A stretch of 64,000 nucleotides of DNA from a virus. Made by a program: the position numbers and the translations under genes. The notes under the pieces are model-generated. The model was not told where the DNA came from. It made no database searches and saw only the letters and a program-made list of their open reading frames with translations. Where the stretch lies: the IMG/VR virus record IMGVR_UViG_3300049033_000018, positions 93,141 to 157,140 of that record, one strand, 5' to 3'. Positions within the stretch are counted from its first letter, which is position 1; each line of letters opens with the position of its first letter. This document shows, piece by piece, positions 1 to 64,000 of the stretch.

Positions 1-289
1 CATATTTAGCTATAGTTTCTTCAAGAGTCTTCTTGTTTGTAATTTCATCTTTCAAAGCTTTAATTTCTGCATTAATAATATCAATTTGAGCATCAATCTT
101 TTCTTTATTTTTAAGAGTAGGAGTATTAATGAATCCAAAGCTGTCTAAATCTTGAGCCTTTTGCAATAATCTTGCATTCTCAGCTACATAAGTTCCAATC
201 TTAATTTCTAAGTCCTTAATTTTAGTTTCAGAATTTTGAACAATTCCTACTTCTTTAAGTAATCTTTCTAATGAACTATTCATGTCCAT
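1..289 (-). CDS. hypothetical coiled-coil protein (runs off window end)
   Basis: Open frame from ATG at 289 (MDMNSSLERLLKEV...) to window edge. Confidence 0.6.
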   Translation of the reverse strand, partial: MDMNSSLERLLKEVGIVQNSETKIKDLEIKIGTYVAENARLLQKAQDLDSFGFINTPTLKNKEKIDAQIDIINAEIKALKDEITNKKTLEETIAKY

Positions 290-319
290 TTTAATTGTGT
301 GTGATGTTATAACTTCCAT

Positions 320-1096
320 TTATTTTAAATGTATTTCTGTTTTTAATAAATCCCTTAAATCAGGAGTAATATTTTTGGTTTTAAACGTTTTGTATAGTTT
401 CTTTGCTTTCTTGTCTTCGTTCAACCAGACAAGTACTCTTCCTGCTACTTTAAATCCAACTTGCTCCAAGAGAATCTGATAAAAGGAAAACTGAGCTGAA
501 TACTTCCCGAAATTATCCTGTATTAACTCATAATCAGGATTTACATGATATAATGGTTTTTTGTTATAAACGTCTGTTAAAGCTTTATTAGTTTTGTAAT
601 CATAAATAATAAAATTCTCTGTATCTGTATTGTATAATATACCATCACAAGTACCTGTGTACCAGTATTCTGGTGAGTACATTACTAATTCAGTTGCAAC
701 AGGAATTAAATTACTTGGTAAATCATTGATAAACTGTATAGCTCCCAAACTTTGTTTATCGAATGGAATTGGTCTCTCACATTCCTGAAAAAATTTCCAA
801 CGTACATAATCTTCACCTAATAAGTGAACTTTACTCCCATGAGCATTAGCTATATCTCCTTCTCCTTCCCATGCTAATTTGACATCTTCAACCTCAAGAC
901 CTCTGTCTTTTGCCCACTTAGGAGCAATCCCATCTGTATCAAATTCATCATATAAGTGTTTCAGTAATGATGAGACCGATTTGATTGGTCTATCACTACC
1001 CTCTATACGATAAATGTGCCCCTCCTGTTGGAAGGACACTTTTTTAAATGGCTCTTTTAATTTTTCATTAATCTTCTTTATTAGCTCGTAGTTCAT
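320..1096 (-). CDS. PD-(D/E)xK exonuclease (Cas4/RecB-like phage nuclease)
   Basis: SVS..L, GSKVH, E..(ATEL), GTCDGI, IYDYKT, YSAQFSFY motifs. Confidence 0.8.
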   Translation of the reverse strand: MNYELIKKINEKLKEPFKKVSFQQEGHIYRIEGSDRPIKSVSSLLKHLYDEFDTDGIAPKWAKDRGLEVEDVKLAWEGEGDIANAHGSKVHLLGEDYVRWKFFQECERPIPFDKQSLGAIQFINDLPSNLIPVATELVMYSPEYWYTGTCDGILYNTDTENFIIYDYKTNKALTDVYNKKPLYHVNPDYELIQDNFGKYSAQFSFYQILLEQVGFKVAGRVLVWLNEDKKAKKLYKTFKTKNITPDLRDLLKTEIHLK

Positions 1097-1739
1097 CCAG
1101 AATTTCTTTTACTTTGTCACTTGTAACAACTCCTGTAAGTCTATGAAGAACATTTTCTTCTTCATCAATAAACACAAGGGTTGGTACATTTCTTACATTA
1201 AATTTCAAAGTGGTTTCTGGTTCAAGGTCTGTATTGATTGTTTTAATTGGGAAATCGTGTCCATCTAATACTGTTGTTAATGTTCTACATGGAGCACACC
1301 AATCGGCATAAAATTTTAATATTTTTACACTTTTGACTGTATCTTCCAAACTATCATCAAACAACTGTTTTAAATCTACAGGTTTATAATTAGCTGGCTT
1401 GATTACTTTACCTTGTTCATTTTTATGAACTTTGCCATTTTCATCTAATTTACTCATATTATTAGCATGAACTAAATCCCAAGCATCCCCCAATAAATGA
1501 ATTACTCCTGCTTCTTGAGCTGTTCCATTAGCAATATAATGAATATCAATAACTGCATCAATAGTTTCAACTGGGTCTCCTGCCAGAAGAGCCTTTTCAA
1601 GTTCATTTACTTCTTCTCTAAGAAAATCCATTCTAGCCTGAATCCTCTCTTTCATGTCTCCTCTAGTAAATAAATTTCCTTCTTGCTCCTCAGCAATCTT
1701 CTCTTGAAATTCTCTAATGTCTTTAATTTGTTTCTCCAT
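1068..1739 (-). CDS. MazG-like NTP pyrophosphohydrolase fused to C-terminal thioredoxin
   Basis: EEVNEL..A, DAVIDIHY, VHANNMSK, GKVIKPANY in N-half; FYADWCAPC and VPTL in C-half. Confidence 0.85.
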   Translation of the reverse strand: MEKQIKDIREFQEKIAEEQEGNLFTRGDMKERIQARMDFLREEVNELEKALLAGDPVETIDAVIDIHYIANGTAQEAGVIHLLGDAWDLVHANNMSKLDENGKVHKNEQGKVIKPANYKPVDLKQLFDDSLEDTVKSVKILKFYADWCAPCRTLTTVLDGHDFPIKTINTDLEPETTLKFNVRNVPTLVFIDEEENVLHRLTGVVTSDKVKEILDELRANKED

Positions 1740-2040
1740 TCTTATTTTTTAAAAAATATTGTCCATTTTCGCAACATGGTTGCATTTCTTGTATAGCTCT
1801 ACAGAACATCTCCCCTCTAGTTTCATCAGGAATCTCTTCAGGGAAATCTTCTTCAGTGCTATAAAATATAAGCCCGTAATTCCAAACATCATAATCTAAT
1901 GAGAATGTAACTACTTCAAGCTTATTTTTTTCTTCAAAAGTTAAAAACTTTAACTGATAATCTGGGAAAAATTCCCCAGCAAATTTAGGTCCTAGTACAG
2001 AGCTTACAAAAAACTCTTTTACTCTATATACTTCTTTCAT
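1723..2040 (-). CDS. hypothetical protein
   Basis: Tightly packed ORF in minus-strand operon. Confidence 0.6.
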   Translation of the reverse strand: MKEVYRVKEFFVSSVLGPKFAGEFFPDYQLKFLTFEEKNKLEVVTFSLDYDVWNYGLIFYSTEEDFPEEIPDETRGEMFCRAIQEMQPCCENGQYFLKNKNGETN

Positions 2041-2041
2041 G

Positions 2042-4345
2042 TTAATGTATCCAGTGGTCTCCTTGAACAGCTTCAGCTTTCATAATAGGAGGGTTTAAAA
2101 ATATGTTGGCTCCATCTGTCATGTTTCTTTGAATAAATTCCATACAAAATTCATTTCTTTCAGGATTAAATGATTCTAATCCAATCTCATCATGAACTGC
2201 TACAATAAGTTGAACATCATCAATTTTTTTCTCAATAAGTTCATTTCTCATCATAATTAGAGCTGTCTTGGTTTCAGAGCTACTAGTTCCTTGAATTCTA
2301 TAGTTAGTTGATTTTCTTTGTAATGAGCCTCTAATCCCAAAATATTTTCTCCAAATATTCTTTAATTCAGGATATTTTTCGTTAATTTCCTCTTTCAAAC
2401 TTGCCTTTTCTTCTCCACTCATTTTACCTCTTTGGAAATACTCTTCAGGATAATATTCTTTTGCCTGTTCATTAACTCTTTCCATTTCTTCAAAATCATC
2501 ATTAAACCATCTTCTATCAACTACTTGGTCAATTTGTATGTATTTATTTTTGAAGGTATGGGTTGCCCATTTATCCATTGCTTGCTTTAATTTAGGATAT
2601 GCTCCAAAATAATTATCTATAAATACCTGAGCCTCATCTTTAGTTAATCCAAAATCCTCAGCAAAACCTTTAGCTTCTTTTCCATATAAAAGACCAAACG
2701 AAATGATTTTAGCTTCATCTCTTTTCTTTTTGTGAAATTTAGTAAATCCATCAGTTTTATTTGCTGGGAAATCTTCAGCATCTGGATTATGAGCCTTGTT
2801 CATATTATTAGCTGTATAGGTGTGATTATCTTCACCATATATCGGATGTCCATTAATAAAGAAATCAAGTAATACATCTTCTTCAGCTAAACAAGCCACA
2901 GTTCTAACTTCTTGGTTACTAAAGTCAGCGAATATAAGAGTATTTTTTTCATCTAAGACTTTAAATGCATCCCTGTATACTCCTCCAGGAATTTGTTGAA
3001 CGTTTGGAGCAGAACTTGCCATTCTTCCAGAGTTAAGAATTTGTCTAAAATTGGTATGAACTCTGTGAGTAATTGGGTGAACGTATTTCAACCACTCCTT
3101 TCCAAAAGTAGTAATATTCTGTTCTGACCTTTTAAATAATAGATAAGCTAAAATAAGTCTTTGATGGTCTTCAATAAAATTTCCATTTTCATCCTTTTCA
3201 AAGCCAATCCAAGTTTGTTCTTGATAATTCGTTTTAAACTCATTTTTAAGGGTTTTTAGAAGAGCTGTGGCACCTACAGTCCAATCTTGCTTTTTAGTCT
3301 GTTTACTGAACTCTTTAGGACATATTTCAAGGTATCTGAATAGTTCTACTACTTGGGTTGAGGAACTCCATTGAATCATACATCTTTGTTCATAACCAAA
3401 TAGGTTAGCAGGTTCTACAAATTTAGGATAGAAATATTCAATATATGAATTAAGTTCAGCTAATCTTATGTCAAAATGGGTCTTTTGCTCATTAGCAATT
3501 CCTAACCAAACTTCTTTACTAAATGGCATTCCATTTAACTCCATATCAGCTATACACTGAGTAAATGAATTTTCCATTCTGAATAATTTCTGAGGCATAT
3601 ATACTTCTCCATTTGAAAGCTTTCTTCCTAAAAGTTGTCTCTCCATTATTAAGATAGGATAAAGAATATCATCAGAACCATACAGAATTTGTTTTGCAGT
3701 AAATTTCTTGGTTCCAATAGTAACAAATTGCATCCTTGTAGACTTGTCAATCTGTTCAGAATTAGCTATCTCGAATGGAGTCAGTAAGTGTTCATTCTCT
3801 TCAATAAAATCGTCATTAAGGGTTGATTCTCTCTCTCTTTCAAAAAGGTTAATATCTTCTACTTTTTTGACATCTAAATATTCATAAGCCATTCCAGCTA
3901 GAGAGAAACTTCTTTGAATACCATTATAAAGACACATCTCAGCAATCATACAATCCCAAACCTTTTTAAGGCGAAGACCATACTTATGTCTTAAATGCTT
4001 CCCTTCAAACTTTAGATTAACTCCAATGAAAGTACACTCCTTATTCCAATTAATAAAATCAAGAATAGGGCTTAATTCCCACTGAGTGTAATCTCTGACA
4101 TCAATAACATAAATCTTTTCTAGATTACCTATCTGAAGCATTACTACATTTGATAGGTATGGGTCTAAACCTCCTTTATATACATCTGATTTTGATTCTT
4201 TCCTTTTCTGAAACTTTCTTGTAGTCTCAATATCAAGCCCTAGTAACCTCTTATTTTTAATGAACTGATAACACTCATCAATAGTAGCATAGTCTTCTAC
4301 TCCATCAACTTTGTATTTTCCAATAAAATAAGTTTTAGTTTTCAT
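2042..4345 (-). CDS. polA: DNA polymerase, family A, with N-terminal 3'-5' exonuclease
   Basis: ExoI LDIETT; motif A FADFSNQEVR; motif B RDEAKIISFGLLYG; motif C VHDEI; SGRMASSAPNVQQIP. Confidence 0.95.
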   Translation of the reverse strand: MKTKTYFIGKYKVDGVEDYATIDECYQFIKNKRLLGLDIETTRKFQKRKESKSDVYKGGLDPYLSNVVMLQIGNLEKIYVIDVRDYTQWELSPILDFINWNKECTFIGVNLKFEGKHLRHKYGLRLKKVWDCMIAEMCLYNGIQRSFSLAGMAYEYLDVKKVEDINLFERERESTLNDDFIEENEHLLTPFEIANSEQIDKSTRMQFVTIGTKKFTAKQILYGSDDILYPILIMERQLLGRKLSNGEVYMPQKLFRMENSFTQCIADMELNGMPFSKEVWLGIANEQKTHFDIRLAELNSYIEYFYPKFVEPANLFGYEQRCMIQWSSSTQVVELFRYLEICPKEFSKQTKKQDWTVGATALLKTLKNEFKTNYQEQTWIGFEKDENGNFIEDHQRLILAYLLFKRSEQNITTFGKEWLKYVHPITHRVHTNFRQILNSGRMASSAPNVQQIPGGVYRDAFKVLDEKNTLIFADFSNQEVRTVACLAEEDVLLDFFINGHPIYGEDNHTYTANNMNKAHNPDAEDFPANKTDGFTKFHKKKRDEAKIISFGLLYGKEAKGFAEDFGLTKDEAQVFIDNYFGAYPKLKQAMDKWATHTFKNKYIQIDQVVDRRWFNDDFEEMERVNEQAKEYYPEEYFQRGKMSGEEKASLKEEINEKYPELKNIWRKYFGIRGSLQRKSTNYRIQGTSSSETKTALIMMRNELIEKKIDDVQLIVAVHDEIGLESFNPERNEFCMEFIQRNMTDGANIFLNPPIMKAEAVQGDHWIH

Positions 4346-4780
4346 TTATATTAATTTTAAAGCTTCCAATAAACCTGTTTCTAAAGCTTCTTCGTAGGTT
4401 TTATAAGATGTATAGTTATATTTTCTTTCCCAAGGTTTCCCTATTCTGTCTTCTTGTACAGGGTTTACAATATTAATTTCATATTTAAATTCTCCTGCTG
4501 TTGAATTACTAACATATACACGAAGTTTTTTCACTTCTCTTAACCATTTTTGTAAGAAAGATTGAGTTGGTTGAGTACATTCAATATCTGGATTTTTAAA
4601 TTCTTCTGAATCTGTATCATATAAATGAACTTTATCATTAATATTCCACTTCTTCATTTGCATATATCCTGATAAATTGCTAGATTTTCCTTCGGTATTA
4701 AATGTTTTTCTACAGAATTCATTGAATCCTTTTGCTTTAGCTAGTTTAGCTGTTTCAAATGTTACAAACTGTTCTTCCAT
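4346..4780 (-). CDS. conserved Bacteroidetes-phage hypothetical protein
   Basis: VTFETAKLAKAKGF...PTQSFLQKWLRE...TYEEALE pattern. Confidence 0.7.
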   Translation of the reverse strand: MEEQFVTFETAKLAKAKGFNEFCRKTFNTEGKSSNLSGYMQMKKWNINDKVHLYDTDSEEFKNPDIECTQPTQSFLQKWLREVKKLRVYVSNSTAGEFKYEINIVNPVQEDRIGKPWERKYNYTSYKTYEEALETGLLEALKLI

Positions 4781-5226
4781 TATTCATAATTTCTGGTTAA
4801 ACTATCACAGTATTCATTCCATTTATTACCATCATGACCACGAACCCATTCAACTTTAATGTTAACATTTCTTAGTTTATGAATTTCTAGCCACAATTCC
4901 AAGTTTTCCACCTTCTTATTAGTAGAAGTTTTCCAACCTTTTCTCTCCCAACCTTTACACCACTCATTATATCCTTTTGAGCAATATTGAGAATCAGTAA
5001 AGATTGTCACTTGAGTAAATTTATCTTTTGTTGTTGATTCATTCTCTAATACAGAGAGTGCATAAAATAAACCGTTTTTTAGAGCCGTTAACTCCATGAT
5101 ATTATTTGTTGTTTCTTTATCACTCCCCCATTTTTCAGAATAAACTTCATCATCTTTTACTACAACCATAGCCCAGCCCCCATCTCTGGTAGACATTTGG
5201 CAGCTTCCATCTGTATATATTTCCAT
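4780..5226 (-). CDS. rnhA: ribonuclease HI
   Basis: IYTDGSC, TNNIMELTA, TDSQY, WVRGH, NEYCD; start moved to MEIYTDG. Confidence 0.92.
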   Translation of the reverse strand: MEIYTDGSCQMSTRDGGWAMVVVKDDEVYSEKWGSDKETTNNIMELTALKNGLFYALSVLENESTTKDKFTQVTIFTDSQYCSKGYNEWCKGWERKGWKTSTNKKVENLELWLEIHKLRNVNIKVEWVRGHDGNKWNEYCDSLTRNYE

Positions 5227-5242
5227 ATTCAAAAAATGGGGA

Positions 5243-5755
5243 TTAATTACCCCCATCTAATTCATCCTCAATAAATTCTTTTGTTGCTTGTATCATATGA
5301 GTGAAGAACATTCCATGAGCAATTTCTACTGAAGTCTCAGCTTCTGTAATCCCTGCATCTGCATCCATTTTAATGACTCCTTCAGATTTGGAAAATTTAA
5401 TCTTTCCTTTTTCTGATTTTTCACCAGTGTTGTTGTCTCTTACTTCAATTCTAACAATATAAGTTTTGTCTTCCAAATCTTCATCGTTAAAATAAATTGT
5501 TCCTTTTTCTTCATGTTCGTGATTTAAAACTCCTGCTTCCATATTGGCAAAGTTTAAAAAATCTTCCATAGAAATTGGAGTTAGAGCTGTTTTAACCATT
5601 GAAGCTAAATCTTGTGGTTTACTTTGTGCTTTAGCAGCTTCTGTTGTTATTCCAACTGCACTGTCTGCTCTAGCATCAGCTTCTCTTAATGCTTCTCTTT
5701 TTTTAGCCATTTCTGACATGTGTTGTCCTAGATTTTTGTCTTCTCCTAAACTCAT
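5243..5755 (-). CDS. hypothetical protein
   Basis: ORF directly downstream of promoter at ~5790. Confidence 0.7.
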   Translation of the reverse strand: MSLGEDKNLGQHMSEMAKKREALREADARADSAVGITTEAAKAQSKPQDLASMVKTALTPISMEDFLNFANMEAGVLNHEHEEKGTIYFNDEDLEDKTYIVRIEVRDNNTGEKSEKGKIKFSKSEGVIKMDADAGITEAETSVEIAHGMFFTHMIQATKEFIEDELDGGN

Positions 5756-5786
5756 AATGTTGTTTTTAATTGTTGTTAATTATAGT

Positions 5787-5820
5787 GCAAATATAAGGAA
5801 AATAATTGTGATATACAACT
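5787..5820 (-). promoter_or_regulatory. Bacteroidetes-type promoter
   Basis: TATATTTG -7 box, TTG -33 box, upstream TTAAC repeats. Confidence 0.7.
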
Positions 5821-5839
5821 ATTATTTGTTAATATTTTG

Positions 5840-6367
5840 TTAAAATTCTAAAGCTTCATTAAATTTATCAAAAGCTTCTACGAAATTGGTTCTCTCTGTA
5901 ATTGAAGCTCTCACAACTCTCATTCTTTCAACCATCAGTTTCCAGGAATTGGGGAAAGCTTTTTCAAGTCCAGTAAAGTCCAGTCTATCAAGATACTTAG
6001 TGTCTAAAAGTGTATGTTCTTCCCATGTAAGATAAATACAATTCATCTCATGAGACTCAACTGATTTATGATTTCTTTTAGGAAATAGGTGACATATATT
6101 AACTTTGGTAGGGTAAGGTATCATTCTATTTGATTCTTCACTATATTTAAATTTATATAGTATCTCTATATGCTTTTCAAAAAATGTCTCCAAATTCTTG
6201 TTTTTTGGCTTTGGTTTTCTTTTAATTGAAGTAGTACTTCTGACTATAGGTTTTGCATCCTGTTTCATTGTACATGACTTACATCTATGTTTACTAAAGA
6301 TATAAGTTTCTTCCCCACATATTACACACTTTTTCTTTTTCTGCTTAATAGGCATCTTTCTTATCAT
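5840..6367 (-). CDS. Zn-finger / HNH-like (NinG-like) nuclease
   Basis: CVIC..HRCKSC; ICHLFPK...N.IYLT.EEH. Confidence 0.55.
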   Translation of the reverse strand: MIRKMPIKQKKKKCVICGEETYIFSKHRCKSCTMKQDAKPIVRSTTSIKRKPKPKNKNLETFFEKHIEILYKFKYSEESNRMIPYPTKVNICHLFPKRNHKSVESHEMNCIYLTWEEHTLLDTKYLDRLDFTGLEKAFPNSWKLMVERMRVVRASITERTNFVEAFDKFNEALEF

Positions 6368-7320
6368 AGTATTTCCATAGTATAAGGTTTGAATGGAGTA
6401 AAATATAATTTATTTACATCACTTTCAAATATAAATGTTCCCTTAGAGGTGTACATTGTATAATTTGAAGCTGCATCTGTAAAATATCTCCACCAACCTT
6501 CTTGACTTTTGTAGTCTATAAAGAAATTTTCTACAGTAAGAGGGTTAAAATCTACTGTTGCAGTAAATCTTTTTCCATTTAAAAGTAAAATTACTCTGAA
6601 ATTAGTTTGTTCAACCTGAATATTCATTGCTTTGATTAACTTTTTAGGAGATTCTTTGAATCTATTTACTTCATCAATCAAATTTAATAGAACATCATAA
6701 GAAACTGTACCTAAGATTTCTAGTATATTTCTTATTTCCTTTTCAAATTGCTTTTCTTTTAGTTCTTTATCCATAATATCATCCACAACATCCTGTTCCA
6801 GGTTGTAATACTTGTAATGATAGAATATTCTATTAGGTCTATTCTTTAGATAAGTACTAATTTTCTCACTATTAGAGGTAAATAAGAATAATTTCTTACC
6901 TCCTACAGCCCCATCTAATATGGTAAGTAACTCATTCTGTAGTTCTACTGTATCATATACCTTTTCAAACTCGTCAAAAAATATGATATAGTTGTCTAAC
7001 CCCGTAATATAACTTTTAAATTTTTCACCTGTGAAAGGTTCTGTGATTAATATGGTAGGAATACCTTCAGCTTTTTGACATATATAACTACATGTTACTG
7101 TCTTACTATTTCCCTTTAACCCAGAGAATAAGGCTCCTAAATTGGTATTCCTTTCTTTGAAAGTAGTCAGGATTCTGTCTGCTACTCCATCTAGGTCACC
7201 ATAAATAACTTTAGGAAGTTCTTTTAAAGTAGTTGGTACTAATTCAAAATCAGCCTTTTCATCCTGTTGTCTTAGTGTATAGGTTTTACTCTCCACTTTC
7301 TTCGTTCGGTTCACTGCCAT
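6364..7320 (-). CDS. AAA+ ATPase
   Basis: Walker A variant GLKGNSKT, Walker B IIFFDEFEK, LLTILDG, FTSN, RPNRI. Confidence 0.85.
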   Translation of the reverse strand: MAVNRTKKVESKTYTLRQQDEKADFELVPTTLKELPKVIYGDLDGVADRILTTFKERNTNLGALFSGLKGNSKTVTCSYICQKAEGIPTILITEPFTGEKFKSYITGLDNYIIFFDEFEKVYDTVELQNELLTILDGAVGGKKLFLFTSNSEKISTYLKNRPNRIFYHYKYYNLEQDVVDDIMDKELKEKQFEKEIRNILEILGTVSYDVLLNLIDEVNRFKESPKKLIKAMNIQVEQTNFRVILLLNGKRFTATVDFNPLTVENFFIDYKSQEGWWRYFTDAASNYTMYTSKGTFIFESDVNKLYFTPFKPYTMEIL

Positions 7321-7912
7321 CTTTTGGTTGTATATATTTGTTATAAGCTGTAAAATAGCATCCTTCTGAAGTGATTACTACATTGCCCAAATCTTGATAA
7401 ATTTCAATTTCTGTTTTCTTAGCTAAAACTTCTTTCTTATAAGTTTGCATCACTTTTACTAATTTTGCATCGTCAATAGTGATTGATTCCAGAAAGTTTT
7501 TGTAATGTTCTAAATCCATTCTCAAAACTCTCACTTGGTTATCAGACTCAGAATTGTTATTAATTGTATTGATATTAATTTCCAAATTACTATCTACCAT
7601 CTTGAAGAGTTCATTTTTCTGAAAGAAATAATCTTGAGAAGTTTTTGTAAAGTTTATTTGAGCACCCTCAGGCTTCATATTAATAAAATCAATAATTGAG
7701 TTTAATTCCCCATACATACAATGCATCATAGGTCTAAATCCGCTTAGTGAAAATTTGTATTTATCTTTTTTAGGGTGATAAAAAACATGATAGTAAGAAT
7801 AGTCAATAAATGTAATGTCACTCCCTTCTACATCTAGAAATAAATGTGACCACTCACCAGCAACTATATCTATCAGCTTGTAACCCTGTAATTGTAATAG
7901 TAATTTCTTCAT
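7286..7912 (-). CDS. hypothetical protein
   Basis: Start moved to MKKLLLQ, downstream of promoter at ~7960. Confidence 0.65.
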   Translation of the reverse strand: MKKLLLQLQGYKLIDIVAGEWSHLFLDVEGSDITFIDYSYYHVFYHPKKDKYKFSLSGFRPMMHCMYGELNSIIDFINMKPEGAQINFTKTSQDYFFQKNELFKMVDSNLEININTINNNSESDNQVRVLRMDLEHYKNFLESITIDDAKLVKVMQTYKKEVLAKKTEIEIYQDLGNVVITSEGCYFTAYNKYIQPKDGSEPNEESGE

Positions 7913-7958
7913 AAGTAAAAAATAGGCTCCAATTAAGGAGCCCTTATTGATTAGTAGT

Positions 7959-7992
7959 GCAAATATACGAAAAATATCTGGAACTACCAAAT
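7959..7992 (-). promoter_or_regulatory. Bacteroidetes-type promoter
   Basis: TTTGGTAG...CGTATATTTGCA. Confidence 0.75.
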
Positions 7993-8002
7993 TCCTGTGA
8001 AT

Positions 8003-9136
8003 TTATTTTATCATTTTGTTCTTCAACTGGTCTCTGATTTGCTTCACATTTAAGATGTACTTATTGTAATCTTTAACTGGCATATCAGGTACTTTTATCT
8101 TATGAGGATTAGAGTCAGTATTATTAACTTCTCCCTCAATAATAGCTTCCCAGAAGTCTAAGGAATCACCTTCTTTAATATCTTCTACAATTTTGTTGTT
8201 TTCCCATTGAACTACCTTTACAGGGAAGTATTGACATACTCTCATTTTAGAGTACCCACTATCTTTAGGGACAGCTACAACATCAATAGGGTTTACTAAC
8301 ACAGCAATAGAAGTATCTCCAAACTGTTTTAAACCACTCCAGTCTTTACAAGCCACATGGAGTCCAGTAGAACAAGAGTTATTAGGATTTGAATCACACT
8401 TTTCTCTTGACATAGTAACTGGTTGACCTAATTTAATTTGGAATTTACCAGTGTACTTATCAGTAAACGAGTCGGCAGTTTCTGTTTGTTTATTTAAATC
8501 TTCTAGGTTACCCATTTCAACTTCCCCATTTTTAACAACATAGTCAAGCTTCTTAGTTTTTAACTCGTTTTGAGGTGTTTTAATAACTTTAAATTTCTTA
8601 GGAGATTTCTTTTGAACCTGTTTAATGTTTTTATATAAGTCCTCTACAGAGATTGTCTTATTTTTAACTTTAACCACATTCCTGTAAGCCACAAACAATC
8701 CTGACTTTAAAATGGTGAAATCATGAGTCTGTAGGAACCACAATAGATTCTCTCTAGAATGCTCATTAGGGTTTCTACAAGCCAATCTCCAGAAGTTAAG
8801 ATAACTCTCAACTGCATCTGTACCTTCAACTTGCTTAATCTTGTCAATTAAGTGTTTAGGAACTGACACTTCTGATACTGAAGGAATGGTAGTGATACCT
8901 GTTACATCATCATACTTAAAGATAGAAGATTTCACAATGTCTTTAACCAGTGCTCTAGTTTCTGCTACTTCTTCTTTTTCTTCAACATCAAGCATGAAGT
9001 ACTTCTTGATTTCTTCCTCTTTTTCACTGTTCTCTTTGATAAAATCCTCAGTCTCTTTAGAGACATTGGTATCAGTGATTACAATTCCATCAGAAAGAAT
9101 AATAGTTAAGGATTTACCTTGTTTAATTGTTCTCAT
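8003..9136 (-). CDS. rIIB: rIIB-like protein
   Basis: NFW...NPN, G.FVAYR.V, CS.GLHVA, LVNPIDVVAVP, KMRVCQY; follows rIIA. Confidence 0.9.
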   Translation of the reverse strand: MRTIKQGKSLTIILSDGIVITDTNVSKETEDFIKENSEKEEEIKKYFMLDVEEKEEVAETRALVKDIVKSSIFKYDDVTGITTIPSVSEVSVPKHLIDKIKQVEGTDAVESYLNFWRLACRNPNEHSRENLLWFLQTHDFTILKSGLFVAYRNVVKVKNKTISVEDLYKNIKQVQKKSPKKFKVIKTPQNELKTKKLDYVVKNGEVEMGNLEDLNKQTETADSFTDKYTGKFQIKLGQPVTMSREKCDSNPNNSCSTGLHVACKDWSGLKQFGDTSIAVLVNPIDVVAVPKDSGYSKMRVCQYFPVKVVQWENNKIVEDIKEGDSLDFWEAIIEGEVNNTDSNPHKIKVPDMPVKDYNKYILNVKQIRDQLKNKMIK

Positions 9137-11331
9137 TACGAATATATAATTTTATTGTTAGTATCTACTAGTTTCACTTCTTTCAAATAGCTTAATAAAG
9201 ACTTTGAATAAATTTCCTTAATTTCAGGTTTTGACCTGTATGGAAAAGAGTCAACTATTTCTGCTATTTTCAGTAATGATGGGTGCTCAAGGGATTTCTT
9301 TAAATCAAAAGTAGATTTAGTTTGTCCAAATTTATCAAATTCTGTAACATTAATATCATGTTGATATTGGAATTTTTTATCCAAATTCTTTTTCTCAGTA
9401 GTATTAATTCCAACCTTAATTTTAAGTTCTCTTTCAATGTCTATTAAATTGTCAACATCTATTTGAGTATTGGTGTACTCAAGAAATCTTTTATAAGCAT
9501 TTATTTCTTCTCTTATAAGAGCTTTATTTTCTACTAACCAACTGTTTAAAGTAGGATAAATAGTTTGTAATAATTTAACAGTGGTTTTAGCTCCTGTAAT
9601 AACTGTTACATTTCTGGATATAATCTGTAGTATTCCACTTACAGCTAATTTATTCCAATCTTCAACAGAATCTACAACTACTATCTTCTGTTTTACCCCA
9701 TCAGCTCCAGGAGTCCCTACTAATGTAGATAACTCTCCTTTAGTATAAGTGTACTTACTATCAAATCCAGCACTATTAAATCTAATTCTTTGTACTCCAT
9801 AGTACTTCACTGAACTACCCCCTCTTTGAACTTTATTGTTTACTCTAAACTCATCTGTGATTTTATTAACATTATAGTGCTCTTTACTATTCCAGAAGTG
9901 AATACATTCAGCTAAAAACAACTTTAGAGTATTTTTGTTTATTTTTCTAAGATATTTTTTATATAATTTGATTAATCTCTTAGTAAAATTCATACCTTCC
10001 CACTGACCTAAATAGAAGTTTGTATAGTGTTTTCTTAAATATTTTCTTTCAATGAGTGATAATTTGTCTGGAATAGACGTTGCATCTTTTAAAAGAGTAT
10101 AAACAGTAATCTTATGCTTATATCTTTGCATTTCATTCCATCTATTTACAAAATAATAAGGCTCAGACTCAAAATAAGTTCCCATTAATTCTTTTGCAAG
10201 ACTCCTAATCTCATGAAAATTAGGAAAAGTAACTTTATTTACATCTACAGGCTCTGTGTATTTTAGTCCAGAAGTCCAAATTTTCTCTTTATCAAACTCT
10301 ATAATGTAATGGTTACTATCTACACTATCATAAAGTTTCATAAAGGTCATTTCTTCCTTAGCTAGTTCATTTTTTTTAATTTCTTTTAGTTCTGTAAAGA
10401 ACTCTTTAAACCTATTAATGATAGTTCTAGCAGTATCTTCTTTATATAGAATCTGTTCTCTGTTAGGAGTAACTTGTAATTCTCCAATATTGAACTTAAC
10501 TGAAATCTTTTTGTTAATGGAAGAGATTGAATCAATAACCTTTTTATCCTCAGGACCCTCAGCATAATTATAAAGTTCATTAATTTCTATAGGGTATGCT
10601 ACTTTACCTAGTAGGATTGTACTTGTATTGTTTTCTGGGTCTCTACTAGAAATCAAGAAAGTGTTGTAAGCTTGGATTTTGATTGCATTAAATGAATTAT
10701 TGAAATCAGATGAATAATCACCTTTAACAAATACATTATCAAAATATCTTAACTGATTAATGATACCTCCTTTTAAAACAGTCCAATCTCTTTTTGAAAT
10801 ATCTAAAGAGAAAATAAGACCATTTGGGTCTGTAGTATCCTGTTCTAATGCCAAGTCAATGTTAATCTCAGTACCATTCTTGTACATCATATAAGTATAC
10901 TTCTTACCATTGTAATTTGATACGATATGAACCATATCAGCTACAGAAAGGGCAGAGAATCTTCCAATTCCAAACATACCAATTTGGTCATTCGTATCTC
11001 TCTTTGTAGATGAACCAGCTTTCTTAAAAACTTTATCAAATCTTTCAGGAGAAAGTCCTGTTCCAAAATCTTGAATAGACACCTGAAGCTTTGATGTATC
11101 AGTAACAGAGTGATTGATACTGATAACTACAGGGTCATTGGTTTTCGCTTCAATATGAGAATCCCATGCATTAGAGGTGATTTCTCTAATGAATGACTCA
11201 ATTGGCTTAGAGTACAACTTAGTAGAGATAATTGTCAGAATAAATCCTAAATTGTTTGTATCAATTCCAACGGCATTCCTTGAAATATCTCCATCCACTT
11301 TTACATTACTTACTTCTTGTTCTAGTTTCAT
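9136..11331 (-). CDS. rIIA: rIIA-like protein (GHKL/HSP90-like ATPase N-terminus)
   Basis: LYSKPI..IREITSNAWDSH, DFGTGLS, SSTKRDTNDQIGMFGIG, TPNREQI. Confidence 0.9.
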   Translation of the reverse strand: MKLEQEVSNVKVDGDISRNAVGIDTNNLGFILTIISTKLYSKPIESFIREITSNAWDSHIEAKTNDPVVISINHSVTDTSKLQVSIQDFGTGLSPERFDKVFKKAGSSTKRDTNDQIGMFGIGRFSALSVADMVHIVSNYNGKKYTYMMYKNGTEINIDLALEQDTTDPNGLIFSLDISKRDWTVLKGGIINQLRYFDNVFVKGDYSSDFNNSFNAIKIQAYNTFLISSRDPENNTSTILLGKVAYPIEINELYNYAEGPEDKKVIDSISSINKKISVKFNIGELQVTPNREQILYKEDTARTIINRFKEFFTELKEIKKNELAKEEMTFMKLYDSVDSNHYIIEFDKEKIWTSGLKYTEPVDVNKVTFPNFHEIRSLAKELMGTYFESEPYYFVNRWNEMQRYKHKITVYTLLKDATSIPDKLSLIERKYLRKHYTNFYLGQWEGMNFTKRLIKLYKKYLRKINKNTLKLFLAECIHFWNSKEHYNVNKITDEFRVNNKVQRGGSSVKYYGVQRIRFNSAGFDSKYTYTKGELSTLVGTPGADGVKQKIVVVDSVEDWNKLAVSGILQIISRNVTVITGAKTTVKLLQTIYPTLNSWLVENKALIREEINAYKRFLEYTNTQIDVDNLIDIERELKIKVGINTTEKKNLDKKFQYQHDINVTEFDKFGQTKSTFDLKKSLEHPSLLKIAEIVDSFPYRSKPEIKEIYSKSLLSYLKEVKLVDTNNKIIYS

Positions 11332-11347
11332 TGTTTTAATTATTTAT

Positions 11348-11385
11348 GCAAATATACAAAAAATCCCTCACATATGCAAGGGATT
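11348..11385 (-). promoter_or_regulatory. promoter overlapping an intrinsic terminator
   Basis: Minus strand AAATCCCTTGCATATGTGAGGGATTTTTTGTATATTTGCA. Confidence 0.75.
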
Positions 11386-11409
11386 TAATGTTAAAATAGT
11401 GTTAAAATT

Positions 11410-12048
11410 TTACTTTGTAGCTCCATTTACGTTAATCGCACCTACAGCTCCTGCTTTCGCTCTTTCGATTGAGGCATCTCTTTCAGCATCTAATTGTTCA
11501 TATAGCTTAGTAACTTGACTTTCTAAGAAAGTTTTTTGCCCTTCTAGAGTAGCAATTTTTGAGGTATTCTCAATGTTTGATGCTCTATGTTCAGCTTCAG
11601 CTAATTTAGTTGCTGCTTCGTGGTCTGATTTTAATTTGCTTGAAACAATTGCTACAGCTTTATCAGCTTCTTTAGCAGCATTTGCTTTAGTTGTTTCCAA
11701 CTCAGCTTTTAAAGCCTGTAATTCAGCTTTAGAAATGGCTACCTGACCATTTGACATAAGGAAATCAGTAACAACTTTGTTTGAATCCTGTTTAAATTGA
11801 ATGTCTAAATCAACATTCTTTTGTCTTAACTTTTCCTTGTATTCAGCTTCTAATCCTTCAATTTCAGCCGTTTTGTTTGTAATTTGAAGAGTAAGTTCCT
11901 CAGCTTTTGCTTCCATGTTATCTAAGATAAGAGCTGCTGCTCCTCTTAAATCTCCAACTGCTCTGTTGATTAACTGAGCCCCCTGACCCAAAATTACTTC
12001 TGTTGCTACATTTGTTTTCTTTGTTGCTGTTGCTTTTCCGATTGCCAT
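11410..12048 (-). CDS. coiled-coil hypothetical protein
   Basis: Ala/Lys/Glu-rich heptads. Confidence 0.75.
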   Translation of the reverse strand: MAIGKATATKKTNVATEVILGQGAQLINRAVGDLRGAAALILDNMEAKAEELTLQITNKTAEIEGLEAEYKEKLRQKNVDLDIQFKQDSNKVVTDFLMSNGQVAISKAELQALKAELETTKANAAKEADKAVAIVSSKLKSDHEAATKLAEAEHRASNIENTSKIATLEGQKTFLESQVTKLYEQLDAERDASIERAKAGAVGAINVNGATK

Positions 12049-12071
12049 AATAAATAATTTGTTTTAAAATT

Positions 12072-12350
12072 TTACGATTGTTTTTTGCTGATTGTGTAAG
12101 CGTTATTTTCTTTTGTAATGACCATACTCCCTTCTGTAATATTAGGGTGGTCAAGTTGGATACTACCTTTATAAAATACTCCTGGATATAAAGGTACAGT
12201 TGAATTAGTGAATGTTTTCAGTTGAATTAAAAAATGATGACCTTTAGAAAAAGAGTAGGTATCTCTAACTTCCCACCCTTTATCTAGATATTCATTTAAA
12301 TCATCCACACCAATTGAATCGCTATCAAGAACTGTGATTAATTTTTGCAT
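12072..12350 (-). CDS. hypothetical protein
   Basis: Packed ORF. Confidence 0.6.
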   Translation of the reverse strand: MQKLITVLDSDSIGVDDLNEYLDKGWEVRDTYSFSKGHHFLIQLKTFTNSTVPLYPGVFYKGSIQLDHPNITEGSMVITKENNAYTISKKQS

Positions 12351-12351
12351 G

Positions 12352-12939
12352 TTACTTCTTTTTTAAAGTGTACTTTACTTTGTCCACAATAAGATACTGA
12401 ATAGTTCTAGTATCAACTTGTCTTAACCTAGTGTCATAGTTAGCTCCTGCTCCTGGTAAAGGTTTTTCCATGTCAACCATGTTCACTCTACCAAAGTTAT
12501 CTTGAGCACCATGCCATCTACCTCTCATTACTCTTGGGTCAGTTTTTTCTTTTGTTTCTACTGGCTTAGATGCAAATTCTTCAATTGCACTTCTACCTTT
12601 AGCCATCAAAGCTTTTTCAACCTGTTCTGCCCAAGCAGCTCTGTCTTTTGCTAATTGAGTTTTACTTTTGTCTTTTCCTTGAGGGATAAAACATACTGTT
12701 AAAACTCTGTAAGGGTTAGCTAAGAAGATTTCTGCCAATTCTGTTGCTGTTTTATCTTCCTCAGAGTCAAAATAATCTCCTGTAACTAAGATGTCACTTT
12801 CAACATAATCTTTGCTTAAAGTAATTTCATTGCCGAAATCATCTAAAGTTACAATTCCACCTTTACCATCTGAACCTTGAACAACATAATAAGCTGTTTC
12901 TGATAAAATGTCTCCTTTCTTAAATACTGTTTTACTCAT
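12352..12939 (-). CDS. hypothetical protein
   Basis: Packed ORF; C-terminal RQVDTRTIQYLIVDKVKY. Confidence 0.75.
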   Translation of the reverse strand: MSKTVFKKGDILSETAYYVVQGSDGKGGIVTLDDFGNEITLSKDYVESDILVTGDYFDSEEDKTATELAEIFLANPYRVLTVCFIPQGKDKSKTQLAKDRAAWAEQVEKALMAKGRSAIEEFASKPVETKEKTDPRVMRGRWHGAQDNFGRVNMVDMEKPLPGAGANYDTRLRQVDTRTIQYLIVDKVKYTLKKK

Positions 12940-12950
12940 TGCTGTTTATT

Positions 12951-13811
12951 TTACTTTTTATTTACTGTTTTATAGAATCCTCTTGTTACTTCCTCTCCAT
13001 TAGATACCGCACTCATAAAGCTCATTCTTGCAGAAGAAGTTTGAACCATAGCTTTCTCTAATCCTTTAGCAGAACCATCATAAACTAATGTATTTGAAGC
13101 ATCAATGTTAATATTCTCTTGAACTTTTTTAACATCTGAATCTGTTCCAACGAAAGTTACTGTGAAACCATTTTTTTCTGCTTTTGAAATCAATTCTTTT
13201 ACTTTAAAAGGGTTTCTAAATTCTCTAGAATCATTTTCAATACCATCTGTGTAGATGTTTACTAACACTTTAGTATCTTTATGGTCTGTATGGTTTTTCA
13301 TGTCCAATACTTTATTCAAAGTAATTCCAATTGCATCATAAAGAGCAGTTGACCCACCCATTTTGTAATCAGGAACTCTTGTAAAAGTATCTAGTTTTTT
13401 AGGAGCTTCAAATTGATACATATCTGGCTCACTAAAGATACAAATACCATAATGGTAATTTGCTTCAACCTTACTATTTTTAAGGTCAGCTATACCAATC
13501 TTAATACCTTCATCTGCTTTTGAGATTTTAGAGCTCTTGCTCATTAGGTCACCCATTGAAACACTAGCATCCAAAATATCAATAACAAATATTGTTGGAA
13601 CTACTTTTTTCTTAACTACTTTGGTTTTTGTAGGTTTTGGTTCCTTTTTCATTTCAGACAAAGTATGAGATGGAGACCCAATCATACCTTCTAGAAAACC
13701 TTTGTAAAGGTCAGCAGTTGCATAACCAGCAGCTTGTGCTAGTTTTAGTTTTCTTTCATTATTAGCTTTTTTAAATGATGCTAATGCTTTTTCAAAAAAT
13801 TGTACACTCAT
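12951..13811 (-). CDS. von Willebrand factor A domain protein
   Basis: MIDAS DASVSM, GSTALYDAIG, YTDGIENDS. Confidence 0.88.
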   Translation of the reverse strand: MSVQFFEKALASFKKANNERKLKLAQAAGYATADLYKGFLEGMIGSPSHTLSEMKKEPKPTKTKVVKKKVVPTIFVIDILDASVSMGDLMSKSSKISKADEGIKIGIADLKNSKVEANYHYGICIFSEPDMYQFEAPKKLDTFTRVPDYKMGGSTALYDAIGITLNKVLDMKNHTDHKDTKVLVNIYTDGIENDSREFRNPFKVKELISKAEKNGFTVTFVGTDSDVKKVQENINIDASNTLVYDGSAKGLEKAMVQTSSARMSFMSAVSNGEEVTRGFYKTVNKK

Positions 13812-13828
13812 TATAAACTTATTTTCTT

Positions 13829-14761
13829 TTAAAATTTTACGAAGTTTTGATTTACGTTTAATACGAACATTCCAAGTTTATGGAAGTTTCTTGTAACTCC
13901 TATTCTGTCATCCAGAACACCAACTACGTTGAAGTTTGGTACAAGATTATTCAAAACTATTTCTTCTTTTACTATACTGTCGTTTCTTTGGTCTTTCGCT
14001 CTTCTCATAAAGATTTCAGAATCGGTCATCCACAAATTATTATCCTTTAACCATTTGACAGTTGTTCCCATACAAGAGTCCTGTCTGCCTGATACGAACA
14101 CTATCTTGAAACCATCTTTATGAAGAGCTCTGATAATGTGCCCCACTTCCTTAATTTCAATATCTAAATGAAGCTTAGAATCATCAAAGATGTCTCTGTC
14201 TCCTTTTAGAGCAACCGTACCATCAATATCAACGATATAGGTTGCAGGAAGGTTAGTGTCAAATTTAACTTTGGTGGAGGTTTGTGGGTAGAAGAGTCTT
14301 TCACCATGCATAGCTTTTTTAAGCTTTTGGTAATCGTTAAACTGTTTATCAATGTAATCAGTTTTGATTGTCCAAGAAGTATCAGTTCTCATTGATACTC
14401 TTTGCTTAGCTTCTTTTACATCAATATCAAGAAATACTAATTCAATGTCAGCTAGGTGATTAAACTTGAAGATAATATCATCAATTACTTTCTTCTGTAA
14501 ATGAGTATTATCAAAGACAATATCTCTTCCTTTGTTAAGAGCATTATAAACTGTGTCTTCAATGGTTTCAGAAACTAAATCTTCACAAGCTCTAATGTCT
14601 TTCCTCTCATAGTACAAATGGTCTGATTGTTTAGCTCCGAAAAGCATTAATCTTGCATCGTCTCTGTTAACTCTGATTGTGTTTTTGTCTTTTAGAAGAG
14701 GAACAGTAAAACTTGATTTACCTGCTCCTGAAATACCTATTAAAACTGTTATTTTACTCAT
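13829..14761 (-). CDS. pseT: polynucleotide 5'-kinase / 3'-phosphatase (T4 PseT-like)
   Basis: GISGAGKS, NRDDAR, HAD DIDGT, SGR, DDR. Confidence 0.92.
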   Translation of the reverse strand: MSKITVLIGISGAGKSSFTVPLLKDKNTIRVNRDDARLMLFGAKQSDHLYYERKDIRACEDLVSETIEDTVYNALNKGRDIVFDNTHLQKKVIDDIIFKFNHLADIELVFLDIDVKEAKQRVSMRTDTSWTIKTDYIDKQFNDYQKLKKAMHGERLFYPQTSTKVKFDTNLPATYIVDIDGTVALKGDRDIFDDSKLHLDIEIKEVGHIIRALHKDGFKIVFVSGRQDSCMGTTVKWLKDNNLWMTDSEIFMRRAKDQRNDSIVKEEIVLNNLVPNFNVVGVLDDRIGVTRNFHKLGMFVLNVNQNFVKF

Positions 14762-14783
14762 TTGTTTAGTTGATTATTATACT

Positions 14784-14816
14784 GCAAAGATACAAAAAAT
14801 TATTGTAATATGCAAA
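14784..14816 (-). promoter_or_regulatory. Bacteroidetes-type promoter
   Basis: TTTGCATATT...TGTATCTTTGCA with upstream TTAAC pair. Confidence 0.8.
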
Positions 14817-14854
14817 TATTTTTAGTTAAAAGTTTGTTAAAAATTTAAACTTTA

Positions 14855-15496
14855 TTATTCATTACCTATATAGAGTACAGTGTTAGCATCTTTTTGAATA
14901 ACAATTGTTGGGGTACCTTGAGAAGATAACTCTGTGTTAAACTTTTCAATAACTCTAGTGTCAAAAGGTTTACAGATTATATGAATTCCTGATTTGGTTG
15001 TATTAATGAAAATTGGGAAATTACTAATTGGATTTATTTCACTGAATCTATCATAAGTTTTTCTATCCTTATAATGTTTTTTCAATTCTTTTATTACATC
15101 ATCTTTAAGATGTAAATGTTCTGCATCCATATCAATAACCCACCAATCTTTGGAACCACCTTTTCCTGAAACCGAATTCCAGACTCCCTCATTCTTCCAT
15201 GCACAATTATTCAGGATGTTATCAATAATCTCTTTCTGCATTAACATTGAAATAGTTACAGCATTTTGAGTATTAAGTCTCAGATAAGCTCTAGCATTAT
15301 TCAAATCACATATTTCTTTGATTCTGTTTTTCTGTTTATCAAATTCTTGCCAAGAGTAGAAAGTATAAACTTTTAGTTGTTTTTCAGAATATTCCAACTC
15401 AGGATTGTCTTTCTTTCTTTGTAGTATTCGCACTACATAAAAGTCATTTTCTGTTCTCAAATAAATGAGAGGCTCAAGTATTTCTAGTCTTTTCAT
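14855..15496 (-). CDS. conserved phage protein with possible AEP/primase-polymerase-like motifs
   Basis: WWVIDMD (DxD) and TTKSGIHII (SxxGxH-like); start moved to MKRLEIL. Confidence 0.55.
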   Translation of the reverse strand: MKRLEILEPLIYLRTENDFYVVRILQRKKDNPELEYSEKQLKVYTFYSWQEFDKQKNRIKEICDLNNARAYLRLNTQNAVTISMLMQKEIIDNILNNCAWKNEGVWNSVSGKGGSKDWWVIDMDAEHLHLKDDVIKELKKHYKDRKTYDRFSEINPISNFPIFINTTKSGIHIICKPFDTRVIEKFNTELSSQGTPTIVIQKDANTVLYIGNE

Positions 15497-15740
15497 ATTC
15501 TTCAGGTTTAAATGGGAATATTTTACCCCCAATTATATTTAAATTTTCATCTACTTTAATTTCTAAATTAGCATATTCTCCATATTCAAAAATTAAATTT
15601 GCTTTTTCATGTAACTTATCATGAGCAATATCTTCATCAGGGAATTCTTTTTGTATGTTTTCTTGAAATAAATCATAAACTAAATCCATCCACCCATCAG
15701 AATACTTAATGTTCTCTAGTGTTATCTTTGATGTTTTCAT
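15474..15740 (-). CDS. hypothetical protein
   Basis: Packed ORF. Confidence 0.6.
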   Translation of the reverse strand: MKTSKITLENIKYSDGWMDLVYDLFQENIQKEFPDEDIAHDKLHEKANLIFEYGEYANLEIKVDENLNIIGGKIFPFKPEEYEKTRNT

Positions 15741-15741
15741 T

Positions 15742-16134
15742 TTAAAATTCATTTAAATTATGAATTGCTGTATTTAAATCATTATCAAACTGTTCCTTAG
15801 TTCTTACATCAAACCATCCATTAAATAAAGATTTGATAATTGAGCCTTTCTCACTATTATCTTTATCATTGTATAAATCAGTTAACCCTCCTATTGCTGA
15901 AATATTAAAGGATTCTATTTTATTCTTGAAACTCAGATAAACACAAGTTACATGATATTGATGGATTATTTCAGACTCACCTTTCTCATGTCTCCATGTA
16001 GTCCAAATAGGTATCATTCTAACTGACCTTCTCACCCCTGTTTCAAAAAAATAAGCAGGTTCATCAGGTAAGTCATATTCTTTACCTTCAACTTCTATTC
16101 TTTTTATTTCGTAAGTATTAATTTTTACTTTCAT
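15742..16134 (-). CDS. hypothetical protein
   Basis: Packed ORF. Confidence 0.65.
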   Translation of the reverse strand: MKVKINTYEIKRIEVEGKEYDLPDEPAYFFETGVRRSVRMIPIWTTWRHEKGESEIIHQYHVTCVYLSFKNKIESFNISAIGGLTDLYNDKDNSEKGSIIKSLFNGWFDVRTKEQFDNDLNTAIHNLNEF

Positions 16135-16360
16135 TTTCTAAGTGTTTTCTACTGTGATATGTAGCTACAATTTCCCCATCAATGATGTTACGTTTAGTTA
16201 TAATACCTATACTACCTGTTCCATCACTTTTATAAGGGTCATATCCTACAATGTATTTACTAGGCTGTTTAAATTTTAATATATGGTTATGAAGGAGTGG
16301 AAACCCTAATATATCCACTCCAACCCAGAATGTTATAACTTTAATCATATTAATTAGCAT
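16118..16360 (-). CDS. hypothetical protein
   Basis: Packed ORF. Confidence 0.5.
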   Translation of the reverse strand: MLINMIKVITFWVGVDILGFPLLHNHILKFKQPSKYIVGYDPYKSDGTGSIGIITKRNIIDGEIVATYHSRKHLENESKN

Positions 16361-16646
16361 CTTTTCTCCAGATTCTTTTACCTGTTGTATAGATAGTATC
16401 TGTTGTTTTAGTTACAAAAGGAAACCAAGTTTTCTCTTTTTTTACAATCATTGTTTCTCTTTCCTCATACTTTGAATCAATACGAGGGTTCTTCACAACT
16501 TTTGAAGCATGTTCATAGGTAATTGGAGTAACCAATTCTAATTTATCTTCATATACAGCAGGAGTTAGTCTATACCACATTAAACTAGGAGTTATAAATA
16601 GTATGATTAAAATTATTGTTAGCAATACACTTCGTCTGAATTCCAT
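16350..16646 (-). CDS. membrane-anchored hypothetical protein
   Basis: N-terminal hydrophobic helix. Confidence 0.6.
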   Translation of the reverse strand: MEFRRSVLLTIILIILFITPSLMWYRLTPAVYEDKLELVTPITYEHASKVVKNPRIDSKYEERETMIVKKEKTWFPFVTKTTDTIYTTGKRIWRKDAN

Positions 16647-17404
16647 TGTTCGTGGTTTTTAAGTTTATAAATTTTAGTAAAACTGAAGTAAAATAGACTG
16701 ATAAAAACAGCCATTCCTGATATGATAATCATTGCTTCTACATTCAATACTATAAATAAAAGAAACATTATAGTAGAAAGCATTAACATAACGAACCTAA
16801 TAAAATTAGAAAATACATCATCCTTATGTACAAAAGTATCAAATAAAAACCAATACTTTCTAGATTTATTAAATTCACTCCCCCAGCTATGTATCTGATT
16901 GAATACATCTTTCTCCTTTGCTTCTGGATTATAAGAATCAGAAGTATGAGTTCTATAAAACAACATCAAATCTCCACTATATGAAAAGTCTTTTTTACCA
17001 AACATTTCTGTTGGAGCTAACATAAAAAGTTGTCTAGTGGAGATAGGAAATTTATTTCTATCACAAAAATCTTTAATATGATTTGCTGTATCAGGTGGAA
17101 CAATTCCTCTGTATTTAGTTGTAGGAAGCATTCTTAAATCATATTTATGACAAAGCTCTTTAATCTGGGCTCCTGTAAAACATTCAGTTTTATAAGTTGC
17201 CTCAGCAGCCTTTACCCTTTTGTAATCATCTGTGATTGTACTGTCAGCAGGATTAGTTGAGGAAAGACCAGCTTCTTTAAGAATCTCATCTTGCTCTCTT
17301 GAGTATCCTATCAATAAAGTTTTAGCACTTTCTAGGGAATTTATAAAAGGTCGTTCTTCCTTGTCTTTTAAGGTTCGTAGTTCTTTTTTTAATCTTGTAT
17401 TCAT
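16619..17404 (-). CDS. hypothetical membrane protein
   Basis: Two C-terminal TM segments. Confidence 0.7.
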   Translation of the reverse strand: MNTRLKKELRTLKDKEERPFINSLESAKTLLIGYSREQDEILKEAGLSSTNPADSTITDDYKRVKAAEATYKTECFTGAQIKELCHKYDLRMLPTTKYRGIVPPDTANHIKDFCDRNKFPISTRQLFMLAPTEMFGKKDFSYSGDLMLFYRTHTSDSYNPEAKEKDVFNQIHSWGSEFNKSRKYWFLFDTFVHKDDVFSNFIRFVMLMLSTIMFLLFIVLNVEAMIIISGMAVFISLFYFSFTKIYKLKNHEQWNSDEVYC

Positions 17405-17406
17405 TT

Positions 17407-17883
17407 TTATTTGTTTAGTATTTTGATAGCATCTTCAACATGCCAATCTTTTAAACCATATTTCCACATTGTTTTTACAAAGTTATTCTGTTGGTTTTTA
17501 CACATGTCATTATCATCATCTAAGATAACATAATTGTCGAATTTTACTTTTGAATTAAGCATCCAAAATTGAATTTCATCCCCTCTTACAGTTTCTCCAA
17601 ATCTACATCTTCCTTTAAGTGAAGGAGTCTTCCCAATAATTGTACCATTGATACCAACTTTTTTAAATAGTTCTTTCAATTGATTAGTTGTTCTACCTAT
17701 TCTCCATGCAGAAGAAATAACTATACTGGCATTTGTAGCTTTTATAATTCGGTTGAACCTCTTTACAGCTTCAGAATCGAATTCACTCAAAGGATACTTT
17801 TCATCATAACCTGTTTTATTCCTTTTGATAAAATATTCCTCACTGTTGAGAACTCCATCAATATCCAAAAATATTATATTCAT
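17407..17883 (-). CDS. HAD-superfamily phosphatase (Swiss-army-knife RNA repair type)
   Basis: IIFLDIDGVLN, IVISSAWR, RGDEI, YVILDDD. Confidence 0.88.
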   Translation of the reverse strand: MNIIFLDIDGVLNSEEYFIKRNKTGYDEKYPLSEFDSEAVKRFNRIIKATNASIVISSAWRIGRTTNQLKELFKKVGINGTIIGKTPSLKGRCRFGETVRGDEIQFWMLNSKVKFDNYVILDDDNDMCKNQQNNFVKTMWKYGLKDWHVEDAIKILNK

Positions 17884-18356
17884 TAGTCAGTATAAGCTAC
17901 AAATTTAAAATGATTTTTACCAAAACTCGTAAACCTACCTCCAAAGGTTCCATCTACTCGTTTTCTTACCTCTTCCTGAGTCATACCATCGGGATAAACA
18001 CCTTCTTTAATCATTGAGAAATGTGTATGACTAGAACTCCTATAATCAAATTTTTCTACAGGTATTTCTCCATTAATCTGCATTCTTAAATAGGTTTCTT
18101 TTTCATCTCTTAGACTCATTTGTCTATCCCATTCTGCCTGATTCTTTTTCACATACTCTCTATCTCTTTCCCTTTGTTCCTCCTCTCCATCCCATCCACA
18201 CTCAGGGCAGTGTTCTTTTATAGTAGTACAGTACCCACATGGAGGGTTGATATGACAACTACACCCTCCATCTACATACTTTTCTTCTATAATACCTTGG
18301 CAACCATTCCTATTACAGGTGCTACCATCCTCATAACCTTCTTCTAAAGTACTCAT
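17883..18356 (-). CDS. Cys-rich conserved phage protein
   Basis: CNRNGC, GCSCHINPPCGYC, CPECG. Confidence 0.75.
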   Translation of the reverse strand: MSTLEEGYEDGSTCNRNGCQGIIEEKYVDGGCSCHINPPCGYCTTIKEHCPECGWDGEEEQRERDREYVKKNQAEWDRQMSLRDEKETYLRMQINGEIPVEKFDYRSSSHTHFSMIKEGVYPDGMTQEEVRKRVDGTFGGRFTSFGKNHFKFVAYTD

Positions 18357-18568
18357 CTTCGTCTAATTTTTTTAATTATAAAAATAAATATGATAATTAA
18401 CCCTAGAGCTGTATTAACTAAAGGTATACAAGCAAAAAATAACAGAAGTAAAACAATAATATCACTCCATTTATCTCCTATTTGATTTAACTTTGCAAAT
18501 TCAATGATAAATATGTAAAGTATAATCAAAGGTATTACATATAGAATCAAAAAAACTGTTGTCCACAT
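18353..18568 (-). CDS. small two-TM membrane protein
   Basis: Two hydrophobic helices, basic C-terminus. Confidence 0.6.
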   Translation of the reverse strand: MWTTVFLILYVIPLIILYIFIIEFAKLNQIGDKWSDIIVLLLLFFACIPLVNTALGLIIIFIFIIKKIRRR

Positions 18569-18569
18569 A

Positions 18570-19751
18570 TTAAAACCCTCTTCTAAATGTTAATAAAATA
18601 TTTTTTGCATACTCAACATCAATCATTTCTGGTAAATTAACTGTTTCATAGTTACCATGAATCTCACTGACAAGCTTTTCAGCATCTTTCATAAGCTCTT
18701 CATAAGGATATTTACCTTCTTTTATGTCTCTAAGAAACTGAACATTCTCTGTTCTAACAATAATTCCTTTTCCTAATGAAACATTTAAAGCCATCTCTAA
18801 TAATCTGAACAAATGAGACATATTTTTTAAGTCAACTCCTTGTCCTGCCTTTTGATTTAAATCAAATCTAGCCTCATTTCTATTCTTTACCCACTCCCAG
18901 TATGCTTTATGTTGCTTACAGTGTACCTCAAATCCATCTAGGTTATAATATAGGGTATATACTTCTTTCCTTAATTCAATATTTGTTTTAGGGATAGAAG
19001 AAAGTCTTAGCTGAGTGGATTTACTATCTTTAATAAGACCTGCAAAGTTATCCCCATCCAACTCATTTAAATATAATGCATATAGACCTTTACCATTCTC
19101 TACTTTTACTAATCCCCAGTTATTATGGTTTAAATACTGTTCTTCAAGACTCCCATGATAAGAAATATATGTATCATACCAATCCAAGAAAGGAATTGAT
19201 TTTGCTCCATCAACAATGTAACAATAATGCAAAATTGAATTTCTCTCCTCTGGCTGTCTATTATTCATGTTCTTATTAAGTCCTGTAGCTTTCTTTATCT
19301 GAGACTTAGCATATCCTAGAATTGAATTTTCAGTGAGTTTTGTAACCCATTTTTCCTGACTTTCAAATACTTTCATTGAATCATCTTTAAATATAACACA
19401 TTCTTCAGGAATATCCAAAGTTTCAAGAATAGTAGGATTATTTTTTACAAGTAACTCAATGTAATTTTGAATCTCGTACCCTACAATATCACCAGTTCCT
19501 GAGACATCAATATAAGGAATGTAATTAGGCTTAGCTACTTGTTCAGAAAGACTTTTAAGAATCTCTACTGTTGGTTGTTGATAAACAAATGTAATATCAA
19601 CATCTGATTTGTCTGTAGCTGTTCCATACATATGACTCCCTCTTACATAAGCTAGCAAAATTTTAATATTGTGTTGCTTTTCTATGAAAGGAATTGAAGC
19701 TCCAAATTTATTCTTTTCTAATTTAAATTCATGTGTCTTTAGATTTGCCAT
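18570..19751 (-). CDS. nucleotidyltransferase, DNA pol beta superfamily (YcgL/RlaP-like)
   Basis: GSHMYG...SDVD, NNPTILE, KNMSHLFRLL. Confidence 0.88.
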   Translation of the reverse strand: MANLKTHEFKLEKNKFGASIPFIEKQHNIKILLAYVRGSHMYGTATDKSDVDITFVYQQPTVEILKSLSEQVAKPNYIPYIDVSGTGDIVGYEIQNYIELLVKNNPTILETLDIPEECVIFKDDSMKVFESQEKWVTKLTENSILGYAKSQIKKATGLNKNMNNRQPEERNSILHYCYIVDGAKSIPFLDWYDTYISYHGSLEEQYLNHNNWGLVKVENGKGLYALYLNELDGDNFAGLIKDSKSTQLRLSSIPKTNIELRKEVYTLYYNLDGFEVHCKQHKAYWEWVKNRNEARFDLNQKAGQGVDLKNMSHLFRLLEMALNVSLGKGIIVRTENVQFLRDIKEGKYPYEELMKDAEKLVSEIHGNYETVNLPEMIDVEYAKNILLTFRRGF

Positions 19752-19754
19752 TAT

Positions 19755-20105
19755 TTAAGATTTTTGTAGGTTATAGGTACACTGATGAGGAATTTCCACA
19801 ATAGCATGACAACTTATGCTTTTTAAAAACTCCATCATTTGATTTAAAGTTTTAATTAACTCTCCACCCTCTTGATAAGGAGCTCTTACAAATGTTTCTC
19901 TATCCTCAATAGAATAACGAATTATTTGTTGACCATCTAAAGTAATATAAGTGAATTTATCGAATTCTTCGAAATCAATATTTTCATTTATTCTAATTAG
20001 AGTATTATTAAAGCCATTTGCATTAAATAACCATTGGAGATAATTCTGAGGTGCTACAGGTCTTCCTGAGTCAAATGGCATCATCATTCTAAAATCAAAT
20101 TTCAT
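19755..20105 (-). CDS. hypothetical protein
   Basis: Packed ORF. Confidence 0.6.
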   Translation of the reverse strand: MKFDFRMMMPFDSGRPVAPQNYLQWLFNANGFNNTLIRINENIDFEEFDKFTYITLDGQQIIRYSIEDRETFVRAPYQEGGELIKTLNQMMEFLKSISCHAIVEIPHQCTYNLQKS

Positions 20106-20111
20106 CTGTAA

Positions 20112-20519
20112 TTATTTATAAAGATAAACAGGAGTCATCCCATTACTTGACCACTGAATAGTATTAGCATTTACTTTTTTGAACTTATAAGTTCCTGTAG
20201 ATGTTCCAGCCGTAATAACAAAATTGTAATCGGTGTCATTTATAGTTTCATCAACCTTTGCTGTTTGTCCTGTACTGGCTGTTTGTTCTAAAATAGCTTT
20301 GTAGCTGGTGTAAGGTGTTAACAAGATAAAATCATCCTGTTTGAATTGAAAATACCCATTTGGAGCATTTTGAATTTTCCAAGTTCCCTGAATCCATACA
20401 GGAGGATGAAAATATTGATTTGGGTTACCTTCATCATCTAACAAGCTATTAGAATCTGAACTACAACTAAATGTTATACTTGCTAACATTACTAATGCAA
20501 ATATCTTTAAATTTTTCAT
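20112..20519 (-). CDS. lipoprotein (possible superinfection-exclusion protein)
   Basis: Signal peptide II MKNLKIF...TFSC followed by acidic SSDS; own promoter. Confidence 0.75.
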   Translation of the reverse strand: MKNLKIFALVMLASITFSCSSDSNSLLDDEGNPNQYFHPPVWIQGTWKIQNAPNGYFQFKQDDFILLTPYTSYKAILEQTASTGQTAKVDETINDTDYNFVITAGTSTGTYKFKKVNANTIQWSSNGMTPVYLYK

Positions 20520-20549
20520 TTTTACTTTATTTTAATTGTTAATTATGTT

Positions 20550-20588
20550 GCAAATATACAAAAAAATCCTCACTTACGCAAGGATTTA
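20550..20588 (-). promoter_or_regulatory. promoter overlapping terminator hairpin
   Basis: AAATCCTTGCGTAAGTGAGGATTTTTTTGTATATTTGCA. Confidence 0.75.
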
Positions 20589-20611
20589 AAGTTAAAATTT
20601 TGTTAAATTAA

Positions 20612-21310
20612 TTATTTTGTTAATAGAATTCCACCAACAACACCAAGTCCTAAAGCAATGGCAGAAGGAACGACCCATGTGTTTCTTTTACTTTTTACAT
20701 CAACCTGATAGGTTTTTACATAGGGAGTTGTACTATATTTATTATGGTTTGTAATTTCACTAAAAGGAATAGGTTTACCTAAACCTAGAAAACCTGTTTT
20801 ATCATACCCAATTGCTACTGTATATTCATCTTTAGTTCCTACATTGATTATGGTTGAATCTTGAGATGCAATAACATTACCAAAAACCCATCCTTCTTTA
20901 TTAAAGTTACTTTTATATACTAACTGCTTTGTATTATCCACAACCACAGTATCTACCTTTGTTGGAACAGTTGTTGTAACTGCTGTAGTACTGGTAAAAT
21001 TTGTTACACTTCCTCCTTTTTTGATTTGTTTCTCATACTTTTTTATCTGTTCTTGAAGTTTTTGTATCTCTTCAGATTGGTCTTTCAGATTGAGAAAATC
21101 TTTTGGATTCTCTGTAATGACGGCTGTGTTTTTAGTATGACTCTTTCCTTGTTCGTCTTTCCAAGTCTTAGCTTTAGTATTTAAACTATTAATAAGACCT
21201 GTTTGCTCATCAATCTTGTCAGACTGTCTACATGTTCTGACTGTTAGTAGTATAGAGAGTAATAGTAACCCTGCAACTACATACATTAAAATTTTAGTTA
21301 ATTTGTCCAT
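20612..21310 (-). CDS. membrane protein, possibly spanin-like
   Basis: N-terminal TM, coiled coil, C-terminal TM. Confidence 0.55.
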   Translation of the reverse strand: MDKLTKILMYVVAGLLLLSILLTVRTCRQSDKIDEQTGLINSLNTKAKTWKDEQGKSHTKNTAVITENPKDFLNLKDQSEEIQKLQEQIKKYEKQIKKGGSVTNFTSTTAVTTTVPTKVDTVVVDNTKQLVYKSNFNKEGWVFGNVIASQDSTIINVGTKDEYTVAIGYDKTGFLGLGKPIPFSEITNHNKYSTTPYVKTYQVDVKSKRNTWVVPSAIALGLGVVGGILLTK

Positions 21311-21311
21311 A

Positions 21312-22082
21312 TTATTTTTTCTCTGTCGTTGGTTTTAACCACATGGCATTTTCAAATATTCTTTTTAAAACATTAATTCCTGAAGTCCTATCTAATTCTA
21401 CCAGCATTCCCATAGAATCAACAGTGTTATGCTTCATCATTTTAAAGATTTCTTCTCTTATTCTCTCTTGAGATACCACTTTAGAAAACTTATCCCACAT
21501 ACCAACATCAGTTCTAATAACTTTTAGTATATCTTGAGACATAAACAATTTCTTTGTTATAGAAAATCTCAATGCTCTAAGCATTCTTAATGGGTCATTG
21601 TTAAAAGAAGTCTCAGCATCTACAGGACATCTAAGAAGTTTATATTTTAAAGCTCCTTGACCATCAAATGGGTCAATTAGGTTTCCATCTTCATCCTCTG
21701 CAATTGCATTTACAGTGAAGTCTCTTCTTTTCAAATCATCATACAAAGTACCAATTTCAACTACTGGCATTCTTGTTTCAGGATTTGGGTAAGTCTCTTT
21801 TCTTGCAAGAACAAAATCAGCAGTAAGCTTTTCGTATTTATGACCTCCAGGGAATCTAGCTCTAGTAGTAAAAGCTTCTGGCACTTCAAGAAATATCTCA
21901 AAACCTTCATTAGATAAAATATCATTCATAGTAGTGTAGAATGCTGAAGGAAGGTCTTCTTTGAATGTCTTAATGTATTCTGGAGAAAATTCAAAGGTAA
22001 AATCAATATCTTTACTCTTGAGACCTAGGAGGGCATCTCTCACGCACCCTCCAACCTTATATAATTTATATGTTTTTTTCAT
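21312..22082 (-). CDS. cca: CCA-adding tRNA nucleotidyltransferase / poly(A) polymerase family
   Basis: VGGCVRDALLG..KDIDF, DLKRRDFTVNA, NDPLRMLRALRF, SQERIREE. Confidence 0.92.
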   Translation of the reverse strand: MKKTYKLYKVGGCVRDALLGLKSKDIDFTFEFSPEYIKTFKEDLPSAFYTTMNDILSNEGFEIFLEVPEAFTTRARFPGGHKYEKLTADFVLARKETYPNPETRMPVVEIGTLYDDLKRRDFTVNAIAEDEDGNLIDPFDGQGALKYKLLRCPVDAETSFNNDPLRMLRALRFSITKKLFMSQDILKVIRTDVGMWDKFSKVVSQERIREEIFKMMKHNTVDSMGMLVELDRTSGINVLKRIFENAMWLKPTTEKK

Positions 22083-22292
22083 TTACTTTTCTTTAATTGG
22101 GCACCATTCAGGAATTTTTACCTTATCGTGCCATTCAACATAACCTTCTATTTTCTTTAACCCTCCAGCATCTTTGGATTTTTTACAAAACCAATCTTCT
22201 GGACGTTCCCATGAATCTGATGTGTAAACTACTTTCGTCTCTAAAAAAGGACATTCTTTACAACTTTTTATTTCTAATTTAATTGTTGCCAT
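22083..22292 (-). CDS. small Cys-containing protein
   Basis: SCKECPF...IPEWCPI; start moved to MATIKLE. Confidence 0.65.
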   Translation of the reverse strand: MATIKLEIKSCKECPFLETKVVYTSDSWERPEDWFCKKSKDAGGLKKIEGYVEWHDKVKIPEWCPIKEK

Positions 22293-22293
22293 T

Positions 22294-23166
22294 TTATTTT
22301 GTTTTTTTGTTTTTACGACCATGATAAGGGTCACCTTTAAAAGATTCATCATTGAATCCATGTCTTAATAACTCATTATCATCTTGTAATTTTTCTTTTT
22401 TTATTTCCTCTTCTTCTCTTGTCAAGAATGAGTATTCCTTATTCTTTTTTTCACTCTCCCAATACTTTATAAGTTGTTTCTTTTTCTGTCTATATTCCCA
22501 TTTTAATCTTTTTTCTAATTTAGACCCAGGAATTACATTAGGAATTTGGTATCCTTGAGTTACATAACTTTTATGGTTACCAGTATATCCCCACATAGTT
22601 CTAGGTAAAACTTCAAATGTACGAATATCTAACATTGCAGTAACACAGTCGGCTGATTCAAAAACATATGGTGTTTTATCTTTGGTGCGGTTATTTTTTT
22701 CTTTAAATCGTTCAGTAAATTGTATATTTCCTGATTCATCAATTTCATAGCTACTCCATTTTCTTTCTTCAAATTCTTTAAGAAAGTAATAATGTCTTAT
22801 ATAGTCAGGAATATGATGAGTCCTTTTTAAATAATAAGTGAATGTCTTATTAAAACTTTTCCCTATATTATTCTCAATAATCATATGTACATATTTCCAT
22901 ATAGAAATATCACCAACTCTTTTGCCTTTTTTCCAATCCCCAAAATCCCAACCCTGTTTGATTTGTTGAGGTCTTCTAAAAGCTTCTTTAAAAGGATACT
23001 TATCACATGCCATAGGAAAATTAACAAACCCTTTACTTGCACCTATTTCTACTCTAAATTTACAATGCTCTTCCCAATTCTCATTTTCATCCTCTTCTGG
23101 ATACCACCAATCATCATATTCTGAGAATTTATACCCAAATTCAACATTTAAATTTAATCGAGCCAT
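22294..23166 (-). CDS. hypothetical protein
   Basis: Packed 290-aa ORF. Confidence 0.7.
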   Translation of the reverse strand: MARLNLNVEFGYKFSEYDDWWYPEEDENENWEEHCKFRVEIGASKGFVNFPMACDKYPFKEAFRRPQQIKQGWDFGDWKKGKRVGDISIWKYVHMIIENNIGKSFNKTFTYYLKRTHHIPDYIRHYYFLKEFEERKWSSYEIDESGNIQFTERFKEKNNRTKDKTPYVFESADCVTAMLDIRTFEVLPRTMWGYTGNHKSYVTQGYQIPNVIPGSKLEKRLKWEYRQKKKQLIKYWESEKKNKEYSFLTREEEEIKKEKLQDDNELLRHGFNDESFKGDPYHGRKNKKTK

Positions 23167-23167
23167 A

Positions 23168-23509
23168 TTAAAATATTTTCTGATTATTAGACTGTTCGTC
23201 TACATTCTTTTTTATAAAAATTTCTACGTCTTTATTTAATTCATAACATTCAGGAATATTTTCAGAATCTTGTTCATAAAGTTCTAATAAATTTCCTAAA
23301 GCTAATAGAAAATTTGCTGAATCAGCAATATATTCTTTAGAAGCTTTAAGATTCCCCATCCTGATAGCTATCATCATTTTTGCTTTGTGATACTCCAACT
23401 CTGTAATGATACCTTCAAAATCTTTGAAATCAAATATAGTTCCTTTTCTGGAATTATTTTTAAGCTGGATTTCCATTTCTTCTGCAAATCTCCTTACTTT
23501 ATCATTCAT
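23168..23509 (-). CDS. hypothetical protein (possible dATP/dGTP-PPase-like helical fold)
   Basis: FAEEM..L..N..KG...E.ADSANF pattern. Confidence 0.5.
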   Translation of the reverse strand: MNDKVRRFAEEMEIQLKNNSRKGTIFDFKDFEGIITELEYHKAKMMIAIRMGNLKASKEYIADSANFLLALGNLLELYEQDSENIPECYELNKDVEIFIKKNVDEQSNNQKIF

Positions 23510-24432
23510 TATTGTAAAATTAAAGTTTTATTCCACCATCCTGTGTAAATAGCTTTATTAATTGAAAAAAGACAGTCCCAACATTCAGCTACTTCTGAAT
23601 GGTCAGCAAAAAATACTTTTTTACCTGTTTTATTTATTGCTGAATAAATGTTATCTTCTTCTTTAAAAGTAACCTCGGTGAAATTCTCATTTCTTTTATT
23701 TCTAGGATTAAATAAAGTTACTTCTGATTCTAATTCTTTATTGTTAAGATTTTTAACAGGAATAAAAAGATAGCACATATTACCTCTTGAAGCACTAGGA
23801 AATCCATCATCTTCCATATCATAACTTTTTACAGGAACTCCTTCTTTAACTTTTAACCTAGCTTCATAATGTTCCCATACTTGTCCAAGATAATGGAGAG
23901 TTCTTTCTAATTCATAGTAATCATCAAGCTCTTGTTTATGAGTCTCTCTGTACTCTGTTCTTAAAGCACTTCTCTCCTCCCTTGTTAAAGCAATACCTTC
24001 AACTGCTTTTTCAAACTCTATCCATATATAACAATCATAAATTTTAGGAATAATTAAGTATGCTAATTGAAAATTACTATATTTAGTTCCTATCATCATA
24101 TATAGTGCTATTTGCTCTTTTGTAATAGGAGTTTCATTATAGAAAGGAGATTTCAGTAACCATTCATAAGTACTATCTATTGTTTCCAATATGTAACTTT
24201 TAATAAGACTTCTCTTCTTACTGACTAAATCCTGAGGTAATATTTCAAGATAGGTTTTACCTTTTATATATTCTACTATTTCCAAATATAAATCATCAGT
24301 AAAAGTATCTAGAATTTTCTCTGTCTCTCTATGGTGAGCATACATTTCTTCATTAGTTTCAAATTTTTCAGGTCTAACATACCCTGTTCTTTCTTTAAAA
24401 GTCTCATTTAAACTGAAGTTTGTAAAATTCAT
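23509..24432 (-). CDS. hypothetical protein
   Basis: Packed 307-aa ORF. Confidence 0.7.
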   Translation of the reverse strand: MNFTNFSLNETFKERTGYVRPEKFETNEEMYAHHRETEKILDTFTDDLYLEIVEYIKGKTYLEILPQDLVSKKRSLIKSYILETIDSTYEWLLKSPFYNETPITKEQIALYMMIGTKYSNFQLAYLIIPKIYDCYIWIEFEKAVEGIALTREERSALRTEYRETHKQELDDYYELERTLHYLGQVWEHYEARLKVKEGVPVKSYDMEDDGFPSASRGNMCYLFIPVKNLNNKELESEVTLFNPRNKRNENFTEVTFKEEDNIYSAINKTGKKVFFADHSEVAECWDCLFSINKAIYTGWWNKTLILQ

Positions 24433-24437
24433 GATGA

Positions 24438-24809
24438 TTATTTTAAAAGTTTAAAAATTTCTGAGTTATAATCTGAATAAGAGTGCATATTTTCACACAA
24501 TTCTTCTTCTGTTCTAAAGCTTACAAAGCCTTCATTAGTTACTCCTAAAGTCAACTCTTCCCAACCTTCTACATCTTCAAATACAAAGCAGAAGTTTTCA
24601 TTACCATCATACACTCTTGTATCAATTAATTTTGGATTAATACCTTTAAGACCTACCTCTTCCATGACTTCTCTGATAACAGCTTGCTCAGGAGTTTCAC
24701 CCTCTTCAACTTTACCCCCAACTAGACCTAAATCATAATGATTATCTTTTCTGGATATTGAAAGTACAAACCCATCTTTTTTAATAACAGCTACTGAAAC
24801 TTGTTTCAT
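24438..24809 (-). CDS. NUDIX hydrolase
   Basis: GGKVEEGETPEQAVIREVMEEVGL Nudix box. Confidence 0.92.
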   Translation of the reverse strand: MKQVSVAVIKKDGFVLSISRKDNHYDLGLVGGKVEEGETPEQAVIREVMEEVGLKGINPKLIDTRVYDGNENFCFVFEDVEGWEELTLGVTNEGFVSFRTEEELCENMHSYSDYNSEIFKLLK

Positions 24810-24827
24810 AGTATAATTTTTGATTTG

Positions 24828-24935
24828 TTATGTAGAGGGGACTCGAACCCCTGACCTGACTGTTACACCCCTATAAAGAGGTTGGTTTTCCAAACCATTA
24901 TTGGCAATCTGCTCTACCCACTGAGCTACTACACA
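24828..24935 (-). ncRNA. tRNA-like RNA with a 42-nt, two-hairpin insert in place of the anticodon loop
   Basis: Acceptor TGTGTAG/CTACATA, D arm GCTC-AGTGGGTA-GAGC, AC stem GATTG/CAGTC, T arm AGGGG-TTCGAGT-CCCCT. Confidence 0.75.
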
Positions 24936-24946
24936 CCTTAATTTTA

Positions 24947-25753
24947 TTATTTTACTGTCTTAACAAAAGGAAGACCAGACCCTGACCAAGTAGAAGGTAG
25001 AACCCCATTCCATTTGTCAATAGCTTGCTCTTGTAGAATCTCAGGTGTTAAGCCTCTTGACCTAATAACAGCAGCCTCAGCCTGTAATGAAGCAAGTTCA
25101 TTTCTTTTTCTTTGTTCCTCAATTTGTTGGTCTAATACAGTGATATTGGTATTAACCTCATTTCTACTGTCAATTTTCTCAGTAACTTTTTGACTAAATT
25201 CTAACTGACATGAGAAAGTTTTAAGTTCCAAACCTCTTTTAGCAAATTCTGCTGTAACAAGTTTCTCAACGTGTCTTTCAAATTTAAGAGACCCACCAGT
25301 TGCCATTAAAGAGTCAGTAGGATAAAACCTTGAAGATTCTTTCATGATGTCATAAATCTTAGCTTCTAAAATATTGTCTTCTAAAGACTTCATAAAGTCA
25401 TCACCTTTTTCAATCTGCTTGTTGTCGAATACCACATCAACAGCACGGTTATCAATTACTTTATAAGAGTAAGACGGACTTGAAGTAAAAGCAGTGTTAT
25501 CAGCAGCTTTCAATTTTAAAGGCTTCTCAAAGGTTGCTCTCTGTTCAAACAAAGGTACTTGAAATAACTCAGTTCCAGGTGCTATAGTAGATACTCTACC
25601 TTTTACAAGTGAGAAGTCTGTCTTACCATTCTTACCCCAGTCTTGCATCAATACTCCTTGATAATTTGGTGCAACTCGTTCACAACTCAATAATGTGATT
25701 GATGCTAATGCTACTAAAAATAGTCCCTTAAAACTTTTCATTACTTTTTTCAT
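24947..25753 (-). CDS. SPFH/Band 7 domain lipoprotein
   Basis: LLSC lipobox, ERVAPNYQGV, coiled coil, LTPEILQ..IDKWNG. Confidence 0.85.
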   Translation of the reverse strand: MKKVMKSFKGLFLVALASITLLSCERVAPNYQGVLMQDWGKNGKTDFSLVKGRVSTIAPGTELFQVPLFEQRATFEKPLKLKAADNTAFTSSPSYSYKVIDNRAVDVVFDNKQIEKGDDFMKSLEDNILEAKIYDIMKESSRFYPTDSLMATGGSLKFERHVEKLVTAEFAKRGLELKTFSCQLEFSQKVTEKIDSRNEVNTNITVLDQQIEEQRKRNELASLQAEAAVIRSRGLTPEILQEQAIDKWNGVLPSTWSGSGLPFVKTVK

Positions 25754-25907
25754 TCTGATTCTTTTTTGGTTTTAAAATTAATAAATATGTTAAATAGATT
25801 GTACCACCCATGATACCAAACCCAAGGTATGGGTCAAATGTGTTCCAGACTCTTATTCCACCTATGAATAAGAAGAACATTGCAATTGCAATTAAAATTG
25901 TTTTCAT
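25728..25907 (-). CDS. small membrane protein (not in ORF track)
   Basis: MKTILIAIAMFFLFIGG..., 59 aa, two hydrophobic segments, abuts SPFH gene. Confidence 0.55.
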   Translation of the reverse strand: MKTILIAIAMFFLFIGGIRVWNTFDPYLGFGIMGGTIYLTYLLILKPKKNQNEKSNEKF

Positions 25908-26797
25908 TATAAGTTATCTCTGTTTATTAAATAGTTTCTTATTTGAAACATTTGTTCCTCATTAATTCGTACCCCACTAGAAAGTTCTAAGCTTTTAATA
26001 AATCTACTCCCATTATTTCTAAACCAATAGGCTTCTAATTTAGCACACCCATATATAAAGTAAGTTCCTTTATCCTCTCCAACATGCCCATTAATTTTTG
26101 GCAAAGTTGTTATTTTGTTAATCTCTTCCTGAGTAGCTTTTCTAAAACAATCTGGGTTCTGTTCTATTCGTGCTACACCTCCTAAATGACCAATTGCTAC
26201 TATTTGACCTTTAAAAGTTTCAACCCCTACTATTTTCTGAGGGGACACCTTATCTGTAGTAAAAGGATGATTGTGGTCATATTTAGGATGTTCACTCTGA
26301 TTAAAGCCATTACATGTAGCTATTAACCAATCCCCAACTTCATATTGAATCTTTTTCTTTTCTTCTCCATAGATAGCTTTAAACCATATATCAAACACAC
26401 CTGCCTCTCTTAATCTACTAATGTAGTTTGTTTGTTCAACTGATATATCATAAGGCATTAAACTATTTTCCCAGTTACCTTTTGTATTACTAATACTTAA
26501 AGCTGCTTGTTTGTATTCTTCTTTTGTAAGCTTATACCCAATGAGTTTCTTTTTTAAAACATATTTTACAAACTCTTCAAATGTAATCTCAGTACCGAAA
26601 TCTGAAAAACTAGTTTTAATTGAATCTGGATTATTTGGATTATGCCCCTTACTAAGTTCACCAGTCGAAAGTCTTTTAGATATTCCTACTATATTTCCTA
26701 CAGGAAAACCAAATCCAAACCATTCTTTTATGCTTTCATAATTTTGGTTATTTGATACTATATACCAATTTTCTGGTAAAATAAATTCATTATTCAT
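25907..26797 (-). CDS. modular hypothetical protein
   Basis: LPENWYI module shared with 34696..35625. Confidence 0.7.
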   Translation of the reverse strand: MNNEFILPENWYIVSNNQNYESIKEWFGFGFPVGNIVGISKRLSTGELSKGHNPNNPDSIKTSFSDFGTEITFEEFVKYVLKKKLIGYKLTKEEYKQAALSISNTKGNWENSLMPYDISVEQTNYISRLREAGVFDIWFKAIYGEEKKKIQYEVGDWLIATCNGFNQSEHPKYDHNHPFTTDKVSPQKIVGVETFKGQIVAIGHLGGVARIEQNPDCFRKATQEEINKITTLPKINGHVGEDKGTYFIYGCAKLEAYWFRNNGSRFIKSLELSSGVRINEEQMFQIRNYLINRDNL

Positions 26798-26819
26798 AAT
26801 TTAGTTATTAATTATATTT

Positions 26820-26860
26820 GCAAATATACTAAAAAAATATGAGACTCACAAGGAGTCTCA
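26820..26860 (-). promoter_or_regulatory. promoter overlapping terminator hairpin
   Basis: TGAGACTCCTTGTGAGTCTCATATTTTTTTAGTATATTTGCA. Confidence 0.7.
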
Positions 26861-26873
26861 AGTTAAAGTTATG

Positions 26874-28157
26874 TTAATTTTCTGTCTCAATATCTGAAAT
26901 ACCTGCTTCCAACTGTTTAGATTCACCTTCAATGAACTTTGGTGATTTCAGCTTGAATATCTCATCCGTATCTCTCAATCTGATACAAACCCCTTCATCA
27001 ACTTTACAGTCTGGATAAGATTTATCTAAGTACTGGGTCTTTAGATAATCTAACAATTGGTCTTGCATTGTAACATCTCCCACAGTGAATGGAGGTACAA
27101 CTTCTCTGACTTTACCAACGAAATACTCATCTACATATTTCAATCCATATTTCTCACAGTATCTCTTAACTGCCTCCCATGAAAGCTCATGTACATTCCC
27201 ATCTTCATTTGTAAAAGTGATTCTGTAAATAAATATTTCATAATCAAACCCATAAGTATAGTCAGCACCCTGAACTCCATTTCCTACAATCTCTCCATAA
27301 AGGGTAATTCCTTTCTCCACATTGTCTTTGTGCATCTCATAGGCTCTTCTCCAAATATCATTTGAATAATAACTAGGAGTATGAGATTTCCATCCAACTT
27401 GGTCAGCCTCTACACCTTTTGGTAGTCTTGACTTAGGTTTTCCAGAAGAATAAATAAAGCCATATTGGGTCTTTTTCTGAGGGATAAATCTATCAATCAA
27501 CCTCTCAAACCAGTTTAGTTTTTTATTGACTAGAACATGTGCTAAAATCAGTGATGAACCATGATATTTTCTAGTTACAATAAATTGAGTTCCAGAATTG
27601 AATTTCTCTAGGTTTCTAGCAAAATGAGCTGTGTCTGAGTGGAATCTGAATTGATTATCAATGATAACATCTTTTAATTTATTTTGCTTAGGTGTTTTCT
27701 CACCCTTAGGTAATCCTGATTGTCTTACAGGAACCTCATACTTTTGACAAATCATTACCTCATCAATGTGAGTAAATGTGTCCCCTTCTTTAAGGTCTCC
27801 TTCCTCAATTGGTAAAGAAGTAAGAGGTAGTAACATTCCATCTGAAACAGTTCCTCTTAATTTTAAGGCTTTAACCAATCTTCTTTTAGCAGAAAGATAC
27901 CCTTTTTGAGTGGTATCTTTGTTTAAAGCTGGGTCATCATAGAGATTACTATCATGACAAATAGCCTCAGAGATTTGAGTTCCTGCTACAAAGTATAGCA
28001 TTAAATCCCCTTCCTGTACTGCTTTGGAAACAATCACGTTGTTCCCAAGTAATACAACTCTTTGAATTTTATCAGCTCCCTCGATTGCATGAGGTTTTCC
28101 AATCCTGACAACTGTACAAGGATAATTTGATGAATTTTCGTCTATTGTTAATTTCAT
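26874..28157 (-). CDS. RNA ligase (Rnl2/DRB0094-like) with N-terminal OB-fold tRNA-binding domain
   Basis: IEGADKI, KLRGTVSDGMLLP, motif I KYHGSS, YGEIVG, EGVCIR, FKLKS. Confidence 0.85.
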   Translation of the reverse strand: MKLTIDENSSNYPCTVVRIGKPHAIEGADKIQRVVLLGNNVIVSKAVQEGDLMLYFVAGTQISEAICHDSNLYDDPALNKDTTQKGYLSAKRRLVKALKLRGTVSDGMLLPLTSLPIEEGDLKEGDTFTHIDEVMICQKYEVPVRQSGLPKGEKTPKQNKLKDVIIDNQFRFHSDTAHFARNLEKFNSGTQFIVTRKYHGSSLILAHVLVNKKLNWFERLIDRFIPQKKTQYGFIYSSGKPKSRLPKGVEADQVGWKSHTPSYYSNDIWRRAYEMHKDNVEKGITLYGEIVGNGVQGADYTYGFDYEIFIYRITFTNEDGNVHELSWEAVKRYCEKYGLKYVDEYFVGKVREVVPPFTVGDVTMQDQLLDYLKTQYLDKSYPDCKVDEGVCIRLRDTDEIFKLKSPKFIEGESKQLEAGISDIETEN

Positions 28158-28750
28158 ATATCGTATTTAATTTTTAAATGGTTTAAAACTCTTTTAATCT
28201 CCTCGGCTGTAGGAACATCTGTAGGAACATTTTCCCAAGGCTTAGCCCAAATTCCATCCTTAAATAAAGTAAATTCAGTGCGTTTACTGTCTAATGTTAA
28301 CGCATTATTATGAGAATTAAATCTGTATTCCCCTGCTGTTTTTTGTCCAGATTTCCCCGTACACCATATACTATCAATATAAATATCCTGAACTAAACCT
28401 CTTTTCTTAGCTTCTTTAATAAGCATATCTTTAACTTCTTTTGGTGTAGCTTCTCTATTCCAGTTATTATCATTGTTATAACTAGCAAATCCCCATTTGT
28501 CGTTTACCCAATTTCCATCAAAATCAACTCCAAATGCTTTGCAGTCTCCATCTGTACCAGCATGTATCATTATATCTGTTACATAAAATATAGATTGGTT
28601 AGGGTTAGCCTTGTACCATTTACCTTTTTCTAAAACATTCTTTTTAAATACATCAGGAAATTGTGTTTTGAGTTTATCTTTCCAATCTTGACAGGCTGCA
28701 TTATATGCCTCTTTGATAAATGATTCTGATACTTGATATGTCTTTTCCAT
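28154..28750 (-). CDS. hypothetical protein
   Basis: Packed ORF; ATPKEV...EAKKRG module. Confidence 0.7.
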   Translation of the reverse strand: MEKTYQVSESFIKEAYNAACQDWKDKLKTQFPDVFKKNVLEKGKWYKANPNQSIFYVTDIMIHAGTDGDCKAFGVDFDGNWVNDKWGFASYNNDNNWNREATPKEVKDMLIKEAKKRGLVQDIYIDSIWCTGKSGQKTAGEYRFNSHNNALTLDSKRTEFTLFKDGIWAKPWENVPTDVPTAEEIKRVLNHLKIKYDI

Positions 28751-28825
28751 TACATTCCTTTTGTTTGGTTAGTGATGGGGATAAAAATAATTCTACCCCC
28801 GATTATTCTTACTACTTTTATCATA

Positions 28826-29335
28826 TTAATCTATGTCTAATGTGTAGTAAGGGTTACCTGTCTCTACAACAGTAATTCTATTTGCCTTTCTGTAGTCTAA
28901 TTCTCTTTGAATGTAGACAGGAAGGTCATCACCCTCTGGTAAGTTTTCTTGAAGAAGAAATAAATCTCTGTCTGAAACACTTTTGATTGGGATTCCTCTT
29001 TCAGGAAGGTCACCATCTTTTTTATTCCAGATTGTGGTCAGCCTTTCATCAGCAATTCCAAACTGCTTCATAAATTTTTCATCCTCAGTGTAAACCCAAT
29101 TTCCTGTGAACTGCCCTAATACATTTGCTTTGATTAGTACTTCACTCATTCTGAAATTAGGATTCTCTAACCAGACTTTTTCAACTTGCTGTTCTTTTTC
29201 TTTCCATCTGTTTAAAAATTTATCAACAAATGTTTTTTGAGCAATACCTACTACATTTTTGATATAACTCTCTTTTACTGTATCTCTTGAATAAATATCA
29301 AGGAGTGTTGGGATTCTTTGTGGATTACGACTCAT
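28826..29335 (-). CDS. hypothetical protein
   Basis: RNPQRIP...W..NPNFR pattern. Confidence 0.7.
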   Translation of the reverse strand: MSRNPQRIPTLLDIYSRDTVKESYIKNVVGIAQKTFVDKFLNRWKEKEQQVEKVWLENPNFRMSEVLIKANVLGQFTGNWVYTEDEKFMKQFGIADERLTTIWNKKDGDLPERGIPIKSVSDRDLFLLQENLPEGDDLPVYIQRELDYRKANRITVVETGNPYYTLDID

Positions 29336-29437
29336 TTTTTTTATTATGATTTTTAAATTCTTGTTGTCTTTTTTTCACTTGGTTCCCAAATACAAAAGGG
29401 AATATAACTAGTAGTAATATTAATAAGAATACTATCT

Positions 29438-29695
29438 TCATTCAAAAAATTCTAAATTATCAGGTTTAATTCCTTCAATTGTTGCTACCTTTTCCTTTGA
29501 AAAAGTTCGTTTGATTCTGTCAATTCTAGTGCCAGACTCATCATAAACATCTATTGTGACATTTGTTGTACTAGCAATAGCTTCAACTTCAAATCCATCA
29601 CTAATTAATTTTTTAGCTCTCATAATAACATCTTCCTGAATGCTTGTAGGAATTGTTTTTTGTTGCACTAATGTGCTAATCTCTTTTATGTTCAT
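29438..29695 (-). CDS. hypothetical protein
   Basis: Start moved to MNIKEIS. Confidence 0.6.
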   Translation of the reverse strand: MNIKEISTLVQQKTIPTSIQEDVIMRAKKLISDGFEVEAIASTTNVTIDVYDESGTRIDRIKRTFSKEKVATIEGIKPDNLEFFE

Positions 29696-30228
29696 TAGTT
29701 TCTTAATTTTAAATTCAGAAATTCTATTACTTGTTCGTCCCAATCAGTTTCTTCCTCTTCCCAATCAGTATTTATGTGTTGAGTTTCAAATTCTAAAGCC
29801 CAACCTCTTATTACTTCAAGCATATAAATAGAGCCTTGCTTTGAAGTCCACTTATCATATTGGGGGGATTCTGGAGCTTCCCTCATCATAACACCATAAG
29901 TCTCCATATAAGAGATAAATCCATTAGGAAATGATACCCCAATATAATCTTCACGAGAACCTTTATCAACTGAAACTGTAAAATCTACTCTGTTTGTCAG
30001 GAGAGAATCAAAGTTACCTTTTTGTAAGTAATCCTCAACAGCATTATCTTTAACAACTGAAAATTGAGGAATTTTATCACTGAAATCAAACCGAGTTATA
30101 TAATTACCTTGTTTAGTTCTAACTGTTCCAGATTCCACTTTATCACCTTCTAACTGAATAGTAAAAGTTTCCCCTACAATTTCTACTTTTAGTGTTTTAT
30201 TAACACAATCTAAATATGCTGTATTCAT
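29695..30228 (-). CDS. hypothetical protein
   Basis: Packed ORF. Confidence 0.7.
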   Translation of the reverse strand: MNTAYLDCVNKTLKVEIVGETFTIQLEGDKVESGTVRTKQGNYITRFDFSDKIPQFSVVKDNAVEDYLQKGNFDSLLTNRVDFTVSVDKGSREDYIGVSFPNGFISYMETYGVMMREAPESPQYDKWTSKQGSIYMLEVIRGWALEFETQHINTDWEEEETDWDEQVIEFLNLKLRN

Positions 30229-30698
30229 TGTAAATCTTTTAAGGTTTGTTCAATTATTAATTTAATAGCCTTATTCAAGCCTCTACTGTCTTCCATTACA
30301 CCTGTAAACATACGAGTAATAAAATCTAGCTTTACTTTACAAAACTGATTACAATAAAATCCTTTATCCATAAATCTGGAATTGTGGGGTATTAAAGCAT
30401 GTTCATCCTCTGTTGTTGTAAGGGCAATACAATAAGCTGTATCTTTCATTACTTTAGCTACAACTATTGGTCTATGTTTACCATTAACTGACATTCCTGA
30501 AAATACATCTCCTTTTTTAATGACATTAGGCTTTGCTCTTTTGAACTTTGGTAGCATAACATCTGATTTTATTTCAGTATTAGTGGGAGCCGATTTATAC
30601 TCAGCTTCAACTTTGGTAACAATCTCTCTCACAACTTTCATTGAAAGTGTAGGCTTATTTTCTTGCCCCATCTTTTTTAGGATACTGTCTAATTCCAT
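30225..30698 (-). CDS. PemK/MazF-like domain protein
   Basis: KKGDVF...KHRPIVV...IALTT resembles the MazF/PemK signature. Confidence 0.55.
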   Translation of the reverse strand: MELDSILKKMGQENKPTLSMKVVREIVTKVEAEYKSAPTNTEIKSDVMLPKFKRAKPNVIKKGDVFSGMSVNGKHRPIVVAKVMKDTAYCIALTTTEDEHALIPHNSRFMDKGFYCNQFCKVKLDFITRMFTGVMEDSRGLNKAIKLIIEQTLKDLQ

Positions 30699-30701
30699 TT
30701 T

Positions 30702-30734
30702 GCAAAGATTAAAAAAATAATTGAATTACACAAC
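30702..30734 (-). promoter_or_regulatory. Bacteroidetes-type promoter
   Basis: TTG...TAATCTTTGCA with upstream TTAAC pair. Confidence 0.65.
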
Positions 30735-30764
30735 TATTTAAAGTTAAAGTTTAGTTAAATTTTA

Positions 30765-30926
30765 CTAAGCTATGTCACTATATAACTTAGATGAAGGAAG
30801 TTGTTTAGCTCCCATCTCATTGAATGGAAGCTTCTTACCAACTGTTTTGTTAATTCCTTGAGGTACACAATCATCGACTTTGACCTCAGGAGTTCTTTTT
30901 TTTATTTTTAATAATTTGAATTTCAT
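30765..30926 (-). CDS. small hypothetical protein (53 aa, not in track)
   Basis: MKFKLLKIKKRTPEV..., fills gap between neighbours. Confidence 0.45.
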   Translation of the reverse strand: MKFKLLKIKKRTPEVKVDDCVPQGINKTVGKKLPFNEMGAKQLPSSKLYSDIA

Positions 30927-30928
30927 AA

Positions 30929-31237
30929 TTAATATTTTTTAATTAGTTCTTTAAGAAACTCGAACCTAGGCTTATATAAATTAAGTTTAAAATAATATAT
31001 CTGATTATACATTAAAGCTGGTTTATTTTCTTTAATAATAGAATCCAGTAAATCTCTATCCTCTCTACTAATTTTGTTATCCTGCCAAAGTCTCCAAACG
31101 TAGATACACATTCCTGTTGCTCTCATTTCTCCTTTAACAAAATTAGTATTATCCTGAATGATGTTAAGGAGTTGAATTAAAAGGAGTTTCTTCTTACTGA
31201 AAAAAATCCTTGCGATAAAATAAAAAAACTTTCTCAT
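30929..31237 (-). CDS. hypothetical protein
   Basis: GMC...RFEFL..LI, similar to 32803..33123. Confidence 0.6.
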   Translation of the reverse strand: MRKFFYFIARIFFSKKKLLLIQLLNIIQDNTNFVKGEMRATGMCIYVWRLWQDNKISREDRDLLDSIIKENKPALMYNQIYYFKLNLYKPRFEFLKELIKKY

Positions 31238-31298
31238 AAATGCATTAAAATTTCTAAAATTAAAATAATAATTTCTATTAAACCTTTAAAGAATCTTT

Positions 31299-31532
31299 TC
31301 ATACATCATAAGGTATATCAGATTCCGTTACCTCTAACCCATCAAAATCAATATTGATTGTGGTGTCACCAAACCCAGCCTCTTTTAATACAGCATTTGC
31401 TTTTTTAAGTTGAGTTGTAATTTCAATCTTAGCTAACATAATAGCTTCTTCTTTTGTTTCTGCTTCTACCTCACCACAATCAAAGTTTAACCAAATGGTG
31501 TTAGTAGAATTTGAATAATTCCAAATTTTCAT
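31299..31532 (-). CDS. hypothetical protein
   Basis: VEAETKEEA motif. Confidence 0.65.
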   Translation of the reverse strand: MKIWNYSNSTNTIWLNFDCGEVEAETKEEAIMLAKIEITTQLKKANAVLKEAGFGDTTINIDFDGLEVTESDIPYDV

Positions 31533-31894
31533 TTTAAATCTTCTTCTTTTAATTCGTCAATACCTTTAATTCTATCAGTTAAATCGCCTGATAAAATTTC
31601 TTTTAATCTCTTTTTAGCTTTTTCAAAAGTATCAAAATAATTATTACCTAAAATCTCTGACTTTGACACTTGAAAATACACATTCTGTTTCACGTAAATT
31701 ACATAAGGAAACTTAACACAATGATATTGATATGCTCTCTCATTAGAACTAGAGTTCAATACCTTACCAATTACTATCAATTTAATAATTTGTTTAGTCC
31801 TCCAATCAACTTGATATACAATATCTCCTAATTTTTTATACTCTGTTAAGTCAAAATCTTTGAAGACATCTAAGTAAATGTTTTTTTCTTCCAT
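31529..31894 (-). CDS. hypothetical protein
   Basis: Packed ORF. Confidence 0.65.
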   Translation of the reverse strand: MEEKNIYLDVFKDFDLTEYKKLGDIVYQVDWRTKQIIKLIVIGKVLNSSSNERAYQYHCVKFPYVIYVKQNVYFQVSKSEILGNNYFDTFEKAKKRLKEILSGDLTDRIKGIDELKEEDLK

Positions 31895-31895
31895 T

Positions 31896-32327
31896 TTACT
31901 TCTTTGTTTCTAAATTATAATTTAATCTACCAAACTCACTAATAGAAAGCCAAACCTGTTCCATTGTGGCTTCGTTAGTTAAAGACTTATCTAAAATATC
32001 TTGAGCCTCATCATCAGAAAGGTTTTCACCTCCTTCTAACTTGTCTTTGACATCAGTTATAGTCCAAAGATTGCCTGTATAATAACCTGCATCTTTAAGC
32101 AATTGTTTTGCCTCTGCAATCTTTTTATCTTGCTCAGTTAGTTCTACATCATAAATTTCAGCCTCTTCTCTGATTTTTATAATCTTTCTGTCTTCCAGTG
32201 GAAAATCCTCCCAGTGTGGGAATTCAATCATATCAGTAACTGCTTTATGAATTTGCTCCTTTGATAAATCAGCATTCACTGAAAAATTCATAGTTACTTC
32301 TACTTGTTGATACATTTTATTATTCAT
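31896..32327 (-). CDS. hypothetical protein
   Basis: Packed ORF. Confidence 0.7.
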   Translation of the reverse strand: MNNKMYQQVEVTMNFSVNADLSKEQIHKAVTDMIEFPHWEDFPLEDRKIIKIREEAEIYDVELTEQDKKIAEAKQLLKDAGYYTGNLWTITDVKDKLEGGENLSDDEAQDILDKSLTNEATMEQVWLSISEFGRLNYNLETKK

Positions 32328-32337
32328 AACATTTGTT

Positions 32338-32793
32338 TTAGAATGTTGTGTCTTTAAATTTAATTTCGTGAACGGAAGGATAAAATTCTATCTTATCCAA
32401 TAAATCTATTTTCAATTGCCACTCCATATCACTATGAACAATGAAAATATTTGAGTCTCTGTGTCTTCCATCTGCGTTCCATGAGTCAGAATCAACATAA
32501 TCTGCTTCCTCTCCCTCTTCATAATAGATAATTAATTGAGCAAACTCATCATAATCCAACTGAATAGCTAAATACTGGTCTGATATTGCTGGATGACTAA
32601 TATATACCCACTCACATTCAGACTCAAAATCGTATGTGACAGTATGGTCATAATCTAAGAAATGTACCAGCAGTGACCTTAAATAAGGATTATATATGGC
32701 AATAACATGTCTGTCTTGAGGCTGATTTGAAAGCATTTCTCCTTCTGGTAATGCTTTTCCTTTACTTATAATTTTTGGCTCGTTTGCGTTCAT
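32338..32793 (-). CDS. acidic hypothetical protein
   Basis: Packed ORF. Confidence 0.65.
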   Translation of the reverse strand: MNANEPKIISKGKALPEGEMLSNQPQDRHVIAIYNPYLRSLLVHFLDYDHTVTYDFESECEWVYISHPAISDQYLAIQLDYDEFAQLIIYYEEGEEADYVDSDSWNADGRHRDSNIFIVHSDMEWQLKIDLLDKIEFYPSVHEIKFKDTTF

Positions 32794-32802
32794 AATAGCT
32801 TT

Positions 32803-33123
32803 TTAAATTTTATATTTTAAATGCCCAATAATATCATCAATGAAATGAAGTCGGGTGCCTTTATCATCATGACTCCAAAACTCTTTCTCTTCTAAAATTA
32901 ACATAGAGGGAGTGTATTCTTCATTGTGATGTTCTTCAGATACCATCCATGAATAAGGGGATAGCTGTTCAATATCTAGGAGTCTCTGTCGAAAATCCTC
33001 TCTCAATTCTGGAACTTTATTTTGAATAACCCAGCAAATATACATTTCCTGTTTATCTTCATCATAAGATTCTAAAATGATTTTAACTTTTTCATAAAGT
33101 TTAATGTATTCTAATGAAGTCAT
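32803..33123 (-). CDS. hypothetical protein
   Basis: Packed ORF. Confidence 0.65.
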   Translation of the reverse strand: MTSLEYIKLYEKVKIILESYDEDKQEMYICWVIQNKVPELREDFRQRLLDIEQLSPYSWMVSEEHHNEEYTPSMLILEEKEFWSHDDKGTRLHFIDDIIGHLKYKI

Positions 33124-33125
33124 GA

Positions 33126-33485
33126 TTAATCTTGTGTTGGTAGTTGTTCAATTAAAGGAATTACATTTTCATAACCCCCTCTATAATTAAGAGTTTCTTT
33201 ACCTAAATCATTGGTTTCCCATAGATTTCTCTGAACATCATGTCCTATTGTCTTCTCTAAAAATCTGTAGGGACAACTATCTCCATAAGCTGTATTACTT
33301 AATCCCTCAGTAATGTGTCCTAAAACTCCTATACAACAAAAAGAAGTCTGTTGTCCTTCTATTTTTATTTCTAACTCTCTATACCCCTGAATAAAATCTC
33401 CTGATTTAAGGGCACCCAACCATTTCTCTTTTATTTCTGTGGTGAATTTTTCAGGGGCTACTATGTTTTGATTATTGTTGTTCAT
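33126..33485 (-). CDS. conserved phage hypothetical protein
   Basis: KWLGALKSG..QG...FCCIGVL. Confidence 0.7.
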   Translation of the reverse strand: MNNNNQNIVAPEKFTTEIKEKWLGALKSGDFIQGYRELEIKIEGQQTSFCCIGVLGHITEGLSNTAYGDSCPYRFLEKTIGHDVQRNLWETNDLGKETLNYRGGYENVIPLIEQLPTQD

Positions 33486-33621
33486 AACCTTTGTTTTTAT
33501 GTTTAGGTTTACGTTGATATTGTTTTTTTGACCTGTGTACTTTTGGTATTGTTTCCTGCCAAATTTCCTGCATTGTCAGTGTGATGCTAACCAATTTCTG
33601 ATTCTTATTAGTCTTACTCAT
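33472..33621 (-). CDS. small basic protein, ArfA/BrfA-like ribosome-rescue candidate
   Basis: KVHRSKKQYQRKPKHK resembles the ArfA Y-x-R-K-x-K-H motif. Confidence 0.45.
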   Translation of the reverse strand: MSKTNKNQKLVSITLTMQEIWQETIPKVHRSKKQYQRKPKHKNKGYEQQ

Positions 33622-33625
33622 TACC

Positions 33626-33913
33626 TTATTTATTAAAGTATTCGATACTCCCAAAAATATTTTTTTCTCCTACTTCTTCAATAATATGAATATGTTCTTT
33701 AGATACAAATAAACTACTTGAACAATATTGTTTATTAGGGGAATAAGAGTAGGAATTTGAAAATGCTTTGTTACCATGTTCAGCTACTATTATTTCTTGT
33801 CCTCGTAGGTCATCTTCCTCTACTAAGTACCCATGATACCACTTACCTTGCTTTGGTAAATTTAAAACCAATGCTTTAAATACTTTATGTTTCATATCTT
33901 TAATTTCTACCAA
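33626..33913 (-). CDS. hypothetical protein
   Basis: Packed ORF. Confidence 0.6.
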   Translation of the reverse strand: MVEIKDMKHKVFKALVLNLPKQGKWYHGYLVEEDDLRGQEIIVAEHGNKAFSNSYSYSPNKQYCSSSLFVSKEHIHIIEEVGEKNIFGSIEYFNK

Positions 33914-34382
33914 ATTCTTTTTGTCTCAAATCCCACTCTTCCTTAAAGAATTTAGGAACAACTCCGAACAGATAATTTTTAAGCTCATTGTATTCCTCTT
34001 CTTTAATTCTAATACTCATTAGAGTTATATCATCAAACTTGATATACTTTTCTGTCTGTATTTCAAAGTTGATACTATCTCTTTTCAAAACTCCTCTATC
34101 TATATTCTGAGAATCAAATAAAACTATCTCATCACAGACACAATACACTTGCTTACCGTCAAATTCAATGTTAGTTACTTTGTACATGTAGTATTGTTCA
34201 GTTCCAAATGCGCCCTTAAAGTAGCCTCCATTGGTTTTAATATCATCTACAATGGCTAAACATTCTTTGTTTGCTTCTTGATATTTGAGTTCATCTTGTC
34301 TTTTATCTTCAACCTGAATTTCAAATAATTCTTTACCTGTTTTTTCAGGAAAAAGTTGTGCTAAATATTCTATACTTCTCAT
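33900..34382 (-). CDS. hypothetical protein
   Basis: Packed ORF. Confidence 0.7.
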   Translation of the reverse strand: MRSIEYLAQLFPEKTGKELFEIQVEDKRQDELKYQEANKECLAIVDDIKTNGGYFKGAFGTEQYYMYKVTNIEFDGKQVYCVCDEIVLFDSQNIDRGVLKRDSINFEIQTEKYIKFDDITLMSIRIKEEEYNELKNYLFGVVPKFFKEEWDLRQKEFGRN

Positions 34383-34609
34383 AAGTTTATTTTTAATATA
34401 TTCCTTATACTAACATCATTTAAAGACCTTGTGAAAGATACCAACCACTTTGAATTAGGGGTTTCATCTTGTTTTATAATTCCATGTGCTAATGGATTTA
34501 ATACCTGCTCATTATTTATTTCAATAGATAACTGTTGTCTTTCTCCTACTGATAAAGAAGAAATATCATATTGAATATAATGTTTTACTAAATTGTTATT
34601 TATTTTCAT
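34379..34609 (-). CDS. hypothetical protein
   Basis: Packed ORF. Confidence 0.55.
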   Translation of the reverse strand: MKINNNLVKHYIQYDISSLSVGERQQLSIEINNEQVLNPLAHGIIKQDETPNSKWLVSFTRSLNDVSIRNILKINL

Positions 34610-34622
34610 TTTATATTTTTAG

Positions 34623-34686
34623 TACCACTAGAGAGAATTGAACTCTCACTCCTATTCTTTCAGAGCCTCAAACCTGAGAAGTGGTT
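34623..34686 (-). ncRNA. minimal tRNA-like element / pseudo-tRNA
   Basis: Acceptor ACCACT/AGTGGT, T arm GAGAG-TTCAATT-CTCTC, reduced D and anticodon arms. Confidence 0.5.
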
Positions 34687-34695
34687 TTTAAGGGG

Positions 34696-35625
34696 CTATT
34701 TAACCCCTTTAATTTGAATGATACCTTTACTCACATTTGCAAAGATTTGCTCTGCAATACCCTTTAAAACGTATTTAGAGATAATCCCAATACTAATTGA
34801 TTCACTCTTTAAAAGATTAGTCTTTGGATTAACGGCTCTATTTCTTGCAACTGTTTTTGCTAACTCTGGATTGTTTTCTTTATCCCATTTAGGATTTCTG
34901 ATTGAGTATCCAGCATGAATATTCCAATCTTCATCCACAATGACCGAAACAGATAAGTCTCTCTCAACTCCATTGATTTTCAATGTACGTGTTGTGATTG
35001 TTTCTTTCCAGATTAAAACTTTCTTAGTTGTAATTCCATTTTTACTGGTTTCAATTTCGTTGTTTTTGTTAATAATTACAACGATTCTATCTTTTGGTTT
35101 TTCTGTAGTTTGCATGCCTTCTGAATTTAAAATTGTTTGATTGTTTTGATTTGTTTGTTCATTTAAAAAATGTTCTCTGTATTGGGCTACAGAAATTTGT
35201 ACATAATCTTGTATCTTAGGGGAGTCTAATTGGTAACACCCCCACCTCTTTTTACTACTCATTTGAAAGTAGGCTGTACTAACCATGTTGCCCTGTAAGT
35301 CAGCTTCTAACTCTAAAAGAAGTTTTTGTAAATCATAACCTCCTTTGATATACCAATTTTCAGGTAAAGAAGTACTGTTTACAATTTCACATCCTGCTTC
35401 AACTATTGAATTTAAAGACCAACCATAATAACCACAGGTCATTGCCATGTAAGAATGATTTCTATCTACATCTACATGTTTAATTTCTTTTACAGTTATC
35501 TCTAAAGGAAAGTCTTGATTAAGGGGGTAATCATCATTTAAAAAACTACCCCATGTGTTTGGTCTTGCCAAAATCTTTATTCTATCTCCTACTTTAATTT
35601 CAGAGATGTGTGTTACTTTTTTCAT
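34696..35625 (-). CDS. modular hypothetical protein
   Basis: 309-aa ORF, LPENWYI module. Confidence 0.7.
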   Translation of the reverse strand: MKKVTHISEIKVGDRIKILARPNTWGSFLNDDYPLNQDFPLEITVKEIKHVDVDRNHSYMAMTCGYYGWSLNSIVEAGCEIVNSTSLPENWYIKGGYDLQKLLLELEADLQGNMVSTAYFQMSSKKRWGCYQLDSPKIQDYVQISVAQYREHFLNEQTNQNNQTILNSEGMQTTEKPKDRIVVIINKNNEIETSKNGITTKKVLIWKETITTRTLKINGVERDLSVSVIVDEDWNIHAGYSIRNPKWDKENNPELAKTVARNRAVNPKTNLLKSESISIGIISKYVLKGIAEQIFANVSKGIIQIKGVK

Positions 35626-35629
35626 AACT

Positions 35630-36094
35630 TTAGTTTAAAAGATTAAATTCATGTTTTATTTCTACTAAAGTTGACTTTCCTGTTTCAGAAAGTCCTTCCT
35701 GATTCCAGTTATCTTTACTATCATGGAATCCTTGAAGAGCCTGAAAAAATCCTCTGTTATTTACAAAAATTTCAGGAAATTCTAAAGTTTTTTCTTCGAT
35801 AGATTTTACTACAACGGTACTTATTGCTGTTACGCTGTGTCTTAAAGGAAAAGTAGTATCAATAAGTTTAGCTGACTCAGGTTCAAATAACCTTCCTACA
35901 GCACATCCTTCTGTCTGTTCTAGGGTAAACCCAAATGCATCAGGGTGGTAAGCACATTGTTGGTCAGCACATCTATTAGTAGAATTGTAATGATTAGCTG
36001 TATTTTCCAGAATGAGTTTAAGCTTTTCATTCGTAGGCAATGCTGGATTGTCTACAATCTCAGCAAATTGTGGTTTTAATTTTAAAGTTTTCAT
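35630..36094 (-). CDS. hypothetical protein
   Basis: CAY..GCAVG..LQGFHD pattern. Confidence 0.7.
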   Translation of the reverse strand: MKTLKLKPQFAEIVDNPALPTNEKLKLILENTANHYNSTNRCADQQCAYHPDAFGFTLEQTEGCAVGRLFEPESAKLIDTTFPLRHSVTAISTVVVKSIEEKTLEFPEIFVNNRGFFQALQGFHDSKDNWNQEGLSETGKSTLVEIKHEFNLLN

Positions 36095-36095
36095 A

Positions 36096-36458
36096 TTAAA
36101 TTACGTTTAAATCAATTGTTTCTGTTTTACCTTTAATGTATCTGAAAATTTCTTTGTGAACCTTCTTAGATACCATAAGAAGATATTTTTCTAAAGCTGT
36201 AAATGCAGTACCTTTTCCAAATGTTTGGTCTTCAAATTTATCACTCCTCCACCCTGAAAGGGAAGCAAATTGTTTGTTTTGAATTTGACGTGCCCTTTTA
36301 GAATATGAATCACCTGCTAGTAACCCATACACACAACGGTTAGGGTCAGTTTCATCAAACTGACTATATTTTAATCTTTTAATTTCTTCTGGAGTGGCTT
36401 TTTCTTTTATATTATATAACTCCTTTTGAACTTTGTTAATAAAGGTTTGCTTTTTCAT
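36096..36458 (-). CDS. hypothetical protein
   Basis: CVYGLLAG..S.RA pattern. Confidence 0.7.
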   Translation of the reverse strand: MKKQTFINKVQKELYNIKEKATPEEIKRLKYSQFDETDPNRCVYGLLAGDSYSKRARQIQNKQFASLSGWRSDKFEDQTFGKGTAFTALEKYLLMVSKKVHKEIFRYIKGKTETIDLNVI

Positions 36459-36476
36459 TGTTTTTAATTTAATAAA

Positions 36477-37121
36477 TTAATAATAAGAATTTAACACAAT
36501 TTTTCTCTTTTTATTATAACGTTGTCTTTCTAACTTGTTAGCACACCCGCAATCAAAGATTTTAATCACACCGTCTTTAAATCCCCAATTTGCTGAATGA
36601 TTATCCCAATTTCTATAGCCCAAACGTTTCAACTCTTTATATACAGAAGACATTTGCTCAAAAAATTGATTTATCATATCAGAATCATAACCTTCAATTT
36701 CAGGAATATTTTTGGTAGGAATATCACCCTGTCTTAAAATTTTATAATCGTTATTATATCTCATGAATTGTCTCCACAACTCAAATGCTTTCTCGTTTTC
36801 TTTATGAGACTCAATAAATGGTACAACATATTCTGAAACAATAATGTAAACATCATTTTTAATAATGTTCCCACTAGGCATTTCAAGGTTAAGGTCTACT
36901 AACCTCGTAGAATAAATTTTTACAAAATGTTTAAATCTTCTACCTCTCTTTACTAACTTTTTGGCAGTCAGATAGTCATCTAAATCTGTAGTTAATTTGT
37001 AAACTTTACCCTTATAAAGAAAGGCAGTCCCAAATGCTCCACTGCCTATATGTTGTAAATCATCCTCAGTTTTTAAATACTGCTGAATAATACTTTTTCT
37101 TTTTAAATCTTCATTATTCAT
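36477..37121 (-). CDS. Ser/Thr protein kinase-like
   Basis: IGSGAFGTAF, KVYKL, WDNHSANWG, IFDCG. Confidence 0.8.
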   Translation of the reverse strand: MNNEDLKRKSIIQQYLKTEDDLQHIGSGAFGTAFLYKGKVYKLTTDLDDYLTAKKLVKRGRRFKHFVKIYSTRLVDLNLEMPSGNIIKNDVYIIVSEYVVPFIESHKENEKAFELWRQFMRYNNDYKILRQGDIPTKNIPEIEGYDSDMINQFFEQMSSVYKELKRLGYRNWDNHSANWGFKDGVIKIFDCGCANKLERQRYNKKRKIVLNSYY

Positions 37122-37122
37122 A

Positions 37123-37779
37123 CTAAATGCAGGTTATTTCGGTTTGATAACTGTAAACTATTTTTCTTCTCTTATTGTAACTGTACTTACTCTTTTTAAT
37201 TGAGAAGCCCATATCAAAGATTTTAATTTTACCATCTACAAAACCTAAATTTTTATTGTGATTATCCCACGTTTTAAGCCCCATAGCTTTATACATTCTA
37301 TAAATGTATTGCATCTGACTGATTAAAGTATTAAGTAATTCTGTCTGCCCCTTTCTTTCCCAACTTTCTTTGATATTGTCTGAAACTCTAACAGGTAGAC
37401 CACATTCAATACACCTAGATGATGAATTAATATCTGTCAAGTCTTCCCAGATTTCATTTACTATTTTATCACCGTGTGACATTTGCTCTATCTTCTCACT
37501 AACAATTAGATACAAATTCTCAGTGTAGTCATCATGGTGAACCTCAATAGGGGCTGTTTTAAACACTTTAACAAAGTTAGGGAACTTGTGCCCTACCTTA
37601 ATCATTTTGTTAGCCATAATGAAGTCATCTGGGTCATCTGTAACCTTATGAACTTTACCTTTGTATAAAAATGCATCTGCAAAATTACCACTTCCTAAAT
37701 ATTCTAATTCATCAGAATGGCACCCCAAAGAATGGGCTAGGATGTATTTTCTGTTTTCTTTTCTTGAACCGTAATACAT
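37123..37779 (-). CDS. Ser/Thr protein kinase-like (paralog of neighbour)
   Basis: LGSGNFADAF, KVHKV, WDNHNKNLG, IFDMG. Confidence 0.8.
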   Translation of the reverse strand: MYYGSRKENRKYILAHSLGCHSDELEYLGSGNFADAFLYKGKVHKVTDDPDDFIMANKMIKVGHKFPNFVKVFKTAPIEVHHDDYTENLYLIVSEKIEQMSHGDKIVNEIWEDLTDINSSSRCIECGLPVRVSDNIKESWERKGQTELLNTLISQMQYIYRMYKAMGLKTWDNHNKNLGFVDGKIKIFDMGFSIKKSKYSYNKRRKIVYSYQTEITCI

Positions 37780-37800
37780 GATATTTGGATTTTGTTTTGA

Positions 37801-38265
37801 TTAGTTATATATAATATAGTTTTTTTCATTTAAAGTTTTAAACTCCTCTTTTAAATGCTCTTTTGCAATTTGTTTAGCATGTTTGTTTAACAATTTGTCA
37901 ACTGTTAATGTATTTCTTTTCACATTCTCATCTACAAATATAGCCTGAGTTCTACCATGTACAACTTTTGGGGCTTTAATTTCCACAAGGCAAAACCCAC
38001 AATTAACAAGGTAGGCTAAAAGCTCAGTATCTAAAATGTAAAGCAGATTTGAGATAGAGGAAAAGGCACATTTATAATCTTGAATGTTTCTACCTTCAAC
38101 CTTTTCAGGAAATTCATCTGTTAATACTCTAACATTCAAAAAGTTTTGTCTAATCAAATGTGCCTTTTTGCCATTTCTTGTCCATTTGTGATAATATTGA
38201 GACCAAAAAATCCCTCTGTTATCTTTTGGATGTTCAACTCTATAAATGATATTTGTTTGTGACAT
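37801..38265 (-). CDS. hypothetical protein (YRVEH...G family, possibly ART-like)
   Basis: IYRVEH..RG, CAFSS..L, GRTQAIF. Confidence 0.6.
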   Translation of the reverse strand: MSQTNIIYRVEHPKDNRGIFWSQYYHKWTRNGKKAHLIRQNFLNVRVLTDEFPEKVEGRNIQDYKCAFSSISNLLYILDTELLAYLVNCGFCLVEIKAPKVVHGRTQAIFVDENVKRNTLTVDKLLNKHAKQIAKEHLKEEFKTLNEKNYIIYN

Positions 38266-38276
38266 GGTGATAAATT

Positions 38277-38408
38277 TTAATAGATTATTGCGAACTCATC
38301 ATCTTCAACCATTTCCATATATTCCAGCTCCATATCTTCGTGAGCAATTTGTCCTGCAAAGGCAATTTCTTCTGCCTCAATTTCTGTATTGTTATTTTCT
38401 AATGACAT
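38277..38408 (-). CDS. small highly acidic peptide (43 aa, not in track)
   Basis: MSLENNNTEIEAEEIAFAGQIAHEDMELEYMEMVEDDEFAIIY; 14 D/E, no K/R; fills intergenic gap. Confidence 0.6.
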   Translation of the reverse strand: MSLENNNTEIEAEEIAFAGQIAHEDMELEYMEMVEDDEFAIIY

Positions 38409-38413
38409 AATTA

Positions 38414-38704
38414 TTATTTTAAAATTGGTGTATCTAAAATGTTTATATATTCAAAGTTATGATTTTGACCTTCAAACTCATAAGTAACATTTAAATACTT
38501 TGTTAAACTCTCTCTAACTTCTTTCTGAGACAGGACTTCTAAAATTTTTAAAACTCCTCTCATTTGTGCTGGGGGACAAACTTTTATAATTTTATCTATC
38601 ACCTCAGTGCCTAGTTTTGTTATTACATAACTCTTTAAATCTTTAAGAGAATTAAATTCAATCCCGTCAAAGATATATTTTTCTACTATTTTAATTGTAG
38701 CCAT
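38414..38704 (-). CDS. hypothetical protein
   Basis: Packed ORF. Confidence 0.65.
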   Translation of the reverse strand: MATIKIVEKYIFDGIEFNSLKDLKSYVITKLGTEVIDKIIKVCPPAQMRGVLKILEVLSQKEVRESLTKYLNVTYEFEGQNHNFEYINILDTPILK

Positions 38705-38715
38705 GTTATTTTAAT

Positions 38716-39120
38716 TTAAGGTTCTCTTTTAATATATTGGTTAATAGAAGTGGCTTCCTCATAAGTCATTTGATTGACTGTTAAAAACTCCTCATCATCT
38801 GCCTGTTCAAAATCACTGAGCATTACATTCACATTATCTTCATTTTCTTCTGCCCATGCTCTAATTATTGCATTTGGAAAACTCTCGGCATGCATTAAGA
38901 ATCCCAAAAATGCTACCATTGCCTCAGTATCGTCTTGATTATGTAAGGGGCTCGGTCTGTAATCATCCCCGTACTCAATTAGTTTGCCTTCAATCTCGAT
39001 TTTGTAACCTACTTTCTCACCTCCTAAATAGTACAGTGATACTTTTAATTTCTCATATTCAAATGAAATTAATAATTCATTATCAATAAGTCTATCTGTT
39101 AATAAATCTAATGTTTCCAT
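38716..39120 (-). CDS. acidic hypothetical protein
   Basis: Packed ORF. Confidence 0.7.
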   Translation of the reverse strand: METLDLLTDRLIDNELLISFEYEKLKVSLYYLGGEKVGYKIEIEGKLIEYGDDYRPSPLHNQDDTEAMVAFLGFLMHAESFPNAIIRAWAEENEDNVNVMLSDFEQADDEEFLTVNQMTYEEATSINQYIKREP

Positions 39121-39124
39121 GATT

Positions 39125-39421
39125 TTAAGAGTGTTTGTTTTGTGTGTAAAATTCCCAAATTAATTGTTTATAGGTTTTATCCTCAGGAATTTTTGTTAGT
39201 TCTTTTAACCTACTCAAATAGATTGAATTAAAATTTTTATAGTTTATATTTTTTTCTACTTTCAGGATGATGTTATCAATTGCCTGTTTTAGAGTAATTG
39301 AAGAGTTCCCCCTCCATTCGTGCTCAATACATGATAAAAGATAATCATATTCCTGAGCCAATGAAAAAACCTTATAATCAAAGGCTAATTCTAACTTTAT
39401 AATTTTGGTATAATTTGCCAT
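39125..39421 (-). CDS. hypothetical protein
   Basis: Packed ORF. Confidence 0.6.
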   Translation of the reverse strand: MANYTKIIKLELAFDYKVFSLAQEYDYLLSCIEHEWRGNSSITLKQAIDNIILKVEKNINYKNFNSIYLSRLKELTKIPEDKTYKQLIWEFYTQNKHS

Positions 39422-39427
39422 GTTATT

Positions 39428-39982
39428 TTAATTAGATGCAACGTATAAACTAGTCCCGTCAGAGAATCCCCCAACACGTTCGTAAGAGTCACTCAAAGAG
39501 GCTAAAATTTCGTCTATTTTAACCTTTTCAGCCTCGACTACTCTTTTGATAAAAGACTTTATTTTTGGTAGTTGTATGACCTTCATTCCCTCATTTAAAT
39601 CTGAGTCTTCCAAATCATTTATATCCATATTGTCAACATCTTCATAATCAAATACCCCGTACATACTTTGAGTATCAATTTCAATAAGATAATCTAAATT
39701 TGCACCCTCATAATACCCTGAGGTACAAATGATTGTAAATCTAGCATGTATGTTTGTACCTGCAAACAAATAACTTTTTGTAAACTCTACAATTCCAGAG
39801 GCAGGATAATTTCTATCGTTATCTTTCCAATCACTTTGATAAGTACCGTAAGCCTCTGTAAATCTTTCATTTACATTTGTTTTTAAGTCATCGAAACTCC
39901 ATGTGTCGCCCTCCTCTAAATCAGTTAACACTGTATAATATTTGCTAGCATTATTTAGTAATGCAAAATTTGATGTTCCCAT
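39428..39982 (-). CDS. acidic conserved phage protein
   Basis: MGTSNF...SGYYEGANLD...FSDG. Confidence 0.7.
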   Translation of the reverse strand: MGTSNFALLNNASKYYTVLTDLEEGDTWSFDDLKTNVNERFTEAYGTYQSDWKDNDRNYPASGIVEFTKSYLFAGTNIHARFTIICTSGYYEGANLDYLIEIDTQSMYGVFDYEDVDNMDINDLEDSDLNEGMKVIQLPKIKSFIKRVVEAEKVKIDEILASLSDSYERVGGFSDGTSLYVASN

Positions 39983-40057
39983 TTTGTTTTAATTTTGAGC
40001 CGTTCCCCCACTCGCTGAGGGAGTTGCAGTCCTTTAGACCTCTTAACGGCTTATATT

Positions 40058-40627
40058 TTAACCTATTATCATAGTGGAAACGACTTCCATTTTGACAGGC
40101 TCTCTGTTTTCTTTGTTTAATTTTTCAGTGTCTACTTTCATATCACTGTAAACATTCTCTAAACTTTCGTTTTCTTTTAACTTATTAAATAAAGGCAAAT
40201 AAACTTCCTCTGCTACCTCCTTTGGAACATTTGTAAATCCTGTAGTCGCAATAAGGCTAACACGAATCATCTTCATAAATAAAGCTCTGATATACTCCTT
40301 TTCATCATTTGAAAACATATTGTAATGTTTGCCAATGAATTTAAAAGAGGAATTCAATTCTTTATCTCCATTTGCATGGCTTGCCCATGTTTTAACATGA
40401 TTTTTTTCATCAAAGTATCGTAACATTAAAGGGTAATAAGTACTTTTTTTCGGCTTGTTTAAAGCCCCATTTTTGGGGTTAATTGTTTGTGTTACGTGCC
40501 TGAATCCTTTTGACATACTAAAATCTACAGTATCAAATAGAGTAGTACGCAATTTGAACCCATACGGGTAATTTTCAACCTCTACTTTTTGCCCGTTGGC
40601 AATAAAAACTATTTCTTTATTTTCCAT
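40058..40627 (-). CDS. conserved phage hypothetical protein
   Basis: VENYPYGFKLRT...QTINPK...KPKKSTY; start moved to MENKEI. Confidence 0.7.
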   Translation of the reverse strand: MENKEIVFIANGQKVEVENYPYGFKLRTTLFDTVDFSMSKGFRHVTQTINPKNGALNKPKKSTYYPLMLRYFDEKNHVKTWASHANGDKELNSSFKFIGKHYNMFSNDEKEYIRALFMKMIRVSLIATTGFTNVPKEVAEEVYLPLFNKLKENESLENVYSDMKVDTEKLNKENREPVKMEVVSTMIIG

Positions 40628-40791
40628 GATAATTATATTAAAAAAGTTCAATATCTAAATTCATTATTTGTTCATAACAAGATAAGAACAAAAGAGAATC
40701 CAATAATATACAAATAAGGGCTAATTTGCCATATTTCTTCTCACTGCCTTTAAATAACAGTGTTAAAATTAGTGTTATCATAATAGTAATT

Positions 40792-40989
40792 TTAAGGCTG
40801 AGATATTAAATAATAAGATGTTACCCCGAAAACAGTATTTTCTTTTCTACAAACGGCTCTTAATATTGTACCTCTGTTAATTTCACCAACTAAAAACCAA
40901 TAATATTCTGCCGTTATTTGGTTCCCTCTACTACATGGGAATGTATCTATTTTTTTATTTTGTGGGTAGTTAAAATTGGATTTAATCAT
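40792..40989 (-). CDS. hypothetical protein
   Basis: Short ORF. Confidence 0.45.
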   Translation of the reverse strand: MIKSNFNYPQNKKIDTFPCSRGNQITAEYYWFLVGEINRGTILRAVCRKENTVFGVTSYYLISQP

Positions 40990-41020
40990 ACTGAAATAAA
41001 TTTGAAGAAAGATAAAAGAG

Positions 41021-41455
41021 TTATAATAACTCCCTTACCTTTTGATTAATATATGTTCTTTTCTGCCATTCTGTACCCGTTTTTTGTCTCTCAGGTAGTG
41101 CAATTTCTGTCATATCATTTAGATTGAATATTGCTTTTTGGTCTCTTAACATTCCCGAACGTAAAGCTAATTCTTTGTCCAAAACATGCTCTGAAATATC
41201 CAAATAATAGTTATTATCTGTAGTATTAAACCATACGCCCACAAATGCATTGGATACACTTTGTAATACATCTGCATTTTGATTAACATACTGAGCCAAT
41301 TTTGCCTCTGTAAATTCGTGAATATTTAAAACTACCTCTCTACCTGAAAAGGCTACCATAAACCCATTATTTGGGTTAATTTCGTACTGATTAAAGCTAA
41401 CGCCTCCGTTTTGTTGTGCTAATTGAAAAGCCTCAATAATTGTATTTTGTAACAT
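41021..41455 (-). CDS. putative SAM lyase/hydrolase-like anti-restriction protein
   Basis: GG.S..G.MVA...GVW...YLDIS...A...G..RDQKAIF pattern recalled from phage SAMase-like families; early-region position. Confidence 0.4.
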   Translation of the reverse strand: MLQNTIIEAFQLAQQNGGVSFNQYEINPNNGFMVAFSGREVVLNIHEFTEAKLAQYVNQNADVLQSVSNAFVGVWFNTTDNNYYLDISEHVLDKELALRSGMLRDQKAIFNLNDMTEIALPERQKTGTEWQKRTYINQKVRELL

Positions 41456-41473
41456 AATAATTTATTTTAAAAT

Positions 41474-41650
41474 TTATAACCCTCTTTTGTCGTATTCTTT
41501 CTCTATTAAAGAAATTTCTTTCTTTGTAGTATTAAGAATCTTTTTTGTATTCTCACTACTTACATGTAAATATGTTCTCTCAATTAAATTTTTAATCTCA
41601 TGCATTAAACAATTTAATTCTGATAACTCATTATTAGATAAATTTTTCAT
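41474..41650 (-). CDS. small hypothetical protein (not in track)
   Basis: MKNLSNNELSELNCLM...KRGL, 58 aa. Confidence 0.5.
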   Translation of the reverse strand: MKNLSNNELSELNCLMHEIKNLIERTYLHVSSENTKKILNTTKKEISLIEKEYDKRGL

Positions 41651-41659
41651 AATAATATA

Positions 41660-41854
41660 CTATAAAAGTGAATATTCGTATTGAAATTGGCTAACTGTTT
41701 TAATTACCCTTTTCTTTTTTGTTGGGTAAATATTAAACGGTTTAATTCCTGCATTCTCTAAAATCTGCATTGCATGTTCTTTGCTATTTGCAGTTAAAAA
41801 ATGGTCTTGACCTCCATAAATAAGAGTATAAACAAATTTGATTGATTGTTTCAT
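41660..41854 (-). CDS. hypothetical protein
   Basis: First ORF after long non-coding leader; TAG stop. Confidence 0.55.
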   Translation of the reverse strand: MKQSIKFVYTLIYGGQDHFLTANSKEHAMQILENAGIKPFNIYPTKKKRVIKTVSQFQYEYSLL

Positions 41855-41868
41855 AATATTTATTTTTT

Positions 41869-42003
41869 GTGGGTGTGAGGCAACCGAATGCCTCTATTCT
41901 GTATCATTACTTTGTCTGTACTTCGTTGGGTAAGACCGTCTGCCAATAGGGACGGCACTTCACTTAATTTCATGTGTGAGAAATAACTCCTATGAGTACA
42001 CCC
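41869..42003 (-). ncRNA. candidate structured RNA with tRNA-like 3' end
   Basis: Terminal stem GGGTGT/ACACCC, 3' hairpin GAGGCA-TTCGGT-TGCCTC, internal CCGTC/GACGG stem. Confidence 0.4.
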
Positions 42004-42578
42004 GTTTTTACATTTGCTTTATACACGTTGCAACCGTGTTGTTAAAATCATATTTTGCATATAAAACTGTGCCCCTTACTGCCATTTATTGGGCTACACC
42101 TTTCAATAGTTAATAATTTTGGAACGTTACCCCTCAGAATTTGCCATAATTCCTACCTCTCACATTCTAACTATTTATTTTTATATCATATAAATTAATC
42201 ATCTCGACTTTAATTTACATACTATTTAACTCGTTGAATTCAAAGACCCCGAACCCCTAAAGGTTGGGAATTAATCTACTATTTAATTTGTTCAATTCTT
42301 TACTTCGCTGAGAATCCATTTTTCTTTTCATTCTTTGTATTGCAAACTATCCACAATACCCCATTCACTCAGAGTTTCAAACATGAACGATTTTATTAAT
42401 CCCAATACTTTAAACTTAAACCCTGAGGCGTTAAAGTTAATCTATTTAATAAAATCTTAAATTTCAAAGAATTCTGCTCTCGACTTTCGTCTATGTTTCT
42501 AGGGTTTTTATTAGGCTTTTAACTTTTATAAAGTGCTTTTGTGCCCTGCCTTTTTAGTTCCCGTTGTGTTTCTGTTTA

Positions 42579-42611
42579 GCAAAGATACAACTTAATTTTA
42601 AACTACCAAAT
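42579..42611 (-). promoter_or_regulatory. early promoter candidate P2
   Basis: TTTGGTAG...TTGTATCTTTGC. Confidence 0.75.
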
Positions 42612-42745
42612 CTTTTTTAAAATATTTTTGAAAAATATTTAAAAGTGTTTGTTTATGAAAAACTGAATTACTGTAAAGCCTTATTAATAGGCTATTTAGT
42701 AGTTATTTAATGTTAAAGTTCGTTTGCTCTGTCCCTTTCGACATT

Positions 42746-42778
42746 GCAAAGATTAGAAAAATATTAATACAAAACAAA
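42746..42778 (-). promoter_or_regulatory. early promoter candidate P1
   Basis: TTTGTTTTG...CTAATCTTTGCA. Confidence 0.65.
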
Positions 42779-43132
42779 TCCTTTATTAATGGGCTTTTAC
42801 AGGGTTTTGTCTCTGTTAACCCCCATGAATAGGGCAATGTGTTTTTTGAAAAAAGAATAAAAAAATTTACATTTATTTTGTAAAGTGCTGATTATCAAGT
42901 AGAAAAATTTCATTTATTTTTTTAGCTATTATGTATTATTACTGAGAATGTTATAAAATGGCTCTTATCATACTGAAATAAAAAAGTAAATATATATACA
43001 TATAATAGTATAATAATAAAATAATGTAAGACTTACAGAAAGCTATCAAAAATCAATTATCTTTTTAAAGTAATATAAATACCTTACTAAATGTTTAAAA
43101 GGTCTTAAATGAGCTTATTTATAGCTTAAAGC

Positions 43133-43165
43133 CAAAAAAAGCCTTACAAGTTAATGTAAAGCTTT
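43133..43165 (-). terminator. intrinsic terminator
   Basis: AAAGCTTTACA..TGTAAGGCTTTTTTT. Confidence 0.6.
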
Positions 43166-43190
43166 ATAATTATTTCAGTATTGAGATTGA

Positions 43191-43397
43191 TTAAAATTTA
43201 ATTGTACCCTTTTTATAATTGTTAAATATTGCAGTTGCTTTTATTTCGTCTGAGTCTTGCCCAATTGAAATATATTTATTGTTTTCATTTAGTACTCTAG
43301 CAACCCATTTATTAGATTTGTTGCTATAAAATACACCCTCTTTATTTGGTAACGAATTATATTTTTTAAAACTATTACCATAATTTAAGCCAGCCAT
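43191..43397 (-). CDS. small AP2-like domain protein
   Basis: GVFY....KWVARV......IG....E..A resembles the AP2 fold. Confidence 0.5.
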   Translation of the reverse strand: MAGLNYGNSFKKYNSLPNKEGVFYSNKSNKWVARVLNENNKYISIGQDSDEIKATAIFNNYKKGTIKF

Positions 43398-43552
43398 TTA
43401 ATTAATAGGATTTGTAAAGAGTTGGTAAAGGAAATAACAAGCCCAAATAAAAGCCATGAATAAGACTTTAAATAATAGTAATTTCCCAAAGAAATTTGTA
43501 ACAGTGTTTTGATTGTTTGATTTCATAATGATTGAATTTTGATTGTTAATGA

Positions 43553-43801
43553 TTAATTGAAAATACTAATTTGAAACATAAAAGGATTAAAACAGCCGTC
43601 TATATATTTAACTTTATAATTCTGACCTTTGTAATTTGTTGTACAAAAATCTAAATCTTTTTTATTAAAATCAATTGTTTCAATGTATCCAAACTTTTTA
43701 TTTAAACTAACATTATTTATATCAATGTTGTTTTCATTGCACATTTTGACCATTATTTTTTGAATGGTATTATTATTTAAAACTCTTGTTTGTGTACTCA
43801 T
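43553..43801 (-). CDS. hypothetical protein
   Basis: YKVKYIDGCFNPF. Confidence 0.6.
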   Translation of the reverse strand: MSTQTRVLNNNTIQKIMVKMCNENNIDINNVSLNKKFGYIETIDFNKKDLDFCTTNYKGQNYKVKYIDGCFNPFMFQISIFN

Positions 43802-43860
43802 AATAGTATGTATTTGTAATTATTAAAAAATGCTAAACTAATACTGAAATAAATATTGTG

Positions 43861-44322
43861 TTAATTAAGAGACTTTATTAAATCCTGATACATAATAGTA
43901 TTAATAAACCTCTGAGGGATAAAGCAAATTAATTGTTTCATTAAATCCCGTTTAGTTGCATGATAATTTGCAAGTCTTAATTTAACTATATTATCCCACT
44001 TATCTAAATCGCCCCCTCTATCTCTATAGGCTATTTTTTGAAGTCCTAAATTTCTAATTTGACAATAATCAGCCACTACACCCCATAGTATAGAATCAAT
44101 CCCCAACATATTAGAACATTTGTTTATTGAGTCCTGAGTGTTTAAGTCGTGATATAATTCGACAATTGTCATTTCTTTAGGCTGCAAAATAGTAGTTTTA
44201 CTATGTTCACACTTTAAAGCCTCCAAATTAGGATTATCAAACATAAACCCCATTACAGCAAGGTTTAATAAATAAGGTGTGTTAAATGTGTTAACCGTTC
44301 CGTTGTGTATTAATGTGTACAT
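43861..44322 (-). CDS. hypothetical protein
   Basis: ORF downstream of promoter-like site at ~44350. Confidence 0.6.
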   Translation of the reverse strand: MYTLIHNGTVNTFNTPYLLNLAVMGFMFDNPNLEALKCEHSKTTILQPKEMTIVELYHDLNTQDSINKCSNMLGIDSILWGVVADYCQIRNLGLQKIAYRDRGGDLDKWDNIVKLRLANYHATKRDLMKQLICFIPQRFINTIMYQDLIKSLN

Positions 44323-45029
44323 GATAGTAAGTATTTAATTATAAAAGCAAAGTTAATATATTAGAATGATATACACAAATATAAAAGCATATATTTTATA
44401 TTATTTAGTGATTAGTTTGTTAATCTGCCATTTGGATTAGATAACTATCTGTAAATCAGTGAGTTAATATATAAAATAAGTCAATCAAGTCGTTACGAGA
44501 CAAATTCTTTAACTTTCAGTAAATATTGAAAGTTTAGGAAGTTCAATAAGCTGTTACCCCTCTATAGTAGATATACCCCACTTTTAACACACATAATCCA
44601 CAAAAATAAAAGAAATTACGAATTTGATAACGAAAGGCTTTATTTATTGGTAGACTTTGGATAAAACCCCGTGATATTTCGGCACTTGATTGTGAATAGT
44701 TTAACAAAAAAGTCAATTGATTATATTATTTATAATGAGTTTATCACAAAAACAGTGATTAAACCTAGTAAAAAGGCTCAACCCTTTGCAATTAAATTGT
44801 CTTTTGTGTATGGTGTGTATGTCTATTGTGTGTTACCATTTATTTTATTTCAGCATGATTAAACCTATTTTCTCATAAGTTAAGCCCAATTAAAAAGCCT
44901 CACAATATACTGAAACAATTATCAGCAAAAACAATTTGCAATTAAATTATATTTTACAGTCTTAATAAATACACATTCCAAATGAGTAAATCTCAAAATA
45001 TAAAAATGAGACTTTCAAAATATCAGTAT

Positions 45030-45285
45030 ATCAGCACACCCAGACAGCACACACCCCAGACCAAAATAAAAACCTCAAAAACTAAAAACTCCAAAAATCT
45101 TAAAAGCCCCTGAGCCCTGAAAATCCCTGAAAAAAAGACCACCCCCACCCCTGAGGGGTACCCCAAAAAATCCGATTGACGGGGGGAGGTGTTGTCTATA
45201 TACCCCTACTAACCACACATACAATGCAGTTTCATGAATTCTAACTACAGATGAAATGCAGTTTTCAAAATTGGGGTAGGGGGTA
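45030..45285. other. strand-skewed, repeat-rich non-coding segment (candidate genome end / packaging site)
   Basis: CAGCACACCC(C)AGAC-type tandem pair, repeated CCCTGA, GGGGTACCCC palindrome, C/G runs, ATGCAGTTT x2. Confidence 0.4.
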
Positions 45286-45288
45286 TAA

Positions 45289-45318
45289 CAAAAAAGCCTA
45301 GAGGAATACTCTAAGCTT
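45289..45318 (-). terminator. intrinsic terminator
   Basis: AAGCTTAGAG-TATTC-CTCTAGGCTT followed by T-run. Confidence 0.75.
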
Positions 45319-45328
45319 GTATATATTG

Positions 45329-47293
45329 TTATTGAAATAACCAGTCTGGTAGGACCACTCCTCCTTGCTGAAACTTTTTTTCTAGAACAATGTTTGGAAA
45401 GTAGGCTCTTTGTTGTGGGGAGAAACTCTTATGTAATGGTTCTTCCTCTATGAGTTTTGCTCTATCGAATCCTAGTTCTTCAATTTGTTTATTAAGTTCA
45501 CTGAAATATTCTTCGAATTCATTTTCGTTTCTAAAGGTTGCTCTTACTCTTGATGGGTCTTTACTCATGCTGTTCATTCCTACAAATCCATCTTGATATG
45601 AGTTGAACTTATCTTGTTGGGATTGTTTTAGAACGTTTTTAAATGAGTCCCAGCTTAGGGAGCTGTTTTCTTTTATCTTTCCACCGATAGGAATAAAGTC
45701 GTCTAGCATCTTATAGGCTTTACCTGCTTTAATTGGGGACGAAGGCATGTCAGCATAGAAGTTATAGAAAGGGTCTTTATTTCCCTCTTCGAAGTATTTT
45801 TTAAGGGCTATTTCTTCATCATATGACATAATCTCTCCTTCAGGTGTAGTTTCTGTCATTGGGTTTCTGATTGAAGATTTGTTAGGGGTCCTGGATAGTT
45901 TCATTCCTCCTGGAAGGTCTGCTTCTATACTGGATGGTTTGGCTGCTGGTTTATATCCTTGGAGCCAGTCTTTTTCATATACCTTTACATTTTCATCATA
46001 AATATCCAGTGGTCTTTTAGATACTCTTACGTCTGTATTTTCAGGAGTATATTTACCAGTTCTTCCATTGACTTTAGGGGTGAATGCTTCTTCACCTTTT
46101 CTGGCTTCATACAAATACTCAGGTCTATTATTTTTATAATACAGGGAACCTTTATTATAGTAGGCATCATCACCAAAACTTTTAGCAATTGCTCCTGCTT
46201 CATCTATGGCTCCTACATTCTGTTGTCCTTTGATAAGACCCATTGTTTGTTCTAGCTCATTGAAGGTGTCAGCATCTACTTGTCTATAAAAATTATTTGA
46301 GTTAGTTCTAAAAGCAAATGGATTTACTTTATAAGCATTAGGAAGATTCTCTGCTCCATATCTATTGATGTCTGCTACAATATCGGCTGCTTTAGGAAGT
46401 TTACCAATGTTATCAACTAGCCCCAATCCTGCGTAGGTTAAAGGGTCAGTAATAATGTCTTCTGTAAGATTTGCATCATTCTTAGTACCTGATAAGGCAT
46501 CCTCAAAAGAATAGTCATCTCTGTATGCTGATTGTACCATCTTTGCTGGAACTGCTAGAGGTGCAAGTAAACCAAGTTGGTCCATGCTTCTTTCAGCAAA
46601 TCCATACTGACCTGTTTCAATCTGATATTGTTTTCTATTTTGTTCTACATTTGTTAGGCTGGTATCATTCTGGATACTTTGGATTAATCCCCTGTCTCCT
46701 CCTCCAAGCCATTCAGGAAGAATTTCATTTCCTACTGTATAGGCTCCTCTATTAAAGTCTGACCAGTAGCTTGGTTGAACTCCTGCGTTTCCTGATTCAA
46801 CAATGTATTCACTTAAACCTTCAGGCAATCCTTTTGTTAATCTATTTAAATAAGCCCCTCTAGCTTCTGGAGTATCTCCATCATTATTAGCTGGGTTCTG
46901 TTGTAAGAACTGTCCAATTAATTGTTGCTTGATTTGCTCATCATATTGTTGTTTGTAAGAAGGGTTCACTTCCCAGAATTTATCTGAGCTTTGTCCTAGA
47001 CCTCTTGCTATTGAGCCAGTCATCTCATCTTCAAAGTAAGGCTTCATGTAGTTTTCAAAACTACTTTGCTGAGTTAGTTGTTGGTATTGTTTGAGTAAAT
47101 CGTGGGCACCTTCCTGAGGATAATAATTACCTCTCTCATCCTCACCATATAGAATACCCTGAGCATAATAATCTTCATAGTCTGAAGAGTCTGTTGCCAA
47201 AGTTTCTCCTGTACTTAGTTGTACATATGTTTTACCGTCTTGTCCTTCGTATTGTTTTAAGACTCTGATTCCAGGTCCCTGAAATGTTGCCAT
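45329..47293 (-). CDS. large multidomain protein, likely virion cargo / injected protein
   Basis: 654 aa, Q/G-rich N-half, IITDPLTYAGLG, KDWLQGYK, C-terminal KKFQQGG motif. Confidence 0.6.
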   Translation of the reverse strand: MATFQGPGIRVLKQYEGQDGKTYVQLSTGETLATDSSDYEDYYAQGILYGEDERGNYYPQEGAHDLLKQYQQLTQQSSFENYMKPYFEDEMTGSIARGLGQSSDKFWEVNPSYKQQYDEQIKQQLIGQFLQQNPANNDGDTPEARGAYLNRLTKGLPEGLSEYIVESGNAGVQPSYWSDFNRGAYTVGNEILPEWLGGGDRGLIQSIQNDTSLTNVEQNRKQYQIETGQYGFAERSMDQLGLLAPLAVPAKMVQSAYRDDYSFEDALSGTKNDANLTEDIITDPLTYAGLGLVDNIGKLPKAADIVADINRYGAENLPNAYKVNPFAFRTNSNNFYRQVDADTFNELEQTMGLIKGQQNVGAIDEAGAIAKSFGDDAYYNKGSLYYKNNRPEYLYEARKGEEAFTPKVNGRTGKYTPENTDVRVSKRPLDIYDENVKVYEKDWLQGYKPAAKPSSIEADLPGGMKLSRTPNKSSIRNPMTETTPEGEIMSYDEEIALKKYFEEGNKDPFYNFYADMPSSPIKAGKAYKMLDDFIPIGGKIKENSSLSWDSFKNVLKQSQQDKFNSYQDGFVGMNSMSKDPSRVRATFRNENEFEEYFSELNKQIEELGFDRAKLIEEEPLHKSFSPQQRAYFPNIVLEKKFQQGGVVLPDWLFQ

Positions 47294-47349
47294 ATTTCGT
47301 ATTGTTTTCTATATTTAATCATATCATTCCTTACAGGAACTCTATGTCA

Positions 47350-47381
47350 CAAAGATATGAAATTTTTTTTAATTGTACAAA
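47350..47381 (-). promoter_or_regulatory. Bacteroidetes-type promoter
   Basis: TTTGTAC...CATATCTTTGTG. Confidence 0.6.
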
Positions 47382-47439
47382 TATATAATAAAAAATCCTA
47401 CCTAACAGGGGTTAAATAGGATAGGTTAAAACTCAGTGA

Positions 47440-47592
47440 TTACCAGTCAGAGTTTATTTCTTGTAATTGAGCTTTCATCTTAGCTCTAAATTTTTCTTTA
47501 TGGAATGGAGCCCATGTACCTTTGTGAGGTTTACATAGCTTGCAGCCACATCCTTTCTTTTGTTTACGTTTGTTATGTCTGTTTGGACCCAT
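47440..47592 (-). CDS. small basic Zn-binding peptide (50 aa, not in track)
   Basis: MGPNRHNKRKQKKGCGCKLCKPHK... Confidence 0.55.
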   Translation of the reverse strand: MGPNRHNKRKQKKGCGCKLCKPHKGTWAPFHKEKFRAKMKAQLQEINSDW

Positions 47593-48211
47593 GTATTAAA
47601 TCGTTGTGTAGACTCATTATTCGAAGCTCAGCTCTAGGAATCAAAATATTAATTGGAGCTTCTATTTTATGTTTGCTTTTTGAAAATTTAAATCCATCTT
47701 CAATATTTCCAAAGTCTGTATCTCCACTATCAATAGCATTACATTTACTGACTAACTTTTCTGTAGTCCAACCAAGGTCTTTCAAATAAGCAATGACTTT
47801 ATCTTTATTGATAAGCATTATTTCCATCTCTTGAATATCCTCAGATTTAGGATTTTTCTCAACTTTAGCTCTGTTGATAAAGGCAAGAAGATAATGAGTT
47901 GTGTTGAGTCTGTTTGATAAGAACCAACCATCATATCTGTATCCACTTTTCTTATCACTTGTAGCTCTAAGTTCAAAGGCAAATGTTTGTAAGTTTTTAC
48001 CTATATAATCAGTGGCACATTTTTCATCTACAAGCATATCGTCTCCTGTAGCTGATTGGAATATTACATCTATTCCTTGAAGTTGAAGAGCTTTACTTGT
48101 GACTCTTACAAAAGGTATTTTTCCAGTATAGTATTTATCTAGAAATTTCTCTATCTCTTTTGCTGTTTGTGAATCTGTTGCTCTGTTACTTTGATACAAT
48201 TCTTTTGGCAT
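47573..48211 (-). CDS. PD-(D/E)xK-like nuclease
   Basis: QLQGIDV...VDEKCA...FAFEL; real start MPKELYQ (track extension runs through tRNA genes). Confidence 0.7.
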   Translation of the reverse strand: MPKELYQSNRATDSQTAKEIEKFLDKYYTGKIPFVRVTSKALQLQGIDVIFQSATGDDMLVDEKCATDYIGKNLQTFAFELRATSDKKSGYRYDGWFLSNRLNTTHYLLAFINRAKVEKNPKSEDIQEMEIMLINKDKVIAYLKDLGWTTEKLVSKCNAIDSGDTDFGNIEDGFKFSKSKHKIEAPINILIPRAELRIMSLHNDLIHGSKQT

Positions 48212-48228
48212 ACTATAATTTTTGATTG

Positions 48229-48303
48229 TGGCTCCTACAGGATTTGAACCTGTGACCTTTTCATTATGAGTGAACTGCTCTAACCAGGCTGAGCTAAGAA
48301 GCC
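48229..48303 (-). tRNA. tRNA(CAU), Ile2- or Met-type
   Basis: Full cloverleaf, loop CTCATAA. Confidence 0.85.
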
Positions 48304-48307
48304 ATAG

Positions 48308-48379
48308 AACCCCCAAGTGGAATCGAACCACTATCAATAGTTTAGAAAACTATGGCTCTATCCGTTGAGCTATGAGGGC
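48308..48379 (-). tRNA. tRNA-Arg(UCU)
   Basis: ATAGT-TTTCTAA-ACTAT. Confidence 0.88.
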
Positions 48380-48487
48380 AAGTAAAATAACCTTCAAACT
48401 ACATCCTTATAACAGGAATACCCTTTCTGTATCAACACCCCCTAAAAAGGACTACTCAGATACTCTATTTTACTTCAGCTATTTTAG

Positions 48488-48559
48488 TCCCGATACCAAG
48501 AATCGAACTTGGATTTCAACCTTATGAGGATTTTGTAATAGCCATTATACTATATCGGG
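48488..48559 (-). tRNA. tRNA(CAU), atypical body
   Basis: CCCGATA/TATCGGG acceptor, loop CTCATAA, T arm CCAAG-TTCGATT-CTTGG. Confidence 0.75.
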
Positions 48560-48564
48560 AATTG

Positions 48565-55698: not shown

Positions 55699-55730
55699 GC
55701 AAATATACGAAAATATTTTTTATTATGCAA
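55699..55730 (-). promoter_or_regulatory. Bacteroidetes-type promoter
   Basis: TTGCATAAT...CGTATATTTGCA. Confidence 0.75.
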
Positions 55731-55754
55731 GAGTTTTAACAAATTTTAACATTG

Positions 55755-55827
55755 TAGACCTAGCTGGAGTCGAACCAACATTTTCTGAGTCAAAGTCAGA
55801 CGTACTGAACCATTGTACGATAGGTCT
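55755..55827 (-). tRNA. tRNA-Gln(UUG)
   Basis: TCTGA-CTTTGAC-TCAGA. Confidence 0.88.
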
Positions 55828-55830
55828 AAT

Positions 55831-55904
55831 TGGAGCCCAAGACAGGATTCGAACCTGTGTGCCTGATTTTGCAGACCAGTGTCTAACCACTCGACCACTT
55901 GGGC
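55831..55904 (-). tRNA. tRNA-Cys(GCA)
   Basis: Loop CTGCAAA, U73, CCA. Confidence 0.9.
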
Positions 55905-55918
55905 AATTTAAAAATTAG

Positions 55919-55991
55919 AGCCACCACTCAGATTCGAACTGAGAAAAGCTGGGTTACAACGCCAGTGCAATAGCCATTATGCGATGGTGGC
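55919..55991 (-). tRNA. tRNA-Thr(UGU), atypical anticodon arm
   Basis: GCCACCA/TGGTGGC, CTGGC-GTTGTAA-CCCAG. Confidence 0.7.
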
Positions 55992-55995
55992 AAAT

Positions 55996-56035
55996 AAAAA
56001 TCCCTTACATAGTCGGTTAGAAGGTATGTAAGGGA
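55996..56035 (-). terminator. terminator-like hairpin
   Basis: TCCCTTACATA...TATGTAAGGGA followed by TTTTT. Confidence 0.6.
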
Positions 56036-56177
56036 GCATTTAATTTACGGAAATAAATTGAATATCGTCTAAATAACTATAATGTCAGACAATACACTCC
56101 CTGTTGGTTGCCCCTGGCAGCCAATGGTTCTCTCAATATGTTGTGTAATTGTTATCATTATTTCTATTTATTATTTG

Positions 56178-56250
56178 TAGCGATGGGCTGGAATCGAACC
56201 AGCATGAGACAGCTTATGAGACTGTTGAGTTACCAATACTCTACCCCGCT
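56178..56250 (-). tRNA. tRNA-Met(CAU), initiator-like body
   Basis: AGCGGGGTAGAG 5' end, ACAGT-CTCATAA-GCTGT. Confidence 0.8.
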
Positions 56251-56262
56251 AATTTTACTTTT

Positions 56263-56295
56263 GCAAATATACAACAAAATTTTTACATATGCAAA
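56263..56295 (-). promoter_or_regulatory. Bacteroidetes-type promoter
   Basis: TTTGCATAT...TGTATATTTGCA with TTAAC pair. Confidence 0.8.
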
Positions 56296-56333
56296 TTTCT
56301 AAAAGAAATTATTAGTTAAAGTTTTGTTAAATA

Positions 56334-56564
56334 TTACCACTCTTCAAAAAACATCCAATATTCTTCTTCATTGAATAACGTAAGTTCCTGATTTATAGTT
56401 ATTTGTTTTTTATGTTTATGAAGTCTATTTCCTTCACAATATGGACATCCTCCATTATTTTCACAAAAATGTGAAACCTTAGTTGGTGTACCATCTTTTA
56501 CTTTTTTCAAATTTTTAAACCCCATCCATCTATTTTGAGATGGTCTCCTAAAAGTTCTACTCAT
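56334..56564 (-). CDS. small basic Cys-rich phage protein
   Basis: MSRTFRR...CENNGGCPYCEGNR; track extension overlaps tRNAs. Confidence 0.7.
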   Translation of the reverse strand: MSRTFRRPSQNRWMGFKNLKKVKDGTPTKVSHFCENNGGCPYCEGNRLHKHKKQITINQELTLFNEEEYWMFFEEW

Positions 56565-56578
56565 AATATATTTTATTG

Positions 56579-56661
56579 CGGAAAGCAGAGAGCACGATTC
56601 CCATACTTTAAGTACCATTTGTTTAGCAAACAACGCCTGTACCCTGACAGGTTTACTTTCC
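56579..56661 (-). tRNA. tRNA-Ser(GCU), atypical T loop
   Basis: Loop TTGCTAA, long variable arm, G73. Confidence 0.75.
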
Positions 56662-56663
56662 AT

Positions 56664-56752
56664 TGGCGGAGAGAATGGGACTCGAACCCATACGTGCGAA
56701 CACCAACTGTTTTCAAGACAGCGACCCATAGACCGACTTGGCTTACCTCTCC
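56664..56752 (-). tRNA. tRNA-Ser(UGA)
   Basis: Loop CTTGAAA, variable arm, GCCA end. Confidence 0.9.
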
Positions 56753-56804
56753 ATAAGCCCCAGAAATTGTGCTTGTAAACAGAGGCATCTGGGGAATTGA
56801 TATT

Positions 56805-57317
56805 TTATACTAATAAGAATTTCATCCAGGCTTCTGGAATATATTCTAAACTTTGTAACATCATTAAATAATGAGGTCTTTTTGGGTTTGGATGTTCTCT
56901 TCCCCATTCCTCAATCAGTAAATCACCTTTCTTAGAGTTACATGGTTTACATGCTGTAACACAATTTTCAAAGGTGTCTTTTCCACCTTTACTTTGTGGT
57001 AAAATATGGTCAATAGTCATTGCTCTTGCATCATCTTCGCCACAATATACACAGGTGTAATTATCTCTCTTAAATACGTTATCTCTTGAATAAGCAACTC
57101 TTGTAATATCTAAATTAATATACTTAGGAACTCTTATAATAGAAGGTCTAAGAATAACATTATTTGGATTTACAAGCTTAATTCTATCATTATGATTAGC
57201 TATAATTTCAGCATTTCCTTTACTAAAAATAACATAAGCTCTTACTGAATCAATTATTTGCCTAGGCATATAACTGGAGTCTACAACAAGACACTTTCTA
57301 AATTCTTTTTTCACCAT
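56805..57317 (-). CDS. HNH endonuclease
   Basis: RDNYTCVYCG, TIDHILPQSKGG, NCVTACKPCN. Confidence 0.92.
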   Translation of the reverse strand: MVKKEFRKCLVVDSSYMPRQIIDSVRAYVIFSKGNAEIIANHNDRIKLVNPNNVILRPSIIRVPKYINLDITRVAYSRDNVFKRDNYTCVYCGEDDARAMTIDHILPQSKGGKDTFENCVTACKPCNSKKGDLLIEEWGREHPNPKRPHYLMMLQSLEYIPEAWMKFLLV

Positions 57318-57339
57318 ACCTTTAACTTTTGATTATTAG

Positions 57340-57420
57340 TACCTATAGTAGGACTCGAACCTACACCCCTTTCGGGAACTGCTTCTAAGACAGCCGTGTC
57401 TACCATTCCACCATACAGGC
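57340..57420 (-). tRNA. tRNA-Leu(UAG)
   Basis: Loop CTTAGAA, variable arm. Confidence 0.9.
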
Positions 57421-57427
57421 ATTTTAG

Positions 57428-57507
57428 TGCTCCCACTGGGACTCGAACCCAGACCCCGAAGGACAAGATTTTAAGTCTTGCGTGTCTACCAATTCCACCA
57501 TGAGAGC
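57428..57507 (-). tRNA. tRNA-Leu(UAA)
   Basis: CAAGA-CTTAAAA-TCTTG. Confidence 0.9.
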
Positions 57508-57565
57508 ATTTTGTATGTTATTTCATACATTTTAGTCCATTTTGTATATTTTAACGAACATTTTG

Positions 57566-57638
57566 TGGAGCTGAAGGGAATTGAACCCTCCCAGATTGAT
57601 TGCAAATCAGTCTCGCCAGCCTTGGTACATGCAACCCC
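57566..57638 (-). tRNA. tRNA-Ala(UGC)
   Basis: G3:U70, loop TTTGCAA. Confidence 0.8.
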
Positions 57639-57640
57639 AA

Positions 57641-57916
57641 TTATTTATTATCTCTATTTCTGCCAATATGATAGCCATCACAGAAAACACATTTGTAAGT
57701 ACTAAAATGTACTCCTCTTTTCTTTCCCATACTTTCAGCCGACTTCAATGCTGACTCCTTTGTGTTATACATAACTTTAGGAAGCCCTGTATCTGCTCTT
57801 AAATGAGAATTCTTATGAAACATACCCCAAGCATTTCTTGTAATTAAAAAGTTCTTAATAAACCTCTTAATGGGTAACTGTTCCTTTAATGCTTTTACTA
57901 TATTCTTCAGTTTCAT
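57641..57916 (-). CDS. small Zn-ribbon protein
   Basis: YKCVFCDGYHIG. Confidence 0.7.
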   Translation of the reverse strand: MKLKNIVKALKEQLPIKRFIKNFLITRNAWGMFHKNSHLRADTGLPKVMYNTKESALKSAESMGKKRGVHFSTYKCVFCDGYHIGRNRDNK

Positions 57917-58124
57917 CTATTCCTTTTATAATTCTTACTATTTCTTTTGGAGAAACTACTGTACACCTTTCCATCACATCTTGAATTCTACCCTTAGGTA
58001 TATCGTAGTGATTTTTGTGGAACCAGCATAAGTTTATCCCTAAATTTTTAGCCATTAAATGCAAATTCTCAATTGAATAAGGTTTGCAGACTAAGTGTCT
58101 TTTATTGTCACAAATATATTCCAT
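57867..58124 (-). CDS. DUF4031-like protein
   Basis: HL...LH.MA..LG...WF...HYDI. Confidence 0.6.
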   Translation of the reverse strand: MEYICDNKRHLVCKPYSIENLHLMAKNLGINLCWFHKNHYDIPKGRIQDVMERCTVVSPKEIVRIIKGIDETEEYSKSIKGTVTH

Positions 58125-58126
58125 TG

Positions 58127-58197
58127 TACCTCGTGAAGGAATCGAACCTTCTCATTTAGTATGTAAAACTAACACGCTTCCGTTACATCAACGAGGC
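58127..58197 (-). tRNA. tRNA-Val(UAC)
   Basis: TTAGT-TTTACAT-ACTAA. Confidence 0.85.
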
Positions 58198-58244
58198 ATT
58201 ATAACTTTTAGCTTATTGTGTTGTACCACTATTAGCTTATTATG

Positions 58245-58442
58245 TTAAATATTATTACTCCAAGTTCTATAACTTATAGAGGGGTCAACATTACTTGTAG
58301 TTCCAACGAAAGTAACTTCCCAAAAATCTTCACCTAAGTCAAGCAATTGCATGAATTTTCCAACCTTAGCATGTTTCAATGGAATCCACCCTTGGGTTGT
58401 TTTTTCAGAATCTTTTTTCTTAAAGTTGCATTGTGCCCACAT
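58245..58442 (-). CDS. hypothetical protein
   Basis: MWAQCNFKK...WIP...AKVG; start moved out of tRNA-Lys. Confidence 0.6.
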   Translation of the reverse strand: MWAQCNFKKKDSEKTTQGWIPLKHAKVGKFMQLLDLGEDFWEVTFVGTTSNVDPSISYRTWSNNI

Positions 58443-58459
58443 AATATAAAATTTATTTG

Positions 58460-58531
58460 TCCCCCCGTCAGGAGTCGAACCTGACCTCACACTTTAAAAG
58501 AGTGTTGCCCACACCAGTCTGCTACGAAGGG
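58460..58531 (-). tRNA. tRNA-Lys(UUU)
   Basis: ACACT-CTTTTAA-AGTGT. Confidence 0.85.
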
Positions 58532-58561
58532 ATATACTTTTTAAGGAAGTACTAACCTTTG

Positions 58562-58634
58562 TCTAACCCGTCAGATTCGAACTGACACCCCCTTCATTCC
58601 AAGTGAAGACTTCTACCAATTGAAGTACGGCTAG
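58562..58634 (-). tRNA. tRNA-Pro(UGG)
   Basis: CTTCA-CTTGGAA-TGAAG. Confidence 0.88.
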
Positions 58635-58640
58635 TTATAG

Positions 58641-58721
58641 TGGGTCCTGGTGGACTCGAACCACTCCCCGAAGGACCTGTTTTACAGACAGGTTGACATT
58701 TCCAAATGCCTTACAGTACCC
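58641..58721 (-). tRNA. tRNA-Tyr(GUA)
   Basis: CCTGT-CTGTAAA-ACAGG, variable arm. Confidence 0.85.
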
Positions 58722-58790
58722 ATTAAAATCTAATTCTAAGCAAACTTCATTTAAGGTAATTTCTACGAATTAGTAACAGTCTCATAATTG

Positions 58791-58862
58791 TGGGTCCAGT
58801 AGGAATCGAACCTACGCATCCAGAGCTTCAATCTGGCACTCTACCAACTGAGTTATGGACCC
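58791..58862 (-). tRNA. tRNA-Phe(GAA)
   Basis: CCAGA-TTGAAGC-TCTGG. Confidence 0.9.
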
Positions 58863-58917
58863 ATTCTATGTACAGTTACGTTTCCACGAAGGAAAGAGGC
58901 TTTACTGTACCTCATTG

Positions 58918-58989
58918 CGGTGATGGAGAATTTCGAAATCTCGACATGCGACTTAACAGGTCGCTGCTCTGCCTCTGAGCTACATCACC
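58918..58989 (-). tRNA. tRNA-Asn(GUU)
   Basis: GCGAC-CTGTTAA-GTCGC, G73. Confidence 0.88.
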
Positions 58990-59119
58990 ATTAAAATTTG
59001 TAATATAATAGGACCAATCATCTTCCTTGTTGAATTACCTTTAAACCTATCTTTCCTTGAGGTCTCTCACCTCAACATTCTCTTTTGAAGAAATACTATG
59101 ATTTTGTATATTACATTTG

Positions 59120-59192
59120 CACAGGTGCAAGGATTCGAACCCTGACCAGTGGTTTTGGAGACCATTATGCTAACCATTAACACCACACCTGT
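59120..59192 (-). tRNA. tRNA-Trp(CCA)
   Basis: Loop CTCCAAA, G73. Confidence 0.9.
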
Positions 59193-59204
59193 ATTTATAT
59201 TCTG

Positions 59205-59280
59205 CCGTCCCAGAGGGTTTCGAACCCTCGTGTTTGAAGCGTGACAGGCTAAATCCCCAACCAACGGGGCTTATAGGACG
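59205..59280 (-). tRNA. tRNA-Asp(GUC)
   Basis: Loop CTGTCAC, G73. Confidence 0.8.
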
Positions 59281-59285
59281 AGTAT

Positions 59286-59325
59286 AAAATAAAAAATCCC
59301 TACTAATTTTACTAAGTAGGGATTT
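59286..59325 (-). terminator. attenuator terminator before first tRNA
   Basis: AAATCCCTACT-TAGTAAAATT-AGTAGGGATTT followed by T-run. Confidence 0.8.
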
Positions 59326-59358
59326 AAATAATCAAAAACTAAACTATGAAACCAAAAA

Positions 59359-59472
59359 TCATGTTTGTATTTTTATATTGAAACCTACCTTAGTAGTATT
59401 ATCCCATAACTTATCCGCTCCTAGCACGCTAGGATTAAAATAGAACGAATTAAAGTTATACGAATTTTTCAT
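59359..59472 (-). CDS. putative leader peptide (37 aa) of the tRNA operon
   Basis: MKNSYNFNSFYFNPSVLGADKLWDNTTKVGFNIKIQT*, between promoter and terminator. Confidence 0.55.
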   Translation of the reverse strand: MKNSYNFNSFYFNPSVLGADKLWDNTTKVGFNIKIQT

Positions 59473-59492
59473 TTTTATATTTTTATTACTTT

Positions 59493-59594
59493 GCAAAGAT
59501 ACGAAATTTATTTCATATATGCAAATATAATGAGTTAATTTTTTGTTAATTTTTTAGTTCTGCAAAGATAAGAATAAATTCTCTAAAATGCAAA
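59493..59594 (-). promoter_or_regulatory. tandem promoters of the tRNA operon
   Basis: Two TTTGCA...TATCTTTGCA sets (59493-59525, 59562-59594). Confidence 0.8.
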
Positions 59595-59610
59595 TATATA
59601 AAATTTTCTA

Positions 59611-59820
59611 TTAAATAAGATACTCTTCTTCAAAAAAGAAATCTTCTTCATCATCTTCATCATCAAAGTGTAAAAGAGAGTCATCTAGATTTGAATAAAT
59701 ACTTTCAAAAAGGAACTTGTCCTTTTCCCATATTCCTGTAGCTTCTGGAAGAACAGTTTTAAGTTCACCTGAATCCAGAAAAGTATCATACAAATCTCTT
59801 AGTTTAGTATTATTTTCCAT
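59611..59820 (-). CDS. small acidic protein
   Basis: GIWEKDK motif, acidic tail. Confidence 0.7.
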   Translation of the reverse strand: MENNTKLRDLYDTFLDSGELKTVLPEATGIWEKDKFLFESIYSNLDDSLLHFDDEDDEEDFFFEEEYLI

Positions 59821-60061
59821 ACCCTTTTCTTGTTAGGTCACTAACTATAAATTGATATTCATCTTCCATTTCCATAGAAGGCTCTTTATCTAATTTATAT
59901 TTTAGTAGTTTTTTATCCTTTCCATCCATTACTATTACATGTAAAAGAAATTTAGGGGGTGTTGTTGCACTTTTGACATGCATCACACTTGAAACCCCCT
60001 TTATTTTTCTTATAACATTTAACCAATGGTTATGGAAAGCTCTTTCAATTAAGCTTTTCAT
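59810..60061 (-). CDS. hypothetical protein
   Basis: Packed ORF. Confidence 0.6.
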   Translation of the reverse strand: MKSLIERAFHNHWLNVIRKIKGVSSVMHVKSATTPPKFLLHVIVMDGKDKKLLKYKLDKEPSMEMEDEYQFIVSDLTRKGYGK

Positions 60062-60068
60062 AATCTAA

Positions 60069-60866
60069 TTAGAATGGACTATCATTGTCTTCTTCCAAAG
60101 CGTTAGCTGCAAATGGATTTTCTTCAGGTTTTTTGGTCTCTACTACTGGTGTAGTAGTTTGAGGAGTCGTTTGTGCTGTAGCAGCTTCTCCTTCAGTTTC
60201 CCATTCCTTATAAAAATCAGAAGTGTAGACATTACCTTCTTTAAAATCAGCATATCTCTTTAACTCGTAAAGAAGTACTTTTGATAAGAAAGCATCTTGG
60301 TCCTTGTAATTTAGTGTTTTTTTACCAGCTTCAATTGGGTCTTCCTCAAGAAGAAACATTGGTACATTTCCTTTTTCACCGAATTTAAGTGAGAATTTAA
60401 TTGGAGTGTCTTTTTCTTGACCTTCCTCAGCTTTGTATCTGAAGTAAAGAACTTTATCAACATATCCTCTTTGATTTTTCTCTCTGTTAGAAGAGATAAT
60501 AATTGGTTTAGAATAATCTAAACTAGGAAGAATTGCAATAAGTTTTTTAACTTCATCAGTTAAACCATTCTTACTATTTCTTAATGGTAGTTGTACTACA
60601 TCAACTGCATTCTCTCTGTCATCAGATTGAATAGAAATTTCAACGTACTTTACTTTTCCTGAATCAAAATTCTTTTCATTAATACCTAAGAAAATTACTT
60701 TTCCGTAATCAGTACTTCTAAATGCTTTTTGATATGTAACCTTACCATCATTTAAAGGAACTTCAACGTATCCTTCTTTAGGGTCTTTTGAACCAATATA
60801 AAGTTCTCCTTTTGAATTTAATCTTAAAAATGTAAATTCTTTACCTGTTCCAAATTCTTTTGCCAT
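60069..60866 (-). CDS. putative single-stranded DNA-binding protein
   Basis: Beta-rich body, low-complexity linker, acidic tail EEDNDSPF; near recA. Confidence 0.6.
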   Translation of the reverse strand: MAKEFGTGKEFTFLRLNSKGELYIGSKDPKEGYVEVPLNDGKVTYQKAFRSTDYGKVIFLGINEKNFDSGKVKYVEISIQSDDRENAVDVVQLPLRNSKNGLTDEVKKLIAILPSLDYSKPIIISSNREKNQRGYVDKVLYFRYKAEEGQEKDTPIKFSLKFGEKGNVPMFLLEEDPIEAGKKTLNYKDQDAFLSKVLLYELKRYADFKEGNVYTSDFYKEWETEGEAATAQTTPQTTTPVVETKKPEENPFAANALEEDNDSPF

Positions 60867-60905
60867 GTCTTAAACTTTTTTGTTTTATTATTAATTTATT
60901 ACTTT

Positions 60906-60938
60906 GCAAATATACAACAATTTTTTGAATTATGCAAA
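60906..60938 (-). promoter_or_regulatory. Bacteroidetes-type promoter
   Basis: TTTGCATAAT...TGTATATTTGCA. Confidence 0.8.
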
Positions 60939-60954
60939 TATATAAAAGTTAATT

Positions 60955-61452
60955 TTATGTTAAAAATTTTTTAATTTCTTCTGTTGTTAAAAATACATCT
61001 TTATCATTTTCATAAGCCAACATTTCTTCAGCAGTTAATATATGAGGTAATTTTTCCTCAACTAACTCAACTATAGGGTATTTAACCTTATAAATTAATT
61101 TTTCTTCTGAGAAATCAAGTTTTATATGTCCTTTAGTAGGTCTAATAGAGACCCTCTTTGATGTAGTATGAACCATTCCTACTGTTCCAGGAATGATGTG
61201 CTTAGAGCAGTCTACTGCAACGAAAAGGTCAAAGGCAGCACTAAAAATATTACCACAAGCTACTAATGTAAATTTATCTTTGTCATAAGATTCAAATATT
61301 TCTTTCATCATTTCAGCTATGATACATTTTCCACCAGGAGAATCCAACCAAACTTCCATTTTCATTCCTTCAGGAAGTTCATTCTGAAAAGTAAGGAAAA
61401 GGTCAAACATTTCCTCATCTATGTCACTATTCCAATAAAATCTCTTCACCAT
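60955..61452 (-). CDS. ClpP-like protease
   Basis: WLDSPGG, FSAAF (catalytic Ser), MVH, D.FLT.EE. Confidence 0.75.
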   Translation of the reverse strand: MVKRFYWNSDIDEEMFDLFLTFQNELPEGMKMEVWLDSPGGKCIIAEMMKEIFESYDKDKFTLVACGNIFSAAFDLFVAVDCSKHIIPGTVGMVHTTSKRVSIRPTKGHIKLDFSEEKLIYKVKYPIVELVEEKLPHILTAEEMLAYENDKDVFLTTEEIKKFLT

Positions 61453-61882
61453 AATCTAAATCTCTACTATAAAATTTACCTAAGATATTATCATTGTAGT
61501 AGTCATCTCCTTCTAAAACTCCATATGAAAACAAACATTGAGTTTCATAATAAGTCATTTGTTTAAGAGTAAAACATACTTTAAGAATTTCTTTCTTGAT
61601 AATACTAATACCTTCAGAATGTAAATCCTTTATTTCTTTTTTAGAACCTTCATATGATTGCCATTTCATCTCTTTCTTAACAACCTCATAGGTCTTTTTT
61701 CTTTTATCTGTAATAAGAGCTAGTTCTTTTTTACCAAAGTTTCTTTTAGTGAAAGAATATAAAGATTTCCTCCCTATATATTTTTTTCCATTAGAATAAT
61801 GTATCAGGTAAATAAATCCTATGGCTCCTTCAGGGAAGTCTTTTATGTGTTTGACTTCCCTTCCTTTTAGAGTCCAATTCAT
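61427..61882 (-). CDS. GIY-YIG family endonuclease
   Basis: GFIYLI...KKYIGRK, W..Y.GS, E, YYNDNI.G. Confidence 0.8.
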   Translation of the reverse strand: MNWTLKGREVKHIKDFPEGAIGFIYLIHYSNGKKYIGRKSLYSFTKRNFGKKELALITDKRKKTYEVVKKEMKWQSYEGSKKEIKDLHSEGISIIKKEILKVCFTLKQMTYYETQCLFSYGVLEGDDYYNDNILGKFYSRDLDYGEEILLE

Positions 61883-61886
61883 TTTT

Positions 61887-62852
61887 TTATTTTAATTTAG
61901 AAGTTATTTCTTCCAATAGTTCTGGATTATCATTTAAAAGAGAGATAACTTTATCTTCCCCTTGACCAAGTTTTGTGTCACCATAACTGAACCAAGACCC
62001 ATTTTTTGAAATAACTGCGATATTTACTGCATGTCTGACTAAATCTTTCATTTTGTTTACTCCTTCATTATAAAGAACTTCTAGAACAGTCTCTCCAAAA
62101 GGTGGAGCAATCTTATTCTTTACTATCTTAACTTTCATAGGATAACCTATTGCTACATCATTTACTTTAATTGGAGCTGACTTTCTTACATCAATTCTTT
62201 GAGAAGCATAATATTTTAATGCGTTTCCCCCAGTTGTTGTTTCAGGATTACCAAACATAATTCCTAATTTTTCTCTCAATTGGTTGATGAAAATTACAGT
62301 TGTACCAGTTTCTCTAGTTTTAGCTGTAATCTTTCTCATTGCTTGATTCATTAGTTTAGCTACAACTCCCATTTTTTGTACTCCCATTTCCTCTTCAAGC
62401 TCTGCCTTTGGTGCAATAGCAGCTACAGAGTCAAAAACAACAATATCGAAAAGCCCTGACCCAATCATTTTATCAGTAATTTCTAAAGCTTCTTCTCCAA
62501 AATCTGGCTGTGATACAACTAATTTCTCTAGGTCTACACCTAACTTTCTTGCATAGGTAGCATCGAATGCTTGCTCTACATCTACAAAAGCACATGCTTT
62601 TCCAACTTTTTGAGCTTCTGCAATTGCCATTAAAGCAAGAGAAGTTTTACCAGAAGATTCAGGTCCATAGATTTCAACAATTCTTCCTTTACCAAATCCA
62701 CCTCCAAGAATAGCATCTAAAGAAATTATTCCTGAAGTATTACATTCAACCTTTTGAATATTGTCATTACCCAACACCATTAAACTTCCTTCCCCAAAAC
62801 TCTTATTCATTGATGATACGAAATCATCTAAACTTAACTTTGTTTCTGCCAT
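61887..62852 (-). CDS. recA: RecA recombinase
   Basis: GPESSGKT, DSVAA, FINQLREKLG.MFGNPETTTGGNALKYYAS, KNKIAPPF. Confidence 0.97.
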   Translation of the reverse strand: MAETKLSLDDFVSSMNKSFGEGSLMVLGNDNIQKVECNTSGIISLDAILGGGFGKGRIVEIYGPESSGKTSLALMAIAEAQKVGKACAFVDVEQAFDATYARKLGVDLEKLVVSQPDFGEEALEITDKMIGSGLFDIVVFDSVAAIAPKAELEEEMGVQKMGVVAKLMNQAMRKITAKTRETGTTVIFINQLREKLGIMFGNPETTTGGNALKYYASQRIDVRKSAPIKVNDVAIGYPMKVKIVKNKIAPPFGETVLEVLYNEGVNKMKDLVRHAVNIAVISKNGSWFSYGDTKLGQGEDKVISLLNDNPELLEEITSKLK

Positions 62853-62853
62853 A

Positions 62854-63582
62854 TTATTTTACTTTGTCTAATTCTCTTTTGATATAGAATTTAGTTGATT
62901 CTGGAAAATCAGCTCCTAAACACCAATTAGCATACCCCTTATCCTCTGTAACAGATTTACCTTTATGTTTACCAATGTTCCAACAAACAACTCCATCTAT
63001 ATAAACTAATTTTTTTGTAGGGTCTACAAACTTATCTTTAATCCCAAACATTTCATTGAAATCTTCAGAGTTAATATCTAAGTTATGAGTCTCTATTTGT
63101 GCTTTTAGAACTTCCATACAAGCCTCAACATCTACTAAAGCAGAGTGAGCTCCATCTAAATCTTTTCCAGTATATTTTTTATACAAGAATCCAAGGTTTC
63201 TTGGACTTACGATAGTCTCAATTTTAAGAGTATCTAAAGTTTTATAGTTGTTTGCATCAAAAGGAATATTACATTGAAATAGTTTCTCCCCTAAAAAAGG
63301 AATGTCAAAATCCCTAATGTTTTGTCCACATAAAATTTGACCTTCTAACAGAGCTAATACAGTAGGAGCAACCTCACTAAAATAGGGCTTATCTGCCACC
63401 ATTTCGTTTGTTATCCCATGTATAGCTATAACATCATCTGTTATTGGATTATGTGTTTTTAAGAGTGTTCTAAACTCTTTTATTTTTTTAAAATCTTTGT
63501 CATAATTGACAATAGCTATCTCGCAAATTTCATGTAGAACGAAATTTGTTCCTGTTGTTTCTAAATCAAATGATGCATACAT
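62854..63582 (-). CDS. DEDDh 3'-5' exonuclease (DNA pol III epsilon-like)
   Basis: FDLETTG, IHGIT, QNIRDFDIPFL, AHSALVDV; start moved to MYASF. Confidence 0.9.
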   Translation of the reverse strand: MYASFDLETTGTNFVLHEICEIAIVNYDKDFKKIKEFRTLLKTHNPITDDVIAIHGITNEMVADKPYFSEVAPTVLALLEGQILCGQNIRDFDIPFLGEKLFQCNIPFDANNYKTLDTLKIETIVSPRNLGFLYKKYTGKDLDGAHSALVDVEACMEVLKAQIETHNLDINSEDFNEMFGIKDKFVDPTKKLVYIDGVVCWNIGKHKGKSVTEDKGYANWCLGADFPESTKFYIKRELDKVK

Positions 63583-63596
63583 AGTTAGTCTTTTTT

Positions 63597-63629
63597 GCAA
63601 ATATACGAAAAAATTTTGACATACGCAAA
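63597..63629 (-). promoter_or_regulatory. Bacteroidetes-type promoter
   Basis: TTTGCGTAT...CGTATATTTGCA. Confidence 0.8.
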
Positions 63630-63671
63630 TAAAAAATGAGAAAGTATAAAAATTTATACTCCCTCACCTAA

Positions 63672-63920
63672 CTAACAATTAATACTTGATTTGAAATTCT
63701 TTATAAAAGATTCAATTAAACGAGCACAAACTTTTGGACTTAATAATTCTTGAATATCTCCACTCGGAAGTGATATAGTTGTTTTTGAATATAAATCATA
63801 AAGTTCAAAAGTAAGTTCGTAAAAGTTATCTTCATGTGCTTCCCATAAATCGTCATCTACAATGTTTTCTGAGACATAATCCCATACAACACTGAAAAAT
63901 TCTTCATAACTTAAAATCAT
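63672..63920 (-). CDS. acidic hypothetical protein
   Basis: ORF after promoter at ~63940. Confidence 0.65.
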   Translation of the reverse strand: MILSYEEFFSVVWDYVSENIVDDDLWEAHEDNFYELTFELYDLYSKTTISLPSGDIQELLSPKVCARLIESFIKNFKSSINC

Positions 63921-63935
63921 TGTGGTTTATTTTTT

Positions 63936-63968
63936 GCAAATATAAGTAAATATCTTGAAACTACCAAA
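63936..63968 (-). promoter_or_regulatory. Bacteroidetes-type promoter
   Basis: TTTGGTAG...CTTATATTTGCA. Confidence 0.75.

Positions 63969-64000: not shown

What the first reader, a model, noticed from the sequence alone, without database searches (positions are those of the whole stretch)
59286..59594. Leader-peptide attenuator controlling the phage tRNA operon
Seen: tandem promoters, a 37-codon ORF, a strong terminator (AAATCCCTACT...AGTAGGGATTTTTT), then the first tRNA. Inside the ORF, TACTAAGGTAGG can pair with the terminator's 5' side CCTACTTAGTA, forming a mutually exclusive antiterminator. The leader covers many amino acids and includes codons that look uncommon for this AT-rich genome (TCG x2, GCG, GTG, AGC), plus a TCCTAGC/GCTAGGA hairpin. 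Established: classical ribosome-mediated attenuation. Inference: ribosome stalling on depleted or cleaved host tRNAs leaves the antiterminator free and switches on the tRNA array, a general tRNA-starvation sensor.
Basis: partly seen in the sequence, partly recalled or inferred. Interest (0 to 1): 0.75.

Follow-up and report, generated by a model that had tools for sequence, protein, structure and literature searches.

The report
Leader-peptide attenuator before phage tRNAs
In front of this phage's tRNA genes lies a tiny gene written almost only in the amino acids those tRNAs carry, followed by a transcription stop that can be masked by an alternative RNA fold, so the phage probably makes these tRNAs mainly when ribosomes decode those codons slowly; I found no published case of such control of tRNA genes.

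Summary
Two Bacteroidota-type promoters (59594-59563, 59525-59494) precede a 37-codon ORF (59472-59359) and a strong hairpin with a T-run (59325-59286). tRNA-Asp follows at 59280, first of 23 tRNAs.

The ORF is a real, conserved coding unit: four other DNA loci and about 25 protein clusters carry it. The proposed antiterminator is the predicted partner of the terminator's 5' arm in all five homologous leaders. The same codons (Val-Gly, GTAGG) supply it each time.

A second, unrelated cassette (promoter 56295, 29-codon ORF 56158-56069, terminator, tRNA-Thr) was not in the finding. Leader A uses the amino acids of the tRNAs behind it. Leader B uses those of the rest of the array (Fisher p = 4.6e-5).

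I read it as a multivalent leader-peptide attenuator, specific to its tRNA block rather than a general sensor (confidence 0.6). The rare codons are real but not conserved.

Nothing is experimental. The pairing alone is only modestly better than shuffled controls. The strict conservation of the peptide core NPSVLGADKLW is not fully explained.

Earlier agents of this scan reported the same kind of cassette in relatives and in other phages. I found no paper describing it.

The parts
59563..59594 (-). Promoter P1 (-33 TTTG, -7 TAtcTTTG), Bacteroidota sigma-A type
   Evidence: Pattern match. Same family as other promoters of this phage.
59534..59550 (-). Direct repeat ATTAAC-N6-TTAAC upstream of P2. 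It also lies upstream of promoter B and of other promoters and terminators of this phage. Possible UP element or regulator site.
   Evidence: Read. Function untested.
59494..59525 (-). Promoter P2. The likely transcript start is near 59488, about 16-18 nt before the ATG. There is no Shine-Dalgarno sequence, as is usual in Bacteroidota.
   Evidence: The start site is inferred.
59359..59472 (-). Leader ORF A: 37 codons plus a TGA stop
   Evidence: Conserved as a 33-41 codon ORF with in-frame indels and third-position changes. About 25 protein clusters carry it.
59398..59469 (-). Sampling region, codons 2-25. 23 of 24 residues are amino acids whose tRNAs lie in the block behind the terminator (Asp, Trp, Asn, Phe, Tyr, Pro, Lys, Val, Ala, Leu x2, Ser). 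Gly18 is the exception.
   Evidence: A masked ribosome with its P site on codons 1-24 leaves the antiterminator intact.
59402..59463 (-). Long ORF-internal hairpin (codons 4-24), with the apical stem TCCTAG-CGTG-CTAGGA at 59434-59419. Possibly a pause hairpin. It holds most of the rare G/C-rich codons.
   Evidence: Present in the minimum-free-energy fold of all five homologs. Apical stem 93% paired with 2 both-side changes, not significant with 5 sequences.
59381..59395 (-). Antiterminator 5' strand TACTAAGGTAGGTTT (codons 26-31, with the invariant Val-Gly GTAGG)
59341..59366 (-). Small hairpin nested inside the antiterminator domain. Its 5' strand carries the last codons and the TGA stop.
59310..59325 (-). 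Antiterminator 3' strand, made of the terminator's 5' arm and the start of its loop (AAATCCCTACTTAGTA)
   Evidence: Core paired upstream with P = 0.92 in the nascent transcript.
59286..59325 (-). Intrinsic terminator A: 11-bp stem, 10-nt loop, T-run
   Evidence: -13.5 kcal/mol. Conserved in all homologs. Same design as other terminators of this phage.
59204..59280 (-). tRNA-Asp(GTC), first gene behind the terminator. It has an unusual D arm.
   Evidence: ARAGORN. Rfam 29.6 bits.
56664..59192 (-). Rest of tRNA block A: Trp, Asn, Phe, Tyr, Pro, Lys, Val, an Ala-like tRNA (57638-57563), Leu(TAA), Leu(TAG), Ser(TGA), plus two small ORFs. No promoter motif lies between 59494 and 56295.
56264..56295 (-). 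Promoter of cassette B, followed by tRNA-Met (56251-56180)
56069..56158 (-). Leader ORF B: 29 codons, TAG stop. Residues 2-17 come only from Thr, Cys, Gln, Ile, Gly, His, Glu and Arg.
   Evidence: Conserved in G001 and G002 with swaps inside the same residue set.
55992..56036 (-). Terminator B: TCCCTTACAT, 15-nt loop, ATGTAAGGGA, T-run. Its 5' arm CTCCCT can pair with AGGGAG at 56102-56097 (codons 19-21 of leader B).
55918..55991 (-). tRNA-Thr, first tRNA behind terminator B. Cys, Gln, Ile, Gly, His, Glu, the suppressor (CTA), Met, Arg and Met follow.

Best explanation
This is a multivalent leader-peptide (ribosome-mediated) transcription attenuator that gates the first block of the phage's tRNA array.

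Proposed sequence of events:
- Host RNA polymerase starts at the tandem promoters and transcribes a 37-codon leader.
- Codons 2-25 sample the amino acids, and mostly the codons, read by the tRNAs encoded just downstream.
- If a ribosome is slow or stalled in that region, the segment TACTAAGGTAGGTTT (codons 26-31) is free. It pairs with the terminator's 5' arm as soon as that arm is made. The terminator hairpin cannot form, and polymerase runs on into tRNA-Asp and the following tRNAs.
- If decoding is fast, the ribosome is on or past codons 25-34 when the terminator is transcribed. The antiterminator is melted, the local hairpin with its U-run forms, and transcription stops.

A second cassette (B) does the same for the rest of the array. 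The result would be a feedback loop that sets tRNA synthesis by how well the matching codons are decoded.

Shown here: the parts, their conservation, the codon-to-tRNA mirror and the predicted alternative folds. Inferred: that termination is regulated, the direction of the switch, and any link to host defences that cleave tRNA.
For: 1. Layout. Promoter, ORF, hairpin with T-run, then a tRNA 5-15 nt later. No promoter motif lies between the terminator and the next eleven tRNAs, so they need read-through. Terminators A and B share the design of other terminators in this phage.

2. The ORF is translated sequence.
- It is kept at 33-41 codons in L001, L002, L036 and L037, with in-frame indels.
- In the core CCT AGC GTG CTA GGA GCG, all 5 changes in L001/L002 and all 4 in L037 fall on third positions and are synonymous.
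- A profile search found about 25 clusters of 38-44 residue peptides.

3. Codon mirror.
- Residues 2-25 of leader A lie 22/24 in the set of block-A tRNA amino acids, 23/24 counting the Ala-like tRNA. Only 0.035% of 24-residue proteome windows reach 22.
- All 11 ARAGORN-called tRNAs of the block have a cognate codon in the leader.
- Leader B residues 2-17 lie 16/16 in the complementary set. No run that long occurs at 42,451 proteome positions.
- The 2x2 partition of the whole ORFs gives Fisher p = 4.6e-5.
- Between relatives, leader B changes only by swaps inside its set: I to T, T to R, R to I.
- Across the family, the 11-residue N-terminal segment of leader A is reshuffled but stays 265/281 within the set. 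It has 1 Ile, 0 Glu and 0 Gly, although each makes up 6-7% of the proteome.

4. Alternative fold.
- Before the 3' arm exists, the terminator's 5'-arm core is paired upstream with P = 0.89-1.0 in all five A leaders. The partner is always the homologous Val-Gly codons, although the flanking pairs differ.
- One pair adjoining the core covaries: A-U in L001, L002 and L037, G-C in L036, G-U in the window.
- In L036 the C that pairs in the antiterminator is a mismatch in the terminator.
- Cassette B has the same arrangement: GGGAG with CTCCC in the window, GGGATTA with TAATCCC in G001.
- The antiterminator domain is worth -2.8 to -8.2 kcal/mol and the terminator -9.9 to -14.2 (leader-A homologs). 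The full transcript folds to the terminator, as in classical attenuators.

5. Ribosome masking. A P site on codons 1-24 keeps the antiterminator. On codons 25-34 it falls to P = 0.02-0.32 in the window. This boundary coincides with the end of the sampling region.
Against:
- The pairing is not statistically strong on its own. Shuffled upstream sequence reaches the observed paired probability in 0-12% of trials in seven of eight leaders and in 77% for B in G002. Best-duplex energies give p = 0.03-0.24.
- A ribosome parked at the stop codon does not reliably mask the antiterminator (P = 0.80 in the window, 0.99 in L036). Termination therefore needs tight timing between ribosome and polymerase, which is unknown for Bacteroidota.
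- No structure sequesters the antiterminator when translation is absent, unlike helix 1:2 of trp.
- The core NPSVLGADKLW, and in most family members a C-terminal DYDGI, are conserved position by position. A pure codon counter does not require that.
- L036 and L037 carry tRNA-Arg(ACG) in the block, yet their leaders have no Arg codon.
- Gly18 has no tRNA in block A.
- Leader B samples Glu and Arg, whose tRNAs lie beyond a further terminator at about 52804.
- Only three independent lineages of DNA were available for A, and two for B.
Confidence: 0.6

Rival explanations
1. The mini-ORF is an independent micropeptide gene with its own promoters and terminator. The 37-residue peptide acts in trans. 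The tRNAs behind it are expressed by constant leakage through the terminator, so nothing is sensed.
For: The core NPSVLGADKLW is conserved by position in about 25 clusters that share less than 50% identity. Most members end in DYDGI. Substitutions in the core are synonymous. Gene callers predicted these ORFs as proteins. The hairpin with T-run is an ordinary terminator of this phage.
Against: No Pfam or PHROG match. AlphaFold2 with 22 sequences gives pLDDT 55 and no fold. This reading does not explain why the variable N-terminal 11 residues are reshuffled yet confined to the tRNA-block amino acids. It does not explain a second, non-homologous ORF of complementary composition in the same position before the second block. 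It does not explain why the terminator's 5' arm always finds its partner inside the ORF. The two readings do not exclude each other: a leader peptide can have a second role.
Confidence: 0.2
2. The conserved core is a sequence-specific arrest peptide, as in TnaC, SecM or ErmCL. It stalls the ribosome in response to a small molecule, a factor or the state of the exit tunnel. That stall, not tRNA supply, sets read-through of the same terminator.
For: The central motif is strictly conserved at the amino-acid level, with synonymous variation. The C-terminal motif lies next to the stop in most members. The leaders use rare stop codons: TGA for A and TAG for B, each 6.7% of stops.
Against: Leader B has the same layout without any similar motif, and between relatives it changes by swaps within its residue set. 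The composition mirror is not predicted by this model. A stall at the end of the core, around codons 23-25, lies at the boundary where the antiterminator starts to be masked, so the direction of the effect is unclear.
Confidence: 0.12
3. The region is a structured non-coding element: an sRNA, or a 3'-end stability hairpin left after RNase P cuts at tRNA-Asp. The ORF is incidental.
For: The leader folds much better than shuffles (z = -4.2). It ends in a stable hairpin 13 nt before an RNase P site.
Against: Changes fall on third positions only and indels are in frame. The family is recovered at protein level. There is no Rfam match beyond a chance hit to the terminator.
Confidence: 0.05

Closest known systems
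Multivalent leader-peptide attenuators of enterobacterial amino-acid operons (ilvGMEDA leader for Ile/Val/Leu; thr leader for Thr/Ile), and trpL, hisL, pheL, leuL
   Same: A promoter, a short translated leader rich in the codons being sensed, an intrinsic terminator before the first structural gene, and an antiterminator that uses the terminator's 5' arm and is weaker than the terminator.
   Different: The controlled genes here are tRNAs, not biosynthetic enzymes. The leader samples 11-12 amino acids once or a few times each, rather than runs of one to three. No 1:2 helix sequesters the antiterminator, so untranslated RNA should read through. The host is a Bacteroidota phage system without Shine-Dalgarno sequences. 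The comparison rests on established knowledge of these operons, not on a test here.
E. coli pheST attenuator (pheM leader), which controls phenylalanyl-tRNA synthetase
   Same: Leader-peptide attenuation applied to a component of the translation apparatus, answering to the supply of charged tRNA.
   Different: It senses one amino acid and controls a synthetase, not tRNA genes. This comparison is from memory and was not checked in the paper library.
Anabaena sp. PCC 7120 trn operon (26-tRNA array induced by translational stress; PMC8421152, PMC10272220)
   Same: An accessory tRNA array that is switched on when translation is impaired.
   Different: Control there is at the promoter, through direct repeats bound by the repressor TrcR. 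Neither paper mentions a leader, attenuator or terminator.
T-box riboswitches
   Same: Transcription read-through set by tRNA status through competing terminator and antiterminator folds.
   Different: T-boxes bind uncharged tRNA directly and need no ORF. No T-box match was found in Rfam at E <= 1. Here the signal would be read by the ribosome.
Cassettes reported earlier in this scan (relatives G001/G002 of this phage; phiCbK-like Caulobacter phages; lake phages)
   Same: Promoter, mini-ORF that mirrors the downstream tRNAs, terminator, tRNA block.
   Different: Those are unchecked AI notes, not publications. I re-examined only the G001/G002 cassettes.

Membership tests
Leader-peptide (ribosome-mediated) transcription attenuator | Short translated ORF between the promoter and the first structural gene | tested here: met
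   37-codon ORF 16-18 nt after promoter P2. Kept in five DNA loci and about 25 protein clusters, with in-frame indels and synonymous third-position changes. Translation itself was not observed.
Leader-peptide (ribosome-mediated) transcription attenuator | Leader enriched in codons whose decoding reports the supply to be regulated | tested here: met
   22-23 of 24 residues (A) and 16 of 16 (B) match the tRNAs downstream. Fisher p = 4.6e-5. Family-wide 265/281.
Leader-peptide (ribosome-mediated) transcription attenuator | Intrinsic terminator between the leader ORF and the structural genes | tested here: met
   11-bp stem with T-run, -13.5 kcal/mol. Conserved in all homologs, with stem changes on both sides in cassette B.
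Leader-peptide (ribosome-mediated) transcription attenuator | Antiterminator that excludes the terminator and involves its 5' arm | tested here: inconclusive
   Predicted in all five A leaders with the homologous partner, and in two of three B leaders. Shuffled controls reach similar pairing in up to 12% of trials, and duplex energies give p = 0.03-0.24.
Leader-peptide (ribosome-mediated) transcription attenuator | Ribosome position decides which fold forms | tested here: inconclusive
   In silico masking: codons 1-24 keep the antiterminator and codons 25-34 abolish it, but a ribosome at the stop codon does not reliably mask it. The kinetics cannot be computed here.
Leader-peptide (ribosome-mediated) transcription attenuator | Upstream helix (1:2) that sequesters the antiterminator strand when the leader is not translated (trp-type super-attenuation) | tested here: not met
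   The long ORF hairpin (59463-59402) does not include the antiterminator strand. Only a 4-bp local stem, CTAC/GTAG, overlaps it. This feature belongs to the trp type, not to attenuators in general.
Leader-peptide (ribosome-mediated) transcription attenuator | Read-through changes with charged-tRNA supply in vivo | not testable with these tools
T-box riboswitch | Match to the T-box covariance model (stem I, specifier loop, T-box sequence) | tested here: not met
   No T-box hit in Rfam 15 at E <= 1 over 47000-61000.

The most novel reading that the evidence does not exclude
The phage runs a two-channel tRNA homeostat. Two unrelated leader peptides divide the genetic code between them exactly as the tRNA array is divided. 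Each releases its own tRNA block when its codons are decoded slowly. Leader B also ends in the rare TAG stop, which the array's own suppressor tRNA reads. This would let an infecting phage detect depletion or cleavage of particular host tRNAs by anticodon-nuclease defences, and replace just those. It would be ribosome-mediated attenuation applied to tRNA genes.
Probability: 0.35. Interest if true: 0.85.

Novelty: new variant of a known kind. Interest (0 to 1): 0.78.

Why it matters
Phage tRNAs are now known to rescue infection from defences that destroy tRNA (retron effectors, PARIS; PMC11555353, PMC11464382). How phages control their tRNA genes is almost unstudied.

If these cassettes work as read here, attenuation is not confined to amino-acid and synthetase operons. 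It would also give phages a direct, ribosome-read measure of the tRNA pool.

The claim is testable with simple reporters: start-codon, antiterminator and codon-swap mutants.

It also gives annotators a recognisable signature, namely a mini-ORF whose composition mirrors the tRNAs behind a terminator. The mirror could in turn predict which tRNAs a phage treats as one unit.

Tried and rejected
- GenBank phages (INPHARED): blastn of the region found only tRNA-Trp similarity. tblastn with a family peptide found nothing.
- IMG/VR: only the two close relatives turned up, by protein neighbour, DNA word and three peptide alignments. Most of the 25 exact 17-mer hits are probably chance matches, but I did not check them one by one.
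- The single metagenome scan gave two more distant loci, L036 and L037.
- The genome scan gave only an intergenic Nostoc match with no start codon, no KLW and no tRNA nearby. I treat it as probably chance.
The DNA of peptide clusters P0001-P0028 could not be fetched, so family-wide covariation could not be tested.
- A 37-residue query was too short for the search for homologous proteins. The 45-residue TTG-extended frame was used instead.
- Pfam and PHROGs found nothing for the peptides. AlphaFold2 gave no confident fold.
- MAFFT misaligned the GTAGG strand of L036 and L037. I therefore used per-sequence folding rather than count of structure pairs for the antiterminator.
- The apical hairpin count was not significant with five sequences.
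- An alternative partner for the terminator arm was considered: the Trp-Asp codons TGGGAT with ATCCC, the best duplex in the window, L001 and L002. I rejected it because it is not kept in L037.
- The pyrBI-type model, in which the ribosome physically covers the terminator, was rejected. The stop codon lies 33-64 nt before the hairpin.
- Read-through of leader B's TAG to a nearby TAA occurs in the window and in G001, but not in G002, so it was not pursued.

Full report
**What is there.** The window is the last 64 kb of a 157-kb virus record. Earlier notes of this scan call it a crAss-like phage of Bacteroidota. I did not test that label, but the promoters fit.

All genes around the finding are on the minus strand. 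ARAGORN finds 23 tRNA genes between 48228 and 59280. Reading the minus strand from 59640:
- Two copies of the Bacteroidota sigma-A pattern TTTG-N17-22-TAnnTTTG lie at 59594-59563 and 59525-59494. The window has 18 matches against 5.1 expected. Both belong to a promoter family repeated across this genome.
- An ATG at 59472 opens a 37-codon frame that ends with TGA at 59361-59359.
- 33 nt later comes an 11-bp hairpin (AAATCCCTACT / AGTAGGGATTT, -13.5 kcal/mol) with a T-run.
- tRNA-Asp starts at 59280.

The rare codons are also real by this phage's own usage. Shares within each codon family are TCG 2% (used twice), GCG 1%, AGC 4%, GTG 7% and CTA 11%.

**The terminator is real, and the tRNAs need to pass it.** A scan of the coding strand finds about 20 hairpin-plus-T-run sites in 64 kb. 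Several share the AAATCCCT...AGGGATTTT design of this one, so it is one of the phage's ordinary terminators. The next promoter motif downstream is at 56295. Eleven tRNAs called by ARAGORN therefore have no promoter of their own and must be transcribed through the hairpin: Asp, Trp, Asn, Phe, Tyr, Pro, Lys, Val, Leu, Leu and Ser. So must an Ala(TGC)-like tRNA with G3:U70 at 57638-57563, which ARAGORN missed.

**The ORF is conserved as coding sequence.**
- Two IMG/VR relatives (L001, L002; about 70% identity in a neighbouring protein) and two more distant metagenome contigs (L036, L037) keep the same order: promoter(s) where the contig reaches that far (L036 starts 11 nt before the ATG), ORF, hairpin with T-run, then tRNA-Asp. 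In L037 an HNH ORF separates the terminator from tRNA-Asp (see Other observations).
- The ORF is 38, 38, 41 and 33 codons long, with in-frame indels.
- In the core CCT AGC GTG CTA GGA GCG, all five differences in L001/L002 and all four in L037 are synonymous third-position changes.
- A search of 5.8 billion proteins found five 37-38 residue homologs.
- A profile search of 1.84 billion representatives found 25 hits at E <= 0.001, 21 of them peptides of 38-78 residues.
- The family pattern is MK, then 11 variable residues, then NPSxLGAD(K/R)LW, then a variable tail that in most members ends in DYDGI.
- None has a Pfam or PHROG match. AlphaFold2 gives no fold (pLDDT 55).

**The leader mirrors the tRNAs behind it, and a second leader mirrors the rest.**
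- Residues 2-25 of the window's peptide are drawn 22/24 from the ten amino acids of the called block-A tRNAs, or 23/24 with Ala. Only 0.035% of 24-residue windows of this phage's proteome reach 22.
- Every one of the 11 called tRNAs has a cognate codon in the leader, including both Leu isoacceptors (CTA and TTA).
- While looking for other promoters I found a second cassette that the finding did not mention: promoter 56295-56264, tRNA-Met, a 29-codon ORF (56158-56069, TAG stop), a 10-bp hairpin with T-run (56035-55992), then tRNA-Thr at 55991.
- Residues 2-17 of that ORF are I T I T Q H I E R T I G C Q G Q. All sixteen belong to the amino acids of the remaining tRNAs: Thr, Cys, Gln, Ile, Gly, His, Glu, Arg and Met. 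No run that long occurs at any of 42,451 proteome positions.
- Using whole ORFs, with no choice of segment, the leader-by-set table is [[27, 8], [7, 21]], Fisher p = 4.6e-5.
- In G001 and G002, leader B keeps its length and its TAG stop. It changes by swaps inside its own set: I2T, I4T, T5R, R10I.
- Across the leader-A family, the 11-residue N-terminal segment is reshuffled from member to member, yet 265 of 281 residues stay in the block-A set. It has one Ile and no Glu or Gly, each 6-7% of the proteome.
- A need for A/T-only codons near the start does not explain this. Ile has two such codons and is nearly absent, while Ser has none and makes up 17%.

Conserved composition without conserved order is what a codon-sampling region predicts, and what a folded peptide does not.

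**The alternative fold.**
- I folded each leader up to the point where the terminator's 3' arm has not yet been made. In all five A leaders the 5'-arm core is paired upstream (P = 0.89-1.0). The partner is always the homologous Val-Gly codons (GTAGG), while the flanking pairs differ between lineages.
- The pair next to the core is A-U in L001, L002 and L037, G-C in L036 and G-U in the window. The C of L036 is a mismatch in its own terminator.
- Cassette B has the same arrangement around its Thr-Gly codons. GGGAG pairs with CTCCC in the window, and GGGATTA with TAATCCC in G001. It is weak in G002.
- In the five leader-A homologs the antiterminator domain adds -2.8 to -8.2 kcal/mol against -9.9 to -14.2 for the terminator (cassette B: -2.1 to -7.3 against -13.9 to -14.5). 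The complete transcript folds to the terminator in every case. This is the classical kinetic arrangement.
- With a ribosome footprint masked, P sites on codons 1-24 leave the antiterminator intact. On codons 25-34 it drops to 0.02-0.32 in the window. That boundary is where the sampling region ends.

**Cautions.**
- The pairing statistics are modest. Shuffled upstream sequence reaches the observed paired probability in 0-12% of trials, and in 77% for B in G002. Best-duplex energies give p = 0.03-0.24.
- With three independent lineages, covariation cannot be significant. The ORF-internal apical hairpin is 93% paired with two both-side changes, but 94 of 500 shuffles do as well.
- A ribosome resting at the stop codon does not reliably mask the antiterminator. 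The off state therefore needs close ribosome-polymerase coupling, which is not established for Bacteroidota.
- No helix sequesters the antiterminator in untranslated RNA, so the default should be read-through, unlike trp.
- The core NPSVLGADKLW and the DYDGI tail are conserved by position. The need both to encode one each of Pro, Val, Leu, Gly, Ala, Asp, Lys and Trp and to form the long ORF hairpin (59463-59402, in every minimum-free-energy fold) could freeze the core. That is an argument, not a test. A second role for the peptide, or a sequence-specific arrest, stays open.
- The mirror is not perfect. Gly18 has no block-A tRNA. L036 and L037 have tRNA-Arg(ACG) but no Arg codon. Glu and Arg tRNAs lie beyond a further terminator near 52804.
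They lie in G-C pairs of the ORF hairpin, so I read them as structural.

**Comparison with what is known.**
- The mechanism is that of leader-peptide attenuation, closest to the multivalent ilvGMEDA and thr leaders.
- Rfam gives no T-box or other family match.
- The Anabaena trn operon is also induced by translational stress, but it is controlled by a promoter-bound repressor. Neither paper mentions a leader or a terminator.
- Six full-text searches found no paper on attenuation of tRNA operons, in phages or otherwise. Many subscription-journal papers are outside that library.
- Earlier agents of this scan reported the same kind of cassette in the relatives G001/G002 and in unrelated phages. 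Those are unchecked notes, and I count only what I re-derived here.

**Verdict.** Observation confirmed. Interpretation partly supported: the attenuator architecture holds, the sensor is block-specific rather than general, and the rare codons are structural. I rate it a new variant of a known kind, unpublished as far as I could find. Confidence in the mechanism is 0.6, pending any expression data.

**Other observations.**
- HNH endonuclease ORFs sit inside the arrays of L036 and L037. In L037 one lies between the terminator and tRNA-Asp, next to a 5' fragment of a tRNA-Asp.
- A TTAAC-N6-TTAAC repeat accompanies this promoter class.
- Both leaders use rare stop codons: TGA and TAG, 10 each of 149.

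Noticed in passing
window 55992-56295 (minus strand): Second cassette, not in the finding: promoter, tRNA-Met, a 29-codon ORF ending in TAG, hairpin with T-run, then tRNA-Thr. The ORF's first 16 residues use only the amino acids of the remaining tRNAs. In G001 and G002 the promoter abuts the ORF, with no tRNA-Met between.
   Followed up: yes
window 57563-57638 (minus strand): tRNA-Ala(TGC)-like gene with G3:U70 and an enlarged D arm. ARAGORN missed it, and Rfam scored it only as a weak tmRNA-like hit. It is homologous to the called tRNA-Ala of L002 (7300-7373).
   Followed up: partly
window 59204-59280; L037 1504-1533: The first tRNA (Asp) has an odd D arm (CCCC/GGGG stem) and barely passes Rfam (29.6 bits). 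Its homologs in L001 and L002 are not called by ARAGORN. L037 keeps only a 5' fragment of it after the terminator, then a 191-residue HNH-like ORF, then a normal tRNA-Asp. This looks like a homing-endonuclease insertion.
   Followed up: partly
window 59534-59550, 56305-56325, 20565, 11362 (minus strand): The repeat TTAAC-N6-7-TTAAC lies upstream of promoter P2 and promoter B. It also lies just before two other terminator hairpins of the same AAATCC(C)T...AGGGATTTT design. Possibly a regulator site or part of a terminator-promoter junction module.
   Followed up: no
window 59359-59361 and 56069-56071: Both leaders end in rare stop codons (TGA and TAG; each 10 of 149 stops, against 129 TAA). The array encodes a CTA-anticodon suppressor tRNA at 49900-49971, so leader B's stop may itself be read by an array product.
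   Followed up: partly
L042 1501-1575 (Nostoc mirabile contig): An intergenic stretch translates to KSFSLNPSVLGADR and can form the same small hairpin (CCCAA/TTGGG). It has no start codon, no KLW and no tRNA nearby. Probably chance, but unexplained.
   Followed up: partly
protein P0014 (75 aa, from the profile search): One family member is fused after ...GADKLY to a CxxC...HNRD segment that resembles the C-terminus of a TnpB/IS605-type protein. This suggests a mobile element inserted into a leader ORF.
   Followed up: no
window 57867-58124 (minus strand): A DUF4031 protein (E = 1.9e-9) is encoded inside tRNA block A, between tRNA-Val and the Ala-like tRNA.
   Followed up: no
L036 372-812: A 146-residue HNH-like ORF (EFHHL...CSNCHRKVH) lies between tRNA-Asp and tRNA-Trp in this relative's array.
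   Followed up: no
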